Positions 1-64,000 of a stretch of DNA of 64,000 nucleotides are shown here, in pieces. The position numbers and the translations under genes are program-made. Origin of the DNA: Myxococcota bacterium (GTDB taxonomy: Bacteria; Myxococcota_A; Bradymonadia; UBA7976; UBA1532); NCBI GenBank assembly GCA_036337435.1, contig JAYZEG010000028.1, forward strand, positions 1 through 64,000, read 5' to 3'. The notes below the pieces were generated by a model. That model searched no databases. It saw nothing but the letters and a program-made list of their open reading frames with translations, and was not told where the DNA came from. The first letter of the stretch is position 1; every line of letters begins with the position of its first letter.

Positions 1-1189
1 TTTGAAGAAACTTTTGCTTGCTCAGACCAAAGTTCCGACTGACTTTACAGCACACGCCAAGATAGGCCGACTGTTTGGTGTTCGGGAGCAGATGGCGAAA
101 GGAAAACGCCCATTGGACTGGGGGGCTGCCGAGGCACTGGCATTCGCATCGCTGCTTGCTGATGGGACAGGCATCCGGTTGAGCGGGCAAGATAGTGGGC
201 GGGGCACGTTTAGCCATCGCCATTCTGTCCTCCGCGACTTTGAAGATGGCACGGCATACATTCCTCTCAATAACTTAGGCGTTGACCAAGCCTCCTTTGA
301 GGTCATCGATAGCCCGTTGTCCGAAGCGGCAGTCTTGGGCTTTGAATTCGGCTACAGCCTCGACATGCCCGAGAGTTTGGTGATCTGGGAGGCGCAGTTC
401 GGAGATTTTGCGAACGGGGCGCAGGTCATTATCGATCAGTTCATTGCCAGTTCCGAGGAAAAATGGGCGCGCTTGAGCGGTCTTGTCCTGATGCTTCCCC
501 ATGGATTCGAGGGTCAAGGGCCCGAGCACTCAAGTGCTCGCCTGGAACGGTTTCTGGGTTTGTGTGCTGATGACAATATGCTGGTGTGCAACCTCACAAC
601 GCCAGCGCAGCTTTTTCATTGTCTTCGTCGGCACGTTATCAGAGACGTACGAAAACCACTCATCATCATGTCTCCAAAGAGTCTATTGCGCCATCCGAAG
701 GCGACATCATCGCTCGATGAGTTATCGAGCGACCAGTTCAAGGTTGTGATTCCAGATCCGATGGATCCTAATCCAGACAATATTGACCGAGTGATTCTTT
801 GCTCTGGCAAGGTTTACTACGAGTTGGCCGCTGAGAGAGATGTCCGGGGTCTTGATAACGTGGCCATTCATCGCTTGGAGCAGATTTATCCACTTCGACA
901 AGAAACGTTGACCGACCTGATGAAACCATACCGAGATGGAACTGAAGTCACGTGGGTCCAAGAAGAACCAATGAACATGGGGGCTTGGCCACACCTCAGA
1001 TTGAGGTTCGGCGAGTCCATATGTGACGGACAATTTCCATTTTCCGTCGTTTCGCGACCCAGCAGCGCGAGTCCAGCTACAGGCTCAGCAGCCAGCCATA
1101 AAATTGAACAAGCTTTGATCTTGGATCAGGCTTTCGATGTCCAAAAAACCCAGGCCGTCAGTAAGCGCGCCGCCAAGGGAGATAAGTAA
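1..1189 (+). CDS. sucA: 2-oxoglutarate dehydrogenase E1 component, 5'-truncated by the window edge
   Basis: RLSGQDSGRGTFSHRH, WEAQFGDFANGAQ and LPHGFEGQGPEHSSAR motifs; upstream of sucB. Confidence 0.97.
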   Translation, partial: LKKLLLAQTKVPTDFTAHAKIGRLFGVREQMAKGKRPLDWGAAEALAFASLLADGTGIRLSGQDSGRGTFSHRHSVLRDFEDGTAYIPLNNLGVDQASFEVIDSPLSEAAVLGFEFGYSLDMPESLVIWEAQFGDFANGAQVIIDQFIASSEEKWARLSGLVLMLPHGFEGQGPEHSSARLERFLGLCADDNMLVCNLTTPAQLFHCLRRHVIRDVRKPLIIMSPKSLLRHPKATSSLDELSSDQFKVVIPDPMDPNPDNIDRVILCSGKVYYELAAERDVRGLDNVAIHRLEQIYPLRQETLTDLMKPYRDGTEVTWVQEEPMNMGAWPHLRLRFGESICDGQFPFSVVSRPSSASPATGSAASHKIEQALILDQAFDVQKTQAVSKRAAKGDK

Positions 1190-2500
1190 ATGAGTGTGAA
1201 TCTCAAAGTTCCGTCCATCGGAGAATCAATTTCTGAAGTCATCGTTGGTGACTGGTTCAAAGGGGAGGGGGACTGGGTACGCGTTGATGAAAACGTATTA
1301 GTCATCGAGAGCGACAAGGCCAACTTGGAGGTTCCCTCTCCTGTTGAGGGCAAGATCGTCAAAGTGCTCAAAGCACCTGGCGACACGGCACAAGTTGGCG
1401 AAACCATAGCTGAAATTGAGGAGGGCGAGATGCCAGCTGGCCTCGATACGGTCGCTCCAGCGGTGTCCGAGGCCACGCCAACGCCGGCACCTGTCGTTGA
1501 GGCAACACCGGCTGAGGTCGCAACACCTGCGAAAGTTGAGCAGCAGGCCCCAGTTGACACGACGACTGCCCAACCGGCATCGCCTGCGTCGAAGTCCATC
1601 GGCATCATGCCAGCAGCAGCCCGCTTATTGGCAGAAAATGGCATGAGTGCGGCCGGCATTGTTGGCACGGGGCGAGGCGGCCGTATTCTCAAGGAAGATG
1701 TTCAACGTCACATCGAGAGCAACGGGGGCGCAAAGGCTGGGCCGGTCGCCGCCGCTCCAGCGCGGGTCCAAAAGCCAAACGCGGAGCCAGTCGCAGCTGG
1801 TCGTGTGGAGCGTCGCGTTCGAATGACCCCCCTTCGCAAGACCGTGGCCAGACGCTTGGTGGAAGCACAGCACAATGCAGCCTTGCTAACGACCTTTAAT
1901 GAAATCGATATGTCCCAGGTCATGACGCTTCGTAAAACTCATCAGCCAGATTTTGTTGAGCGCCATGGTGTGAAGTTGGGCTTTATGTCCTTTTTCATTA
2001 AGGCAGCTGTTGATGCCCTGAAAGCCTTTCCTGCCATTAACGCTGTCATCGATGGTGATGAGATTGTCTATCGAGAGTTCTATGATATCGGCGTCGCGGT
2101 TGGCGGTGGCAAAGGCTTGGTTGTCCCGGTTCTAAGGAATGCCGACCAAATGGGGTTTGCAGGCATTGAACATGCCATTCGTGATTTTGGAATGCGGGCG
2201 CGTGACAATAAGATCAAGCTCGACGAACTCATGGGCGGTACCTTTAGCATCACCAATGGGGGCGTTTACGGTTCGCTCTTGTCAACTCCCATCGTGAATC
2301 CGCCTCAAAGTGGTATTTTAGGGATGCATGGTATTCAGGAACGACCCATCGTCGTCGATGGTGAAATTGTCGTCCGGCCGATGATGTATGTTGCCTTGAC
2401 ATACGACCATCGTATTGTTGATGGGCGTGAGGCCGTCAGCTTTTTATTGCGCATTAAGAATTGCATTGAAAATCCAATTCGCTTGGCACTCGAGGTTTAA
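1190..2500 (+). CDS. sucB: Dihydrolipoamide succinyltransferase E2
   Basis: Lipoyl domain ESDKA, E3-binding GTGRGGRILKEDV, catalytic YDHRIVDG. Confidence 0.97.
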   Translation: MSVNLKVPSIGESISEVIVGDWFKGEGDWVRVDENVLVIESDKANLEVPSPVEGKIVKVLKAPGDTAQVGETIAEIEEGEMPAGLDTVAPAVSEATPTPAPVVEATPAEVATPAKVEQQAPVDTTTAQPASPASKSIGIMPAAARLLAENGMSAAGIVGTGRGGRILKEDVQRHIESNGGAKAGPVAAAPARVQKPNAEPVAAGRVERRVRMTPLRKTVARRLVEAQHNAALLTTFNEIDMSQVMTLRKTHQPDFVERHGVKLGFMSFFIKAAVDALKAFPAINAVIDGDEIVYREFYDIGVAVGGGKGLVVPVLRNADQMGFAGIEHAIRDFGMRARDNKIKLDELMGGTFSITNGGVYGSLLSTPIVNPPQSGILGMHGIQERPIVVDGEIVVRPMMYVALTYDHRIVDGREAVSFLLRIKNCIENPIRLALEV

Positions 2501-2505
2501 ATAAG

Positions 2506-3894
2506 ATGAGTGATTCAAAATATGATCTGGTCGTCATCGGCTCGGGCCCTGGCGGGTATGTCGCTGCCATTCGTGCAGCACAACTCGGACTTCAAGTGGC
2601 TTGCATCGAAAAAGAGGCGCGACTTGGTGGGACGTGTTTGCGCGTTGGATGTATACCCAGCAAGGCACTCCTTCAATCGTCAGAGAAATACCATGACGCA
2701 AAAGAAAGCTTTGCTCAGCATGGCATTGTTGGTGATTTGAGCTTTGACCTCGAGAAAATGATGGCCCGAAAAGATAAGGTTGTCTCAGGGCTGACCGACG
2801 GCGTTGCGCACCTGTTTAGGAAGAACAATGTAACGCGTTATTCTGGTCACGGTCGAATCCTAAACACCACATCAGTGGTTGTCGAAAAAGGACGCCGCCA
2901 GCAAGTTTTGGAAACGAAAGACATCCTGATTGCAACCGGCAGTAAAGTCGCGCAACTGCGTGGCGTGGAATTTGACGGGGACCGCATTGGGGACAGCACC
3001 ACGGCCCTCAGTTATCCGGAGGTGCCAAAACACTTGGTGATCATCGGTGCCGGTGTCATCGGTCTCGAATTAGGCTCGGTTTGGGCAAGACTCGGTGCCC
3101 GCGTCACTGTTCTGGAGTATCAAGATCGAATCCTAGCTGGCATGGATGAAGAACTGGCAGCCAGTGCGATGACGGTATTCAAAAAACAGGGGCTTAATTT
3201 TCAGCTGGGTGTCAAGGTCACTGGGGCGCGGGTGAACAAAAACAAATGCACCGTTGAAATTGAAGGTGCCAAGCCCGTGAACTGCGACCGGGTTCTGGTG
3301 GCGGTCGGTCGTGTACCAAACACCGACAATCTCGGTCTCGAAACCGTTGGCATTGAGCTCGATCAGCGTGGCCGAATTCCCGTCGGCTCGAACTTCCAGA
3401 CGAAGGCCCCTCACGTATTCGCGATCGGCGATGTTATTGCTGGCCCGATGCTTGCCCACAAGGCCGAGGAAGAGGGAATTGCTTGCGTGGAGCAGATCGT
3501 GACAGGCCATGGGCATCTCAATTACGATGCGATTCCGGGTATTGTTTATACCCATCCTGAGATTGCAAGCGTCGGTAAGACAGAAGATGAGCTCAAGGAG
3601 GCGGGTGTCCAGTATAAGAAAGGGAAATTCCCCTTCATGGCCAACGGCCGGGCTCGGGCAATGGGCGAGACTGATGGATTTGTAAAGGTCTTGGCCGAGG
3701 TCGGGACAGACCGGATCCTCGGTGCTCATATCATCGGCCCGAACGCAGGAGATCTCATCGCTGAGATTGCTTTGGCCATCGAATTTGGGGCGAGCTCTGA
3801 AGACGTTGCGAGAAGTTGCCATGCACACCCCACACTCGCTGAGGTCGTCAAGGAGGCAGCGCTCAGCGTCGCTGGTCGAGCGATTCATATCTAG
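2506..3894 (+). CDS. lpdA: Dihydrolipoamide dehydrogenase E3
   Basis: GSGPGG, GGTCLRVGCIPSK redox disulfide, HAHPTLAE. Confidence 0.97.
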   Translation: MSDSKYDLVVIGSGPGGYVAAIRAAQLGLQVACIEKEARLGGTCLRVGCIPSKALLQSSEKYHDAKESFAQHGIVGDLSFDLEKMMARKDKVVSGLTDGVAHLFRKNNVTRYSGHGRILNTTSVVVEKGRRQQVLETKDILIATGSKVAQLRGVEFDGDRIGDSTTALSYPEVPKHLVIIGAGVIGLELGSVWARLGARVTVLEYQDRILAGMDEELAASAMTVFKKQGLNFQLGVKVTGARVNKNKCTVEIEGAKPVNCDRVLVAVGRVPNTDNLGLETVGIELDQRGRIPVGSNFQTKAPHVFAIGDVIAGPMLAHKAEEEGIACVEQIVTGHGHLNYDAIPGIVYTHPEIASVGKTEDELKEAGVQYKKGKFPFMANGRARAMGETDGFVKVLAEVGTDRILGAHIIGPNAGDLIAEIALAIEFGASSEDVARSCHAHPTLAEVVKEAALSVAGRAIHI

Positions 3895-4093
3895 CCTTTA
3901 GACGACCAGTCACTCACTCTCAGCCAATCGTATTCTACGCATAGGATTGCTAAGGCCTGCTCCACTTGGACACGCTTTTGCTGTTCGTTGGCGTCCGTCC
4001 AGACCAAGGTTGTCATCCGTATTCGAAAGCCCCTTGCGAGATCGTGTCGTTGTCCTTCACTATAGGCGTTAACTTGATCCCTTGGAGAGATTC

Positions 4094-4861
4094 ATGAAAC
4101 GGCATTTTTTCGTGGGCTGCTTTTCGCTGATGGCGGCCTTGGGTTGTGGTGAGGAGAGGTCGCAAGGTACGGTCATGCTCTTCCCCGAAACCATGGGCGC
4201 AGGGGGCGTTGATGCTGGAACGAATCCTGGTGCCGAGGACGGTGCTTTGGTCGGCGATCAAGGCCAATCGCGTGCGCGGGTTAATGCTCGGGTTCGCATC
4301 ATTAACCCGATTGGAGGCGCATTTGTAGGAGTCCGCATTTTGGGGCCTTATGACGAGGCGATCACCGATACAAGTGGCTCAGCAGTTGTTCAAGTAGACC
4401 CGGGTGAATTTCGCTTGGCACTCGACGCGCCAGGGGCACGCAGACATCACCTCTTTGGTGTTGCAACAGACGTTGACTTTGAACAGATCACGTATTTGAG
4501 TCCGGAGATGATTACAGGCTTGGTCTATGGTCAGTTGGGGCTCGCAGATGACCCGGAGAAGGGCATCGTCGTTGTGGGGTTGGATCGCGCAAGCCTGGCA
4601 CCCGCCATTGGTGCCGAAGCCACACTAGACGTCGAGAGTGACGATGGGTTTGTTATCGCCGGCCCTCAAGCGTCTATCGGAACATCGATTCCGCCCAACG
4701 GCCAGGGATTTGTCACATTTCCTAATGTCGTGCCTGGAACTGCATCAGTCTCGGCAACCTATCCAGGCGGACAATGCCGAGTCTTCCCAGCCAATGGACC
4801 AGAACGAGAGATCGAAGTCATTGCCGGCGAGGTCTCCATCATTGCCTATACCTGCGAATAA
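4094..4861 (+). CDS. Hypothetical lipoprotein
   Basis: GGAGAG SD before ATG 4094; lipobox-like AALGC; beta-rich body. Confidence 0.7.
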   Translation: MKRHFFVGCFSLMAALGCGEERSQGTVMLFPETMGAGGVDAGTNPGAEDGALVGDQGQSRARVNARVRIINPIGGAFVGVRILGPYDEAITDTSGSAVVQVDPGEFRLALDAPGARRHHLFGVATDVDFEQITYLSPEMITGLVYGQLGLADDPEKGIVVVGLDRASLAPAIGAEATLDVESDDGFVIAGPQASIGTSIPPNGQGFVTFPNVVPGTASVSATYPGGQCRVFPANGPEREIEVIAGEVSIIAYTCE

Positions 4862-4881
4862 ATCAGACCATTTGTCGCTTG

Positions 4882-5694
4882 CTACCATTTTGTCGGAAGC
4901 CTGCCCTGATGCATCAGCGACAACACATCCATTGAAATCGCGACCAGCCAGTGGAGCAGGACACCACCCCAGATGGATCTATACTTCATGGCGAGAGAGC
5001 CGAGGATGATTCCCGCTATAATGGCACCCAAGCTTTCAGACCCTGTTTTTAGGAAATGGAGCATGCAGTAGGGGATCAACATAATAAAGACAGCACCAAA
5101 GCCGGCCCATCGTCTTAATCCAGCAAGAAAAACCCCGCGGAACAAAAATTCAAGTGCGAAGAATTGAACGCCATAGGCAAGTTCCCACGCGACCAAATCG
5201 AAATAGCTCCGATCCGCCTTCTGATAAAAAGGATAGATGGCTTGGTAACTGGGGCTGAAAGAGACGATGATAACGGGAACCATGACCAGTAAATAGAGGG
5301 CACTATAGACTTTCAGATGTTGTGAAAATCCGGTCCAACCTAAGTACATAGCTCCAATTTTTCGACCACATAGCTTCAGGTAGAGACAGGGTAATAACAC
5401 GTAGCCAATGACGCAGAACGTAACCCAATGAATGAGACCAAATAGCGCATAGTAGGGATGATTCTGGGCAGACGCGTCAAGGAAGATATTGGTGTTTGTG
5501 TGGTCCGCTTCAACCGATGCCTTCAGCGTGTCTCCAAACCAGCTAATATAGGTCATTTCAGATCCACCGAAGTGAGCAACAGTCAGCCCGATGGCAATGA
5601 CGATAAGGAGGCCCGCTTCGAAGGGGCCAAATGCATCAGGCTCCGACTCCGCAGGCGGGGTCAGGTAATCGAAAAGGCGCTTCATGAGAGACAC
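4882..5694 (-). CDS. CPBP/Abi (CAAX prenyl protease-like) intramembrane glutamic protease
   Basis: Multiple TM segments; LEFLFRG, HFLK and SIWGGVLLH motifs. Confidence 0.8.
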   Translation of the reverse strand: MSLMKRLFDYLTPPAESEPDAFGPFEAGLLIVIAIGLTVAHFGGSEMTYISWFGDTLKASVEADHTNTNIFLDASAQNHPYYALFGLIHWVTFCVIGYVLLPCLYLKLCGRKIGAMYLGWTGFSQHLKVYSALYLLVMVPVIIVSFSPSYQAIYPFYQKADRSYFDLVAWELAYGVQFFALEFLFRGVFLAGLRRWAGFGAVFIMLIPYCMLHFLKTGSESLGAIIAGIILGSLAMKYRSIWGGVLLHWLVAISMDVLSLMHQGRLPTKW

Positions 5695-5703
5695 GGGTCG
5701 CGT

Positions 5704-6027
5704 TCAATCTTCCAATTCGCCGGCGCGTGCTTTCTCAAGCCAAACTTGAATTTCTCGTTCGATGATCTCAATGGCTTTACCCTTAAAAACACGGAGGACA
5801 AAGGGCACCTTCAAATCGATGAGAATCTCCTTTGTGTTGACTTCGACTGTCCCCTCGAGGGACACATTTTTGACTCGGAAACTGATGGATGCCGCATTGT
5901 CGCGAACCCACGAGACCCTAGGAGAATATTGGCTAAATTGTTGGGCATAGCTATCCAAGGCAACCGTGACAGCCTTTTTAGCAAGCCCAAGCTCCAAATC
6001 GTGTTGAACCGAATGTTTCACAGTCAT
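5704..6027 (-). CDS. Polyhydroxyalkanoate-system (PHA_gran_rgn-like) small protein
   Basis: 107 aa; N-terminal H-x-L-x-L-x-x-A pattern and C-terminal LKVPFVLRVFKGKAIEIIEREI; AAGGAG SD. Confidence 0.55.
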   Translation of the reverse strand: MTVKHSVQHDLELGLAKKAVTVALDSYAQQFSQYSPRVSWVRDNAASISFRVKNVSLEGTVEVNTKEILIDLKVPFVLRVFKGKAIEIIEREIQVWLEKARAGELED

Positions 6028-6103
6028 ACTCCTTTAATGGTCGAGTCACATTGTCAACGCATTGGCGGGTGCCTGGTCAATAGAAATATATCTTGCCTTT
6101 AGC

Positions 6104-7966
6104 TCAATTGGAATCGAGCCTGACATTGACGAAGAGATTGGGCCGGTCTTCGAATCGACCCTGATTGCATTCAAGTTCGACGCTCAAGCAACCGCATGAA
6201 TGGTGCCAACTGCCCTTTCCATAGTAACCTTGCCAATCAAGTTGAGGGCCACCCCAAAGACCGGATAACGAGAGGCGGACAGCATCTGACTCCAGTTCTA
6301 TGCTGGGCCCGCCTCCCCGCGACTCCAGAAAGCCAATGGGTACATTGAACTCGGGCTGAGTGGCTCGTTGGATATAGCGTGGCCTACTCTCGGCTGTTTT
6401 GCTGGAAACTGCTCTCAAGCCCGCGGTGACATTCTTTGATAAGCGATGATGCACGTCCGCCGACAACCAATGGTCCCCCAAGGCCTCGGCGCCGACGACG
6501 GTGTTCGACATGAGCAGCCTGGCTCTGACTTGAAACTGGTCGATTTGATCTTGGTTGTTGACGACATCTCGACGTACGCTGAGCGACGCATGACCGGAGG
6601 GCATTAACAGCTCTTGATCAACCCTGAGACCCAGCCCATGCAGGCTTTTTTGACGTAGATAAATTGAACTCAGCTGTGTCTGATGCCGGGCTGACGACCG
6701 ATTCATCCACAGGTCTGGGCCAAGCACGATCGTGTGTTGGAACCGCCCAAAACGTCCGAGGAGTGCCAATCCAGGAACCAGGTGGCCGCTGCTATACCAG
6801 ACTTCATTTCTGTTTCCGAAGGCATCACTTAAAGCCAGCGTGTTCCTCAGTCTCGCATCGAGACGGAGCAGGTCATACTGGCGATTGATGGATGCGTCTG
6901 AGCTCACATGAACGAGAGTCTCCTGAGTCAAATCGGTGTCTGCATGAAGCATGTCCAAGCCAAGATTATGTTGGATATTGCCCACACGATGAGGCCAGGT
7001 AAACAGCGTTTGAGTAAACCATGTGTGCCGGTGGTTGACCTGCTTGATGGTGGACTGTCCATACCCGGTGTTCAAACCCAAAAAAACAGGACCCAGTTCC
7101 GCTGACACTGTGGCACTTGACGTCCAGACCTGCTGTATTTTTTCTCGCCAATTTCGTTGATAGAAACCACGCCTTTGCGGTGAGCTAAACCAGTCGAGCT
7201 CGATTGCTAACGAGACGGGTTTTGAGGGGATCATACCTAGACCCGTGGCGTTGATATCCGAGCCGATTAGGTCGAGTTGCAAGGCGTGTTCAGAGTTGAA
7301 CTGGTCGGTCCAATCAACCCGGCTCGTCGCATATTGGTCGACCCCGTCGCGGCCCATCTCAAAGGTCCAGTCGATTCCGTTGCGCATCGCCCAAGTGATG
7401 GGTAGGCCAAATCGTAGACCACGGTCTGCGCTCCATCCAAATCTTGGTAAACCGAAACCTTGGTTACGTCCGCTCGCAGCCAATGACCAATAGGGCAGAA
7501 TCAAGAGAGGAACGTCAAAGACAGTCAGCGTGGGCCAATCGATGCGTATGTCCTGATTTGCCTGCCACTCAGCAGATTCAAATTTGATTGTCCATAGCGG
7601 GTGTCTACACGCACATCGCGTCGCATAGCCTTGACCCAGTCGAACCGACTCGACCCCATTTTTCCCCCACTTGCTCTGAGCTGTTTCAGCCGTCAAGCGG
7701 AGTCTCGGGGACCTGAGCTCCAGCCTTCGGCCTTTGAGGTCGCTGGTCTGCTGGCAATAGCGAATTAAGCCTAGATCCAACTGCAGCTCTTTCGCGCTGA
7801 GTTGAGCGGACTTAAGCTGAATCGAAGATCCGCGACATTGGCTGGTATTTTTATTGAGTTCCAATGTTGAGGCGGAAAACTCAATCCGCTCGGAAACCGG
7901 AGTTGCCAGGACAATTATCGTCAGGAAGAGTTGCACAGGGTTTAAGATACCTTGCGTGAGAGCCAT
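6104..7966 (-). CDS. Divergent LptD-like outer-membrane LPS assembly protein (start uncertain)
   Basis: YATRC..PLWTI...VPLLILPYW...RNQGFGLPRFGWS..GLRFGLP matches the LptD junction; C-terminal HSCGC. Confidence 0.65.
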   Translation of the reverse strand: MALTQGILNPVQLFLTIIVLATPVSERIEFSASTLELNKNTSQCRGSSIQLKSAQLSAKELQLDLGLIRYCQQTSDLKGRRLELRSPRLRLTAETAQSKWGKNGVESVRLGQGYATRCACRHPLWTIKFESAEWQANQDIRIDWPTLTVFDVPLLILPYWSLAASGRNQGFGLPRFGWSADRGLRFGLPITWAMRNGIDWTFEMGRDGVDQYATSRVDWTDQFNSEHALQLDLIGSDINATGLGMIPSKPVSLAIELDWFSSPQRRGFYQRNWREKIQQVWTSSATVSAELGPVFLGLNTGYGQSTIKQVNHRHTWFTQTLFTWPHRVGNIQHNLGLDMLHADTDLTQETLVHVSSDASINRQYDLLRLDARLRNTLALSDAFGNRNEVWYSSGHLVPGLALLGRFGRFQHTIVLGPDLWMNRSSARHQTQLSSIYLRQKSLHGLGLRVDQELLMPSGHASLSVRRDVVNNQDQIDQFQVRARLLMSNTVVGAEALGDHWLSADVHHRLSKNVTAGLRAVSSKTAESRPRYIQRATQPEFNVPIGFLESRGGGPSIELESDAVRLSLSGLWGGPQLDWQGYYGKGSWHHSCGCLSVELECNQGRFEDRPNLFVNVRLDSN

Positions 7967-8038
7967 GGACGAGCCATATATCACAAACTCGGTCACTGGG
8001 GACCCAAACAAAGCAGGAATCTAATTGGAGGGATATCG

Positions 8039-8656
8039 ATGCGATTCGACCCGACGGAAGAAGGCAAGAAAGCCACCTATTTTAGGATGATTGAATCAAT
8101 TGTCCCTCGACCCATAGCTTGGGTGAGTACAATTTCTAGGGATGGAACCCATAACCTCGCCCCCTTCAGTTTTTTCACCGGCGTGACAAGTGATCCTGCC
8201 ACCCTATTGTTTTGTTGTGGTAATCGACGAAATGGTGACCCCAAGGACACGGCGCAGAATTGCCTCGATACTGGGGTGTTTGTTGTCAACTGCTCATCCT
8301 ACTCGGCGTCGAATCAAATGGTGCAGACCAGCGCGGCCTATGCGGCTGATATCGACGAATTTGAGGCGGTCGGTATTGCATTTTCTCCATCAGAGACAGT
8401 CAGTGCTCCGCGTGTACGTGATGCAGCCATCTCTTTTGAATGCGTTTGTCATGACATCACAGAGATCAAGAATGATGATGGGGTTGTGACCAGTCGAATT
8501 ATCATCGGGCGCATCAACTTGATCCATATTGATGACGCTGTGTTGGACACAGATGGCCGCGTGGATGTACGCGCCCTCGATGCGATCTCCAGGCTTGGCG
8601 GTCACAATTATGCGCGCATTGGAGACGTCTTCACAATGCCCAGGCCTAAACGCTAA
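8039..8656 (+). CDS. Flavin reductase family protein (DIM6/NTAB)
   Basis: VPRPIAWVST..G..NLAPFSFF, KDT..N, RLGG..Y; GGAGG SD before ATG 8039. Confidence 0.9.
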   Translation: MRFDPTEEGKKATYFRMIESIVPRPIAWVSTISRDGTHNLAPFSFFTGVTSDPATLLFCCGNRRNGDPKDTAQNCLDTGVFVVNCSSYSASNQMVQTSAAYAADIDEFEAVGIAFSPSETVSAPRVRDAAISFECVCHDITEIKNDDGVVTSRIIIGRINLIHIDDAVLDTDGRVDVRALDAISRLGGHNYARIGDVFTMPRPKR

Positions 8657-8658
8657 GT

Positions 8659-9189
8659 TTACTTCGAGTCGAGAGCCTTTTCCTTTATCTGAAGCGGTCT
8701 AACTGGGGGCCTGAAGTCCAGGAAGAGGTAGTTCCCTTCTTGCTTTAAGTCATAGCCAACGACTTGTCGCAATTTGATGGTTACTCGGGTTTTGTTCCCT
8801 CTGCGCTGCTTGGCTGTAACGGATTCGACGACCGTTGGAAACCCGCTGGTGTCCAGCGGCCTGCTCTCGTTACGCGAATGAAGTCGACTGTTGGTCAATT
8901 CAAGGACCACCTCATTTGGCTCACTGGGGACGATATCATACGCCGGAGGCTCGGTTGTTTGAATAAAGACACGACCGCCAGGTGTGGTGGTCATCTCAAA
9001 CCCAATCCAAGACACGAGTCGAATGGCACCCCTGCTTCGAAGCTTTCCCTTACCGGGGGCTCGGTCGATGGTCCCTGGCTGCACCCCGAGGTAGGGACCC
9101 ATTCTCGTCACCTGATTAGAAGGTTTCTCGGGCTCTGCATAGGTCACCCCCGCCGAGAGGGTCAGTAATATGAGGACAGCTAAACGCAT
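8659..9189 (-). CDS. AMIN-domain periplasmic protein
   Basis: Signal peptide MRLAVLILL..AE; NESRPLDTSGFPTVV...TRVTIKLR; GGAG SD before ATG 9189. Confidence 0.7.
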   Translation of the reverse strand: MRLAVLILLTLSAGVTYAEPEKPSNQVTRMGPYLGVQPGTIDRAPGKGKLRSRGAIRLVSWIGFEMTTTPGGRVFIQTTEPPAYDIVPSEPNEVVLELTNSRLHSRNESRPLDTSGFPTVVESVTAKQRRGNKTRVTIKLRQVVGYDLKQEGNYLFLDFRPPVRPLQIKEKALDSK

Positions 9190-9289
9190 AGATTTCTCCA
9201 TTGAACCCAAGATAAGGTCACATCTCTTTGAAGCTCTCTCTGTCATCTGGTACCACACCAATAACATACAGTCGAGATCCGGGACGCGT

Positions 9290-10651
9290 GTGAGTGAGTC
9301 TATTATAAATTCTGAATGGCCGGAACCTAGTTCTGGACGATGGCCCGCCGCCTTCAACTACCACCTCGATGATTTTGCGGGCTGGCTCAATGGTGCTGGA
9401 GCGGAAAGCCGATTCGCACTTGGCTTGTTCAATGGCGATTCGGCACTGCAATCATGCCTGGATGGTCTAGAAGACCACGGGATCGTTCCCGTCATGACAT
9501 CATCCAGCGATGAACGGCCTTTGCCCATTGAAATCGTCCAGCACGAAGGATCCCACTTTAACAATACGCTCTTTATGATTGATGGTCTCCATGCCGGTGA
9601 TGTCGAGCATCGTTTGACGACGCTCAACGCTCAGAGAAATATGTTATCTCGGATGGCGACGTGGGTTCTTTTGGTCGTCCGAAATATCGAGTCGTTGTGC
9701 GCCCTCTACCAATGGGCCCCGGCTCTCGTCAATGATTTGAAGAAACGAAGCTTGTTTCTGCATCCCTCGGTTTCCCAACCTGAGGATATAGCAGAGATTG
9801 ATAAACTAAAACTGTGGGCGAGGCGTAGATTGGTCCCGGAACAGGTGTTCCATACATTCATGACTGGAGCACAAATCGCTGGCTACACCGATTATTCACG
9901 GCTGTTGCGGTCAGGGTATGGGAGTGCTTTTCAGACCAATCTGACGACGCATGGTCACCAGTGGAATTCCCTTTGGCTCGGCACATATGGTCCATTGGAG
10001 AGTAGAGGTCTTGACTTGGACTTCGCGGAAGGGCTGGCCCGACACCGAATCGGCCTGTCTGACACAGAAAAGCGCAGTTTGACTCAACGTCTGCTTGCGA
10101 GACCCATCGGGCGACTCGCATCCGGGCTCGATCCGAGAGATGGGACTGAGTATTTGCTAAAAGCTGTGTTGGAGTCCGATGACCCGACCAGTCTCGGGGC
10201 CGATTGGCACGAGCAGCTAGATGAGACGGGGACGTTATGGGCGCACGACCCCACAAAGCAGGCGATCCTGAAATATGTTACCGCACAAGGGGCCGCAACG
10301 GTCGGCGATGTCACGTTGTGCAAAGAGGCTTTGAATCAGGCACTGGAAATGGCAGAAGACGCTCGCGAACCAGAGCTCATGTTCGATGTAGCGTCAACGC
10401 AGCTCAAGCTTAACTTGGCGTTGACGAAGCGCCTCGAAGCCCGAACCAATCTAGATATTGTCGACAGCCTTGTCCCTGAACTTCAGAGTCCTTTTTATGC
10501 GGGTCGGGCTCTTGTTTGCCGTGGCGACTTTATGAGCCAAATCGATAGGAATCCGTCCAAGCAAGCATATGCATTGGCAAAAGATATTTTTGACCTCCAT
10601 GGGTACCCTGCCTGGTCAGAGGCGGTGAGTGCTCGGTTGGAGCAATTGTAA
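9290..10651 (+). CDS. Hypothetical protein with helical (TPR-like) C-terminus; start uncertain
   Basis: Long ORF, TAATG overlap with the next gene. Confidence 0.65.
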   Translation: MSESIINSEWPEPSSGRWPAAFNYHLDDFAGWLNGAGAESRFALGLFNGDSALQSCLDGLEDHGIVPVMTSSSDERPLPIEIVQHEGSHFNNTLFMIDGLHAGDVEHRLTTLNAQRNMLSRMATWVLLVVRNIESLCALYQWAPALVNDLKKRSLFLHPSVSQPEDIAEIDKLKLWARRRLVPEQVFHTFMTGAQIAGYTDYSRLLRSGYGSAFQTNLTTHGHQWNSLWLGTYGPLESRGLDLDFAEGLARHRIGLSDTEKRSLTQRLLARPIGRLASGLDPRDGTEYLLKAVLESDDPTSLGADWHEQLDETGTLWAHDPTKQAILKYVTAQGAATVGDVTLCKEALNQALEMAEDAREPELMFDVASTQLKLNLALTKRLEARTNLDIVDSLVPELQSPFYAGRALVCRGDFMSQIDRNPSKQAYALAKDIFDLHGYPAWSEAVSARLEQL

Positions 10652-11583
10652 TGTCGTCGAGATCATTTGTCGCCGTTTTGCTCACCCTCTGTCTCCTGGC
10701 TGGCTGTTCAAAGGCACCGTCCGACATTGCATCGGTAACCCTGGTCGAGTATCGGGTCACCGATGGAACGCCCGGCACCACGAAGCCTATCGCCCTCGAT
10801 TTGGCTCGCTTCAGACAGGAGCAGGTCAAGCGTCTCGACACGAAGGGCATCGATTTAGATGCCCAGGCCGCATCAACGCGCTGGAGGTTGAAATGCCGGA
10901 CGCAGGCCGTTTATGGACAACTCAGTCCACAAGGCCTATCGGAAACGGTAAAATCCGGTCCGGCTGTTTTGGTCCTCCGGACTGAATTGTCTTTGAAACC
11001 TCCTGGGGCAGAGACGGCGATGCATCAATTTTGGGAGGAGCGCTTTGAATCAGAAACGGTCACGGGGGCGGTCGCACTGGAAAAAACCTTGCTCGGCTTA
11101 CTGGATAAAGGTGCTCAAGCTCAAGTCAATTGGATGGAAACTCGCTTGACGCTGTTGATCAAGGGTGAAACAGACCTGATCGGGGTCTTGAAAGATCCGC
11201 GTCCGGGGAACCGGCTCGCAGCCATCGAAAGGCTGTCAATGCTGCGTTCGAAAGCTGCTGTCCAACCCATGTTAGATGCGCTGGCCGTGGAAAAGAACCT
11301 TGCTGTAAGACAGCGAATGATCGGCGCGTTTGCAGAGATGGGGGATGAGCGTGCCGCGCGTGCTCTGATCAATATGGCGGACACGCGGCAACTTGATACA
11401 CTTCGTTCAATTCTGAATACGTTGTCCGTTATCGGCGGTGAGCGTGTCCTCGAATTTTTTGAGTTGCTGTCCATGCACGATGCGGCGGCCATCCGAGATA
11501 TGGTGTCTACCGCTCGCGCGCGGCTCGAACGGTCACGAAAAGCAGACAGTCGTAAGACGTCGACCGAAAGGGAAACACAGTGA
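10651..11583 (+). CDS. HEAT-repeat lipoprotein
   Basis: Lipobox LAGC; HEAT-like repeats RLAAIERL, VRQRMIGAFAEMGDERA. Confidence 0.75.
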   Translation: MSSRSFVAVLLTLCLLAGCSKAPSDIASVTLVEYRVTDGTPGTTKPIALDLARFRQEQVKRLDTKGIDLDAQAASTRWRLKCRTQAVYGQLSPQGLSETVKSGPAVLVLRTELSLKPPGAETAMHQFWEERFESETVTGAVALEKTLLGLLDKGAQAQVNWMETRLTLLIKGETDLIGVLKDPRPGNRLAAIERLSMLRSKAAVQPMLDALAVEKNLAVRQRMIGAFAEMGDERAARALINMADTRQLDTLRSILNTLSVIGGERVLEFFELLSMHDAAAIRDMVSTARARLERSRKADSRKTSTERETQ

Positions 11584-12230
11584 GCAGTGAGCAAAGTCGC
11601 TTCATTGTTATCGAAGGATTAGATGGTGCTGGGACCACGACCCAGGCACATAAATTGTCGGATTGGTTGACATCACATGGCTACAAAACTCATGTGACCG
11701 CAGAGCCCACCGATGGTCGAATCGGTCGAATCATCCGGCAAATATTACGCGGTGAATTTCTTGGTATCGATGAAAAAACGATGCCTCCCGAAAGCATTGC
11801 AGGCCTCTTCCTCGCCGACCGCGCTGACCATATTAACGGTGAAATCATGCCTTTACTTAAACAGGGTGTCTTCGTGATTTGCGATCGCTACTTGATGTCG
11901 AGTTTGGCCTATCAGGGTATTGAATGCGGCATCGAATGGGTTGCATCTGTGAATTCGACGATGATGACACCCGGTTTGACCTTGATGGTCGAAGTCGAAG
12001 CAGATATTGCTGCCAAACGCCGGGCTGCTCGGAACGATGAGGCCGAGTTGTACGAGATGACTGAGTTTCAAAGACAGGTTGCCCTGGGTTACCAACAGGC
12101 AGCTCTCCTCCGACCAAACGATAACATTGTGACCATTGACGGGTCGCGCTCGATCTCAGCTGTATTTGACGACATCACAAACGTCGTCGCACGGACGTAC
12201 CAAATCACTCATGAATCGAATCCCAACTAA
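11580..12230 (+). CDS. tmk: Thymidylate kinase
   Basis: FIVIEGLDGAGTTTQ P-loop, EPT, CDRYLMSSLAYQG. Confidence 0.93.
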   Translation: MSSEQSRFIVIEGLDGAGTTTQAHKLSDWLTSHGYKTHVTAEPTDGRIGRIIRQILRGEFLGIDEKTMPPESIAGLFLADRADHINGEIMPLLKQGVFVICDRYLMSSLAYQGIECGIEWVASVNSTMMTPGLTLMVEVEADIAAKRRAARNDEAELYEMTEFQRQVALGYQQAALLRPNDNIVTIDGSRSISAVFDDITNVVARTYQITHESNPN

Positions 12231-12239
12231 GGAGTCCTT

Positions 12240-12647
12240 TTGGTCATGGCAAAATTAATGCGATGTCTCATTCTTCTCGTGTTTGGCCTTTGCCTCATGG
12301 CAGCCAAAAAAACGACCATTATTGACGGGGTGTTGTCTCGCGCCGAAATACAAGGGGTTCTAGAGAAAGGGCCTCAAGCTATGGTGGCGAGTGTTCAGGT
12401 GGATCCGGTTATGATGAACGGACGCTTCGTGGGCTTCAAGTTGGTCTCGGCGAATGCTCACTCAGTGCTTGCAAGAAGTCGAACCGTGATGCTTGGAGAC
12501 GTATTGGTCGCCATCAATGGCCATGGGTTGGAGAGACCGGACCAATTCATGGCCGCCTGGGAGAGCATCGCGCAGACTCCACAGCTTTCAATCCGCGTTT
12601 TGCGTGGTGCGGAGTACATCGAATTCAGGTGGTCAATAACACCGTAG
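12240..12647 (+). CDS. PDZ-domain (GspC C-terminal-like) exported protein
   Basis: Signal peptide; G.FVGFKL...GDVLVAING...IRVLRG. Confidence 0.65.
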   Translation: MVMAKLMRCLILLVFGLCLMAAKKTTIIDGVLSRAEIQGVLEKGPQAMVASVQVDPVMMNGRFVGFKLVSANAHSVLARSRTVMLGDVLVAINGHGLERPDQFMAAWESIAQTPQLSIRVLRGAEYIEFRWSITP

Positions 12648-12654
12648 GCGGCAT

Positions 12655-13305
12655 ATGAATCAGTCAGCTGCGATCGCTGTTTTTGTATTTGGCGAGCTCG
12701 TTTTTGGTCTCTGGCCCATCTTGCGTTACGGATTCCCAGCCGAAGCGATTGCTCGCGCTGCGATTTTCATGGCCCCTTGGGTTTGGTGGTATGGCCATCG
12801 CAAAAACATCCCGCTGATCACGATTATGGTCGTTCCAACATTTTGGTTAGTCGGTACTGCCCACCTTCTAGTTGATGGCTTATCGGGCTTAGATGTTCTA
12901 GTGGCGACGCTTACGATGTCGGCCTACGTTCTCATCATGATGCTGTCCACGCCTCAATCAGTCACAACGATGCAAGCAGATGAGCCCATCGTATGGACGC
13001 CCACCGAACAGGTTCACGAGACGGTCACGACGGATGGTCGAATCATCACATCGATTTTTGTGATGCTATTGTGTTTAGCACCGCTCTACGCAGGTGATCT
13101 CTTGCTCACTGACGATGTTTTGGGCATCTGGTCGAACCAAGGCCATAGAGTACAAGCCTGCACAATTCTCTTACTGAGTCTTCAGGGAGCCTTCGCTGTG
13201 GACACCCTTCTGGATACCCACTTTTCAAGCCCTCGTCGGCATCGCGGACGTTGGCTTCTGGTGACCAGCGTATCCCTCACTTTAGGTGTCGCATGGAGCG
13301 TTTGA
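12655..13305 (+). CDS. Hypothetical integral membrane protein
   Basis: Several hydrophobic helices; in operon. Confidence 0.7.
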   Translation: MNQSAAIAVFVFGELVFGLWPILRYGFPAEAIARAAIFMAPWVWWYGHRKNIPLITIMVVPTFWLVGTAHLLVDGLSGLDVLVATLTMSAYVLIMMLSTPQSVTTMQADEPIVWTPTEQVHETVTTDGRIITSIFVMLLCLAPLYAGDLLLTDDVLGIWSNQGHRVQACTILLLSLQGAFAVDTLLDTHFSSPRRHRGRWLLVTSVSLTLGVAWSV

Positions 13306-13307
13306 AA

Positions 13308-13514
13308 ATGACCGAGAAATCCATTGGATTCGCTTGCATCCTCAGCTCTTTCCCCGCGAGTTTTTTCGGGTTGAGTAAGCTTTTCTCAGGGGCTTACGTA
13401 TCAGCTTTGTTTCTGCTCATTGGGGCCTTTGGGCTGATGGGACTTGGCAGACAGTATTTGTCTAATTATGATGCCGACGAAGCGTCTCTGCCTTCGAAAG
13501 AGAGTTTAAACTGA
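13308..13514 (+). CDS. Small two-TM membrane protein
   Basis: GGAG upstream of ATG 13308; two hydrophobic stretches. Confidence 0.55.
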   Translation: MTEKSIGFACILSSFPASFFGLSKLFSGAYVSALFLLIGAFGLMGLGRQYLSNYDADEASLPSKESLN

Positions 13515-14476
13515 AAGCTGGTAAAATCATTTTAGGTGCTGCACTTTTTCTCCTGGCGAGCAGTGTCATTGTCACTTACTTGGCCAACCCAAGTGGCGCG
13601 AAAAAGGTGGTTGTTGCGGATGTCAGATCTGAATTCGGTTCAATTCAGATCACGGAAGAGCGCCTGCTTCGATTCGCCCAATTGAGACCCGATAAATCGC
13701 TCTCGACACTCTTATCCGATCTGATCGAATTTGAATTGCTGGCCAGCAAGGCTCGCCAGGCTGGCTTTGAGACCGATGAGCATGTGATTAAGACGCGAGA
13801 TCAAATGATAGTCAGGAAATATCTCGAGTCGGACTTTGAACCCCTGTGGACCGCCGACACGATTCCGAGAAGTTACCTGGAATCATCTTATGCACGAAAC
13901 AAAAACGTATTTAATCATCCTGAGCTTCGAGAGGCGTCACACATTGTCATTACAAATGGGGGTAAGAGACCAACCGAAGCGGATGTCGATAAATCTAGTG
14001 CCGCGCTCGCAGATAAAATTTACAAGGATTTCCTAGCCAGGCCAGTCTTGGACATGGAGGCCTTTCTCACGCGCGCGAAAGCGTACGAGAAATCGGGGGA
14101 AGAGTTGGGAGTTCAGGTCCAAGGCCAGCGTCTTCGCCGGTTTGCCCGCAAGGGTAGATTCGCCAAGGACTTTACTGACCGAGTTTTTGCCCATACCGAG
14201 CCTAAAACCATTATTCCTCCCTTTGTCACTCAATTTGGATATCACGTTGTCTGGTTAGACGCCGCTATACCGGCTCGCACCCAAACACTGAATGATGTCA
14301 TCGACGAACTCAGACAAAAAATCGTACCCGAGGTTCGCATGCTCAAAATGCGAAGTTTTATCGATGAATTAGCAAAAAAGTATCCGCCGATATCAAACCT
14401 TCCCGGTCTCAGACGTTTGGCGAACCCGCAACCATTAGAACTGCTTGAGCTATCTACCGCAAAGCCTGTAGACTGA
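13511..14476 (+). CDS. Parvulin/PpiC-type peptidyl-prolyl isomerase with N-terminal membrane anchor (probable CTG start)
   Basis: ASHIVI and PFVTQFGYHVV motifs; frame open back to CTG 13511, adding a TM helix. Confidence 0.8.
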   Translation: MKAGKIILGAALFLLASSVIVTYLANPSGAKKVVVADVRSEFGSIQITEERLLRFAQLRPDKSLSTLLSDLIEFELLASKARQAGFETDEHVIKTRDQMIVRKYLESDFEPLWTADTIPRSYLESSYARNKNVFNHPELREASHIVITNGGKRPTEADVDKSSAALADKIYKDFLARPVLDMEAFLTRAKAYEKSGEELGVQVQGQRLRRFARKGRFAKDFTDRVFAHTEPKTIIPPFVTQFGYHVVWLDAAIPARTQTLNDVIDELRQKIVPEVRMLKMRSFIDELAKKYPPISNLPGLRRLANPQPLELLELSTAKPVD

Positions 14477-14542
14477 TGCCGGTGGGCGGATAAGTCGGGG
14501 GGGCTTATGTTGACGTGTCTCAATACTGAGGAGTACACACTG

Positions 14543-16120
14543 ATGTTGCGCCGAATCTTTTTCTGTCTCATACCCTTGTCTTTATGGACTGTTCCTGCGC
14601 TTGGTGCCGACATCGTAACGGGCGCATCACCGAGTGTTCATAGCGTCGGTAGTCAAGCCCGGATATGGATCACAGGTCGCGGATTCCAGTCGGGTGCCAT
14701 GGTCACCATTTCGGGGCCGGGAATTACCCAAAATGAAGCACCACAAGTCATTCTTGAGGCTGAGCGTGTTGACGGTGGACGGGGCGATGGAATCATTTAC
14801 GGTTTCAGTGTGGCTCAAGATGCTCAGATAGGCAGTCGCAATATTACCGTCAGTGATTCCGGTGGCACAGCGACAGGAATGGGGTTTATTCAGATTACAG
14901 CCGCCGAGCCTATGAACCCCGGTAACAACAATAATAATAACAACCCGAACCCAAACCCTCAGCAACAGCAACCCAGTAACAATCGGGTCGACAGAGTGAC
15001 TCGAGCGAGTCCGCCTGCAGCTGAGCAAGGAAGCCAAGTAAACTTATGGATTGTGGGTCGAGGCTTTGCGCCGGGTGCTCAGGTCTCTTTCAGCCTGCCA
15101 GGCATAGGACCGGTGCTCCGGAATGAGCAACCCATCCCGATCAAGGTTTTTCCAAATGCGGAAAGCGAGGGGGGGATGTCCGATGGCTTGCAATATTTTG
15201 TCACCGTCGGCGTTCCACCTGAGACACCCGTCGGCCTCGTTGATATCACTGTGACCAATCCCAATGGGTCATCGGCGACGGGTCGTCAATTGCTTGAAAT
15301 TGTTGCTCCGGGTTCTCAGCCCAGGCCACGACCTGGACAGGGTAATCTGGATGCAATCACCGGTGCATCACCTCGGGCTGCGTTTGTCGGTCGTCCAGTT
15401 GCGATGTGGATTTGGGGACAGGGGATCGCTGAAGGAGCCCAGATCAGTTTTGATAACCCAGGCGTGCGTTCTTTTCGCCCGTCAGAGGTGGTGGAGAACA
15501 GTCAGAGCCATCCCGGCTATTCTGGCATGCGAAATTTTCTAGAGATCGATCCGTCGGCACAGCCGGGGCCGGTCACAGTGACAATCACGAATCCCAATGG
15601 AACCCGACAGATTGCACCAGGACTATTTCAGCTTCTCGCCAATGATGGAGCACCGCCTCCACAAGAAGAATACCAGGGCGAATGTCCTGACTTGGTCACC
15701 AGCATTGCAGGGATTGTAGACGTCAACCCAAAACGCTGGTTTCGAGATTCAAGTATTCGACTCACAGTCTCCGGCCAAGCCTTCGCGTGCGGGGCCCAAA
15801 TCGTCATTCCGGGAGGTGGTTTACGCGCGACGTCGAGGCCGCGTTTTTACCGCAATCCAACAAATCCGTTTGAAACCAGTTTAGAGTGGGACATTGAGAT
15901 CGGTCCGAATGCGCGTATGGGAGCTCGAGACATTACGGTGATAAATCCCAATAATACCTCCAAAACCGCGACAAGTGCCGTAGAAATTGAAGAGAACCCT
16001 GATAGTGATGCCATTCATTGCCAGTCGCTCAATTCGGGCTATCCAGGCCCATTATCCGGTTTTCTACTGATACTCTCAATGGCTGTTTTACGTCGCCGCC
16101 GAGTTCGCACGAGTCGCTGA
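14543..16120 (+). CDS. Surface protein with four IPT/TIG-like repeats and a MYXO-CTERM-like sorting signal
   Basis: Repeated ASP...V.LWI.G.G...GAQ...ITVTNPNG; poly-N/Q linker; C-terminal Cys, then a TM helix, then RRRR. Confidence 0.75.
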   Translation: MLRRIFFCLIPLSLWTVPALGADIVTGASPSVHSVGSQARIWITGRGFQSGAMVTISGPGITQNEAPQVILEAERVDGGRGDGIIYGFSVAQDAQIGSRNITVSDSGGTATGMGFIQITAAEPMNPGNNNNNNNPNPNPQQQQPSNNRVDRVTRASPPAAEQGSQVNLWIVGRGFAPGAQVSFSLPGIGPVLRNEQPIPIKVFPNAESEGGMSDGLQYFVTVGVPPETPVGLVDITVTNPNGSSATGRQLLEIVAPGSQPRPRPGQGNLDAITGASPRAAFVGRPVAMWIWGQGIAEGAQISFDNPGVRSFRPSEVVENSQSHPGYSGMRNFLEIDPSAQPGPVTVTITNPNGTRQIAPGLFQLLANDGAPPPQEEYQGECPDLVTSIAGIVDVNPKRWFRDSSIRLTVSGQAFACGAQIVIPGGGLRATSRPRFYRNPTNPFETSLEWDIEIGPNARMGARDITVINPNNTSKTATSAVEIEENPDSDAIHCQSLNSGYPGPLSGFLLILSMAVLRRRRVRTSR

Positions 16121-16238
16121 TTAATGCGTGAATCCGGGTGCTCTCGGGACACCTCTTGAGTAGGACATGAAAAGGTCCGCGCAGGATTTGGACTCTGGGT
16201 CGGTCTAGACGCCAAGGCATGAGGAGACGCTGTACATA

Positions 16239-17660
16239 ATGAGCATGAATCGTGACAAATTACCGAAAGTGAGTGAGCGCTATCGGCTATTGAAGATGAT
16301 AGGCGAAGGTGGGCTGGGTCAAGTCTGGTCCGGTGAGCAGTCGGCCACCGTGCGTCCCGTTGCTATTAAAATTTACTCAGGCCTAGAGCGACTTGTCAGC
16401 GAAACATCCCGCGATGCATCAATCCAAGCACTGGAGCGAGGGCTTCGACGTCAAGCTCAACTCCAAAGTCCGTTCGTTCTTGATGTATTGGATATGAGCA
16501 TGAATGCTAAGCCGGCATATGCCGTATTCGAGCTATCTAATGGAGGAAGCTTGCGGCAATGTCTCCAATCTGGGGCACTTGAAACGAAGTTTGCACTGAC
16601 CGTATTTAGTCAAATCCTCCACGGGCTTCAGTCTGCCCATACGATTGGGCTCATCCACGAGGACTTAAAGCCGGAGAACATTTTGTTTGATGACTCTGGC
16701 AATGTTCGCATGAGCGATTTCGGGCTGAACTCAGCAATTGAATCGAGTCAATCCATTCACTTCGGGCGATATGTTGATTTTGGTTCACTGGGTTACATGG
16801 CACCAGAATTAATGAGACGGAACCCGCGATGGACCCATGCGACCGACGTATATGCGCTGGGTATTCTACTCTATGAAATGTTGGTTGGCCGGTGTCCGGG
16901 CCGCCGTGCCCCCCTACCCAGCGAGGTTGTCGATGGATTGCCGACCGTTCTTGATGAACTGTTCGTGTCCATGACGCATGATGACCACGAGCAGAGGCTC
17001 GTTGATCTGGACTCGATTCTAGAAAAATTAAGTGACGCCAAAGGGTTACCCATTGATGTTAATCAATCGTCGGCCCATGTCTTCACGCAACCACCTGTGC
17101 CTTTGCCTGGCTTGAGCTCGACACCGCTGCCAAGCACCGCGGTCTTAGAAGACGTGTCTGAGTCGCTCGAGTCGTCAGCTGGACAGCCTGACTGGCCCTC
17201 GCCGGCCGGTCAAATGCGTGCCGAGCAAGACGCTTCGCCCGTTGAATCAACTCGGTTGCTCGATATACCCGAGGGCGTTGAAAAGAGTCAGTATGCAGCG
17301 CAAACTGGCCCAGAAAATGTGCCAACGGCTGTCCCCATTAAGGTAACGCGGCGACCCAGATCTGCGTCTGGCCTGAACCGGCGTGTCCAGGTGGAGGGAT
17401 CATCACGTGAGTCGAGTGATCGGAAGGATGTTTCACAAGGTATCGAGGAAACCGAAAATAGGTCCGTCAAGACGGATGCTGACGAGGTTAATACCCAGAC
17501 AACTGGGCCTTCTCGTGGGACTGCTGGGGAAGAGGCTGTCACACGGCCGGCGCAGGGGTCCATACCGTCGCCTGTGGCTGCAGACACATCGATGCACGAT
17601 TTTGAGGGGCGAAGGGACTCTATAAACACCGTGGTGACTAAAGTTGATGGCAAGCCCTAG
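16239..17660 (+). CDS. Hanks-type Ser/Thr protein kinase with disordered C-tail
   Basis: IGEGGLGQV, VAIK, HEDLKPEN, DFG, YMAPE, DVYALG. Confidence 0.9.
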   Translation: MSMNRDKLPKVSERYRLLKMIGEGGLGQVWSGEQSATVRPVAIKIYSGLERLVSETSRDASIQALERGLRRQAQLQSPFVLDVLDMSMNAKPAYAVFELSNGGSLRQCLQSGALETKFALTVFSQILHGLQSAHTIGLIHEDLKPENILFDDSGNVRMSDFGLNSAIESSQSIHFGRYVDFGSLGYMAPELMRRNPRWTHATDVYALGILLYEMLVGRCPGRRAPLPSEVVDGLPTVLDELFVSMTHDDHEQRLVDLDSILEKLSDAKGLPIDVNQSSAHVFTQPPVPLPGLSSTPLPSTAVLEDVSESLESSAGQPDWPSPAGQMRAEQDASPVESTRLLDIPEGVEKSQYAAQTGPENVPTAVPIKVTRRPRSASGLNRRVQVEGSSRESSDRKDVSQGIEETENRSVKTDADEVNTQTTGPSRGTAGEEAVTRPAQGSIPSPVAADTSMHDFEGRRDSINTVVTKVDGKP

Positions 17661-17672
17661 GTGCGTCTCGTC

Positions 17673-19958
17673 TCAGAGAGATTGCTTGACCTTCTTAGCA
17701 AGCGCCGAAAGTTCCGAGTCTTTCTCTTTAGTCAAGTAGGTCTCAAGAAACGGGTTGGCTTCTTTTTTGCCGAGCTTTTCGATGGCTTTGAGGGCGGCTT
17801 TACGGATGACTTTATCCTCGTCCTCCAGTTGACCCACAATCGGTGTCACTGCGGACACATGTCCGGTGTCAGCCATAGCATCCAAGGTCGCGATTCGGAC
17901 TGGGATCAGTGGGTCTTGCAGCAGAGCACCGAGTGCGGTCACCGTACGTGCATCTTTGACTAGGCGAAGTCCCCGAACGGCCGCCAGACGAACTTGGCCA
18001 TCGCTATCGAATAGACGGTTACCGAAAAGAGAGAGCAGGGGTTTGCGCTGTTTTAATGTACCGCCGATCAGCACCAAGGCTTGGGTTGCTGCACGCCTCA
18101 CAACGACAGATTTATGATTCATCTGTTCACTGATCGGTGTCGTTGCTTCTCGAATCTTGAGACGACCAAGTGAGTCGGCTGCGTTTGCAATCACTTTGGG
18201 GTCTTCCGCACCGATATGCTTCAGCAAGAGCGATGTTGTTTTGGGGCCCGGAAATGCCCCGAGTGCTGCAGCGACCGCGCGGGTTACTTCGATGGATGAA
18301 TCAGCTGCTAGACTCATGATATCACTGCGAATGTCTTCGCCTCCCATGATGCCCAAGCTCCTCACGGAAGCAGCCCGAATATTTGCATCTGAACTCTTCG
18401 CAAGGCTCCTCAATGACGCAAGAATTTTTTTACGGGAACGCTTCCCTTTTCCTGATTTGACAAAATCTCCAAGCGTCGAAACTGCAAGACGCTTCAGAAT
18501 GCCCTTATTGGTCTTTGTCGCCTTCATGACATAATCGAGGCTCTGCTTGGCAAATATCTTTCGGATCGCTTCTCGGATGGTCTCGCCAGATTCTGGGTCA
18601 CTGATATCGCCCTTCGCCAAATGCCCCAACCCATCGACCTTCCCTAGTTTTGCCAGAGAATTGGCCGCCGCTCTACGGACCGCCGACTCTTTATGTCGCA
18701 GGGCTGAACCAAGGGTCTTGTAGGACTTCGTCTTATCGAAACTCCCGAGCTTGCGCGTGGCGGTAAGTGAATCTTCATCTTTTCCATAAGCTGATATGAA
18801 GCAGATGGCCTCAAAGACACTGTTCTTGTCAGCACCCTTCGCTAATGCTTGCGCAATTTCGAGCCGGATCTCCTTGCTCACGCGAGACCCATTCAATTCG
18901 TTGACCAACGCGGCGTAGTCTCCTCGTTCAGCGAGACTGTCCAAGACAGTTGCTCTGACTCTATGATCCTCATGGGTAATCATGTCTAATAGCTGTTTAC
19001 TGGCCTCGCTCAATTTGGAGGACCCCAGTGCTTTGGCTGCTGCCATGACAATCTCTGGATCTTTGCTTTTCAAAGCATGGTATTGGGCAGCGGCCGCAAA
19101 TTGTGGGTCTGACGAACTGGACAAAATCCCTGCGGCGAGGTCTTTGAGTGCAGGATCGGGGTCATCGTCAACGACACTTCTCAACGCTTTGTTGACCTGA
19201 GGCATATCCACCCCCTTTAAACCTTCGATGGCCAGTTTTCGCAGGGCGGTATTGGCACTTTGCAAAAGTGGGATCAGTCTGTCGTTGAGGCCGTCAAGTT
19301 TAAGGAAAATCGCAGCCTTAGTCGCGGCAATGGCCGAGGCGTCGCCCTTCTTTAAGTAGCTCCACAACGCATTGAGTAGGGCTTTATCACCCTTCCGTAA
19401 CCTGTCGATTGCGAGCTCACTCGCCATCGACTGTCCATCGGGCAGGGTGACCGTCGCTGCGTTGAAGTTCGCAGGTGGTAAAGCTTGCCACAGCGGGATT
19501 GTCAAAATGTACGCGGCGAACGGGACATCGTCCCGAACCATGCCCGCTGGCTTGACCTCTGGAAAAATAACTCGCTTGGCACCATTTTCTGTAAACGTGT
19601 AGACCGTTTCGGCCATGACAATTGGGTGATAGCTTGCTTTTGACTTGTCGAGCCAAACATAGACGACAGGGTTGGTTTTGTAATCTTTCTGGAAGGCCAG
19701 TCGTGCATTACCGTAAGTGCCTTGTTTCGCAGTAACGAGCAAGCGCATTAGCTTCCGGGTTTTTTCGGCAAAATCGCCTTTCGCTAATCGCGTTGGCGTG
19801 GGAACGAGCACGTATCGCACCGGTTCAACGCGGGACCACTTTTGGTAGCTGTATCTCACGGTTTGCATCATCGTTTCGGCGTCCGCCGCTTTAATGTCGG
19901 ACAGGCTGACGACGCCGACCAAACTAAAAAATACACAAATCATTCCGATGCGACTCAT
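17673..19958 (-). CDS. Exported HEAT-repeat protein
   Basis: Signal peptide plus many VRRAAA.L/VRLAAV.GL HEAT repeats. Confidence 0.85.
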   Translation of the reverse strand: MSRIGMICVFFSLVGVVSLSDIKAADAETMMQTVRYSYQKWSRVEPVRYVLVPTPTRLAKGDFAEKTRKLMRLLVTAKQGTYGNARLAFQKDYKTNPVVYVWLDKSKASYHPIVMAETVYTFTENGAKRVIFPEVKPAGMVRDDVPFAAYILTIPLWQALPPANFNAATVTLPDGQSMASELAIDRLRKGDKALLNALWSYLKKGDASAIAATKAAIFLKLDGLNDRLIPLLQSANTALRKLAIEGLKGVDMPQVNKALRSVVDDDPDPALKDLAAGILSSSSDPQFAAAAQYHALKSKDPEIVMAAAKALGSSKLSEASKQLLDMITHEDHRVRATVLDSLAERGDYAALVNELNGSRVSKEIRLEIAQALAKGADKNSVFEAICFISAYGKDEDSLTATRKLGSFDKTKSYKTLGSALRHKESAVRRAAANSLAKLGKVDGLGHLAKGDISDPESGETIREAIRKIFAKQSLDYVMKATKTNKGILKRLAVSTLGDFVKSGKGKRSRKKILASLRSLAKSSDANIRAASVRSLGIMGGEDIRSDIMSLAADSSIEVTRAVAAALGAFPGPKTTSLLLKHIGAEDPKVIANAADSLGRLKIREATTPISEQMNHKSVVVRRAATQALVLIGGTLKQRKPLLSLFGNRLFDSDGQVRLAAVRGLRLVKDARTVTALGALLQDPLIPVRIATLDAMADTGHVSAVTPIVGQLEDEDKVIRKAALKAIEKLGKKEANPFLETYLTKEKDSELSALAKKVKQSL

Positions 19959-20342
19959 TTATCGGTCTCCAAATCGGTTGTTTAAAGGCATCTGCTCGCT
20001 CTGACCCGCGGCCAAATCGACGATGGATAGTGAGGATAACAGCAGCTGCCTAGTGGACAAAATTGGTGGCCAATCTATTTGAAAAAGGCCGACTATGTGA
20101 AGTGCAACAGGTTTCACCCTAATTGCCATTCCATGACCAATCCCGATTTTCGAATGATTGGTTTGCAGGCCGCAGGTTGCCAACTGCTTATTTGCTGATT
20201 ACTGTTGTGAGGCGACCATGTATTGTCATCGAACGCCTCAGATGAGCTGTGAGCGGCGCGTACAATCGGTTGGGGTCGAGACCCAAGCTCGAGGGTGCCT
20301 GAGGCACCTGCAATCGAGCCAATCCGCCGGAGTGTTAGGACG

Positions 20343-20909
20343 TTGAGCAGTAACTTTCGATTATCGGGCTATCAACGACGCATCGCACGCACAGTGGTCG
20401 ACGCAATGGTGCCGAGGTGGACAAACTTTGGGCGCGAATTAACACCTGATGTATTGGACGGCGTTGAGAACATGATTCGGAATTACCCCGCCTTCGTGCG
20501 GTTTGGAATCAGGCTTATGCTGCTGTTTGTCGAATTCGGGGGGCCCCTTACATTGACTGGCATCGTCCCCTTATCCTTCCTGAGTCGACGTAAGGTGACC
20601 ATAAGATTGGAACGACTCTCCAATCATCGCTTTGCAACCGTTCGCAACGTTCCCAAATTTTTGAAGATTCTAGTCTGTTTCAACGCCTACAGTCGCCAAG
20701 ATGTCGAAGCGTATTTGGGTGCGGATCGGCGCATTTGGCGAAAGCAAAGAGTTGAGTTTCGCGACAGGCTTGTCCAGTTGGATGAGAGTCGAGACAGGCC
20801 ACCGACGCCCCATGCTCTAGGTACCTATGGTACCGTATCGACCGAGAGCTATCTCGATGAAAATCGGCGAGGCGCAGCGACCCTTAACGAGCAAAGGGCT
20901 GACTCTTGA
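20343..20909 (+). CDS. Small partner protein of the GMC oxidoreductase (start uncertain)
   Basis: AGGA before TTG 20343; TTGA overlap with the GMC gene; resembles helical GMC accessory subunits. Confidence 0.55.
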   Translation: MSSNFRLSGYQRRIARTVVDAMVPRWTNFGRELTPDVLDGVENMIRNYPAFVRFGIRLMLLFVEFGGPLTLTGIVPLSFLSRRKVTIRLERLSNHRFATVRNVPKFLKILVCFNAYSRQDVEAYLGADRRIWRKQRVEFRDRLVQLDESRDRPPTPHALGTYGTVSTESYLDENRRGAATLNEQRADS

Positions 20910-22411
20910 TTATCGAACCCCACAATACACAGGGTGACTTAAATTTATCGGCTGATGTCGTTGTTGTCGGCAGCGGCGCAGGCGGTTCAACCGTCGCCGC
21001 AACCCTCGCGCAGGCAGGATTAGATGTCATCGTCTTGGAAGAAGGAGGATACTTCAAGACTGAAGACTATGGTGCTGATATCCCGGCGATGATGGGACGA
21101 ATGATGCGTGGTGGCGGGTCCACGGTCTTGATGGGGCGGAGTCCAGTTCCGTATTTGGAGGGGAAATGTGTCGGGGGCTCAACGGTTATTAACGGCGGGA
21201 TGTGCTGGAGGACGCCGGACAAGGTTCTACACGAGTGGGGGACCGAACGGGGCTTGACCGAATTGTCGTCGCGACATCTAGAACCTTATTTTGAACGGGT
21301 CGAAGAGACCATCAACGCGCGCCATCAGGATCCCGGCAGTGAGGGACGATGCAATGACGTCTTCAAATCTGGAGCGGATAAATTAGGTTGGAGACTCTCG
21401 CTCAACAAACGCAACCAAATTCATTGCGTTGGGTCTAATGATTGTGTGACCGGATGTCCAAGCGGTGCCAAGCAGAGTACGTTGTATTCCTGGTTGCCTA
21501 GATTTTTTCAGTCTGGTGGACGTTTATACACCCGCATGAAAGTCAAAAAGATACAAACCAGTCGCGGCCACGCGGTTGGTGTATCAGGCACGCTGGATGA
21601 CCCCTATGAGCCCCGACGGTTTTCCGTGTCTGCGCGAGCGGTGGTTTTGTCATGCGGGGCTGTACAGACGCCACTTCTCCTGCAACGGAACAAGTTGTGT
21701 AAGCCATGCGGTCACGTCGGAAAACACTTTACCATTCATCCTAATGTAAAAATGGCCGCGTTGTTTGATGACCCTATCGACAGTATGCGTGGTACGCATC
21801 AAGCTTGGCAGTGCACCGAATTTGTCGATGAGGGTATTTTACTGGCCCCCGGTGCAATCCCCACAGCGTTCATGAGTGCAATCTTTCCAACCTTTGGTGA
21901 GACCCTGGCTGACCAAATGATTAATTCAAGGCATATCGCTACGGGTGGCGTCTTGGTGGATGACCATGCCGAAGGCCAGATCAAAACATTGCCGTTTGGA
22001 TTGCCTTATGTACGCTACGACGTCACTGATGTAGACCAAGAAAAGTTCATTAAGGCAGCGAGTTTACTCGCGACTCTTTATTTCGAAGCGGGCGCACGTG
22101 AAGTCTATACAGCGTTTCATCATTGGCCTGTTCTCAAGACACCTGACGATATAAAAAAAATGAAGGACGCAGCGCCGAGTGTGGAAAGTACTGAATATTT
22201 TACAGCCCACATCATGGGGACGTGCCGGATGAGTGCGAGAGCAACCGACGGAGTCGTCGACACAAATGGTGAAAGCTGGGATGTACCTGGACTATACATT
22301 GCGGATGCAAGCGTCTTACCTGGAACGATCGGTGTAAACCCTCAGGTGACCATAATGGCACTCTCGTTAATGATAGCCCAACGGCTTTCAAACGCCCTGC
22401 TGAAAGGCTGA
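20906..22411 (+). CDS. GMC family FAD oxidoreductase
   Basis: VVVGSGAGG, VGGSTVIN, C..GCPSGAK, HIMGTCRM, DAS.LP..IGVNPQVTI. Confidence 0.93.
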   Translation: MIIEPHNTQGDLNLSADVVVVGSGAGGSTVAATLAQAGLDVIVLEEGGYFKTEDYGADIPAMMGRMMRGGGSTVLMGRSPVPYLEGKCVGGSTVINGGMCWRTPDKVLHEWGTERGLTELSSRHLEPYFERVEETINARHQDPGSEGRCNDVFKSGADKLGWRLSLNKRNQIHCVGSNDCVTGCPSGAKQSTLYSWLPRFFQSGGRLYTRMKVKKIQTSRGHAVGVSGTLDDPYEPRRFSVSARAVVLSCGAVQTPLLLQRNKLCKPCGHVGKHFTIHPNVKMAALFDDPIDSMRGTHQAWQCTEFVDEGILLAPGAIPTAFMSAIFPTFGETLADQMINSRHIATGGVLVDDHAEGQIKTLPFGLPYVRYDVTDVDQEKFIKAASLLATLYFEAGAREVYTAFHHWPVLKTPDDIKKMKDAAPSVESTEYFTAHIMGTCRMSARATDGVVDTNGESWDVPGLYIADASVLPGTIGVNPQVTIMALSLMIAQRLSNALLKG

Positions 22412-22499
22412 TGAGGAGAGCGTCAAAGCAAATTGACTTTGCTGTCATAACACTGACACTTCCGAACCATATTGAGGTGCCCCTACCTCAAATATAAGT

Positions 22500-22515
22500 T
22501 GGCACGACATGTGCA
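22500..22515 (+). promoter_or_regulatory. Sigma54 (-24/-12) promoter of the flgF operon
   Basis: TGGCACGACATGTGCA with exact GG-N10-GC spacing, about 95 nt before flgF. Confidence 0.75.
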
Positions 22516-22608
22516 AAACCTGATCCCGGACGCTTTTGAGTAGAGCCAAGGTAGGCACTCCGATGAAGCGAGTGACGTAAGCCGCGAGTGCGGTGACTGG
22601 AGTCAGAC

Positions 22609-23391
22609 ATGTCGAGCGGAATCTATGTGGCGATGAGCGGGGCGAGAAATCAATCGCAACGCTTGGACACGCTTTCGAATGACCTCGCAAATGCCAACAC
22701 CCCTGGATTCAAATCCCAGGAGACCATCTACCGTCAGATTCACAATGATGCGACTGCTTTAGGAAATCCCAATCAAGCTATGGGGTTGAATCACCCGGTT
22801 CGCTTCTTGCCTGAGGATCGGTTGCCAAGTGTCATGGACGCCCGCTACACCAAGTTTAAGCAAGGTGCTGTCAAACCAACGGGTAATGAACTCGATCTGG
22901 CCATGGCCAACGACGGATTCTTTAAAATTCAGGGCAATAACGAAACATTATTTACCCGCAATGGCACTTTCACGCTCGATAAAACCGGTACGATTGTTGA
23001 CCAATTAGGGCGCCCTGTTCTCGATGATGCCGACAGGCCGATTCAGCTGCCCAATGCCGCGGGCAAAGTCCAGATAGGGCGTGATGGCACGGTCGCAGTG
23101 GATGGTGAGAAGATCGCGATGCTCGGTCTATCTAACTTTAAGCTCGATGACCTCCAGAAACTCGAAAGGGCGGGTAACAGTTCGTACCGAATTCCAAATG
23201 GACAATTTCAACCTGAAGCCGTGGAAAACCCGGATATCAAACAAGGATTTCTTGAGATGGCAAACGTCAATCCAGTCCATACGATGGCGATGTTGATCAA
23301 GACAAACCGAATGTTTGAATTTAACACCCGTGCATTGCAGGCCTACAAGGCAATGGACGAGCAATGTGCCCGTGAAGTTGGCCGTATTTAA
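22609..23391 (+). CDS. flgF: Flagellar proximal rod protein
   Basis: LANANTPGFK, TGNELDLA..GFF, FTRNG.F, LEMANVN; precedes flgG. Confidence 0.9.
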   Translation: MSSGIYVAMSGARNQSQRLDTLSNDLANANTPGFKSQETIYRQIHNDATALGNPNQAMGLNHPVRFLPEDRLPSVMDARYTKFKQGAVKPTGNELDLAMANDGFFKIQGNNETLFTRNGTFTLDKTGTIVDQLGRPVLDDADRPIQLPNAAGKVQIGRDGTVAVDGEKIAMLGLSNFKLDDLQKLERAGNSSYRIPNGQFQPEAVENPDIKQGFLEMANVNPVHTMAMLIKTNRMFEFNTRALQAYKAMDEQCAREVGRI

Positions 23392-23406
23392 GCAAGGAGG
23401 CTTTCA

Positions 23407-24192
23407 ATGATTCGTTCATTACATTCAGCAGCAACTGGCATGACGGCCCAGCAAAATTACATCGACGTAACATCGAATAACCTGGCGAACGTCAACACTG
23501 CTGGCTACAAAAAATCACGGATAAATTTTCAGGATCTCATTTATCAAACAGACGTTGCACCAGGGTCTGCGACGACGCAACAGACAGAGGCTCCATCGGG
23601 TATTCAAGTTGGCATCGGTGTGCGTACAGCCAGTACTCAAAAAGAGTTTGCGCTGGGTTCGCTGAAGGCGACCAGTAACTTGACCGATGTAGCGATTAAT
23701 GGTGATGGCTTTTTTCAAATACAGCTTCCAAATGGAACCATCGGTTACACTCGAGATGGTGCATTTCACGTGGACAAAAATGGGAATCTGGTTACGCCGG
23801 AAGGCTATCGCCTCGAGCCAAATATCGTCGTGCCTAACGAGGCGATTGCCATTCATATCGGTGGTGATGGATCTGTCACAGCGACACTCTCTGCTCAGTC
23901 TGACGGCGCCCAGCTCGGTCAGGTTCAGACGGCGAGTTTCGTCAATCCGTCCGGTTTGCTGAGCATTGGTGGCAACTTGATGCAAGAAACCAACGCCAGC
24001 GGTCCCGCAGTCATCGGTACGCCTGGTGAAAATGGTTTCGGACAGCTGCAGGCTGGCTTTCTTGAACTCTCGAATGTGACCGTGGTTGAGGAAATGATTA
24101 ACCTCATCACCGCTCAGCGTGCATTTGAATTCAACAGTAAGGCCGTCCAGGCATCAGACCAGATGCTGCGTGAACTTGGTCAGTTGAGGTAA
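23407..24192 (+). CDS. flgG: Flagellar distal rod protein
   Basis: NNLANVNTAGYKKSR..FQDLIYQ, YTRDGAF, LELSNV.VVEEMINLITAQRAFE. Confidence 0.96.
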   Translation: MIRSLHSAATGMTAQQNYIDVTSNNLANVNTAGYKKSRINFQDLIYQTDVAPGSATTQQTEAPSGIQVGIGVRTASTQKEFALGSLKATSNLTDVAINGDGFFQIQLPNGTIGYTRDGAFHVDKNGNLVTPEGYRLEPNIVVPNEAIAIHIGGDGSVTATLSAQSDGAQLGQVQTASFVNPSGLLSIGGNLMQETNASGPAVIGTPGENGFGQLQAGFLELSNVTVVEEMINLITAQRAFEFNSKAVQASDQMLRELGQLR

Positions 24193-24194
24193 TC

Positions 24195-25136
24195 ATGCGC
24201 CACTTAACCATGTTCTTGTTCTTGACTGCTTTTTCATCGGCGTTTGCAGGTGGGCGCGTTCAATTGAACGAGCAATCCACAGTTCAGTCATCGCGCATCA
24301 TTCTCGGTGATATTGCGTCCATCAGTGGACTCGATAAGAAGCGACGTGCCCGCTTGAGCCAACTGTATATCGGTAAAGCACCAGAAATTGGTCAAGCCAA
24401 ATACATGCCACTGAGTTTCATCGAGCGGCGGATCGTTGACCAGATTGGCAGCGGGTTAAAAATCGGTGGACCTCGTCGCGTTGAAATTCGACGAAAAGGA
24501 ACAACTTTAAGGGGGACATGGCTTGCCCAGCGGCTCCGAGCAGCGATTGAAAAGCGATTGCCATATGCCAGCGAACGAGTCGCAGAGATTGTGATACCAA
24601 GAATCCCAGACTGTCGTGTGCCTGAGGGCTCTCGGGTCAAAGTCTCGTTCCAGCCAAATGAAGATTTTGACGGTCATGCCCTTGTTGGATTGGCTGTCTA
24701 CGACGACGGAAAAAAAGTCGTTAGCCGGCGTATCAACGTCAAGATTGACCTTTTTACAAGCGTCGTTGGCGTGTCAGCCGATTTAAGGCGCGGTCAAACC
24801 TTGTCTGGTAACGTTCTAATCAGCTTGAGAAAGCCTGCCAGTCAGGTACCCAATGACGCGGTAACAAGGCCTGAACTGGTTATTGGAGCCGATGTCCGCA
24901 GGCGCATTCAGAGAGGTGATGTGCTGCGACATAGCTGGATTAAGATTCCGCCTGTTATTTCCCGTGGTGACCGAGTCCGAGTCATCGCAAAGCGGGGCGC
25001 GATCCAACTCAGTACTTTTGGTAAGGCATTGAATGATGCAACCCAGTCGGCGTTTGTTCGCGTCAGAAATCTTGAAAGCAAAAAGGTCATCACTGGACGA
25101 GCTGAACGGCCCGGTGTTGTGGTGATGGAGTTCTAA
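24195..25136 (+). CDS. flgA: P-ring formation chaperone
   Basis: Signal peptide; SAF-like region; ISRGDRV...GKAL...VRVRNLESKKVI; position. Confidence 0.88.
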   Translation: MRHLTMFLFLTAFSSAFAGGRVQLNEQSTVQSSRIILGDIASISGLDKKRRARLSQLYIGKAPEIGQAKYMPLSFIERRIVDQIGSGLKIGGPRRVEIRRKGTTLRGTWLAQRLRAAIEKRLPYASERVAEIVIPRIPDCRVPEGSRVKVSFQPNEDFDGHALVGLAVYDDGKKVVSRRINVKIDLFTSVVGVSADLRRGQTLSGNVLISLRKPASQVPNDAVTRPELVIGADVRRRIQRGDVLRHSWIKIPPVISRGDRVRVIAKRGAIQLSTFGKALNDATQSAFVRVRNLESKKVITGRAERPGVVVMEF

Positions 25137-25137
25137 G

Positions 25138-25842
25138 ATGAAGAGTTTATTCGCACCAATCGTGCTGGTCATCTCTACTTTGGTCTTGAGTGGCTGCGTA
25201 ACCCACATTCGACCCTATAACCCAAAGAGGCGTGCGTACAAACTGCCTGTACCACATGCAGCTTATGACGGGGCCAAAGCGACGGGTTCACTCTTTGACC
25301 CCAGCGGACCAGGTGTGAGACTGACAACCGATGCGCGTGCTCAGGCTGTCAACGACCTGGTCGTCGTTGTTATCGATGAGAACGCCACCGCTCAGCGAGA
25401 CATGAATTCTGAGAGCAGCAAACAGGCCGAGTCCCTTGCTAATCTGGAGCGGTTTCTTGGTCTGATTTCTAAGTTAAACCGAGAATATAAGGATTTTGAA
25501 GGTGCAAATGCTCTACAGCTGACCAATGAGAGCTCATTCAAGGGACAGGGGCGTACCAGCCGAAGCGACCGCTTGCAAGCAACGGTACCCGCCATGGTTC
25601 GACAGGTTCTACCCAACGGTAACCTCTTTGTTGAGGGGCACCGTGTGGTCTTGGTGAACCGCGAAGAGCACCACTTCTACATCAGCGGGGTGATTCGTCC
25701 AGAAGATATTGATGGCAACGGTCAGGTCCGGTCGAGTCGCATGGCTGATGCTCAGATTGAATTCACAGGTCGAGGCGATATGACATCGGGTGCAACCAAG
25801 GGCTGGTTTTCACGAATGCTTGACTATATCTGGCCTTTCTAA
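25138..25842 (+). CDS. flgH: Flagellar L-ring lipoprotein
   Basis: LSGC lipobox; VLPNGNL.VEG; GVIRPEDI; ADAQIEF.G; C-terminal WPF. Confidence 0.95.
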   Translation: MKSLFAPIVLVISTLVLSGCVTHIRPYNPKRRAYKLPVPHAAYDGAKATGSLFDPSGPGVRLTTDARAQAVNDLVVVVIDENATAQRDMNSESSKQAESLANLERFLGLISKLNREYKDFEGANALQLTNESSFKGQGRTSRSDRLQATVPAMVRQVLPNGNLFVEGHRVVLVNREEHHFYISGVIRPEDIDGNGQVRSSRMADAQIEFTGRGDMTSGATKGWFSRMLDYIWPF

Positions 25843-25853
25843 GGAGCTGAATT

Positions 25854-26951
25854 ATGAATTGGGTTAAACAGATTTTCATCAGCTTGTTGGTCGTACTTTG
25901 TTGTTCACCGAGCGTTTACGCAGAGCGAATAAAGGATTTAGCGAGCGTCCGGGGCGTGCGTTCTAATCAATTGATTGGCTACGGGATCGTGATCGGCCTC
26001 AATGGGACCGGTGACACAGACAAGACAACCTTTACGACTCAATCAGTGGTCGCCATGTTGGCCCGCAACAACGTACGAGTGGATATTGCGGGACTCAAAT
26101 TACGAAACGTCGCCGCTGTTATGGTGACGGCCAAGCTGCCGCCTTTTTCACGGATCGGGAATACGCTGGACGTAACCGTATCCAGTCTCGGTGATGCACA
26201 GTCCTTGAGCGGCGGCACCTTAGTTGTGGCCCCTTTGCGAGGACACGATGGGCAGATTTATGCGATGGCTCAAGGCCCCTTATCGGTTGGAGGCTACAGC
26301 ACAGGTGATGGTGCCAATGGCGAAGTGAAAAACCACCCAACTGTGGCCCGTATTTCTAATGGAGCTATCGTAGAGCGCGAGATTGCAGTCCAGCTCAATC
26401 AGAAGCAATTGGTGACCCTTCAACTCCGACAGGCAGATTTCACAACCGCGGCACGTTTAGCGAAAGTTGTGGATAATAATCTAGGTGGACAGTTTGCCAA
26501 GGCCCGTGACAGTGGCACCATCGAAATTCAAGTGCCCAAGCACTATCGAGAAAAGCTGGTTGAGTTTATGGCACTGCTTGAGCGTCTTGAAGTAACACCT
26601 GATTCTCAAGCTCGCGTTGTCGTCAACGAGCGAACTGGAACGATCATTATGGGCCAGGATGTTCGGATCGCGCCGGTTGCTGTTGCTCATGGTAATATCA
26701 CCGTCAGTATTCAAACAACGAACGAAGCAGTGCCTGCTGCTCCGCTGACACCAGGCCAGGGTCAAAATCAGCAAAATCAGCAAGTTGCTGTGGCTGAGGA
26801 AAAACGGAGTCTGATTCAGGTCAAGGGCGCGAATCTGTCTGACGTTGTCGAAGGTTTAAACCGCTTGGGGACAACGCCGAGAGATTTAATCACAATCTTG
26901 CAGGCCATCAAAAAGGCCGGTGCACTTCGTGCTGACGTTGAGGTGATGTGA
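25854..26951 (+). CDS. flgI: Flagellar P-ring protein
   Basis: RIKDLA...RSNQLIGYG.VIGL.GTGD; NVAAVMVTA.LPPF; LQAIKKAGAL.A. Confidence 0.97.
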   Translation: MNWVKQIFISLLVVLCCSPSVYAERIKDLASVRGVRSNQLIGYGIVIGLNGTGDTDKTTFTTQSVVAMLARNNVRVDIAGLKLRNVAAVMVTAKLPPFSRIGNTLDVTVSSLGDAQSLSGGTLVVAPLRGHDGQIYAMAQGPLSVGGYSTGDGANGEVKNHPTVARISNGAIVEREIAVQLNQKQLVTLQLRQADFTTAARLAKVVDNNLGGQFAKARDSGTIEIQVPKHYREKLVEFMALLERLEVTPDSQARVVVNERTGTIIMGQDVRIAPVAVAHGNITVSIQTTNEAVPAAPLTPGQGQNQQNQQVAVAEEKRSLIQVKGANLSDVVEGLNRLGTTPRDLITILQAIKKAGALRADVEVM

Positions 26952-27751
26952 TGTCGACTAAGTTGGGACATACGTCGCCTATGCTACAGAAGCCACAGGG
27001 CATGATGACGACCTCTGACTTAAACAAGCTTAAGTCCAGTGATGACAATAGCTCCGAAGCGATCTTCGAAGCAGCGAAACAGTTTGAGTCGATTTTTCTT
27101 CATCAAGTCTTCAAATCCATGAGGGCTACAGTGCCTAAAGAGGGGTTAATGAGCGGTGGATTTGGCGGTGAGGTGTTCACAGACATGCTCGATCAGCAGT
27201 ACGCAGACATGGCGGCTGGCAGCAGCTCTTTGGGATTGGCTGAGAGCATCGCACGTCAGCTGGGCGCAGGCGAGACGACGGGTTCATTCAAACTCAACCA
27301 AAGCCAAGGTTTAAGGCGGTTGGGGGCGCATAGAGCCTACCAAAACCAGTCAACGGCGATTCAATGGCTCAAACCGGTCGACGGAGAAATGTCTAATGAT
27401 TTCGGGCCGTCCCGTAGTATGCGTGGAACGGGCCCATCCTTTCGGCGTGGTGTTACTTTCAAAGTCGAAAGTGGCCAACCCGTTCGCGCTGCAAACGGTG
27501 GGGATATTAAATTTGCTGGGCCGATGAATGGTCTTGGAAACGCTGTTGTCATTCAGCATAGCAATGGCGCTGAGAGTGTGTATGGACATGTTGATCAGTT
27601 GAGTGTCGCCGTCGGCGACACTGTCAAAAAGGGGATGGAGATTGGTGCCGCCAAGCGTGATGGACGTAATGCAGCCCCAGGACTCTATTTCGAAGTCAGA
27701 CAAAACGGCCGGGCGATCGATCCCGGCACATTATTTGAACAGAAGAAGTGA
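26948..27751 (+). CDS. flgJ: FlgJ rod-binding domain fused to a degenerate M23/LytM domain
   Basis: AAKQFESIFL..VFKSMR...MLDQQYA...GLAESIARQL, then GNAVVIQH...YGH...V.VGD.VKKG...LYFEVR.NG.AIDP. Confidence 0.88.
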   Translation: MMSTKLGHTSPMLQKPQGMMTTSDLNKLKSSDDNSSEAIFEAAKQFESIFLHQVFKSMRATVPKEGLMSGGFGGEVFTDMLDQQYADMAAGSSSLGLAESIARQLGAGETTGSFKLNQSQGLRRLGAHRAYQNQSTAIQWLKPVDGEMSNDFGPSRSMRGTGPSFRRGVTFKVESGQPVRAANGGDIKFAGPMNGLGNAVVIQHSNGAESVYGHVDQLSVAVGDTVKKGMEIGAAKRDGRNAAPGLYFEVRQNGRAIDPGTLFEQKK

Positions 27752-27867
27752 TCCACCAAGGTGGATTTTTATCCGCCGCATAAAAAGATGCGGCTTAACC
27801 AAAAACCTGCGAGACTACCGATGATATGGGGACATGACGAAAATCGAAAAATTTGTACTTTTTCGGT

Positions 27868-27894
27868 TCAAGTTTTGTTTAAAACGTCCGATGT
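27868..27894 (+). promoter_or_regulatory. Sigma28 (FliA) promoter of flgM
   Basis: TCAA-N15-TCCGATGT. Confidence 0.8.
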
Positions 27895-27943
27895 ATTAGA
27901 TGCATCCCCCGTTTTTTTGGGTAGGGGGTAAGCGAGGACAATC

Positions 27944-28246
27944 ATGGGTGTACGAATAAATCGTCCTGTCTTGCAGGGAAATGTCGGTCGGTCGGCTAAT
28001 CGTCCGGCGGTGAAGAAAAAGGACAGTGCTGATGCGAAAGCAGGTGGTTCTGACAGCGTTGATTTAAGCGCTAAGGACAGTGCCATCTCGGTCGCTCGCA
28101 GTGCCAGTCGATCTGTTAGTGAGGTCGACGAAGCAAAGGTTGCTGAGATCAAGGCAAAGCTCGAAAGTGGTGAATACCAGGCCGACCTAAAGGTGGTCGC
28201 TGAGAAAATTATCACTGAAGCTGTCGCCTTCTCAGGTAAGAAGTAA
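27944..28246 (+). CDS. flgM: Anti-sigma28 factor
   Basis: DSVDLS...KVAEIKAKLESGEY..D...VAEKI. Confidence 0.92.
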   Translation: MGVRINRPVLQGNVGRSANRPAVKKKDSADAKAGGSDSVDLSAKDSAISVARSASRSVSEVDEAKVAEIKAKLESGEYQADLKVVAEKIITEAVAFSGKK

Positions 28247-28343
28247 ACCTCCTTTTTTTCTCCGTCAGCGATAAGTCAACGTCCGCCAAGCTGCGCTGTT
28301 GAGTCTCTCCAAAGGACTCAATGGTGCCCCTGGAGACGGACAC

Positions 28344-28856
28344 GTGAAAATCTTTCACGACGAAAACTTCAAGGCTCTACACAGTCATCTCGACCGAGAA
28401 CTCGACTGCCTATCGCAGTTGTTAAGCCTGTTGGGTGACGAGGCGGCAACGCTTCGTTCTCTGGACGTGACTGAACTAGAACGTATTTCGCCGGCGAAAG
28501 AAAAGCTCGTCGCTCAGCACCAGCTGTTGTCACGTCAACGTATTGCACTGCTGACGTCGATGTCTGGCGACGGTGACGTGCCGACATTCTCTCAACTTTT
28601 AGCGGCTCACGAACTCGACCTCGACCATCCCTTGGTCGAACAAATCTTTCAGGTGCGTCAGCTCGCTGAGGAGGTGATGCTCGCCAATCAGCGCAATTTC
28701 ACCTTTGCCCAGAGTGGAAACGGCTTGGTGAGTAACCTCATCAAAATTATCACCAATATTCGAAGTCCCCAGACAAAGACGTATGCGCGAAATGGGCATT
28801 TACGTGCCAACCTACTCGATTCCATTCCTCGTGGAGGTCAACCATGCTCGGTTTAA
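28344..28856 (+). CDS. flgN: Flagellar export chaperone FlgN
   Basis: Helical protein between flgM and flgK; N..N and TYARNG motifs; GGAG before GTG 28344. Confidence 0.8.
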   Translation: MKIFHDENFKALHSHLDRELDCLSQLLSLLGDEAATLRSLDVTELERISPAKEKLVAQHQLLSRQRIALLTSMSGDGDVPTFSQLLAAHELDLDHPLVEQIFQVRQLAEEVMLANQRNFTFAQSGNGLVSNLIKIITNIRSPQTKTYARNGHLRANLLDSIPRGGQPCSV

Positions 28857-30271
28857 AAAACACACTGCGTAATGCTGCATCTGGTATGAACGCCAGCCAA
28901 GCAGGTTTGGCGACAGTCGGTCACAACCTTGCAAATGCAGACACCGATGGCTACAGCCGTCAGCAAGTCCACATCGGCAATCGAGGGCCCCTGAAGGTGT
29001 TCACGGGATCTCAACAGATTAGCCAAGCAGGCCAGGGGGCGACCGTCCAGAATATCCAACGCGCGCATAGTACGTTTCTTGAGCGACAACTCCTTAGGGA
29101 TCGTATGGAGCGTGGATTCTTTCAGGAGCAAAGTCAGGGACTCAAGTTGTTCGAACGTCTATTCGATGACCAAGCATCGAATACGATTGGACCAGCAATA
29201 GACGAGTTTTTTAATGCGGCGAGAGATTTAAGCCAGGAGCCTCATCGTTTCGGCAATCGGCAGATGTTCATGCTATCTGCCGAGAACATTGCCCGTTCGT
29301 TCAACGAGTTTTCTCAGCAAGCGCACTCGGTCAGAGAGGATGCTGATCGCACGCTTCAGGCCAATGTTGAGCGGATAAACGAGCTTGCCGAAATCATCGC
29401 GGCGACTAATTCACGTATTGGCACGATTGAGGCGGTCGGTTTAACAGCCAATGACTTTCGTGACCAGCGAGACATCGCAGTCAAAGAAATTGCCGAGTTA
29501 GCCGATGTTCGGGTCCTCATTCACAAGGATGGCGGTGCTCAAATTGACCTCGCCAATGGCTTCAGCTTGGTTCAAGGAAACAATCGCGCAGTTCTCAGCA
29601 CGATCCCCGATCCGGCCAATGCCGGGTTACTGGCCATCGAACATACGTCATTGAGTGGCGTGACAACCGAGATTACCAATTCGATTCAAACGGGCGAGAT
29701 CGGCGGCTTACTCAATTTACGAGATACCGTAATCCCAACGCATATGGGGGAGATGGACCAGCTTGCGTTTACCTTTGTTGCAGAAGTGAACGCGGTTCAT
29801 CAGGCGGGTGTCGGACTGGATGGACTGGGTGGTCGAGATCTATTTGACCCAATTGGGGTGGTCGCTGGGGCCGGTCTATCGATGAGTGTTAACCAAGTCA
29901 TTGAAGCGGACCCAGGGCTGATTGCTGCGGCCGTTGACCCGGCTGCTCTACCGGGTGACAATCGGAATTTGCTTGCACTTGCAGACCTTCAGACGGCCTC
30001 TCATGCCGTGCTGACCAACGTCACCTTCAATCACTTTTACAGTGAAGTCATTAGGTCTGTTGGGGCTGGAGTCAATCGAAGCGAACAACTTTCTGAGTTT
30101 CACCAAACTCGGTTTGAACAGTCTGATTCACTTCGGGAGTCCATTGAGGGAGTGAGTATTGATGATGAAATGGTCGATTTAAGTCGATTTCAAAAACACT
30201 TTGAAGCCAGTGCGCGCGTGATGGATACCGTCAATCGAATGATGGACGAAATTATGCAGCTGATACGTTAG
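28844..30271 (+). CDS. flgK: Hook-associated protein 1
   Basis: GHNLANADTDGYSRQ; NDFRDQRD; GVSIDDEMVDL. Confidence 0.95.
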   Translation: MLGLKNTLRNAASGMNASQAGLATVGHNLANADTDGYSRQQVHIGNRGPLKVFTGSQQISQAGQGATVQNIQRAHSTFLERQLLRDRMERGFFQEQSQGLKLFERLFDDQASNTIGPAIDEFFNAARDLSQEPHRFGNRQMFMLSAENIARSFNEFSQQAHSVREDADRTLQANVERINELAEIIAATNSRIGTIEAVGLTANDFRDQRDIAVKEIAELADVRVLIHKDGGAQIDLANGFSLVQGNNRAVLSTIPDPANAGLLAIEHTSLSGVTTEITNSIQTGEIGGLLNLRDTVIPTHMGEMDQLAFTFVAEVNAVHQAGVGLDGLGGRDLFDPIGVVAGAGLSMSVNQVIEADPGLIAAAVDPAALPGDNRNLLALADLQTASHAVLTNVTFNHFYSEVIRSVGAGVNRSEQLSEFHQTRFEQSDSLRESIEGVSIDDEMVDLSRFQKHFEASARVMDTVNRMMDEIMQLIR

Positions 30272-30284
30272 TGGAGACGTCGAA

Positions 30285-31172
30285 ATGAGAGTGACTGAAA
30301 AACAACGATTTGTGCTGTCTCAGCTCCGCATCGGCAAACAGCGGGTTCGCCAAATCAAGCTGACAGAGCAGTTGTCGAGCGGTATTCGAGTCAATCGTCC
30401 GTCAGACGATTCTATCGCGGCAAAAAAGGTGTCTGTCCTGCAGACTGAGTACAGCCGAATAGAGCAATACCAAAAGAATGTGGAGGCGGCGCACCGCTTG
30501 TTAACCGTCGCTGACCATACCATTGGTGAATCATCAAATACGCTTTTTCGACTCAAAGAAATTGCAATTCGCGGTTTGAATTCATCGATGACTCCGAGCG
30601 ATCGGAACAACCTTGCAGAAGAGATCGCGACGCTCAAAGAGCACATGATGACCCTTGCGAATACCAGGACTGAAAATCGATATATTTTCGGCGGGTATGC
30701 AATGTCTGCTCCCCCATACGACAATGCGTTCAACTTTGTGGGTGATACCAACACGACGAGTATCGCAGTTGGGGATTCATCTTTAGTCAAGGCCACCATC
30801 CCTGGTGGTAGTGCCTTTGGCGATGGAACCGCCGCAACGGTCGACGTATTCGACAACATTAATCAGCTTGAGACCGCTGTTCGCCTTGGTATCGAGGTGG
30901 ATATGCAAAATGAATTGGAGCGCCTCGAGTCCTCTATTGAGCAGGGAATTGAAGCGCGCCGCTTCATCGGCCTGCAATTGTCTCGGGTGGAAGCATCCAA
31001 AACCATTCTTGCATATAAGGACACTGAACTCAGAGCGGGAATGGCACAGCTTAAAGATGTGGACTTCACATCAGCAGTCAGTGAACTGAAAGTTGTGGAA
31101 AATGCATTACAAGCTACAATCGCAACCAGTAGTCGCTTGATGAAGGGGACATCCCTGTTAGACTACCTTTAG
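30285..31172 (+). CDS. flgL: Hook-associated protein 3
   Basis: MRVT..., LSSG.RVNRPSDD, LAN....RYIFGG, SLLDYL. Confidence 0.95.
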   Translation: MRVTEKQRFVLSQLRIGKQRVRQIKLTEQLSSGIRVNRPSDDSIAAKKVSVLQTEYSRIEQYQKNVEAAHRLLTVADHTIGESSNTLFRLKEIAIRGLNSSMTPSDRNNLAEEIATLKEHMMTLANTRTENRYIFGGYAMSAPPYDNAFNFVGDTNTTSIAVGDSSLVKATIPGGSAFGDGTAATVDVFDNINQLETAVRLGIEVDMQNELERLESSIEQGIEARRFIGLQLSRVEASKTILAYKDTELRAGMAQLKDVDFTSAVSELKVVENALQATIATSSRLMKGTSLLDYL

Positions 31173-31288
31173 AAAATTAATCGCGCTTTCCGAGGCGCTT
31201 GATGTTTACAGCGCTCGGAGATGACGCCAGGAGGCGGGCAAACGACGTTTTAATTAACGGCGTCTGCCCAGATAACCAGGAGGTTTAA

Positions 31289-31552
31289 GTGCTCACGCTC
31301 ACCAGAAAAGTCGGTGAATCTGTTTGTATTGGCGATGACATTAAAGTTGTTGTCAAAGAAGTGAAAGGCAAGCAGGTTCGACTCGGAATTATTGCACCGC
31401 GAGAAGTCTACGTCTGCAGAGAGGAACTCTACGAGAGAATCCATCGTGCAAACGTCGGCGCGGCCGATACGAATGTAAATATCCTCGATTCCATTAGCGG
31501 GTTGTTTTCAAATCCCAAGACGCCGGAGGGAGGTGAATCCGATGAAGATTGA
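31289..31552 (+). CDS. csrA: Carbon storage regulator
   Basis: [18 protein letters not shown]...QVRLGI.AP.EV.V.REELY; AGGAGG SD, GTG start. Confidence 0.96.
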
Positions 31553-32030
31553 AACCTCACGATTCGGCACGATAGAGGTGTCACCCGACCAAGTCTTTAC
31601 ATTCCCAATGGGATTGTTGGGCTTCGCTAAATACAAGGAATTCGTTGTTATCGACCATACGGAGGATAGTCCATTTAAATGGCTGCAGAGTGTGGAAGAA
31701 GGGTCTTTAGCCTTCATCATAACGGATCCCTTGTTTTTCTATAGCAATTACCAAATCAAGGTCAGGCGCAGCGAGCTGTCTATGCTCAACCCCATCAATG
31801 AAGATGATTTGGTCGTTTCAGTAATCATGACAATTCCTGAAAACCCTCAAGATATGACTGCAAACCTGCTTGCTCCGTTAATTTTTAACATGGGTAATCG
31901 AACGGGAATGCAGCATGTTCTGACCAATTCCAATTACTCGGTGAAGTTTTCTGTACTTAAAGAAAAACAGGCCAATCCAGCCCCTGTTCCTGTCGACGGA
32001 AAGCGGCCTAAGGCCATTTCCCTGAGTTGA
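31542..32030 (+). CDS. fliW: Flagellar assembly factor / CsrA antagonist
   Basis: [11 protein letters not shown]...FPMGLLGF...WLQS...DP..F...TANLLAP. Confidence 0.95.
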
Positions 32031-35000
32031 TGGTGGACTCATCGGAGACAAAGTCGGGAACTCCGCGCGCGAGCGCGGTTTTGCCCGGGACAGAGCAACT
32101 TATCGATGGTTGGCCTGCTGCCGAACCGTTCTTTCGTGGAATTGATCGCGCCGTCGATGCGCTTTCAGAGAACCAAACACGAGGGATCGCACAACTCGGG
32201 CGGCGAATTGGTCGGTTTATTCGGTTTAATCGGACTCGTCTTGCACGTTTGTTTGAGTCCTTGGATGACCGAGCGAGGACAGCATTTGCGCTGGTGCCCT
32301 ATTTACTGCATGTCAATGAACCCGACCTTCCGGGCTATGTTTCATCTGGTCGCCTCACATCCCATGGTGTGAGTCAATTTGAGTTTAATGAAACCATTCA
32401 GAGTGCCTTAATGTCGGTCACTCGCCGTAATTCAGTGCGTTCCCCGGCAACTGAGTTTCGACCCGTCATCAGGAGTATCTTCGCTGTAACTGACATTGGC
32501 ACACTCGCACAGCGGCCGGGTGACACGGTAACCCTCTTCTTGGTCGCGGACCTGAGGGGCATGGGCGAGCCACTCAGGCGGCAGCTGACCCGAAAATTGG
32601 AAGAAATTATTGCGTGGAGTTCGCAGCAAGGTCTCAATTTAGGGTTTGAGCTCATCGACCCAGCCTGGTCTAAGGAGGGGGATTTCGGCAATCTACGTGG
32701 GGAAAGAGCGATCGGTATGCTCTTACTCGAACGATTCTATCGAAACGCGATTTTCCTTGCGGGTGAAATTCCTGTTTTCTGGTGCACAACACCTGGTAGC
32801 GATTCGGACAAACACGAAAAAACTGCACGGTTGGCTGCACGGATGGACTTCGACGAAGCGATTTCCTTTGTCGACCTCGGTTTTGTTGAACTGCCCAAGG
32901 TTCGAGTTCGTCGCAGGGCAATGCTGGGTGTATTGAATCACCACCCAGTCTCCCCCCTCTGCACGATTCTTGAACTTGTTTTATTGCTTAACGGTGCGAA
33001 TGCATCGTCATTGCTATGTGATCATATGAAGAGTCGGATCTTTAAGGGCTCTGAAGCGGTTCACTTTATCGATCCCTACATTCTCTTGTTTGATGCAGCA
33101 TCTGTTGCCTTGGGTCATCATGGTGGTTGGCAGAGGCTCGATTTACTTCGGCGTCTTTTCATACTCAAGTCAGCACTTGTAAGCCGCCGATCTACCCGTG
33201 GACGCCGAGCCTTTATCAAGAAACTGCGGGACATGTCAGGGTACATCGTCAGATGGGGTTGGCAGAGGGAGGTCTTGCAGGACGCAGAACGCTTCCAGCG
33301 GAACAATCGGTCTGACTCAGACATCCTCGACAAATTGTTTCGGGAGCAAATTCTCGGGATGTATCGGGAACTGGCGGAGCTTGCAGCGAGTACCCCTGGA
33401 CGGTTTGATGATGAAGAGGTCGCACTTCTTGGCCGCCGACTCGTCGCCTGCTTCGGCCGTAACGGCGGCCAGGTTCCGCCGCGGTATACGTATCTTCTCC
33501 ACGAAAACCCGATGCTCGAAACATTTTTCGTTTTCGACGACGCGAATCCCGAAGCAAGGCGGCGTTGGGGCGTTCATAAAGAATTGGCGGGCCGAAGGCC
33601 TGTCGAGGGGGCCGAACCGGTATTTTCGGCAGATTCTTTGTCAGCTGTTTTAACTTGGGCTGCCGTCAATGTAGTGACGAGAAATCGCACCGAGGTCAAG
33701 ATGGTGAGCTCCGATTCTCTCGTTGGAACAGCCCTTTTAAAGGACGCTCTCAAAGAAGTTGAGACGGCGATTAAAGTTGTTGACCCGCTGACCTTGCCCT
33801 CCTTGCGTTTTTCCAAGCCACGTCGAATTGAACGGGCAATCTTATTGGCGAATTTTGAGCAAAAACGCACCGATGAGCAACAAATGGAGAGAGACCGTCG
33901 GCAGTATCTGCCGAGCAACTGGGATATACTCAACTACGGACGTGATAGAAATAGTCGAGTCCGGGATGTCTCGGTGATTACTCGAGATAGTTGGGATCAG
34001 GTTCAGTGCCGGCGTTCGAGGGGCAGAGATGCGGTTCGTCTCGCCATGAAATACGTCTTTCATGACCGAACGCCTGAGTCATTGCAAGATGCGCCACTGA
34101 CCGTGTTGGTGCCTGATGGTCGTACTCAGCGCGCCGTTCATGACAGACTTCAGCAGTTAATTAATTCCGTCGAGGACGTTGCCTCGACGCCTATCAAAAC
34201 CGGAAGCTTCAGAGCGTTTGCGTATGAAGTGGGCGGTCGTTTCCAAGTAGTGCGACGCGATAACGACCGAATTCGTCTCTTCAACACGCGGTCTCTGGAT
34301 GGGGTGGTGCGACTCCTAAGCCCGTCTGGACTGGGGAATGCGGGTATTCTTTATGACGGATTATCTCCAGCTCTTTCTGATTTGAGAGCGATTACGAAGC
34401 GCATGGAAACGGATTCATCGCTGCAGTTTGCGCTCGGCTGGAGGACGTCGCAGGGCCTTGCTCAGATTACTTTACTCGATCAAACAGGCCGTATTTACCG
34501 CAGGAAAGTCAATCCTAAGCAGCTTGACGACGCTCTTGTAAGAATTGCCCGGCGCATCATTCATAGCATCAGGCATCGGGTTCGAGATATGCGAACCTTG
34601 AGGCGAGTCGTCCGTGTTTTCGAACTGCGAGATGGTGAGACGCAAGGAGGTCAATCTCACCTCTACGAAGATACGGTTCGAATTCTACGCTTACTCGGCG
34701 AGCCCAGACCATCTCACCCTGAAATATTTTTGCGGGGTGATCTTGTTGATGGACGTGACGGGATTTTCTTCGAGTACGATGATCAGACCTTTCATCCTCG
34801 GGAACAGGGGCGAACGTTCATCATGAATCTGGTGAAGAAGTTATTATCCGATAAATCAAAGTACAGTCAGGTCAATTTATTCATCGAAGCCTCGACCGTC
34901 GATTTTCCGGATAGCGATAATTCACGCCACATTACAAGCGTCGTTCGGCAGCTGAGATTGATCGACTTGTACGAACGACTTTTGGCCCGGGCACTGCTAT

Positions 35001-35062
35001 CCCTGAGGGGACGGCCGAGCGTTCCCTTGAGCAGCACCTCAAGTTACAGGAGCCAAGAATGA
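32027..35062 (+). CDS. Class I (CyaA-type) adenylate cyclase homologue lacking catalytic residues
   Basis: LVPYLLHVNEPDLPGYV, LLLERFYRNAIFLAG and DPY match class I ACs; the GS...SDxD motif is replaced by TD...DTVT. Confidence 0.85.
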   Translation: MMVDSSETKSGTPRASAVLPGTEQLIDGWPAAEPFFRGIDRAVDALSENQTRGIAQLGRRIGRFIRFNRTRLARLFESLDDRARTAFALVPYLLHVNEPDLPGYVSSGRLTSHGVSQFEFNETIQSALMSVTRRNSVRSPATEFRPVIRSIFAVTDIGTLAQRPGDTVTLFLVADLRGMGEPLRRQLTRKLEEIIAWSSQQGLNLGFELIDPAWSKEGDFGNLRGERAIGMLLLERFYRNAIFLAGEIPVFWCTTPGSDSDKHEKTARLAARMDFDEAISFVDLGFVELPKVRVRRRAMLGVLNHHPVSPLCTILELVLLLNGANASSLLCDHMKSRIFKGSEAVHFIDPYILLFDAASVALGHHGGWQRLDLLRRLFILKSALVSRRSTRGRRAFIKKLRDMSGYIVRWGWQREVLQDAERFQRNNRSDSDILDKLFREQILGMYRELAELAASTPGRFDDEEVALLGRRLVACFGRNGGQVPPRYTYLLHENPMLETFFVFDDANPEARRRWGVHKELAGRRPVEGAEPVFSADSLSAVLTWAAVNVVTRNRTEVKMVSSDSLVGTALLKDALKEVETAIKVVDPLTLPSLRFSKPRRIERAILLANFEQKRTDEQQMERDRRQYLPSNWDILNYGRDRNSRVRDVSVITRDSWDQVQCRRSRGRDAVRLAMKYVFHDRTPESLQDAPLTVLVPDGRTQRAVHDRLQQLINSVEDVASTPIKTGSFRAFAYEVGGRFQVVRRDNDRIRLFNTRSLDGVVRLLSPSGLGNAGILYDGLSPALSDLRAITKRMETDSSLQFALGWRTSQGLAQITLLDQTGRIYRRKVNPKQLDDALVRIARRIIHSIRHRVRDMRTLRRVVRVFELRDGETQGGQSHLYEDTVRILRLLGEPRPSHPEIFLRGDLVDGRDGIFFEYDDQTFHPREQGRTFIMNLVKKLLSDKSKYSQVNLFIEASTVDFPDSDNSRHITSVVRQLRLIDLYERLLARALLSLRGRPSVPLSSTSSYRSQE

Positions 35063-35877
35063 AACCCATAACGGCTTTTCTAGTCACGGTCTTTACCTTG
35101 GGTGTGGCGGCAGCCTCCGCGAAGACAGAACTCGACCCACTTATGGTCGTCGGTGTTTATAGACCCCTTGAAATGGATGGTCGGCGTGTTCACACACCTC
35201 GAATTGTCTACTTGAAAACGGCTGAGGGCAGAAAAAAACCGTCGGTTGGCGATGTCTTAGGCATTTTTAGGATGAACGGTCAGCCGCATCAATTTGGTGC
35301 ATCGTATTTCGAACAGCCTGCTTTTAACCCATTTTCGGAGATAAACTCAGATTCTCGTTTTGTCGTTCAAAGATCTGAGTCAATCTCTCGACGTCAAATC
35401 CGCCGCGGTTCAAAATTTAGATTACAACCGGCCGGACGACTTGACGATACGGATGTGGGTCGGCCAGCAGGCTTTTCCACCGACCGGTCCGCTTCACCGA
35501 CCAAGCCGGCCGACCCTCCCGTGCGTATGCCCGGTGGGCAGGTTTTCCCGGGTCTCGATGCAGTAATGCTTAGAGTCGGTGCAGTTCGAGTAAGCCATGT
35601 TCGTGGTGAGACGATCGTGGGTGAGATCTTAGAAGACGGTCTCTCTAAAAGCACCACCGACGAAAAGCGTGAAGAATTGAGAGCCCTCGCGATCATGGTC
35701 GGGGATGTGGCAAAGTTAGAAAAAGGGCAGGTTGCATCTAAATCGGTGGTGACGATTTTAAAACCCATAAATCAAAAGCAGCTCAAACGTGAACGAGATC
35801 GGTTGTCTCGCGATCTAAAACGCAAAGCTCGAAAACCAAAACCGTATAGACGTGCGGTCATGAAATGGGATCTTTAG
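35059..35877 (+). CDS. Hypothetical exported basic protein
   Basis: ATGA overlap; signal peptide ending ASA; K/R-rich C-terminus. Confidence 0.7.
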   Translation: MKPITAFLVTVFTLGVAAASAKTELDPLMVVGVYRPLEMDGRRVHTPRIVYLKTAEGRKKPSVGDVLGIFRMNGQPHQFGASYFEQPAFNPFSEINSDSRFVVQRSESISRRQIRRGSKFRLQPAGRLDDTDVGRPAGFSTDRSASPTKPADPPVRMPGGQVFPGLDAVMLRVGAVRVSHVRGETIVGEILEDGLSKSTTDEKREELRALAIMVGDVAKLEKGQVASKSVVTILKPINQKQLKRERDRLSRDLKRKARKPKPYRRAVMKWDL

Positions 35878-35986
35878 GGCAAAAAATGGACAATATTTGG
35901 TGCTCTATGTAAGTGGAACGTACGGGCCGGACAGTCGCCTGATAATGGCGCTTGATCATGATTCCGGTTTTTTCGTTATTTTTGAT

Positions 35987-36013
35987 TAAAGTTCTCTCTG
36001 AAGAGGACGATGA
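35987..36013 (+). promoter_or_regulatory. Sigma28 promoter of fliS
   Basis: TAAA-N15-GACGATGA. Confidence 0.65.
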
Positions 36014-36099
36014 ATTTATAGGGGACGGGCGTAACGCCTGACGTCTGTTTGGTTTATGCCGAGCAGCACCCGGCTTTATTTGGTTTCGAGGGAGAGCAA

Positions 36100-36576
36100 A
36101 TGTACGCGAAAAACGGCTACGGACAGAGCAGCTTTCAGCGTTATCGTGCTGTTAAGATTCAGACGGCATCGCCCGCTCAGATCATGCTTATGCTCTACGA
36201 TGGCGCAATTCGATTTGCTCTGATTGCGAAGAAAAAGATAGATGAGAAAGACTATGCCGGGAAGGGGACTTACATCGGTAAAGTCCAAGCGATCGTCAGC
36301 GAATTGATGAGCAGCCTCGATTTCTCAATGGCCCCTGAATTGTGTGAACGTTTAGAGCAATTGTACCTCTACATGCTCGAGCGCTTGACAGAAGCAAATC
36401 TTGATCTGAAGACCGAACCACTTGACGAAGTGGTCAAATTATTGAAAACCTTGCGCGAGGGCTGGAACGAAGCCTTGACCAGCTTGCCGAATGACCCGAC
36501 TAAGAATCGGGCGCCGACAGGTGGTTCTCGGGCAAGTATCCAACGGCCGCCCTCTGGAGGGTCAGGCAAGAGTTGA
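36100..36576 (+). CDS. fliS: Flagellin export chaperone
   Basis: Y....IQTASP.Q...MLYDGAIRF; EL..SLD; LY.YM...L..AN; LREGW. Confidence 0.95.
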   Translation: MYAKNGYGQSSFQRYRAVKIQTASPAQIMLMLYDGAIRFALIAKKKIDEKDYAGKGTYIGKVQAIVSELMSSLDFSMAPELCERLEQLYLYMLERLTEANLDLKTEPLDEVVKLLKTLREGWNEALTSLPNDPTKNRAPTGGSRASIQRPPSGGSGKS

Positions 36577-36935
36577 GCAGAGCTCACATCGAAGAGTTAA
36601 AGACGCTTGGTGATGAATGCAGGCGTGTTTTAAAAGAAGTCCGCTCGGGTACACCGGCGGACTTTTTACATTTCAGCGAGGAGTTCGATGCCATTCTCGC
36701 GCGTCTTCCCGCGCCCGCTGAGCTCAAGAAACTTTCTCAATCAGAAGAGCAAGAACTTAAACGCGTTTTGCGTGATGTGGAGCGAATACGGAAACAGTTG
36801 GCGTCGGAACTTATGAATATTCGCGGGGATTTAGTCAACAAGTTGACGGATATGAGCAAGGGCCAAATTGGTCTAGATGCGTACCGTAAAGCACTGGTTG
36901 GTACCAAAAGCGGTACCCGCCGCGGATCGGGGTAA
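36573..36935 (+). CDS. Helical protein, probable FliT-like chaperone
   Basis: TTGA overlap with fliS; 120 aa coiled-coil with C-terminal AY; adjacent to fliD. Confidence 0.55.
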   Translation: MSRAHIEELKTLGDECRRVLKEVRSGTPADFLHFSEEFDAILARLPAPAELKKLSQSEEQELKRVLRDVERIRKQLASELMNIRGDLVNKLTDMSKGQIGLDAYRKALVGTKSGTRRGSG

Positions 36936-36958
36936 TGTTTAGTTCAAAGTAGGCCGTT

Positions 36959-39214
36959 CTACTTCTTCTTCGTACTCCCGCTGATGGCTTCCATCTGCTG
37001 GGTTATATAGCTGCCCAATGCGTCTAATTTACCCATGGTCACTTCCATATTGGTAAATTGTCGGCGCAACCGTTCCTCTTGCATTGACATTCGGCGCTGC
37101 TGTTTAAGAATTTCACCTTCTAGGCTTTCGATCCGGGTCGTGACACCTTCTGCCCGGCTCTTGAGAACTCCACGAAAACCGATCAACCCATTGATGATGC
37201 CCGGGAATTTCTCGGCAAGACCATCCACAATCCGGACTTTACCCATTGGGCCGGATGTATCATCGGGGATTGTGACCTCGATCCCCTCGACGCTAAACCC
37301 CATTCCACCCTTGAGCCGGTTACCTTCAACTATGGTCGCTGGTACACCCCCGATCAATCCTTCAAGATCGGTTCCAATCGCTTCTTGTTCTGCGTTTCCA
37401 ATTCGGCTTGTGCCGGCGGCTGCAGCAAGGTTAGATTGCACCGCTATCTTGTAGTCGTCACCGTACTCTGTGCTGCGGAAAGTAATCGCACCTGTTGCAT
37501 CCAGAAATGCCGTCATGTCGAGAGAACTTTGCTCGAAACGGTCATTGAACTTGGTGATTTGCTGTTCTGGGGTGTCCCCGGCGAGCAATGAGACACTGAA
37601 TTCGAAGGGGTTACCATCGGTTTGTGCACGGCGATTGAAGGTCAACGAGATCTCTTCATCGGCAGCCAGCACCTCCGCGGGTGCTGCAGCTGTCAGTTGC
37701 GCGCGGGTTCGTGCCTGAGTGACGTTCACATCGTAGGTGCCAGGCTTTGTTGACGAAGTTCTCTTGGTGAACTTGAAGTCGCCAGACATTCGCTCGCCAA
37801 ATCGAGTCAAGACCCGTTCGACGGCCGTGGGGTCGTCCCTCATCAACGTACTGAGCTTCATCGGATTAAAGCTAACAATCCCCGTTTTCTCGTTCGAGTC
37901 TATGCCTAGCTCAGAAAGTGAGCTCACTTCAGAGCTTCCGAGGCCATCCATACGAGCAGAGATAATTCGCTTTATGTCACGGTCGACTTGACGCGCCGCT
38001 GAATCGCCATTGAGGGGTGGTGCTAGGCCGCCTTTAGACGGATCAAAAGCAAAATGTTGTCGGAGAAAACCGACAACACCATTGTAGGCACCGATAAACG
38101 CGGTGAGCGTTTCCTCAACGCTACCGGAATCCTTTTCAACAGTTATATTGACGGTTTCATTCGGGGAGGCTGACGCAAGGTCAAATGTCAGCCCCTCAAA
38201 GACATCATTCACCACGTTGGAGTTTTTTCTCACAGTGATTCCATTGACTTCAATGATGGAATCTTGCGGTGTTCTTAATTCAGGATTGAACACGTCTATC
38301 GTGAACGTATCGCCTTCCCTGAGTGTGCCATCGTCTTCAAAATTTATGGTCACGCCATCTGCCAAGGCGATAGGGCCTCCACTTGTCACGTCAAACCCAA
38401 GTCCACCATTGTCGTCAAACGTCAAACCACCGTCGGTTGATAACCGATATTTGGCGGTTCCATCGGCTAATCCCTCTGTGATCACCTCCACGATGAAGCT
38501 GGTGTTTGCTGTGCCTGTATACGTACCAGCGGAGGTCACAGAACCTTCGTAATCGCCCGCGTTATCTTTATCGGCAACGGCTTCTTCGATCTGTGTATTG
38601 CCGAAATCGAGGGTGGTATCGTTTTGGGTGATGATGATTGTACCGGCTTCACCCTCTTTGGTCGCTGTCAGAACAAGGCGTTGGGAATTCGTACTCGTGC
38701 CATCGTCTACAATGGTTGCTGTCACACCTTTTTTGGCATCATTTATCGCATTGGCAAAACTTTGAAGTGATGTTGATGGTCCGACATCCAGCTCGACCTC
38801 GCTGCCTGTCGTGCCGAGTTTGAAGGCGAACACCCCATCTTCAGCGGCAACGCCCGTCCCGGTTTTGTCGACGAAACCTTGAGCTGCAATACGGTGCGAC
38901 GTCGCGATCTGCTTTACTTTGACCGCATACGTACCAGGCTCAACGTCGCCGGAACGACTTCTGGCCGAGAGGACAGCCGTATTGCTTGAATTAACTTGAA
39001 GCTCCCCAAAAATATTATCATCACTGAATTTCGACGCTGCTCTCTTGAGCCCGTCTAATCGGCCAGTCAGGTCATCATAGGCCGCTTTCTTTTGTTCTTC
39101 TAAAGCGATTCGTCTTTGAATCTGGAATATGCGCTGCTCTTCCAGCGCCATGAGCTGCGCAATAATGCTATCGGAATCAATTCCACTGGCGAGGCCGCCA
39201 ACTGCAATTCCCAT
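36959..39214 (-). CDS. fliD: Flagellar filament cap protein
   Basis: GLASGID...I.QLM..E; N-terminal HAP2 region; LRRQFTNME C-terminus; 751 aa. Confidence 0.95.
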   Translation of the reverse strand: MGIAVGGLASGIDSDSIIAQLMALEEQRIFQIQRRIALEEQKKAAYDDLTGRLDGLKRAASKFSDDNIFGELQVNSSNTAVLSARSRSGDVEPGTYAVKVKQIATSHRIAAQGFVDKTGTGVAAEDGVFAFKLGTTGSEVELDVGPSTSLQSFANAINDAKKGVTATIVDDGTSTNSQRLVLTATKEGEAGTIIITQNDTTLDFGNTQIEEAVADKDNAGDYEGSVTSAGTYTGTANTSFIVEVITEGLADGTAKYRLSTDGGLTFDDNGGLGFDVTSGGPIALADGVTINFEDDGTLREGDTFTIDVFNPELRTPQDSIIEVNGITVRKNSNVVNDVFEGLTFDLASASPNETVNITVEKDSGSVEETLTAFIGAYNGVVGFLRQHFAFDPSKGGLAPPLNGDSAARQVDRDIKRIISARMDGLGSSEVSSLSELGIDSNEKTGIVSFNPMKLSTLMRDDPTAVERVLTRFGERMSGDFKFTKRTSSTKPGTYDVNVTQARTRAQLTAAAPAEVLAADEEISLTFNRRAQTDGNPFEFSVSLLAGDTPEQQITKFNDRFEQSSLDMTAFLDATGAITFRSTEYGDDYKIAVQSNLAAAAGTSRIGNAEQEAIGTDLEGLIGGVPATIVEGNRLKGGMGFSVEGIEVTIPDDTSGPMGKVRIVDGLAEKFPGIINGLIGFRGVLKSRAEGVTTRIESLEGEILKQQRRMSMQEERLRRQFTNMEVTMGKLDALGSYITQQMEAISGSTKKK

Positions 39215-39288
39215 TTTTCAACCCTCCTAAATCTTCAATGACCATGATTCGCTTTCGCTAAATAAGTCATTTTTCACCGATCTACACA

Positions 39289-39304
39289 TGCACACATTGT
39301 GCCA
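39289..39304 (-). promoter_or_regulatory. Sigma54 promoter of fliD
   Basis: TGGCACAATGTGTGCA on the minus strand, GG-N10-GC, same -12 GTGCA as the flgF promoter. Confidence 0.75.
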
Positions 39305-39314
39305 TTTTTCGCGT

Positions 39315-39350
39315 AAAAAGGTGGCGGAACGGGGAAACCCCGTTCCGCCA
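39315..39350 (-). terminator. Intrinsic terminator
   Basis: Perfect 13-bp stem TGGCGGAACGGGG/CCCCGTTCCGCCA followed by CCTTTTT on the minus strand. Confidence 0.88.
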
Positions 39351-39880
39351 ATTGCGACGATCAGTTTACCAAGTCTACGCACCCCCCGCTCGGGCGTCAC
39401 GTAGTCGTTTTATTTGGACCGCTCCTTAGTCCATAATATTCGCATAGTGCTCGAATGCGACCACTACTTTTCAGCCAGGGCGGAAGGCCACCAATAAGTG
39501 ACTCTCACGGACCCAATCGTCAGTCTTAGCGCCACACTAGACTGACATAGCCGCGCGGAGCGACGTCTCGACTGAAGGGAACGCTGGGCCTGGATGGCGT
39601 ATGCACCCCGGCCTGGTTTCCTCCTGGTAACGAAGTATGAGGAGGGCACACTTCATTACTCATTCGCCAAGCAAGCCAGCGACATCTCCTGAAGAGGTTC
39701 GCTGCGCGCGGCCGCAGGGTAGAAACCCATGCTGCTGCTCCGCAGTTTGTGCTCCAAGTGAAGAGTCACCGACTGATCGAGTTTTAACAGGCCAGCCAAA
39801 ACTCGCGTCCTGATTTGGCAAACCAATCATCACGATGGGTTCCTATTGAGGATGGAGCCCTCTATAGGAACCCATTATGC
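39351..39880 (-). ncRNA. Candidate large structured non-coding RNA or structured 3' UTR of flagellin 1
   Basis: Nested long-range helices and many local hairpins; G-U pairs favour the minus strand; ends at a terminator. Confidence 0.6.
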
Positions 39881-39882
39881 TG

Positions 39883-41325
39883 CTAGCCTAACAAGGACAG
39901 AGCGATGTTTGGCTGCTGGTTCGCCTGTGCCAAGACACTGACACCAGCCTGCTGCACAATCTTGTTCTTCGAGAACACCGCTGTCTCTGAGGCAAAATCC
40001 GCATCTTGGATTCGGCTTCGGGACGCACTCAAGTTCTCAGAACTAACCTCTAAGTTTCTGACGGTCGATGCGAGTCGGTTTTGAACCGCACCCAGCTCAC
40101 TTCGGAACGACGACACTTGACTGATTGCAATATCGAGTGTCGATATCGCATCATTAGCACCTTCTCGTGATGTCACGTCGAGATTACTCACCGAGAACTC
40201 GTCGTTTACACCGAACAAAGACGCTCCAGCACCACCGACATCACCGAGCTTACTGATCGCCGCTCCAGTGAGATCGAATTGTTGCTCCGATTGAAGTGTC
40301 AATCGACCACCAGTAACAGTTGTTCCTGCAGCACCAAGACCCACTCGCGAACCATTTCCAGACACGGTCAGCTCGATGTTGCGTCCATCTTCTGCGGTCA
40401 AAACCATCCTGTTGTCTACGTCGAGACTGGCAACAACACCTGTCTCGTCACTGACAGCATTGATTTGGTTGACCAATGTGTCATCAGCGTCGTTGTCCTG
40501 AACAGCAAAGCCCGTCAGAACAGTCCCATTTATGGAGATGTTGTTTGTTGAGTCCATCGTCACAGCGGTGATGTCTGATTCAGCAACAATCTCTGTCTTC
40601 TCCACGATGGCGGTAACACCGGTGAATTCAGACGAATCATTAATCGCAGCCGCTTTTGAAATTGCGGATGCTGCGTTAAGTGTCGTCGACAAAGAGTCAT
40701 CAGCGGCTACAGTCGAACGGACTGTAACACCTCTAATGACAACGTCTCCATCGGACAGTGCATCTCCAGCTCCACCCACTGTAATGTCGGTTGAACTTTC
40801 GTACTTGGCCTGACGACCAAGAGACGTTGATCGAGCATCTTTGACAGAAATCGACAAATTTTCTCGGAAGTTTGCACCAATGTGAAATTTCGCACCGGTG
40901 AAGCTGCCGTCGAGCAATGTCTGATTATTGAATGTCGTCTTTGTCGCAATGCGGTCAAGCTCGTCTACCAGAGCAGTAACTTCTTCCTGGATAGACTCTC
41001 TGTCTGCATCTGTGTTGGTATCATTGGCCGATTGAACGGACAGCTCGCGCATTCTTTGCAGAATTGCACCGCTCTCTTGCAAACCACCTTCCGCGGTTTG
41101 TGCGAGCGAAACGCCGTCGTTTGTATTTCGAATGGCTTGGTTGAGACCACGGATTTGTGTACTGAAGCGCTCCGAAATGGCAAGCCCTGCAGCATCATCT
41201 TTAGCGCTGTTGATCCGAAGACCAGAAGACAATCGCTGAAAGGATTGTCCCAAAGAGCGCGTAGTTTCATTCATATTACGACGCGCATTAATAGACGCGA
41301 CGTTAGTATTAACGTAAAGACCCAT
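39883..41325 (-). CDS. fliC: Flagellin 1 (480 aa)
   Basis: VNTN...RLSSGLRINSAKDDAAGLAISE; LGAVQNRL...SRIQDADFA.E...QAG.SVLAQANQ. Confidence 0.98.
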   Translation of the reverse strand: MGLYVNTNVASINARRNMNETTRSLGQSFQRLSSGLRINSAKDDAAGLAISERFSTQIRGLNQAIRNTNDGVSLAQTAEGGLQESGAILQRMRELSVQSANDTNTDADRESIQEEVTALVDELDRIATKTTFNNQTLLDGSFTGAKFHIGANFRENLSISVKDARSTSLGRQAKYESSTDITVGGAGDALSDGDVVIRGVTVRSTVAADDSLSTTLNAASAISKAAAINDSSEFTGVTAIVEKTEIVAESDITAVTMDSTNNISINGTVLTGFAVQDNDADDTLVNQINAVSDETGVVASLDVDNRMVLTAEDGRNIELTVSGNGSRVGLGAAGTTVTGGRLTLQSEQQFDLTGAAISKLGDVGGAGASLFGVNDEFSVSNLDVTSREGANDAISTLDIAISQVSSFRSELGAVQNRLASTVRNLEVSSENLSASRSRIQDADFASETAVFSKNKIVQQAGVSVLAQANQQPNIALSLLG

Positions 41326-41329
41326 CTTT

Positions 41330-41369
41330 ATTCACTCCATGAATCGTCAGCTAAGTAGCTATCCGTAGC
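41330..41369 (-). promoter_or_regulatory. Paired CsrA-binding hairpins in the flagellin 1 leader
   Basis: GCUA-CGGA-UAGC and AUUCA-UGGAG-UGAAU, the latter containing the SD. Confidence 0.75.
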
Positions 41370-41661
41370 CACTCACGTCCACAGCCAGAAATTGACTGAG
41401 TTCGAACTTGTACGCAGACCCATCTTTGCGCATCACCAAGTTGCTGGATTGGTCGATTGGATCACCATCTTGGTTGATCCTAAATCATTAAAATGTTTCG
41501 CCGACTACCCATCGGCCCCAAAAGTCATTTTGTCGTTCATCTCGTCGCATATAAACCTACCCCTAGGCCATATTACTCGGGATGAAGCACCTCCTTTCAT
41601 CAGTCCGTCCTAAACGAACAGTCTTAAAGTCCGTGCCGGTAATTCCGGCGCGTCACCTACG

Positions 41662-41688
41662 ACATCGGACGGAAAACTACATACTTGA
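41662..41688 (-). promoter_or_regulatory. Sigma28 promoter of flagellin 1
   Basis: TCAA-N15-TCCGATGT, with an A/T-tract region upstream. Confidence 0.85.
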
Positions 41689-41969
41689 GAGAAAAATAAA
41701 GGAATAGTGTATTTTTTATTGTGCTGGGGCTGTTTTTTTAAACTCTTTTTGTTGATTTTTTGAGTTTATATTCAACAAATACAGCTATTTAGAAAAAAAT
41801 CTTTTAGTAAGACTGTTTTTTTAAATATCTGTAAAAAAATGAGTGGGCGCGCAATCCGATTGCGCAATACACCTCAATTGCCAGCAGGGAATTGGTTGCG
41901 ATCTCGAGATTGCTCAGTTGAGTCTGTGACGCCGACTGACCAGGATCTGAATCTTGCAGACGTTGAGAA

Positions 41970-42005
41970 TAATCCTCCGCTATCCAGCTGGACAGCGGAG
42001 GATTA
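41970..42005 (-). terminator. Stem-loop after flaG
   Basis: TAATCCTCCGCT/AGCGGAGGATTA inverted repeat; weak U-tail. Confidence 0.6.
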
Positions 42006-42010
42006 AGGAC

Positions 42011-42475
42011 TTAACCGTCTAAGTTGAGTAGGGTACCTTTTGGCAAATCGCCGTCCTCGCTATAACCCTTCAGGCGGTCTACCATTTCCAAGAATTCCAT
42101 GGGAGGTATTTGACGGGTCACCTCTTTTCCATTTCTTTCCTCAGTGATGGTCATGGTCACTCGCCCAGAACCGGAATCAAATCCAAAATGAACGGATCGA
42201 TTCTTAGCTCTAAGGACTGACTCAGCAATGGCGTTTGCCTGTTCTACCTCTCGCGTCACGAGAGCTGGATCGACTGACGACATTGCAACCGCCTCAAGTC
42301 CACTCTCCGGACCTGGGGTTCCAAGGGTTTGAGCAACTTGCTCTCCTTTTGGTGCTTCTACTTTACTTACGGCAGCGGTTGTCTCTTGCGATTGACCGCG
42401 GCGTCCGGGTGACTCTCCGACCGATGACGGACGGATCGGTTGACCCGCATACGCCTGATAAACATTAATGGCCAT
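42011..42475 (-). CDS. flaG: Flagellar protein FlaG
   Basis: SVHFGFD..SGRV.M.I....GKEVTRQIPP.EFL...G.LLN; directly after a flagellin. Confidence 0.88.
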   Translation of the reverse strand: MAINVYQAYAGQPIRPSSVGESPGRRGQSQETTAAVSKVEAPKGEQVAQTLGTPGPESGLEAVAMSSVDPALVTREVEQANAIAESVLRAKNRSVHFGFDSGSGRVTMTITEERNGKEVTRQIPPMEFLEMVDRLKGYSEDGDLPKGTLLNLDG

Positions 42476-42542
42476 ATTATCACCTCTCTCGATCTGTGGA
42501 TGCCATCACCTAATTGGTGTACTGGTCTCCTCGATCGTCTTC

Positions 42543-43985
42543 CTAAGCAAGCAACGCCAGAGCGATCTGAGGTTGCTGATTGGCCTGTGCCAAAACCGAA
42601 ATACCAGCCTGCTGAATGATCTGATTCCGTGAGAAATCAGCCGTTTCAACGGCGAAGTCAGCGTCTCGAATTCGACTTCGAGCAGCCGTTACATTTTCGG
42701 CAGCAACAGAGAGGTTGTTGACCGTTGATTCAAGACGATTTTGAGTGGCACCCAACTCGGCTCGAATACCCGACACTTGCTTGATCGCAACATCGGCGAT
42801 ATCGATTGCTCGGTTTGCGCCTTCTCTTGTCGTCACGTCTATCGTGCCAACAGCGTTGTTTGCATTCACCCCGAAGAGTTGTTGGGCTGCAGCAAAACCA
42901 AGTTTTGTTGCCCCACCGACATTTCCTGTCAGGCTGAATTGCTCCTCCGATTGGAGAGTGATACGACCACCGGTCACAAACGTACCAGCTCCACCACCCA
43001 GACCACCGATTGCAGCCCCCGCCATGGTGACTTCGATGTTTCGACCATCTTCAGCGGTCAACTCCAATCGATTGTCCTGGTTTAAGCTCGCGACAACACC
43101 AGTATCATCCGTCGCCGCATTAATGGCATTGACGAGCGTATCTGTTGCATCGTTGGCTTCGACCCGGAAACCGGTAATCATTGCGCCGTTGATAGTAAGG
43201 TTGGTGGTTGAATCTAGCGTGACGGCACCGATATCAGCAGTACCCACGACGATCGTGTCGTCTACGATTGCCCGAACGCCCGAGAACTCGGTCGCATCAT
43301 TGATCGCAGCCGCCTTTGCAAGTGCAGATGCAGCATTGAGTGTTGTTGATAAGGCATCGTCAGCTGCATTTGTCGCTCGAATAGTGACACCGTTGAAAAC
43401 AATGTCATTTTGTTGGAGCGCATCCGCTGCTGCAGCCACCGTGATGTCTGTTGTACTCGACTCGCGAACTTGGCGTCCAAGGCTCGAAGCACGTGCATCT
43501 TTGATCGACACTGTGATGGTATCATCCGCGTTAGCGCCAATATGAAACTTGGCGCCGATGAATGAACCGTCTAGAACTGTCTGGTTGTTGAATGTTGTTT
43601 TTTCAGCAATCCGATCCAGTTCTGTCACAAGCGCATCAACTTCTTGTTGCAGTGACGTTCGATCAGTTTCGGTGTTTGTATCATTCGCTGACTGAACAGA
43701 CAGCTCACGGATACGCTGTAGAAGCGACGTACTCTCAGCCAAGCCACCTTCAGCGGTTTGTGCCAACGAGATACCGTCGTTTGTATTACGGATAGCCTGA
43801 TTAATGCCTCTGACCTGAGCGGTCATGCGGTCTGAGATACCCAAACCAGCAGCATCATCTTTAGCAGAGTTGATCCGAAGACCAGAAGAAAGACGCTCAA
43901 AAGAACGCCCGAGTGAACGATTAGCACCGTTCACGTTTCGCTTCGCGTTAAGCGACGCGATATTTGTATTAACGTATAGACCCAT
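42543..43985 (-). CDS. fliC: Flagellin 2 (480 aa; start MGLYVNTN at 43985)
   Basis: Conserved flagellin termini; AAGGAG SD. Confidence 0.98.
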   Translation of the reverse strand: MGLYVNTNIASLNAKRNVNGANRSLGRSFERLSSGLRINSAKDDAAGLGISDRMTAQVRGINQAIRNTNDGISLAQTAEGGLAESTSLLQRIRELSVQSANDTNTETDRTSLQQEVDALVTELDRIAEKTTFNNQTVLDGSFIGAKFHIGANADDTITVSIKDARASSLGRQVRESSTTDITVAAAADALQQNDIVFNGVTIRATNAADDALSTTLNAASALAKAAAINDATEFSGVRAIVDDTIVVGTADIGAVTLDSTTNLTINGAMITGFRVEANDATDTLVNAINAATDDTGVVASLNQDNRLELTAEDGRNIEVTMAGAAIGGLGGGAGTFVTGGRITLQSEEQFSLTGNVGGATKLGFAAAQQLFGVNANNAVGTIDVTTREGANRAIDIADVAIKQVSGIRAELGATQNRLESTVNNLSVAAENVTAARSRIRDADFAVETADFSRNQIIQQAGISVLAQANQQPQIALALLA

Positions 43986-44034
43986 TTTGTTCGCTCCTTG
44001 AAACAAATGCGGAATAGCTTTCCTTAGCCATTCC
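43986..44034 (-). promoter_or_regulatory. Paired CsrA-binding hairpins in the flagellin 2 leader
   Basis: GGAAUGGCU-AAGGAA-AGCUAUUCC and UUUGUUU-CAAGGAGC-GAACAAA (SD). Confidence 0.75.
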
Positions 44035-44304
44035 CGAAAACACCACCCATGGTGTTTTCAACCCCCAAAGGCAGACCCTCTGCCAGTTCGGGGAGCGTTA
44101 TTAACGAATCCTTACCCCTAAGGAATCGCTTGGGTGCCGACTTTCGTCGGCCTATGTAGTTTTTCTACCGTACCGTTGTTTAGACACTAACTGCCGACAC
44201 TACCCCTGCGTCCGTCCAGCGAAACAACCTAACCTCCAATCAAGCCCATGTTAGGGCCAATGGTTTGAAGTATGTTTGGAAACAGTTGCTTGCCTCCACC
44301 CACG

Positions 44305-44331
44305 ACATCGGACATCCCCGACAAAACTTGA
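44305..44331 (-). promoter_or_regulatory. Sigma28 promoter of flagellin 2
   Basis: TCAA-N15-TCCGATGT. Confidence 0.85.
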
Positions 44332-44499
44332 AAAAAAAATGATATTTTTTCGAAGTTTTTTTGTTTTTTGTTTAATTACAGGCGTTTGCGGTTTTCATAT
44401 GGGCGGTTTATCTGGCTTCATGCGTCTGCGATACGCGCAGAATTTAAAAAATTAATGATAGGTTGTCGGGAGGGGGGGCTGAAGAGCCAAAAGAGGTCG

Positions 44500-44549
44500 A
44501 AGGACCCGAGATAATATGCGCAATTATCTCGGATCCCCCTATTTTTTTT
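44500..44549. terminator. Strong hairpin or terminator after flagellin 3
   Basis: AAGGACCCGAGATAAT/ATTATCTCGGATCCCC stem; T-tract on the plus side. Confidence 0.65.
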
Positions 44550-44664
44550 GCAGTCTTGGTCACCCACTCTAGCGCGTGAGACCGACTACCTTAGTTGAGG
44601 TGCCTCGTCACTCAGCGACCCGCCGCGATTCGGATCGATGCTGAAAGACGAGATACCTTATTTA

Positions 44665-46104
44665 TTAACCGAGCAACTGAAGAACGTTGTTCGGTGCTTG
44701 GTTCGCTTGGGCAAGAATTGAGATACCTGCATTTTGCAAGATCTGATTTCGAGCCATCGATGCTGTCTCGGTTGCAAAGTCCGCATCTTGAATACGGCTT
44801 CTTGCTGCAGAGACGTTTTCTTGTGTCGCACTGAGATTGTTGACCGTAGATTGAAGACGGTTCTGAACCGCACCAAGGTCACTCCGAATGTCCGACACCT
44901 GAGCGATAGCAACGTCGAGAATTTGGAGGGCGACATTCGCACCCTCCCGACTTGTCACATCAATGGTGTCGACAGCGAAGTCACTGTTGGTTCCGAGTAG
45001 TGTATCACCACCAGCCGGGTCGGCACCTAGGCCCAACTTTTCGACACCAGCGTCAGTCTGAGTCATGAAGATAGCCTCTTCTGACTGTAAGGTGACCGTA
45101 CCAGCCTGAACCTGGTTGCCTGCAGCAAAACCGAGGTTTGTCGCGAGACCATTCACTGTCAGCTCAATGTTACGACCATCTTCAGCTTCAAGTGTCAGCT
45201 GAAGGTTTTCATCCAGTCGAGCGATCACACCCGTTTCGTTAGAGAAAGAGTTAATCGTATCGATCAGTGCATTGTTTGCATCATCATCTTCAACGCGGAA
45301 ACCGGAGATGACCGCACCGTTGATGATCATATAGTTTGTGCTGTCCAAAGTAACGGCACTGAGCGGATTGAGGTCCGCGACAAATTCCGTTTTGCCAACG
45401 GTGGCAGTCACACCAGTGTAAATGGACATATCGTTTATTGCGGCAGCCTTTGCGATTGCAGACCCTGCAGCAAGCGATGTACTCACAGTATCATCACTGG
45501 CGACGGTGCCACGAATGGTTGTCGAGTTTAAGACCAGGTCACCATTGTCGAATGCCTCGGCATTCATGGTACCACCATCGTAGCGCGCTTGACGTCCAAG
45601 GATGTTCGCTCGAGCGTCCATAGTTTTAATGGAAATCGTATCATTCGATTTGTAGCCGATATGAAACTTCGATCCTGCGAATTCTCCATTGAGCACTTTC
45701 TGGTCATTAAAACGCGTCGTTTGGGCGATGCGGTTTATCTCTTCGATGAGATTCGTTACTTCCAGTTGAATGGCTTCACGGTCCGACAGCGTGTTGGTGT
45801 CACTCGCTGCTTGGATGGACAGTTCACGCATACGCTGCAAGATTGCGCCGGTTTCATCTAGCGCGCCTTCAACGGTCTGCGCCAAAGAAATACCATCATT
45901 GGTGTTCCGAACCGCTTGATTCAAACCTCTGATTTGGGATGTGAATCGTGTTGCGATAGCCATACCGGCGGCGTCACCTCGAGCTGAATTAATTCGCATA
46001 CCCGATGACAGCCGTTCGAACTGTCTTTCGAGTCCACGAGTTGAGCCATTCAAGTGGCGTCTAGCATTTAATGAAGCAGTATTAGTGTTTACAAAAAGTC
46101 CCAT
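44665..46104 (-). CDS. fliC: Flagellin 3 (479 aa)
   Basis: Conserved flagellin termini; AAGGAG SD. Confidence 0.98.
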   Translation of the reverse strand: MGLFVNTNTASLNARRHLNGSTRGLERQFERLSSGMRINSARGDAAGMAIATRFTSQIRGLNQAVRNTNDGISLAQTVEGALDETGAILQRMRELSIQAASDTNTLSDREAIQLEVTNLIEEINRIAQTTRFNDQKVLNGEFAGSKFHIGYKSNDTISIKTMDARANILGRQARYDGGTMNAEAFDNGDLVLNSTTIRGTVASDDTVSTSLAAGSAIAKAAAINDMSIYTGVTATVGKTEFVADLNPLSAVTLDSTNYMIINGAVISGFRVEDDDANNALIDTINSFSNETGVIARLDENLQLTLEAEDGRNIELTVNGLATNLGFAAGNQVQAGTVTLQSEEAIFMTQTDAGVEKLGLGADPAGGDTLLGTNSDFAVDTIDVTSREGANVALQILDVAIAQVSDIRSDLGAVQNRLQSTVNNLSATQENVSAARSRIQDADFATETASMARNQILQNAGISILAQANQAPNNVLQLLG

Positions 46105-46265
46105 AATTATTCACTCCTTGAAATTAATAGCGGTCAACCCTGACCACCATTTCTTCAATGATTCGTTTAGATAAGGTTCAGCGGCGAAGTAACCGCCAAC
46201 AATTAAAGTCCCATTCACACCACCGTGAACGGTGGGCATCGATATGTTTTCGATGCATGTTCGAT

Positions 46266-47258
46266 TCATGAATCTACCTCCACCGTTGGTGGCCCATCAC
46301 GGGCAGTTCTAATTGCAGGACCGCGTGTCACCATCGTCTTGGCAACACCCTTGGATCCTGGATTAAGGCGTCTCACAACCTTTTGGGTTGCTCTGCGAGG
46401 CACCTTAGGCCTTATCATCTGCATCCGCGGTCTGGCGTCGCCTGACTCACTGGATGTACGTCTGTTTAAATTGACCGCGACACGCTGTGTTTCATCATCC
46501 CTCTGGATGTAGAGAATGGCTGATTCAGTCCAACATCTTAGCTGTCCATATCGGTCACTCTCTTTTTCCACTGACACCTTCGGTGGTCTCAGAATGCGCG
46601 GTCTCAAAATTCTCGTTTCTCGGTTCTCATTTTCGGGTTTGCTCACTGAGTCACTGTCGCAAACAAACTCCGTTGCGCAGCAACCGTACTTCCAACGTAA
46701 CGACTTATCATCGGTCGTCAGGCTAGCAATCGGCTCTGGCGGAGACCCCCTCGTCAGTCTGATACTTTTCATGCGGTGAGCATTTGCTTGCTCCGCATAA
46801 CCAGCAGACGAAATCGTTTGATTACACTTTGGTGGACCGGCTCCCGAACCACCCGTCGAGCAGTAATCGTTTTCTTCCCTTGCTGTATCCATGTCTTCCC
46901 GACGCTGGCGCCGCCAATGTCGACCTTCATGGTCATTAAATATCCGATGCAATCGGTCTGTATGACGTGAGCGCATCGAACCACGTTGTTTTTGGCCGAG
47001 TCGCAAGGTCCGTCTGGGCCTCGACTCGGAACGAACCAGGCGTCTCGCCCGCTCCGCTGAATCGGCCTCGGCTTGCGCGACGACCCCAAAGAATTCACCT
47101 AACTCCGTATCGCCATAGGCTTGGACAAGGTTTGCATCTAAGGTCACTGCAATCTCATGCAGCTTTCGCCACCCTGTTGGGACTCCGGGCTTTTCCCGCC
47201 TTCGGGGTGCCTTCGCAGGCCGAAGCATTTTTTGCGGTTGTCTAGCTAAGTTATTCAT
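46266..47258 (-). CDS. ORFan, Arg-rich, likely disordered (330 aa)
   Basis: Open for 330 codons; starts 8 nt after the flagellin 4 stop; no recognisable domain. Confidence 0.55.
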   Translation of the reverse strand: MNNLARQPQKMLRPAKAPRRREKPGVPTGWRKLHEIAVTLDANLVQAYGDTELGEFFGVVAQAEADSAERARRLVRSESRPRRTLRLGQKQRGSMRSRHTDRLHRIFNDHEGRHWRRQRREDMDTAREENDYCSTGGSGAGPPKCNQTISSAGYAEQANAHRMKSIRLTRGSPPEPIASLTTDDKSLRWKYGCCATEFVCDSDSVSKPENENRETRILRPRILRPPKVSVEKESDRYGQLRCWTESAILYIQRDDETQRVAVNLNRRTSSESGDARPRMQMIRPKVPRRATQKVVRRLNPGSKGVAKTMVTRGPAIRTARDGPPTVEVDS

Positions 47259-47266
47259 CAGACCCC

Positions 47267-48688
47267 CTAACCCAACAACTGCGTTGCAAGCTGCGGGCTT
47301 TGGTTTGCCTGCGCTAGAATGGAAACACCCGCCTGCTGCAAAACTTGCCCTCGTGCCAGCATGGCGGATTCGACTGCGAAATCAGCATCGACAATACGGC
47401 TGCGCGCCTGTGATGCATTTTCAGAAATATTGGCTAAGTTATTCGCCGTTGATTCCAATCGATTGAGTAATGCACCGTAGTCAGACCTGTCTTTGGATAG
47501 CTGTTCGAGTGCCCTGTCCACGATTGTAATGGCATTATTGGCACCGGCACGGTCTAGAACATTGACTGTGGAGACCGATGCCAGCGAGTCAACACCGACG
47601 ATTTGCTCTCCGGTCAAACCAAGATAGTCAACCTGGCCACCGCTCACTCGGAACTGTTCGCCAGACGAAAACTCCAGCGATCCCGTCGAAACCCCGGATG
47701 TCAAGCCAGTGACCGCTGTAGCAGCAGCGTCCGAGACATTGACTTCGATGTTTCGCCCGTCCCCAGCTGTTAGAATGAGCCGGGAGTTTTCGTCGTAACT
47801 CGCGAGCACGCCTGTTCTATCTGCGACCGCATTGATCTGATTTTTGAGTTCATGATCTGCGTCATCGACTGCGACATCGAAGGTCGTTAATGTCACGCCG
47901 TTGATTTCGATAAAAGAGGTATTCGTGAGCGACCCCCCCGCGATGTCAAGGTCGGTTCTTGCCTCTGTAGCTAACACACGAGCCGATACCCCTGTGTAGT
48001 TCGTGGCATCATTTATAGCCGCTGCTTTTGCAATTGCGGAGCCCGCTGCAAATGAGGTCGACAATTGGTCATCTGCCGCGGAGGTCGTTCGAATTGTAAT
48101 TGAATTGATTAAGATGTCGCCGCCGTTTTTACTCAATGCATGCGTTGAGACGACGGCAGTCTGCTTGATCGCTGACCGACCGAGTGCCTTGGCATGAGCA
48201 TCTCGTACATTAACTTCGACTACATCATCGGCTTTTGCGCCGACATGGAAATAACCTTGCATGAAGTCGCCACTCAGCACCTTCTTGTCATTGAAGAGGG
48301 TCGTGTCGGCGATTCGGTCAAGTTCCCTTATGAGACTTTGGATCTCAAAGTTGATCGATTGTCGATCTTGTGTCGTGTTGATATCATTGGCCGCTTGCAC
48401 AGACAGCTCACGCATGCGCTGCAATAAGGCCATTGATTCTTGTAAAGCACCTTCTACGGTCTGCACGAGCGATATGCCATCATTCGTGTTACGGACAGCC
48501 GTATTTAGACCACGGATTTGTGCTGTAAATCGTGTAGATATTGACAACCCGGCCGCATCATCTTTAGCACTATTGATACGCTTGCCGCTTGCAAGCCGTT
48601 GGAACGAACGATCCAACGCTTTCGTGCTATAGTTGAGCGACCTTTGAGTGTTCAAAGATCTCACGTTCGTATTAACGAACATACCCAT
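47267..48688 (-). CDS. fliC: Flagellin 4 (473 aa)
   Basis: RLASGKRINSAKDDAAG; SRIVDADFAVE. Confidence 0.98.
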   Translation of the reverse strand: MGMFVNTNVRSLNTQRSLNYSTKALDRSFQRLASGKRINSAKDDAAGLSISTRFTAQIRGLNTAVRNTNDGISLVQTVEGALQESMALLQRMRELSVQAANDINTTQDRQSINFEIQSLIRELDRIADTTLFNDKKVLSGDFMQGYFHVGAKADDVVEVNVRDAHAKALGRSAIKQTAVVSTHALSKNGGDILINSITIRTTSAADDQLSTSFAAGSAIAKAAAINDATNYTGVSARVLATEARTDLDIAGGSLTNTSFIEINGVTLTTFDVAVDDADHELKNQINAVADRTGVLASYDENSRLILTAGDGRNIEVNVSDAAATAVTGLTSGVSTGSLEFSSGEQFRVSGGQVDYLGLTGEQIVGVDSLASVSTVNVLDRAGANNAITIVDRALEQLSKDRSDYGALLNRLESTANNLANISENASQARSRIVDADFAVESAMLARGQVLQQAGVSILAQANQSPQLATQLLG

Positions 48689-48730
48689 TTTCTAACTCCA
48701 TGAAAAACCAAGAACGTTACCGCTCAAGGC

Positions 48731-48746
48731 TGGGCATCCTTGCCCA
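48731..48746 (-). promoter_or_regulatory. CsrA-binding hairpin in the flagellin 4 leader
   Basis: UGGGCA-AGGA-UGCCCA, plus AUGGAG at the SD. Confidence 0.75.
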
Positions 48747-49412
48747 AAAAACGCTTGATAAGTTTTGGATGCACTCCGAGTGTTGTGACCGATCGATCCG
48801 CAAGCGCGCGTTCATAGGAATCTACGAATTCACACGGATGACCTGTCACCGGACTACAGACCTAACTCACCAAATTTACTCAACAGCTGTTACCAACTGT
48901 TCCGAGGGTGTCGACCGAAGTCGACATGAGCTAAGTTCCCACAACTTGCCCATCGTGCGTCCGGCGCACGACCCTCTAAAATCAACAAGACCCACTGTTT
49001 GTTGGCATCAGAGAAATACCAACCATGTCCAACACAGTTCCTTGAGACTCATAAAAACCCTGCTCAAAGACCGTAACTACACTCAGTAGTCGGACATGTT
49101 TTGTTAACTCCGTGACTCAACAAACAGACCTAGTCGCTTAATAGGCAGTTGTCAGCTTGCCTATAGCGTTACAATCGTATCACTTACCCTTCCAGCCTAA
49201 ACACGTAGGCATTTTCAAAACTCTCTTCGTCAATTTCGCTGACCAGCATGTATTTGCAATACACAGTGGTGAGCGCGTACCGGTTTCTCACAACATCGGT
49301 GACCTATGCTGTCGCACGGACAGGTCTTAACCTCGTTGCTCGACAGTTTTGACCCCCCGGCCAAACTGACTTCGAGCAAGGGTAAAAAATCCCCGCTGAC
49401 ATCTGTTTAAGG

Positions 49413-49847
49413 TCATCCCGATGGTTCAAAACCGACCTCCACTTCCGCCCATCCCCCCTGGGACGGGCTGCTGACGATGGTGTCAATCCATCGACAATCA
49501 ATCCTTGTCATTCCCGGCAGGTGCGGTCTTTGCCTGACCCGCTGTGTCCTGCCATCGGTACCCGGTGTGAGTCGTTCCCAACCCACAGAGTAAAAATCAT
49601 TTTGTCGCACTAACCCGGACTCGCTAGGCGGTCTATGCACGCCCGTCAGAGTCAATGGTTTATTCTTTCGATAGCGTTCGAAAAACCGCGTCACTTGAAC
49701 TATTCCGTTTGCTACTTCCAGAGCTTTGACACCGGAGGAAAACGCTTCCCAAGGGTGGCCATCGGCTCGTCGTCCTGGCCGCTTCACGACCCTTCCTTTG
49801 CTTACGACTGTCTTCACGGCGCAGAACTCCTGTTGACAGAGTTCCAT
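49413..49847 (-). CDS. Possible ORFan (144 aa)
   Basis: Overlaps the end of the 640-aa ORF; no recognisable domain. Confidence 0.3.
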   Translation of the reverse strand: MELCQQEFCAVKTVVSKGRVVKRPGRRADGHPWEAFSSGVKALEVANGIVQVTRFFERYRKNKPLTLTGVHRPPSESGLVRQNDFYSVGWERLTPGTDGRTQRVRQRPHLPGMTRIDCRWIDTIVSSPSQGGWAEVEVGFEPSG

Positions 49848-51736
49848 TCGCCTCGGCGACGCGTTCCGTGCAGATAATCTGGGCTGACTGTGCCTCTGTT
49901 CCGTGACAGACGGCAGTCGTTGTCAGTGACTGGTCTAGACGGACCTGTCTTCGTCCATCTACTCACCGAGCAAACCCTGACCTGTCGACCACTTTGCATC
50001 ACGTAGTGGCCATCGCCTGCGTCGTCTTGCAAGCAACCGACAGTGGGTTTCGACCGCTGACCTACACATGCCCCGTTTCTATATTCCATGGGCACGGCGG
50101 GGCGTGTAGAGGCGTGCCATTGTCTGAGCGTTACCTCGAGTTTGTCACCCTTGTTGAGCAGACAATGGTCCCATTCAGTCAGGGGCAGCCAGATCGAGTC
50201 CATAAGACCGGGCTCTGCAACAGTGCGACCTGAAAGCATGTGAGCTCCGATTAGCCTAAAAGACGTCCAACGATGTTGCGCGTTGTACATGCCTTTATCC
50301 CATCGTATTGGTGTCAAAGGACCGACGGGTGTGCGCAGTATGGAGTCCCTGTTTTTGTCAATTGGTCCATTGGTTGGTGCATCATCACCATCAGTGGACG
50401 TCTTGTTTAGGCGACCGAGCCAGAACCGTGCTTTGGAGGGGGACTCATCCCCGAGGCTCCTCGGTCGTCTGCTCCTACGACAATTGATGCATCCAGGACA
50501 TGCTCCGGCCTGCGCAGTCGAACTGAGAGTCGATATGGGGTCTCTTATGGACCCGCCGACGACGGTTTTGCTCAAATCTATATCTCGCCAACGGTCGTGC
50601 TGCAGTTGCCTTTCAGGTTTGTGTTTTGCAGGCGGCAAAAAGCCATCCATTTTTATACAGTTTCGATCATCGAATCGTTTTTTCCGTATGGGCTTGGTCG
50701 TACCGCGCAATGGTCGTCCAAGCGATGAACAATCGTTCCTTAGATTCGCTCCTGGGTGTTCGTTTATACCGCTCGAGCTCACTCCTGCTTTAAACCTGCC
50801 CCGATAAACGTCAAACGGGGTCTTAAACCGTCTAAATTGAGATGGGAGCCGGCTCATATGGAGTGGTCCTGGTTTGAAGTCTTCCGACAAACGTCCCTTG
50901 GTCAATGGTTTTACTGGAGGGGGCTCGTTTCCCAGCGTCCCTGCAGGCGTCCACAAGTGCAGGTTTTCCGCACTCTTTGCTGTGACATGACCAGCGCGAA
51001 TGATGGCTCCATCTCTTTGATCTTGCTCCGGGAGTCCGTTTGTAGCTCGGTTACCAGAGCCTGTTTTCCCTGCCGTGAGCAACCGAGGTTGTCGTTCGCA
51101 TCCTTGTCTGAAGTTCGCTAGGGGTTGACTGCTCGCACAATCGCCGAGACCAATTGCGTTGGCCGCGACCCCAAATACATCTGTCACTGCTCCCTGGTTA
51201 TCCTTGTTGTTGAAGACATCAAGGCACTTGCCAGTACGAGAATCAGAGTTTTCGATACAGAGTTGGCTTCCATAGAAACCCTGCTCGGGTATGGTCGACT
51301 CGCGGAGCTCCGTTCGGTCTAACTCCTTGACAGAGGGTTGGACCGAGTTCGTCAAAACTGGTGGTCCATAAACGCCCTCTCGTTTTCTCCAAAGCCTGAG
51401 CTTATTACCTGCTGAGTACGGTGATACCTCGATATTGAAAAGTGAATTGGACAGTTGGTTCTCATCTTTGTTGTGAGCCGATAATCGTGTCCGCTTCAAG
51501 TATGTGTAACCAGCAACAGCTTTGCCGGTAAGCTCCGCTGGGCGATCGGCACGATGACTGCTGCTGAATGCCAACCTTCCTGTGATCGAGTGTTCCGATG
51601 ACACGAAGTGAGCAGTCGAGTAAAGTGGCTCCTCGATGCTTAAATCAAGGGCCTTTAACTCAAACTTGAGCTGGCTTGATTTTTCCTGTTGTCGTTTCAT
51701 CTTATCTAAACACTCTTCTATTGTTCGGTCACTCAT
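49814..51736 (-). CDS. ORFan (640 aa)
   Basis: 640 codons without a stop; same strand as the flagellins; no recognisable domain. Confidence 0.6.
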   Translation of the reverse strand: MSDRTIEECLDKMKRQQEKSSQLKFELKALDLSIEEPLYSTAHFVSSEHSITGRLAFSSSHRADRPAELTGKAVAGYTYLKRTRLSAHNKDENQLSNSLFNIEVSPYSAGNKLRLWRKREGVYGPPVLTNSVQPSVKELDRTELRESTIPEQGFYGSQLCIENSDSRTGKCLDVFNNKDNQGAVTDVFGVAANAIGLGDCASSQPLANFRQGCERQPRLLTAGKTGSGNRATNGLPEQDQRDGAIIRAGHVTAKSAENLHLWTPAGTLGNEPPPVKPLTKGRLSEDFKPGPLHMSRLPSQFRRFKTPFDVYRGRFKAGVSSSGINEHPGANLRNDCSSLGRPLRGTTKPIRKKRFDDRNCIKMDGFLPPAKHKPERQLQHDRWRDIDLSKTVVGGSIRDPISTLSSTAQAGACPGCINCRRSRRPRSLGDESPSKARFWLGRLNKTSTDGDDAPTNGPIDKNRDSILRTPVGPLTPIRWDKGMYNAQHRWTSFRLIGAHMLSGRTVAEPGLMDSIWLPLTEWDHCLLNKGDKLEVTLRQWHASTRPAVPMEYRNGACVGQRSKPTVGCLQDDAGDGHYVMQSGRQVRVCSVSRWTKTGPSRPVTDNDCRLSRNRGTVSPDYLHGTRRRGEWNSVNRSSAP

Positions 51737-52005
51737 CCGAGCGACCCCGTCTATACAAAGTTGTTCTTACGTTTGGACCGTTGTTTCCGACTCTTCGACC
51801 TGCCCATGGCGTGCGATAGCGAGCGTTTTTTGACTCGCTATCCGCCACAAACTCCCAGGCGTTTCTATCTTTCTCCATCACAGAAGGAGGAGGGGAGTCG
51901 CTGCCTGGGCGTTTTTTCAGTCTCGTGTCTTCAAAGTGGTCATCCTTAACCGACCTACTCGGGACCGTCTCCACCCGCCCGGGACAGAGAGCAGTCCGTT
52001 ATAGG

Positions 52006-52041
52006 GTCTCAAGTAGCGTCTTCTAGAACGCCACCTGAGAC
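52006..52041 (-). other. Stable hairpin without a U-tail just after flagellin 5
   Basis: GUCUCAGGUGGCGU/ACGCUACUUGAGAC, with G-U pairs on the minus strand. Confidence 0.65.
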
Positions 52042-52055
52042 GTCTACCCGTCCTA

Positions 52056-53480
52056 TTAACCGAGTAGTGAGAGCGCTGCCTGGCCGGCTTGGTTCGCCTG
52101 CGCCAAGATTGATGTACCGGCCTGTTGAAGGACCGATGAACGGGCCATGTTCGCCGATTCAGATGCGAAGTCTGCATCGAGAATCCGGCTACGGCTCGCA
52201 GACGCGTTCTCTGTGATTGAGCTAAGGTTGTTGATTGTTGATTCGAGGCGATTCTGCATCGCACCGAGTTCGCCTCGTTGCGCAGAGATTTGCTCCAGAG
52301 AGCGATCGATGATCTCGATGGCTCTATTCGCCGTATCTCTGGTCAGAACGTCCACCGTTGCGACAGATGAGTTTACCGAGTTGACACCAACAATTTGCGG
52401 ATTGTTAAATCCGACGAAACCGAGATTGGCACCGTCAACCGTAAACGCAAGGTCGCTTTCTAGGTCGAGTGTCGCCGTTGTAACGTCGGTAGAAAGGCCT
52501 GTAATGAGTTGCGCATTAGCGTCAGATGCCGATACTTCAATGTTACGGCCATCGACGGCTGTCAGTACCAAACGAAAGTCAGTATCGACGGATGCGACGA
52601 CGCCCGTTGCTGCTGAATGGGCATTGATCTGAGCAGCGAGTTCACCGTTAGAATCGTCAGCCGTGACAGCAAAACCTGTGATGATTGTGCCGTTGATTGT
52701 CACGTAACTATTTTCATTCAACGTACCAGCGGTGACATCTCCATTATTGCTGACAACGGTTGCGTTGACACGTGCAGTGACACCGGTGTGTTGAGTCGCA
52801 TCATTGATAGCTGCAGCCTTTGCGATGGCAGACCCTGTTGCAAATGATGTTGACACTCTGTCGTCGGCACTTGTCGTTTGGCGAATGGTGATGTCGTTAA
52901 TGACGACACTACCACCGGCTTTGCTCAGCGCACTCGTAGCGACGGTTCCAGTCTGCACCAGTGCCGTTCGTCCTAACGCCGTTGCACGTGCATCACTGAT
53001 TGTAATGTCAACGCGCTCTCGGGCTGCAGCCCCCACGTGTACAAAGTTTTGAATGTAGTCCCCATTCAAAATCTTATGGGAGTTAAAGGTTGTTGTATCT
53101 CCGATTCGGTTGAGCTCTTGAATCAGCTGGTCAATTTCATCGTTGATAGAACGTCGGTCGGCGTTCGTGTTCACGTCATTCGCTGCTTGTACAGACAGCT
53201 CGCGCATCCGTTGAAGAATCGCTGTGCTCTCTTGCAAAGCACCTTCGGCAGTTTGAGCTAAACTCACACCGTCGTTGGCGTTTCGGATTGCCATGTTGAG
53301 ACCTCGAATTTGGCTTGTGAAGCGCGTCGAGATTGCGAGTCCAGCAGCATCGTCAGCTGCGGAGTTAATACGTAGCCCTGAAGAAAGGCGTTGGTAGGTC
53401 GTCTTCATACCCCGACTATTGGTGGTCAGGTTGCGTTGTGCGTTAAGTGAAGACGCATTGGTCATAACAAAAAGGCCCAT
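52056..53480 (-). CDS. fliC: Flagellin 5 (474 aa; start MGLFVMTN)
   Basis: Conserved flagellin termini; GGGAG SD. Confidence 0.98.
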   Translation of the reverse strand: MGLFVMTNASSLNAQRNLTTNSRGMKTTYQRLSSGLRINSAADDAAGLAISTRFTSQIRGLNMAIRNANDGVSLAQTAEGALQESTAILQRMRELSVQAANDVNTNADRRSINDEIDQLIQELNRIGDTTTFNSHKILNGDYIQNFVHVGAAARERVDITISDARATALGRTALVQTGTVATSALSKAGGSVVINDITIRQTTSADDRVSTSFATGSAIAKAAAINDATQHTGVTARVNATVVSNNGDVTAGTLNENSYVTINGTIITGFAVTADDSNGELAAQINAHSAATGVVASVDTDFRLVLTAVDGRNIEVSASDANAQLITGLSTDVTTATLDLESDLAFTVDGANLGFVGFNNPQIVGVNSVNSSVATVDVLTRDTANRAIEIIDRSLEQISAQRGELGAMQNRLESTINNLSSITENASASRSRILDADFASESANMARSSVLQQAGTSILAQANQAGQAALSLLG

Positions 53481-53484
53481 AATC

Positions 53485-53543
53485 ATCTCTCCCTGAGATT
53501 CACTGCGGTGCCATCGTGGCTGTGCAGGTCGGCATCCATGCCG
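53485..53543 (-). promoter_or_regulatory. Paired CsrA-binding hairpins in the flagellin 5 leader
   Basis: CGGCA-UGGA-UGCCG and AUCUC-AGGGA-GAGAU (SD). Confidence 0.75.
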
Positions 53544-53674
53544 TAGTTGCTTTTTGGTAGGAACGACGTGGGCTATCTGCCTCACTCATCACCTTGATGA
53601 ATCAGGCTCCCGTTTAAGCACCCCTTTCTCGCCTTCGAGAGTGAGTGCCGAGTCGCTCCTGGCGTTCACCCAAG

Positions 53675-53701
53675 ACATCGGATCGCATCTGCTCGACTTA
53701 A
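53675..53701 (-). promoter_or_regulatory. Sigma28 promoter of flagellin 5
   Basis: TTAA-N15-TCCGATGT. Confidence 0.8.
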
Positions 53702-54314
53702 GCTATTTTCTCTTATTCAGTAAAGGATGGTAATCATTGTTTTTAAACAGTAAATATATCATGTATTCCATAATGTTATGCGTTTTTAATGATGTAATAT
53801 TTACGGTTTTTTTTTACTTTTAATTATGCCAATAACTCGATTGTTAAGACAGTATTGAATTAAAGGTGATATTTAATGAATATAAATGAGTTTTTAATGA
53901 CTAGTTAATAATTAAGTTCGATAATTTTATGTAATTTTTTAGGAATAATATTTCTTGTAAGTACACATGGTTTTGTTCCATTAAACTGCGCATTGATAAT
54001 TTGTTGTGACCGCGCTGTTTTGGATGCGCTGCCAAAGTGGACGGGAGTTAGGTCGCCATCAATTGGAATGCGTCATTGTTTCAGATAGGTTGAGGGTATG
54101 ACCTCGGAGCCTGCGGCGTGTTTAATCTCTATTTTGGAGCGAGTGTTCGCCGGGTCATTTGTAGGAAACCTCGGGTCGGATGCTTTGTTGACATACTTTT
54201 GTCTGTTACGTCGTGTCGACAACGTGTCAAGGTTCCAGACAGTTCGCGTCATCTCCCTGACGATTTGGCAGAAAAACACCGGAAAAAGCGGCTGTCAGAC
54301 GCTGTCGAAAAAGT

Positions 54315-54330
54315 TGGCACACTGCTTGAA
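54315..54330 (+). promoter_or_regulatory. Possible sigma54 promoter of the GGDEF gene
   Basis: TGGCAC-N5-TTGAA (-12 GA instead of GC). Confidence 0.4.
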
Positions 54331-54367
54331 TAGGTGTTGGGTTGCACAGATGCAAGGGAGATTGCCA

Positions 54368-55378
54368 ATGCGCCATAACGCGATTAGTAGCGATGAATTT
54401 GAAGATTTACAGCGCAAAGTTGCTTGCGCTGAAGCGTGTGCGGACCCGATCAATTTCGATCAAATGTTAAATCGGGTTTGTTCTTTATTAAATAAATGGG
54501 CTCAAGCCGATGTTGTGACCCTCATTCTTCCACCGGAAGAAGAGGGACTAGAGCCAATGTTACATGTCTTTGGGCAGCAGCCGCTTTTGCCGATTTCTGA
54601 ACGGAGTGTACGCGACGATTGCGCCTCACTGCTCACGAGTCTCGAATATGCTGAGCTTCCAGGCGAGGCATTGAGATTGAGACGCGGTGCAGAATTGACT
54701 CCGATTAACGGTGTTCTGAGAGACGATTACATGTATCGCTTCTGGTGGCATGAAATGAAGCTCGATGGACAGACGGTTGGAATTGTTGCCCTGTATGGTT
54801 TTGTGGACTGGGTTTTATCGCCTCGAGTGAGGCGCCTGCTCGCCAGCCTGATGCCAATGTTAGCAGCCGGCATAAATAATGCGGCTGCCATCGAAAATCT
54901 CAGGATGCAATCAGATCGCGACGAAATGACGGGCCTGATTAATCAACGAGGGGTGTTCGACCAGCTTGACCGAGAATGTAATCGAGCATTTTCGACGGAA
55001 CGCGAACTTGCCGTACTCTTGTGCGAGATCGAAGATTTCGACGCTTTCGCTGGTACTGTTGAGGGTGCAGGAGCCCTACAGACATTCTCAGAGCTGGCAC
55101 TCAGCTTGGACAGAGGATTCGATATCGTGGGACGCATTGCGACAAATGAGTTTGTCTTCATTCTACCCGAGATCGAACCAATTGATGCCCTCAAGCTGGT
55201 GGACTCAATTACGACAAATGCAACACAGATCACGCTTGGTGGTCGACCGCTGTCCGTGTCTATTGGACACGCTCAGTATGAAGCAGGCATGTCGTCAGAC
55301 ACTTTGCTTCATAATGCCGATGAGGCACTGTTTGAAGTTCGGCGTCGGCGCGCTTTGAGCCAAAGTAGTGTCGGCTAG
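54368..55378 (+). CDS. GAF-like plus degenerate GGDEF domain protein
   Basis: DEMTGLINQR, RGFD-IVGRI-ATNEF, SVSIG, ADEALF; GGGAG SD before ATG 54368. Confidence 0.85.
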   Translation: MRHNAISSDEFEDLQRKVACAEACADPINFDQMLNRVCSLLNKWAQADVVTLILPPEEEGLEPMLHVFGQQPLLPISERSVRDDCASLLTSLEYAELPGEALRLRRGAELTPINGVLRDDYMYRFWWHEMKLDGQTVGIVALYGFVDWVLSPRVRRLLASLMPMLAAGINNAAAIENLRMQSDRDEMTGLINQRGVFDQLDRECNRAFSTERELAVLLCEIEDFDAFAGTVEGAGALQTFSELALSLDRGFDIVGRIATNEFVFILPEIEPIDALKLVDSITTNATQITLGGRPLSVSIGHAQYEAGMSSDTLLHNADEALFEVRRRRALSQSSVG

Positions 55379-55412
55379 TCAGTTTATAGGCCGACAGCAG
55401 GTACCTTGAGCC

Positions 55413-55438
55413 CGCAGGCATTCAATCAAATGCCTGCG
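55413..55438. terminator. Hairpin between convergent genes
   Basis: CGCAGGCATT/AATGCCTGCG. Confidence 0.55.
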
Positions 55439-55442
55439 AGGC

Positions 55443-55724
55443 CTAGCGCCGCTGCAGCTCTAACTCTTCTGCGTTTTCTGTCTGCGGTGCCTCGCTGCTT
55501 TGTTGGCATCGGTTTTCAGTACAGCTATACCCGACCTCGCAGTCCTTATGGCTGCGACAAACCAACGCCTCACATCGCTTGCTTGCAACGTTGCAAATGA
55601 GTGTGCCTGGACAATCGTAGTCCTCTTCACACTCACCGCACCCATGAGTAGACAGGCAGGCAATGAGCAAAATAGCCCTCCAAAACCCGCTCGGCAGTTT
55701 ATTTTCGGGTGCTATTGACACCAA
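55443..55724 (-). CDS. Small Cys-rich lipoprotein
   Basis: Signal peptide with HGC; two C-x4-C-x5-C-xn-C modules. Confidence 0.7.
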   Translation of the reverse strand: MVSIAPENKLPSGFWRAILLIACLSTHGCGECEEDYDCPGTLICNVASKRCEALVCRSHKDCEVGYSCTENRCQQSSEAPQTENAEELELQRR

Positions 55725-55914
55725 AGTCTCCAGAGAATTTTCACCGACTCGTCAGATTAATCAAGACTGTGCCTTGATTCTAAGGCAGAGGTCAAAATAG
55801 TATTTCGCAAACAGAACATGGAATACGCCGTGTCGTTATTTGTTATGGGATTGCCACATCGGTTTGTCCCATTAGTTGTTCGCGACAGCGAACTCAGCGA
55901 AAAGGAGCGCCAAG

Positions 55915-57360
55915 ATGCGCAAAATAGTGACTTCGACTGTTGTAATGGCAGCTTTCTTCATCTCCGGATGTGGGGAAGAAAGCAGCACAGGAGATGTGCG
56001 CCTGGACCAGCGGGTGATTGGTGGCGACAGTCAGACTGATGGCGGTGTCGCGAACGATGGGTCTGGTCCAGTTGGGCCGACGGAAAAGCAATTACGCCTA
56101 TCCTACATCAAGCAGGTTACGCCAAACGGGGGGGGAACGCCGCGTCTCGATTTAGTCGCGTATGATTTTGTTGACGACGAAGAAATAAACTTAACTGCTG
56201 GGCAAGGAGACGGTGGCGTCGATTGTGCAACCAGCTTATGTCGATTGAATTCAGACATGACGTGGGTCGGCTGGATCGGCACGGGCGGCTCCTTGAAGGT
56301 TGCCCCCGTGGATATTGGACAGAAGAGGATTCGAATTGAAGAAACGCGCGTTGTGGCCGAACGACTGGCACGTAATTTCGAATTCACAGAGTACGTACCT
56401 AATCCGGACACACCGGATGTCGGGGTGATCCCGCAGATTGTCTATAGCCAGGGGCAACAAATGGGCGGCACCGGAACCATCGATGTCTACACGGAGCCGG
56501 TCGCAGGCTACGATGAAGCCAACTGCGGTGACGCAAGTCCTAACTGTAAAAATTTAGCCGGAGTGATCACAACCAATGGCGGCTTTCGGGTTACATCTGA
56601 AGGGTCGTTGATCATCTTAATTGAAACCACTCTGTCGACGATGACACTTAAGTTCTTTAATATCGGTACGACCGCTCAACAAACCCTCTACACCTTTGGA
56701 GAGCAGAACCAGACTGGGTCACAATTCTCGGGTCGTCTTCCCATCGGGCTCTCTCCTGATGCGGGTTATTTAGCCGTGTTTACAAACGATTCATTCTTAT
56801 GGCGCCTCAACACATTACAGGCAGTCCCATCGCCTCCACCTCCGCAGGCAATCTCCCTGTTTGAGGGAGAAACCCATCCGGATGGTGACTGTCGCAGAAT
56901 GGGTAACCTGGCGTTCAATGAGGTGCGCTTTAACCCTGTTTTTTCTTCCGATTCAGAATGGATCTATTTTCTCGCCCACGGGCCTTGCAGCCGCCGCGGC
57001 GATCCGCCAACCAATCGCGACGATTATGACATTCTGAGAGTCAATCGATTACTGGAGGGTGATGTAGAGAATGTGACGAATAATCTCAGGGCGAGTCACT
57101 GGAGCAACCATAACATCGGTGACTTTGCGCTTTCCAAAGATGGAACAAAAATCGCATTTACCGCAGAGAGAATGAACAATGTGGGCAGTAAGGCGATTTG
57201 GGTCATCGACCCAGAAACAGGTGCTTACGATTGTACTCGGAAGGACCCGTTACCTGTGCTTGACGGCCGCGAACGATGCGAATTTATCTCGGATGACAGC
57301 ACGGGTGCTGATGCCACCTACCGCGACCTGAGGTTTCACATTGTCGACGTTCCTCGCTAA
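55915..57360 (+). CDS. Lipoprotein with TolB/PD40-like beta-propeller
   Basis: ISGC lipobox; LSPDAGYLA, PVFSSDSEWIYF, LSKDGTKIAF; AAGGAG SD. Confidence 0.75.
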   Translation: MRKIVTSTVVMAAFFISGCGEESSTGDVRLDQRVIGGDSQTDGGVANDGSGPVGPTEKQLRLSYIKQVTPNGGGTPRLDLVAYDFVDDEEINLTAGQGDGGVDCATSLCRLNSDMTWVGWIGTGGSLKVAPVDIGQKRIRIEETRVVAERLARNFEFTEYVPNPDTPDVGVIPQIVYSQGQQMGGTGTIDVYTEPVAGYDEANCGDASPNCKNLAGVITTNGGFRVTSEGSLIILIETTLSTMTLKFFNIGTTAQQTLYTFGEQNQTGSQFSGRLPIGLSPDAGYLAVFTNDSFLWRLNTLQAVPSPPPPQAISLFEGETHPDGDCRRMGNLAFNEVRFNPVFSSDSEWIYFLAHGPCSRRGDPPTNRDDYDILRVNRLLEGDVENVTNNLRASHWSNHNIGDFALSKDGTKIAFTAERMNNVGSKAIWVIDPETGAYDCTRKDPLPVLDGRERCEFISDDSTGADATYRDLRFHIVDVPR

Positions 57361-57383
57361 TACGCGGGAATGTACTGCAAACG

Positions 57384-57437
57384 GACTGCTCCCGAGGTCC
57401 GACTCAATCGAAATTGGTTGGTCGGGCGGGTGCAGTC
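57384..57437. terminator. Long imperfect hairpin between convergent genes
   Basis: GACTGC.CCCG...CCGAC / GTCGG.CGGG.GCAGTC. Confidence 0.5.
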
Positions 57438-57464
57438 TGGTGCAATCGATATCCGAAAGTTTGA

Positions 57465-57644
57465 CTAGCCGTCTGGTAAGTCGTTGATCGATGGATATTT
57501 TTTAATTTCACTGCGAGCAATTTTCCACGCTTTTTGCACAATCCAAGACAAGGATCGGTCTTGCCGTGCAGCTTCAGCTTGGATTTCCTTGAGCATATCC
57601 TCAGGGAAATAAAGACTCTGTTTTCTTTTATCAGAACCGGACAT
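57465..57644 (-). CDS. TIGR04563 (MXAN_4361/4362 family) small protein, 59 aa, absent from the ORF track
   Basis: MSGSDKRKQSLYFPEDMLKEIQAEAARQDRSLSWIVQKAWKIARSEIKKYPSINDLPDG; GGGGAG SD. Confidence 0.9.
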   Translation of the reverse strand: MSGSDKRKQSLYFPEDMLKEIQAEAARQDRSLSWIVQKAWKIARSEIKKYPSINDLPDG

Positions 57645-57789
57645 TTACCTACTCCCCAAAATCTAGGGTCCGCTTATGATTGTCTGCGTGTATCGCAAAG
57701 TGTCAAGTTTGGTTACGATTACCTACTTAGACGCATGTTGTGTACAGAGGTCTTACCTGTTGAATTTACTGGTTTTTTTAGTCTTTTTT

Positions 57790-59148
57790 TTAGTTTTTTG
57801 GTGGGGGCCCACTCGAGGGCTTTAAAGTCGGTATAGGTCGCTTTGGCAAGGTTTCTTTAAATGTTCGTATGAGGCCTTTTCCCGGTTTGCCCAACTTGAT
57901 GGTGCGTTTTTTCTCGCCAAATTTAATGGTGCCAAAGGCGTTCAATTCATGAAAATCGGGTACGATGGGCGGTGAAAACGAAGCAGCACTTTGGCGCTTC
58001 TGTGTTTTTGGCCAGTCGAAGCGAAATAGATTTACTTTCCACTCATGCCCAGCAGCGATGGGATGCTTTGCACCGGGTACTTCGGATGCAGGAATCACCA
58101 TTTCGACCGTCCAAGCATTATCTTTATCGTCTCGTTGATTGAGCGTCCCGTCGACGTGGACAGCCGTCTTGAATCCCTCCATATTCCAGGCTCTTGCTGG
58201 TCCGAGCGGACTCCGGTGACGCGTAAATTTTGCGTCGAATACAACGTTTGCAGGCGTGACTTGGAGCTCGAGGTAATCTTTTTTGTCGCCATCCGCATCA
58301 ATAAACAATTCGATGACCTCTTGTTCCCATGTATTGGAATCCCGTTTGGTAAGCGTCCCCCAGACATCGTCATCGATGCTTTCTACAGCGACGTAAAGGT
58401 TGTCTTTATCCCACGCAAACTTGGCTCGAGTTTTGGGGGCTCCAATCTTTTTTCCACTTGGATGTCGCCACCAAGCCGTCCAACGAGCTCGTTTCCAAAC
58501 AGGTTCCTCGAGCTTGCCATCAAGGCGAATGCCTTCTACATCCGACATTTTTGCAGCCCTTGCCACAGGTTTAGGCTTTGGTTTGGCCCCGATCACGCTC
58601 AGTTCTGCGACGATAACACGGCCTTCACGATCTTGTTTAGCCGACCCGATGCTTGACACCTTCAGTCTATGATTTCCACGAAATAGTCCCCAATAGATAG
58701 AGGCTTTACCCGATGGGAAGCCTGCCTTTACAACAACCTTTTGGATATCCTTTACGACTTGACCCTTTTTTAGCTTTCTTAAGGGCAGCAAGCCTTCGAT
58801 GGGGTGATGGTCTAAGTTCATCCATGCGTTTCGATTGCCGCGCTTCCCTTGGAAGTGCACGAACATGTTGTTGTCGGCCATTTGGTCAGCCAGTGCTTCT
58901 AAATAATAGGTTACTGTGAAGCTCTCACCCACTTTAACGCTTGCTTTATCAAGGTCGTACCCGATCAGTTTAAGCTGGTCTTCAATGATGACATCTAAGC
59001 GATGCTGTGGATTGGGCGCGTCGACCAGTATGTGTTCATCCACCTTTTTCTGCTGGGCGGGTGTGAGGGCGAATTCTGCGTGTTCTTGACAGGAAATCGC
59101 ACACATAACGGTACATAAAAACATCAAAACTACATGCACATGCTTCAT
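57790..59148 (-). CDS. Carbohydrate-binding family 9-like (DOMON-like) exported protein or lipoprotein
   Basis: LDGKLEEPVW, WDKDNLYV, WEQEVIELFIDADGD...YLELQVTP.N...D, WTVEM.IP, W.VNLFR, DFH. Confidence 0.85.
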   Translation of the reverse strand: MKHVHVVLMFLCTVMCAISCQEHAEFALTPAQQKKVDEHILVDAPNPQHRLDVIIEDQLKLIGYDLDKASVKVGESFTVTYYLEALADQMADNNMFVHFQGKRGNRNAWMNLDHHPIEGLLPLRKLKKGQVVKDIQKVVVKAGFPSGKASIYWGLFRGNHRLKVSSIGSAKQDREGRVIVAELSVIGAKPKPKPVARAAKMSDVEGIRLDGKLEEPVWKRARWTAWWRHPSGKKIGAPKTRAKFAWDKDNLYVAVESIDDDVWGTLTKRDSNTWEQEVIELFIDADGDKKDYLELQVTPANVVFDAKFTRHRSPLGPARAWNMEGFKTAVHVDGTLNQRDDKDNAWTVEMVIPASEVPGAKHPIAAGHEWKVNLFRFDWPKTQKRQSAASFSPPIVPDFHELNAFGTIKFGEKKRTIKLGKPGKGLIRTFKETLPKRPIPTLKPSSGPPPKN

Positions 59149-59207
59149 CTTATATTTGCCTACTTTGGGTGTTCTTGGCGCCACTCTCGCTCAAAATGAG
59201 ATGCGCT

Positions 59208-59873
59208 TCAAGGGGTGCTTGGAGCCGTCGGGTCAAAACGGCCGCGTCTTGAAAATACGAGTTCTACGCTCTTATCGGTCTGGTCCGTTCTGATTTGGAC
59301 CGCATAGTCGATGAGGGACCATATTCTCCCGACCTTTTCCTTCTTCTTTTCAAGAGCCTTCCCCTTGCCCAACTTCTTAGATGCAACTTCAATTAACGCA
59401 TCTCTTCGCTCTTTGACGGCGTAAGCTGGGTGTAGGGTCGCAACGATTGTTTCGACATGGGTTTGCTCTTTGTTCAGCTGAAAATGAATCATTTTGAATT
59501 CGGGTGATGGATTCATCGCGACCAACCAACGAGACGAGTACGAGGATGGTCGAACACCTTTCCTAGCCTTGAGTGCCTTGAGTGTTGTCCCTGGTTCGGC
59601 GAGTAGGTTGTTTGGCGGTTTTGGTAAGCTTTTAAGCATGTCATAAGGTGACAAGGGCGCGGCAAGCGTGGTGCTTGAATCAACAGCCTTTGCAACGCTG
59701 GCGTCCTTGTTCGCCACCTCTTCGACTTTTTTTTCGTCCTTGGAACACCCGGCAGGTAGCCAGCAAAACACCAGGATGAGTAGACTCGAGACAATTCTCT
59801 TACCAGCCCCATTGAAAAGACGTTCACCCATCTCTATGCTCCAAACGCAGATAATAAAACCCCAGGTTTTCAT
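59208..59873 (-). CDS. Hypothetical lipoprotein (start uncertain)
   Basis: PAGC lipobox after a hydrophobic stretch. Confidence 0.65.
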   Translation of the reverse strand: MKTWGFIICVWSIEMGERLFNGAGKRIVSSLLILVFCWLPAGCSKDEKKVEEVANKDASVAKAVDSSTTLAAPLSPYDMLKSLPKPPNNLLAEPGTTLKALKARKGVRPSSYSSRWLVAMNPSPEFKMIHFQLNKEQTHVETIVATLHPAYAVKERRDALIEVASKKLGKGKALEKKKEKVGRIWSLIDYAVQIRTDQTDKSVELVFSRRGRFDPTAPSTP

Positions 59874-59890
59874 ACGACAAAGGATTTTTC

Positions 59891-61270
59891 ATGTGGTCGC
59901 GTGACCTAATTTATCACTTTATTGGCATTGGTGGCATTGGCGTCAGTGCCGTCGCTCGTGTCCTTCACCAACAGGGCGTTAGGGTACAGGGTTCGGACGT
60001 GCGTGCAAGTCAATTAACCGAGGCTCTCGAGCAACTGGGCATTTCGGTTACCATTGGTCACAGCGCGGCTAATATCGACGGTGCAGATGTCGTCGTTCAC
60101 TCGACCGCCGTTCCATTCGATAATGTCGAACGTCAGGCAGCTCGCGATGCGGGTATTCCGGAAGCGCACCGCTCTGAAATGTTGGGCCTATGCATGCAAG
60201 GAAGTCGAGCCGTCGGAGTGACTGGTACGCATGGTAAGGGTACGGTGTCGGCTATGATCACCCATTCGCTTGTAAAGGCTGGATTAGACCCGACTTTTAT
60301 TATCGGCGGGTTATTGAACAACTATCGGTTGAATGCCCAAAATGGCACCCAGCCCTTTGCTGTTGCGGAGGTGGATGAAAGTGATCGAAGTCATTTGAAT
60401 TTGCGCCCAGAGATTGTCGTTGTGAACAACTTAGAGGTCGACCATCTCAATTTCTATGATGGGCTGGGTGATATCATTGAGACGATGGCGACTTTCATCA
60501 ATCAGAATGAGTCATTGACGGGCCTTGCACTCAATTGGGATGACCAAGGTGTCCGACGTCTCGCTGGCAAGATTGACGTACCATTCATCAAATATGGTAC
60601 GTCCGGCGACAATCTCGATTACAAAGTCGACAACATCGTGGACTACGGAAATGAGGTGGCGTTTACCGCGTACCGTCGATCGGAAGAACTGGGCCGGATT
60701 TGCCTCCCAATCCCAGGCAATTACAATGCTGACAATGCCGCGGGTGCAATCTCTGTTCTGCTCGAATATCTCGACCAACCATTTGAAAAAATTGCAGCGG
60801 CTCTCAACACCTACAAAGGCCTTGAGAATCGGTTCACCGTCGACCGCTCGAGCGGCATAACAATTGTGAAAGATTATATTTCGCATCCGACAGGCATGCG
60901 CCGTGTCCTTGAAAGTGCGAAAAAAATGGAACACAACAAGATTTGGTGTGTATTCAAACCGTATCGGTTCACGCTCATGAAATATCACGGTTATGAGTAC
61001 GGTGATGCATTGAGCACTGCCGATGAAATTGTCATTACACGCATGTATGCGGCCGAAGAACGGCCGCTTGATGGGATTGATACACCCTGGTTCTGCGACG
61101 TTCTGCGTCAGGCGAACAATGTGGTTAATTATGTGCCCGAAAATCATGACGTGGTGCCCTTTTTGACGGGCACAGTAAAAGATGGAGATATGGTCATTTT
61201 TTTTGGGGGTGATGACTTTTTCAGGATGGCTGACCAATGGGTCAACGATAGAAATTGTTCGAATCAGTGA
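59891..61270 (+). CDS. murC: UDP-N-acetylmuramate--L-alanine ligase
   Basis: HFIGIGGIGVSA.A, GTHGK, EVDESD.S, NLEVDHL, DY.SHPT. Confidence 0.9.
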   Translation: MWSRDLIYHFIGIGGIGVSAVARVLHQQGVRVQGSDVRASQLTEALEQLGISVTIGHSAANIDGADVVVHSTAVPFDNVERQAARDAGIPEAHRSEMLGLCMQGSRAVGVTGTHGKGTVSAMITHSLVKAGLDPTFIIGGLLNNYRLNAQNGTQPFAVAEVDESDRSHLNLRPEIVVVNNLEVDHLNFYDGLGDIIETMATFINQNESLTGLALNWDDQGVRRLAGKIDVPFIKYGTSGDNLDYKVDNIVDYGNEVAFTAYRRSEELGRICLPIPGNYNADNAAGAISVLLEYLDQPFEKIAAALNTYKGLENRFTVDRSSGITIVKDYISHPTGMRRVLESAKKMEHNKIWCVFKPYRFTLMKYHGYEYGDALSTADEIVITRMYAAEERPLDGIDTPWFCDVLRQANNVVNYVPENHDVVPFLTGTVKDGDMVIFFGGDDFFRMADQWVNDRNCSNQ

Positions 61271-62586
61271 ATCTAAAAGGTCGCACAGTCGCTGTTTGGG
61301 GTGCCGCACGAAGCGGCGTCGCTGCCGCCAATTTATTGGTCACACTCGGTGCTGAAGTCATCCTGAGCGACAACCGAAGTTTTGATGCTCTGAGCCTCGA
61401 TACCTTAGACGCCCGCGTGTCGTTGGAATGTGGTGGAAATGTTCTAGCAGACGCGGACATACTGATACCAAGTCCGGGCATCAAGCCAAGCACTCGAGCC
61501 CTTCAAAACGCATTGATCAGTGGCGTGACTCTATGCAGTGAGATCGAACTCGCAGCCGCGTTTGCGAAATGCCCTATCGTTGCGATAACGGGAACGGATG
61601 GTAAGAGTACAACCACCGAAATGATCGGGTCACTGGTCGAGGGCACGGGTCGACGCGCCATTGTTGCTGGCAATATTGGTGTGCCGTTTTGTGAGCGAGT
61701 TTTGAGTGGTCGCGGAGATGATGTCTTTGTCGTCGAAGTGAGTGCATTTCAACTTTGGTCCTGCTCGAATTTTTCACCCCAAATTGCAGTGATCACGAAC
61801 ATCGCAGAGGATCATGCCGAATACTTCGATCATGATACGGCCGCATACATCGCCGCCAAGGAACGTATTCTGCAGGACATGGTGCCAGGCAGTCACGCGA
61901 TTCTGAGGGGGGACGACCCGTCCGTTGCCCAGTTCACAACCAAAGAAGGCGTACATCGAATCCTTTTTGGACCGAATCAGGTCAGCACAGGCTGGGGCTT
62001 CGACGGTCAGTGCTTGCTGCGGAATGGTGTTCGGGTCATGGATGCTAAAATGCTCTCGGTTCCCGGTCGACACAACGTTTACATTGCCCTCGCAGCCTTG
62101 GCGGTGGGAGACTCTCTTGGCTTGGATCGGGAGGCGGCGATTCGGGGGCTTACCTCTTTCCAGGGACTGCCACATCGGCTCCAACTCGTGTGCCAGAAAC
62201 GTGGGGTCTACTGGTATAACGACTCCAAAGCGACCAACCCACATGCGGCAAGTGTCGGCCTTAAGGCCATTGAACGCGACCAGATCGTAATCACAGGCGG
62301 CTACGAGAAGAATCTTGACCTATCCCCGTTCATCGGTGCTTTGGGTCGTGCAAGACAGGTTTACACTGTCGGGCCGACAAGCGACCGACTGACCCGTGCT
62401 GTCGACGGGCAAGTTCCTATCAAAACCTGTAAAACCCTTTTTGACGCTGTACAAGAAGCGGCGTCCCTTGCGCGGCCTAATGATGCTGTCATTTTATCGC
62501 CAGCCGCCTCATCGTTTGATGCCTACAAAAGCTATGCCCATCGAGGAGAGTGCTTCAACGAGTTTGTTCTTGGGCTGCCGGGCTAA
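61267..62586 (+). CDS. murD: UDP-N-acetylmuramoyl-L-alanine--D-glutamate ligase
   Basis: ITGTDGKSTT, GNIG.P, EVSAFQL, HRLQ, NDSKATN, LSPAASSFD...RG..F. Confidence 0.95.
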   Translation: MNLKGRTVAVWGAARSGVAAANLLVTLGAEVILSDNRSFDALSLDTLDARVSLECGGNVLADADILIPSPGIKPSTRALQNALISGVTLCSEIELAAAFAKCPIVAITGTDGKSTTTEMIGSLVEGTGRRAIVAGNIGVPFCERVLSGRGDDVFVVEVSAFQLWSCSNFSPQIAVITNIAEDHAEYFDHDTAAYIAAKERILQDMVPGSHAILRGDDPSVAQFTTKEGVHRILFGPNQVSTGWGFDGQCLLRNGVRVMDAKMLSVPGRHNVYIALAALAVGDSLGLDREAAIRGLTSFQGLPHRLQLVCQKRGVYWYNDSKATNPHAASVGLKAIERDQIVITGGYEKNLDLSPFIGALGRARQVYTVGPTSDRLTRAVDGQVPIKTCKTLFDAVQEAASLARPNDAVILSPAASSFDAYKSYAHRGECFNEFVLGLPG

Positions 62587-62602
62587 GGACGCAAATCCGT
62601 TT

Positions 62603-62818
62603 TCAGTCTTCGGTCATCCGAGCGACAACCTGGCCTTCTTGGACGGATTCGTTGGGTTCGACCAAAACCTCAGTCAAGACACCATCAGCCGGTGCTTCGA
62701 TGGGCATTTCCATTTTCATTGATTCTAGGATCATCACGACATCTTCTTCGTCTAGTTCATCCCCAACCTGAGCTTCGATCTTCCAAACTGTACCTGTGAT
62801 GTGAGCTTTAATATCCAT
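62603..62818 (-). CDS. Stand-alone biotin carboxyl carrier protein
   Basis: LESMKMEMP biotinylation motif. Confidence 0.92.
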   Translation of the reverse strand: MDIKAHITGTVWKIEAQVGDELDEEDVVMILESMKMEMPIEAPADGVLTEVLVEPNESVQEGQVVARMTED

Positions 62819-62827
62819 TTGTTCTCC

Positions 62828-64000
62828 TCAGTCCAACTTTCCCTTCGCGAAGCGCTCCAGCCACTTTGTGTCAAACTCAGCCCTTTGAACCGCTGGATGC
62901 CGCAGCACCTTACTCAGGAAAACACGATTTGTGGTCAGCTTTTCGATGGTAAATGCGTCGAGTGCTCTGGCTGCCAGAGCCAAAGCCTCCTCTCGCGATT
63001 CGCTATGTGCCGTCAATTTTGCGATCATTGGGTCGTAATACTGGGTGACAGTTGCCCCACTCTCTACGCCGCTATCCACCCGGACACCCTCCATCTCTGG
63101 TGGGCTGAAGTGACCGATTTCACCCGGTCTTGGCAGAAACATATTCTCTGGTTCTTCGGCATAGAGTCGACATTCGACAGCAGCACCGCTGATTTCAAGC
63201 TCATCCTGCTCGATTGACAACTTATCACCCGATGCGATTTTTAATTGCCAGGTGATGAGGTCAACGCCCGTAATGGCTTCTGTGACGGGGTGTTCGACCT
63301 GGAGGCGCGTATTCATTTCAATGAAGTAGAATTCACCGGTTGGTGCCATTACAAATTCGACTGTTCCGGCGTTGCGGTACCCAATGGCGTGAGCCGCCTT
63401 TAGGGCTGCATTGCAAAGGTCATCGCGCAGACCTACTTGGGTGGATACAAAAGGAGAGGGCGCTTCCTCTATTACCTTCTGGTGCCTCCGTTGGAGGGTG
63501 CATTCGCGTTCGAAAAGATGAACCCCATGCCCATGCTGATCAAATAGAATCTGGACTTCGATGTGACGGGGTGACTCGATGTACTTCTCCAAATAAACGG
63601 AAGAGTTCCCAAAGCTACTCTCCCCTCTATCTCGGCAGCTTTCGATGGCTCGTGCGAGTTTGGACTCTCGTTTCACAAGTGCCATACCAATACCACCGCC
63701 CCCTCCTGCAGCTTTGACAAGCACTGGGTAACCAATCTGTTTGGCGATAGCGTGTGCTTCATCTAAGTCGGTGATAGGGCCTTTTGAGCCTGGCACGACT
63801 GGAACGCCCGCTCGCTCAGCGGACTCGCGTGCGATTACCTTATCACCCATGGCCTCGATCACTTCAGGCGTCGGGCCGATGAACCGTATGCCCGCATCTT
63901 CACATCGTCGGGCAAAGCCCGCATTCTCTGACAAAAGCCCGTAACCCGGATGAATGGCGTCCACGGCTTCGGCAATGGCGACTTGTATAATGGCATCCTG
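62828..64000 (-). CDS. accC: Biotin carboxylase subunit, 5'-truncated by the window edge
   Basis: IHPGYGLLSEN, ERECTLQRRHQK, EMNTRLQVEHPVTE, YDPMIAKL. Confidence 0.93.
   Translation of the reverse strand, partial: QDAIIQVAIAEAVDAIHPGYGLLSENAGFARRCEDAGIRFIGPTPEVIEAMGDKVIARESAERAGVPVVPGSKGPITDLDEAHAIAKQIGYPVLVKAAGGGGGIGMALVKRESKLARAIESCRDRGESSFGNSSVYLEKYIESPRHIEVQILFDQHGHGVHLFERECTLQRRHQKVIEEAPSPFVSTQVGLRDDLCNAALKAAHAIGYRNAGTVEFVMAPTGEFYFIEMNTRLQVEHPVTEAITGVDLITWQLKIASGDKLSIEQDELEISGAAVECRLYAEEPENMFLPRPGEIGHFSPPEMEGVRVDSGVESGATVTQYYDPMIAKLTAHSESREEALALAARALDAFTIEKLTTNRVFLSKVLRHPAVQRAEFDTKWLERFAKGKLD

Follow-up and report, generated by a model that had tools for sequence, protein, structure and literature searches.

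The window, that is, the whole 64,000-nucleotide stretch of DNA that was analysed, holds a flagellar gene cluster. On the minus strand, Pfam matches and the list of open reading frames place, in the 5' to 3' direction, a flagellin gene (44006-42543), flaG (42475-42011), a 685-nt spacer, a further flagellin gene, referred to here as flagellin B (39883..41325; 480 aa; Pfam Flagellin_N, 1.9e-45, and Flagellin_C, 6.4e-25), and, after a gap, fliD, which codes for the filament cap (36959..39214; 751 aa; FliD_C, 8.5e-38, and FliD_N, 2.6e-20). The gap between the flagellin B stop (39883) and the fliD start (39214) is 668 nt long and harbours a structured element, the 3' part of the flagellin B mRNA. 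The cluster also contains flgF, flgG, flgA, flgH, flgI, flgJ, flgN, flgK, flgL, fliS and three more flagellin genes; an RNA tail of this kind is absent from the four other flagellin genes of the window. On the plus strand, 8 kb from the element, are csrA (31289-31552) and fliW (31533-32030). These two genes overlap, and immediately after them comes a gene for a class-I adenylate cyclase of 1011 aa (31289-35062 for the run of genes, plus strand; Pfam Adenylate_cycl, 3.8e-40), an unusual neighbour within a flagellar cluster. ORFs of 330, 144, 640 and 81 aa between flagellin paralogues (46266-47258 and 49413-51974, minus strand) have no Pfam match at E<=1e-5.

We compared the gene order at 39883-42475 with that at loci L017-L029 of the same family, leaving out L019, which is on a short contig. 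In these 12 genomes, which are of other genera, flagellin and fliD are separated only by a FlaG-like ORF; the likeness of these ORFs (about 150-175 aa) to FlaG was judged by eye against the Pfam-confirmed FlaG of the window. In the genus that bears the element, flaG and fliD are about 2.8 kb apart; the interval is filled by the 685-nt spacer, by flagellin B and by the RNA element, and looks as if it had been inserted or duplicated as a unit. Another spacer, of 658 nt, between two other flagellin genes (44007-44664, minus strand), also folds more stably than expected (z -7.2, 20 shuffles). Instead of one closed fold, it forms a series of strong local hairpins that surround an A/T-rich tract and a sigma-28-like motif (44329-44306).

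A BLAST search of 61 genomes found the element in three, G000 among them; the copies in G002 and G001 are 93% and 77% identical, and all three genomes belong to the same genus. The fourth genus member, G003, gave no match, which is uninformative because its fliD is cut by a contig end. Three further copies, with 99.5%, 94.5% and 77% identity, were found by a 21-mer scan of metagenome contigs. The neighbours, flagellin, element, terminator and fliD, are the same in every copy for which enough flank was read. The six natural variants form two clades, one with G000, MG34, MG32 and G002, the other with G001 and MG33. Covariance models of the 3' and central domains gave no credible homologue beyond the genus in 28 family, 113 class and 151 phylum genomes. 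Model R1, the automatic structure of which is partly wrong since it missed helix P9 (see below), matched three of the 28 family genomes; in the class it matched the same three and, weakly (21-28 bits), three G+C-rich sequences that we judged to be false, as whole hairpins were deleted in them and one lay apparently inside an ORF. Model R2, covering the central domain, matched only G000 when 19 candidates were scored in each phylum genome. The longest sequence shared by both clades, the 29-mer GGGUCCGUGAGAGUCACUUAUUGGUGGCC, is exact in G000, G001 and G002 and was found in no other of 401 phylum genomes at up to three mismatches. Neither phage and plasmid collections nor viral contigs, the latter probed with an 18-mer and a 19-mer, matched the element. 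The known range thus comprises one genus (three of 401 phylum genomes), variants from three metagenome contigs and a number of marine RNA libraries; so narrow a distribution restricts the comparative evidence as well as the generality of the finding.

The minus strand of 39882-39315 (568 nt) folds with -269.6 kcal/mol, as compared to -201.2 +/- 6.9 kcal/mol for dinucleotide shuffles (z -9.9), and none of 100 shuffles was equally stable. The plus strand of the same 568 nt gave -229.4 kcal/mol (z -6.9). The difference of 40 kcal/mol between the strands, together with the many invariant G-U pairs of the consensus that are valid on the minus strand only, identifies minus as the RNA strand. A consensus computed with RNAalifold has 188 pairs in 17 helices and forms one multi-domain fold (39833-39354). 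The diverged copy of G001, when folded alone, returned to the same architecture (z -6.8).

The layout is modular: a hairpin, H0, is followed by one unpaired base, a fold closed by helix P1, a 3-nt linker and a terminator. H0 (39835..39875, minus; -25.8 kcal/mol, z -5.8) comes directly after the flagellin B stop, where a hairpin had been predicted, and has no U-tract; in the other clade its place is taken by a hairpin that differs in sequence (-22.4 kcal/mol). The core of the RNA, 480 nt (39354..39833, minus), is closed end to end by the 21 bp of P1 (39833-39812 with 39375-39354; 96.8% of cells paired). Inside P1 are the hairpin P2 (39778..39805), of variable sequence, and the long-range helix P3, of 15 bp (39777-39762 with 39505-39490), which is 100% paired and in which 13 pairs are invariant. 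The central domain, a rod of 165 nt made of P5, P6 and P7 with internal loops (39549..39713; helices 8-12 of the consensus), is the best conserved part, with a mean column identity of 91% over the six variants. It includes the P7 hairpin (39627..39659), whose 13-bp stem presents a 7-nt loop, CCCUCCU (39646-39640), that resembles an anti-Shine-Dalgarno sequence and is identical in all six variants. A 22-nt block that is identical between the clades, GGAGGAAACCAGGCCGGGGUGC (39603..39624), is mostly unpaired and starts with a Shine-Dalgarno-like sequence; the motif GGAGGAAAC is single-stranded and lies only a few bases after P7. The P8 hairpin (39518..39547, 13 bp) is 100% paired. The invariant block GGGUCCGUGAGAGUCACUUAUUGGUGGCC (39486..39514) provides the 3' strands of P4 and P3 and the start of P9. 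The 3' domain (39381..39488; helices 14-16 of the consensus) comprises P9 (39488-39474 with 39395-39381), the P10 hairpin (39467-39444) and the P11 hairpin (39436-39410), the loop of which, AAGGAGC (39427-39421), is invariant. All these features are on the minus strand, as is the intrinsic terminator (39315..39350; -27.1 kcal/mol, z -6.7), a perfect, G+C-rich hairpin of 13 bp (39350-39322), with 10 G-C pairs and the tail CCUUUUU, that qualifies as rho-independent. The terminator, already recognized as perfect in the original prediction, is found in both clades, with two compensatory pairs.

The original prediction had drawn this fold from one sequence. Of its local stems, the comparative consensus retains those at 39627-39659 (13 bp, with two G-U pairs), 39519-39546, 39440-39460 and 39415-39433. 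Its three long-range helices fared differently. The pairing of 39762-39769 with 39498-39505 is part of the invariant P3 and is 100% paired in all six variants. In this genome the remaining two are likewise perfectly complementary, but they break in the second clade: 39772-39779/39358-39365 is 81% paired over the variants and competes with P1 and P3, and 39737-39743/39555-39561 is 90.5% paired and competes with P5. The true closing helix is P1. A last predicted stem, 39375-39404, is compatible with the data but is an alternative to the consensus P9, and the data favour neither. Both pairings, which are mutually exclusive, use the G-run GCGGGGGG, and the sole substitutions there (UG to CA in clade 2) fit both. 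A conformational switch between the 39375-39404 hairpin and P9 is possible.

Of the 1118 cells that the 188 consensus pairs give over the six variants, 95.9% are paired, as compared to 38-43% when the partners are slid by 1-3 columns, and 28 pairs show changes on both sides, as compared to 2-5 in the slid controls. Neither value was reached in any of 500 shuffles. The double changes cluster in P1 (8 of 21 pairs), P2 (6 of 11, some of them private to variant MG32), P7 (7 of 13) and P8 (4 of 13). Some of the double changes arose separately within clade 1, at pairs 105/130 and 110/125 in MG32 and at pairs 261/275 and 264/272 in G002. With no more than two deep clades to compare, independent compensatory events are few, and the core helices, in which there is no variation, are neither supported nor contradicted by covariation. 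The peripheral helices P1, P2, P7 and P8 hold their pairing while their sequence drifts; in the core helices, in the junctions and in two hairpin loops the sequence is invariant.

This invariance was set against the divergence of the surrounding DNA. Fourfold-degenerate sites are saturated between G000 and G001, with 39% identity in flagellin B and FliD alike; the flagellin B protein is 91% identical across the two clades. The core of the element is 73-74% identical between the same two genomes, with identical runs of 29, 22, 17, 17, 15 and 14 nt, and 151 nt of the element, unpaired junctions and loops included, fall within runs of at least 12 nt that are identical across the clades. As controls, the adjoining fliD leader is 50% identical, which is the level of shuffled sequence with the same aligner (51%), and the flagellin B 5'UTR is 63% identical between the clades. 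In addition, a metatranscriptome contig from a strain variant (39527-40098) has all of its 11 differences in the flagellin ORF and none in 356 nt of the element. These sequence comparisons support the view that the element is under purifying selection well above that on neighbouring non-coding DNA.

The conservation is not that of a protein-coding gene. In line with the absence of a credible ORF from the original prediction, the 668-nt gap has no ORF common to relatives: the substitutions in the element show no codon phase (40/36/51, p 0.24), no ORF of the element is common to both clades, and the indels are 2, 2, 1, 3, 3, 1, 1, 1, 2 and 1 nt long. A FlaG pseudogene was likewise rejected, as tblastn with 13 FlaG proteins found no relic in the element (best E 0.13). 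In the 4.38-Mb assembly there is one full-length match, the remaining ones being the element's own hairpin arms or chance matches (<=36 nt, E>=0.6), and this single genomic copy rules out a repeat, a MITE, a REP-type sequence or a mobile element. A search of the whole window against Rfam 15 returned no hit at the gathering thresholds and, at E<=10, three noise matches of 12-16 bits against thresholds of 46-90; the G001 copy matched only terminator-like parts of sRNA models (E>=0.06). OLE, ROOL, GOLLD, HEARO, raiA, IMES, 6S, RNase P, tmRNA, SRP, group I/II introns and riboswitches are all below the gathering thresholds, which agrees with the failure of the original prediction to see hallmarks of tmRNA, RNase P, SRP, 6S or group I/II introns.

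Promoter-like sequences flank the flagellin B transcription unit on either side. Upstream of flagellin B, a pattern scan found AAGT-N14-TCCGATG (41663..41686, minus), which resembles the sigma-28 consensus and which we take to be a putative sigma-28-type promoter. Five sites of this type are present in the window, as compared to 1.44 expected, and four of them precede late flagellar genes; the motif recurs before two other flagellin genes and the flgN region. Metatranscriptome contigs of three runs stop at 41639-41646, 15-25 nt downstream of the motif, and on the basis of these contig ends the flagellin B 5'UTR would have about 320 nt (41326..41650, minus); its folding is unexceptional (z -1.8). 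The leader has blocks that are conserved between the clades. Its Shine-Dalgarno sequence (GGAG) is looped out by a small hairpin, AUUCA-UGGAG-UGAAU, which does not differ between the clades and is presumably a CsrA-type site; this would fit the csrA-fliW pair of the cluster. No sigma-70-like or sigma-28-like site was seen in pattern scans between the flagellin B stop and the fold (39834-39950). Just past the terminator and before fliD is a second promoter-like element, TGGCAC-N5-GTGCA (39288..39306, minus), presumably of sigma-54 type, to judge by the consensus. It is kept in the four variants that could be read, in G001 as TGGCAT-N5-ATGCA, and the remaining leader is at random identity. The fliD motif, in the window and at loci L009, L010 and L032, and the motif of the flagellin genes suggest a two-tier flagellar hierarchy in this lineage, sigma-54 and then sigma-28.

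A word search found part of 39100-41500 in 20 runs; 19 of these, from 13 studies, are RNA libraries, namely marine or seawater metatranscriptomes. In all four runs examined, from four studies, near-identical contigs cover the element (39355-40167, with three differences; 39357-39976, with none; 39527-40098; and 39354-39582 plus 39606-39888, with none), although such contigs carry no information on RNA strand, ends or abundance. In three of the four runs they bridge the stop codon into the flagellin ORF, although this is no proof of one continuous transcript. In three studies, contigs end at the base of P1 (39354-39357), immediately ahead of the terminator hairpin. Two of these ends are without loose letters and one abuts letters that we assume to be sequencing adapter. 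The common end hints weakly at a defined 3' end or at processing, since the same picture would result if priming occurred in the linker, ahead of a very stable hairpin. Over the terminator, the fliD leader and fliD, contig cover in the four runs is low or absent; this is not usable as evidence for termination. Similarly, the element contigs have 2-5 times the word depth of contigs from the central flagellin ORF, a contrast that strain variation in the middle of flagellin could explain and that is not usable as evidence for processing or abundance. Taken together, the contigs that bridge the stop, the lack of a promoter-like site before P1, and the terminator and separate fliD promoter after the fold mean that the element is best regarded as the 3' portion of the flagellin B transcript, and they lend support to the predicted co-transcription with flagellin.

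We conclude that the segment 39833-39354 (minus strand) is likely to be a functional, independently folding structured RNA of about 480 nt that serves as the tail of the flagellin B message, of which it forms nearly all of the 3'UTR. Its excess stability, compensatory changes, selection, lack of a coding signal or an Rfam family, and presence in RNA libraries bear out the original prediction of an undescribed large non-coding RNA on the minus strand. The unit would start at the sigma-28-type promoter near 41690-41660 and run through the leader, the flagellin ORF, H0, the P1-closed fold and the linker to the terminator, with fliD following under its own sigma-54-type promoter.

What the RNA does is a more tentative matter. 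Possibly, it is a regulatory platform of the late flagellar programme that acts through Shine-Dalgarno and anti-Shine-Dalgarno motifs. The RNA would be made one-for-one with the late flagellin message, and its exposed, invariant motifs, the anti-Shine-Dalgarno loop CCCUCCU, the Shine-Dalgarno-like GGAGGAAAC and AAGGAGC, may be the contacts for a specific partner. This partner might be the Shine-Dalgarno region of fliD, AGGAGG(G), which could form 6-7 bp with the P7 loop. The loop is complementary to the fliD Shine-Dalgarno sequence in all variants, and both are conserved; the complementarity stops at the Shine-Dalgarno sequence itself, the flanks differing between variants, and any strong Shine-Dalgarno sequence would match a loop of this type. 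Instead, the P7 loop could pair inside the RNA, with GGAGG or AAGGAG. An H-type pseudoknot of the loop with the GGAGG 4-6 nt past the stem was ruled out by reasoning on geometry, and an antiterminator pairing of the element with the terminator was rejected, as only 5-6 bp could be found by eye. Pairing between the 5'UTR and the 3'UTR found no support: the matches conserved between them do not rise above about 25 chance-level matches of 8-10 nt per genome, the two shared runs being invariant sequence, and duplex folding over the whole length was no better than for shuffles.

An alternative candidate partner would be one CsrA dimer. CsrA classically binds GGA presented in a hairpin loop. The 480 nt contain eight GGA motifs, three of them invariant and unpaired, as compared to 9.3 +/- 2.6 motifs in 2000 shuffles. 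A CsrA sponge of the CsrB/RsmZ type was rejected, since GGA is not enriched and at most one or two CsrA dimers could bind. It also seems conceivable, if doubtful, that the RNA acts in trans as a member of a new class of large ornate RNAs for the control of flagellar assembly. Made with the late flagellin message and released at P1, it would then be a checkpoint molecule that masks the Shine-Dalgarno sequences of fliD or of other flagellar genes through CCCUCCU, or that captures CsrA or another regulator, and it might form an RNA-protein or an RNA-only assembly, like OLE, ROOL and GOLLD. With its 21 bp, P1 is reminiscent of a processing stalk, which makes release as a separate stable RNA possible.

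In combination, H0, P1 and the terminator would protect the message against 3' exonucleases as well, and the tail could be a stabiliser and nothing else, one that guards a highly expressed flagellin message from 3'-to-5' decay and has no specific partner. The place of the element between stop codon and terminator, the stacking of three stable hairpins or helices at the 3' end, and a flagellin B that is highly conserved and found in many metatranscriptomes all suit this explanation, which we nevertheless regard as unlikely. Hairpins that stabilise tolerate drift, whereas the long runs identical between the clades have persisted here despite saturated synonymous sites, and the other flagellin genes of the window do without such a tail. 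As a plain stabiliser needs no invariant bases, some 150 of them, in its junctions and loops, a specific partner is likely. An improbable explanation, in our view, is that of a free-standing ornate RNA in the manner of OLE, ROOL or GOLLD, hitch-hiking on the flagellin B transcript, cut out at P1 and with an RNP or RNA-only role unrelated to the flagellin mRNA. Its size, multi-domain fold and invariant core would fit, P1 is stalk-like, contigs of three studies end at the P1 base, and a run of just 11 million letters held enough of the RNA for assembly. Against this, contigs continue into the flagellin ORF in three of four runs, their common end may be technical, and Rfam holds no match to any such family.

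The conservation could also be at the level of DNA. Sigma-54 promoters use upstream activator sites, and the element is 50-530 bp upstream of the conserved sigma-54-type promoter, where an activator (enhancer) region for fliD, or some other protein-binding DNA, might be expected. We hold this to be very improbable as the explanation of the element: compensatory changes preserve its base pairs, its invariant G-U pairs exist on the minus strand only and the strands differ by 40 kcal/mol in stability, the region is present in RNA libraries, and 480 nt far exceed what an activator site needs. A short protein-binding site in the DNA inside the element is possible. The reading that we prefer is still that of a structured RNA tail of the flagellin B message.

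The element shares features with several known systems. OLE lies within a protein-coding operon. Like OLE, ROOL and GOLLD, the element has several hundred nucleotides, a multi-domain fold, an invariant core and covarying peripheral helices, and is non-coding; in contrast to them, it has no sequence or structure match in Rfam 15, its host lineage and its context, a flagellin 3'UTR, are different, and its range, one genus, is far narrower. OLE is reported to be highly expressed (PMC3413148), and OLE, ROOL and GOLLD are all reported to form homo-oligomers (PMC12286853).

A regulatory 3'UTR with an anti-Shine-Dalgarno motif occurs in the icaR mRNA of Staphylococcus aureus. As in icaR, a C-rich motif of this kind, CCCUCCU, is found in a hairpin loop of the 3'UTR, here invariant on a covarying stem. 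Unlike in icaR, the Shine-Dalgarno sequence of the same message (GGAG) offers only about 4 bp and that of the next gene, fliD, is the better match, with 6-7 bp; moreover, the element is about 10 times larger than such a motif needs, and we found no conserved 5'-3' UTR pairing. A partner switch between CsrA, FliW and flagellin is known from Bacillus and Campylobacter, and here too csrA and fliW are in the same flagellar cluster. As in CsrB and RsmZ, a hairpin loop (AAGGAGC) displays GGA, and there is also a GGAGGA in single-stranded sequence; both motifs are invariant. The 21-bp end-to-end helix encloses its domain as the processing stalks of the rRNA type do, its sequence drifting while the pairing is kept. 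In comparison to the typical small RNAs derived from 3'UTRs, the element is much larger. Among the papers listed by full-text literature searches, none dealt with a large RNA in a flagellin 3'UTR.

The element is thus a large structured bacterial RNA that is embedded as a flagellin 3'UTR and lies outside every Rfam family. To our knowledge, very few bacterial RNAs of such size and conservation have been described, and most of them have no settled function. The comparison with the adjoining leaders indicates that long structured 3'UTRs of bacteria can face stronger selection than the leaders next to them. The clear context of this RNA, with a sigma-28-type flagellin gene, a sigma-54-type fliD, CsrA and FliW, and its presence in marine metatranscriptomes of several independent studies make it a large structured RNA whose part in a well-understood pathway, the flagellar gene hierarchy and the control of flagellin translation, would be directly testable.
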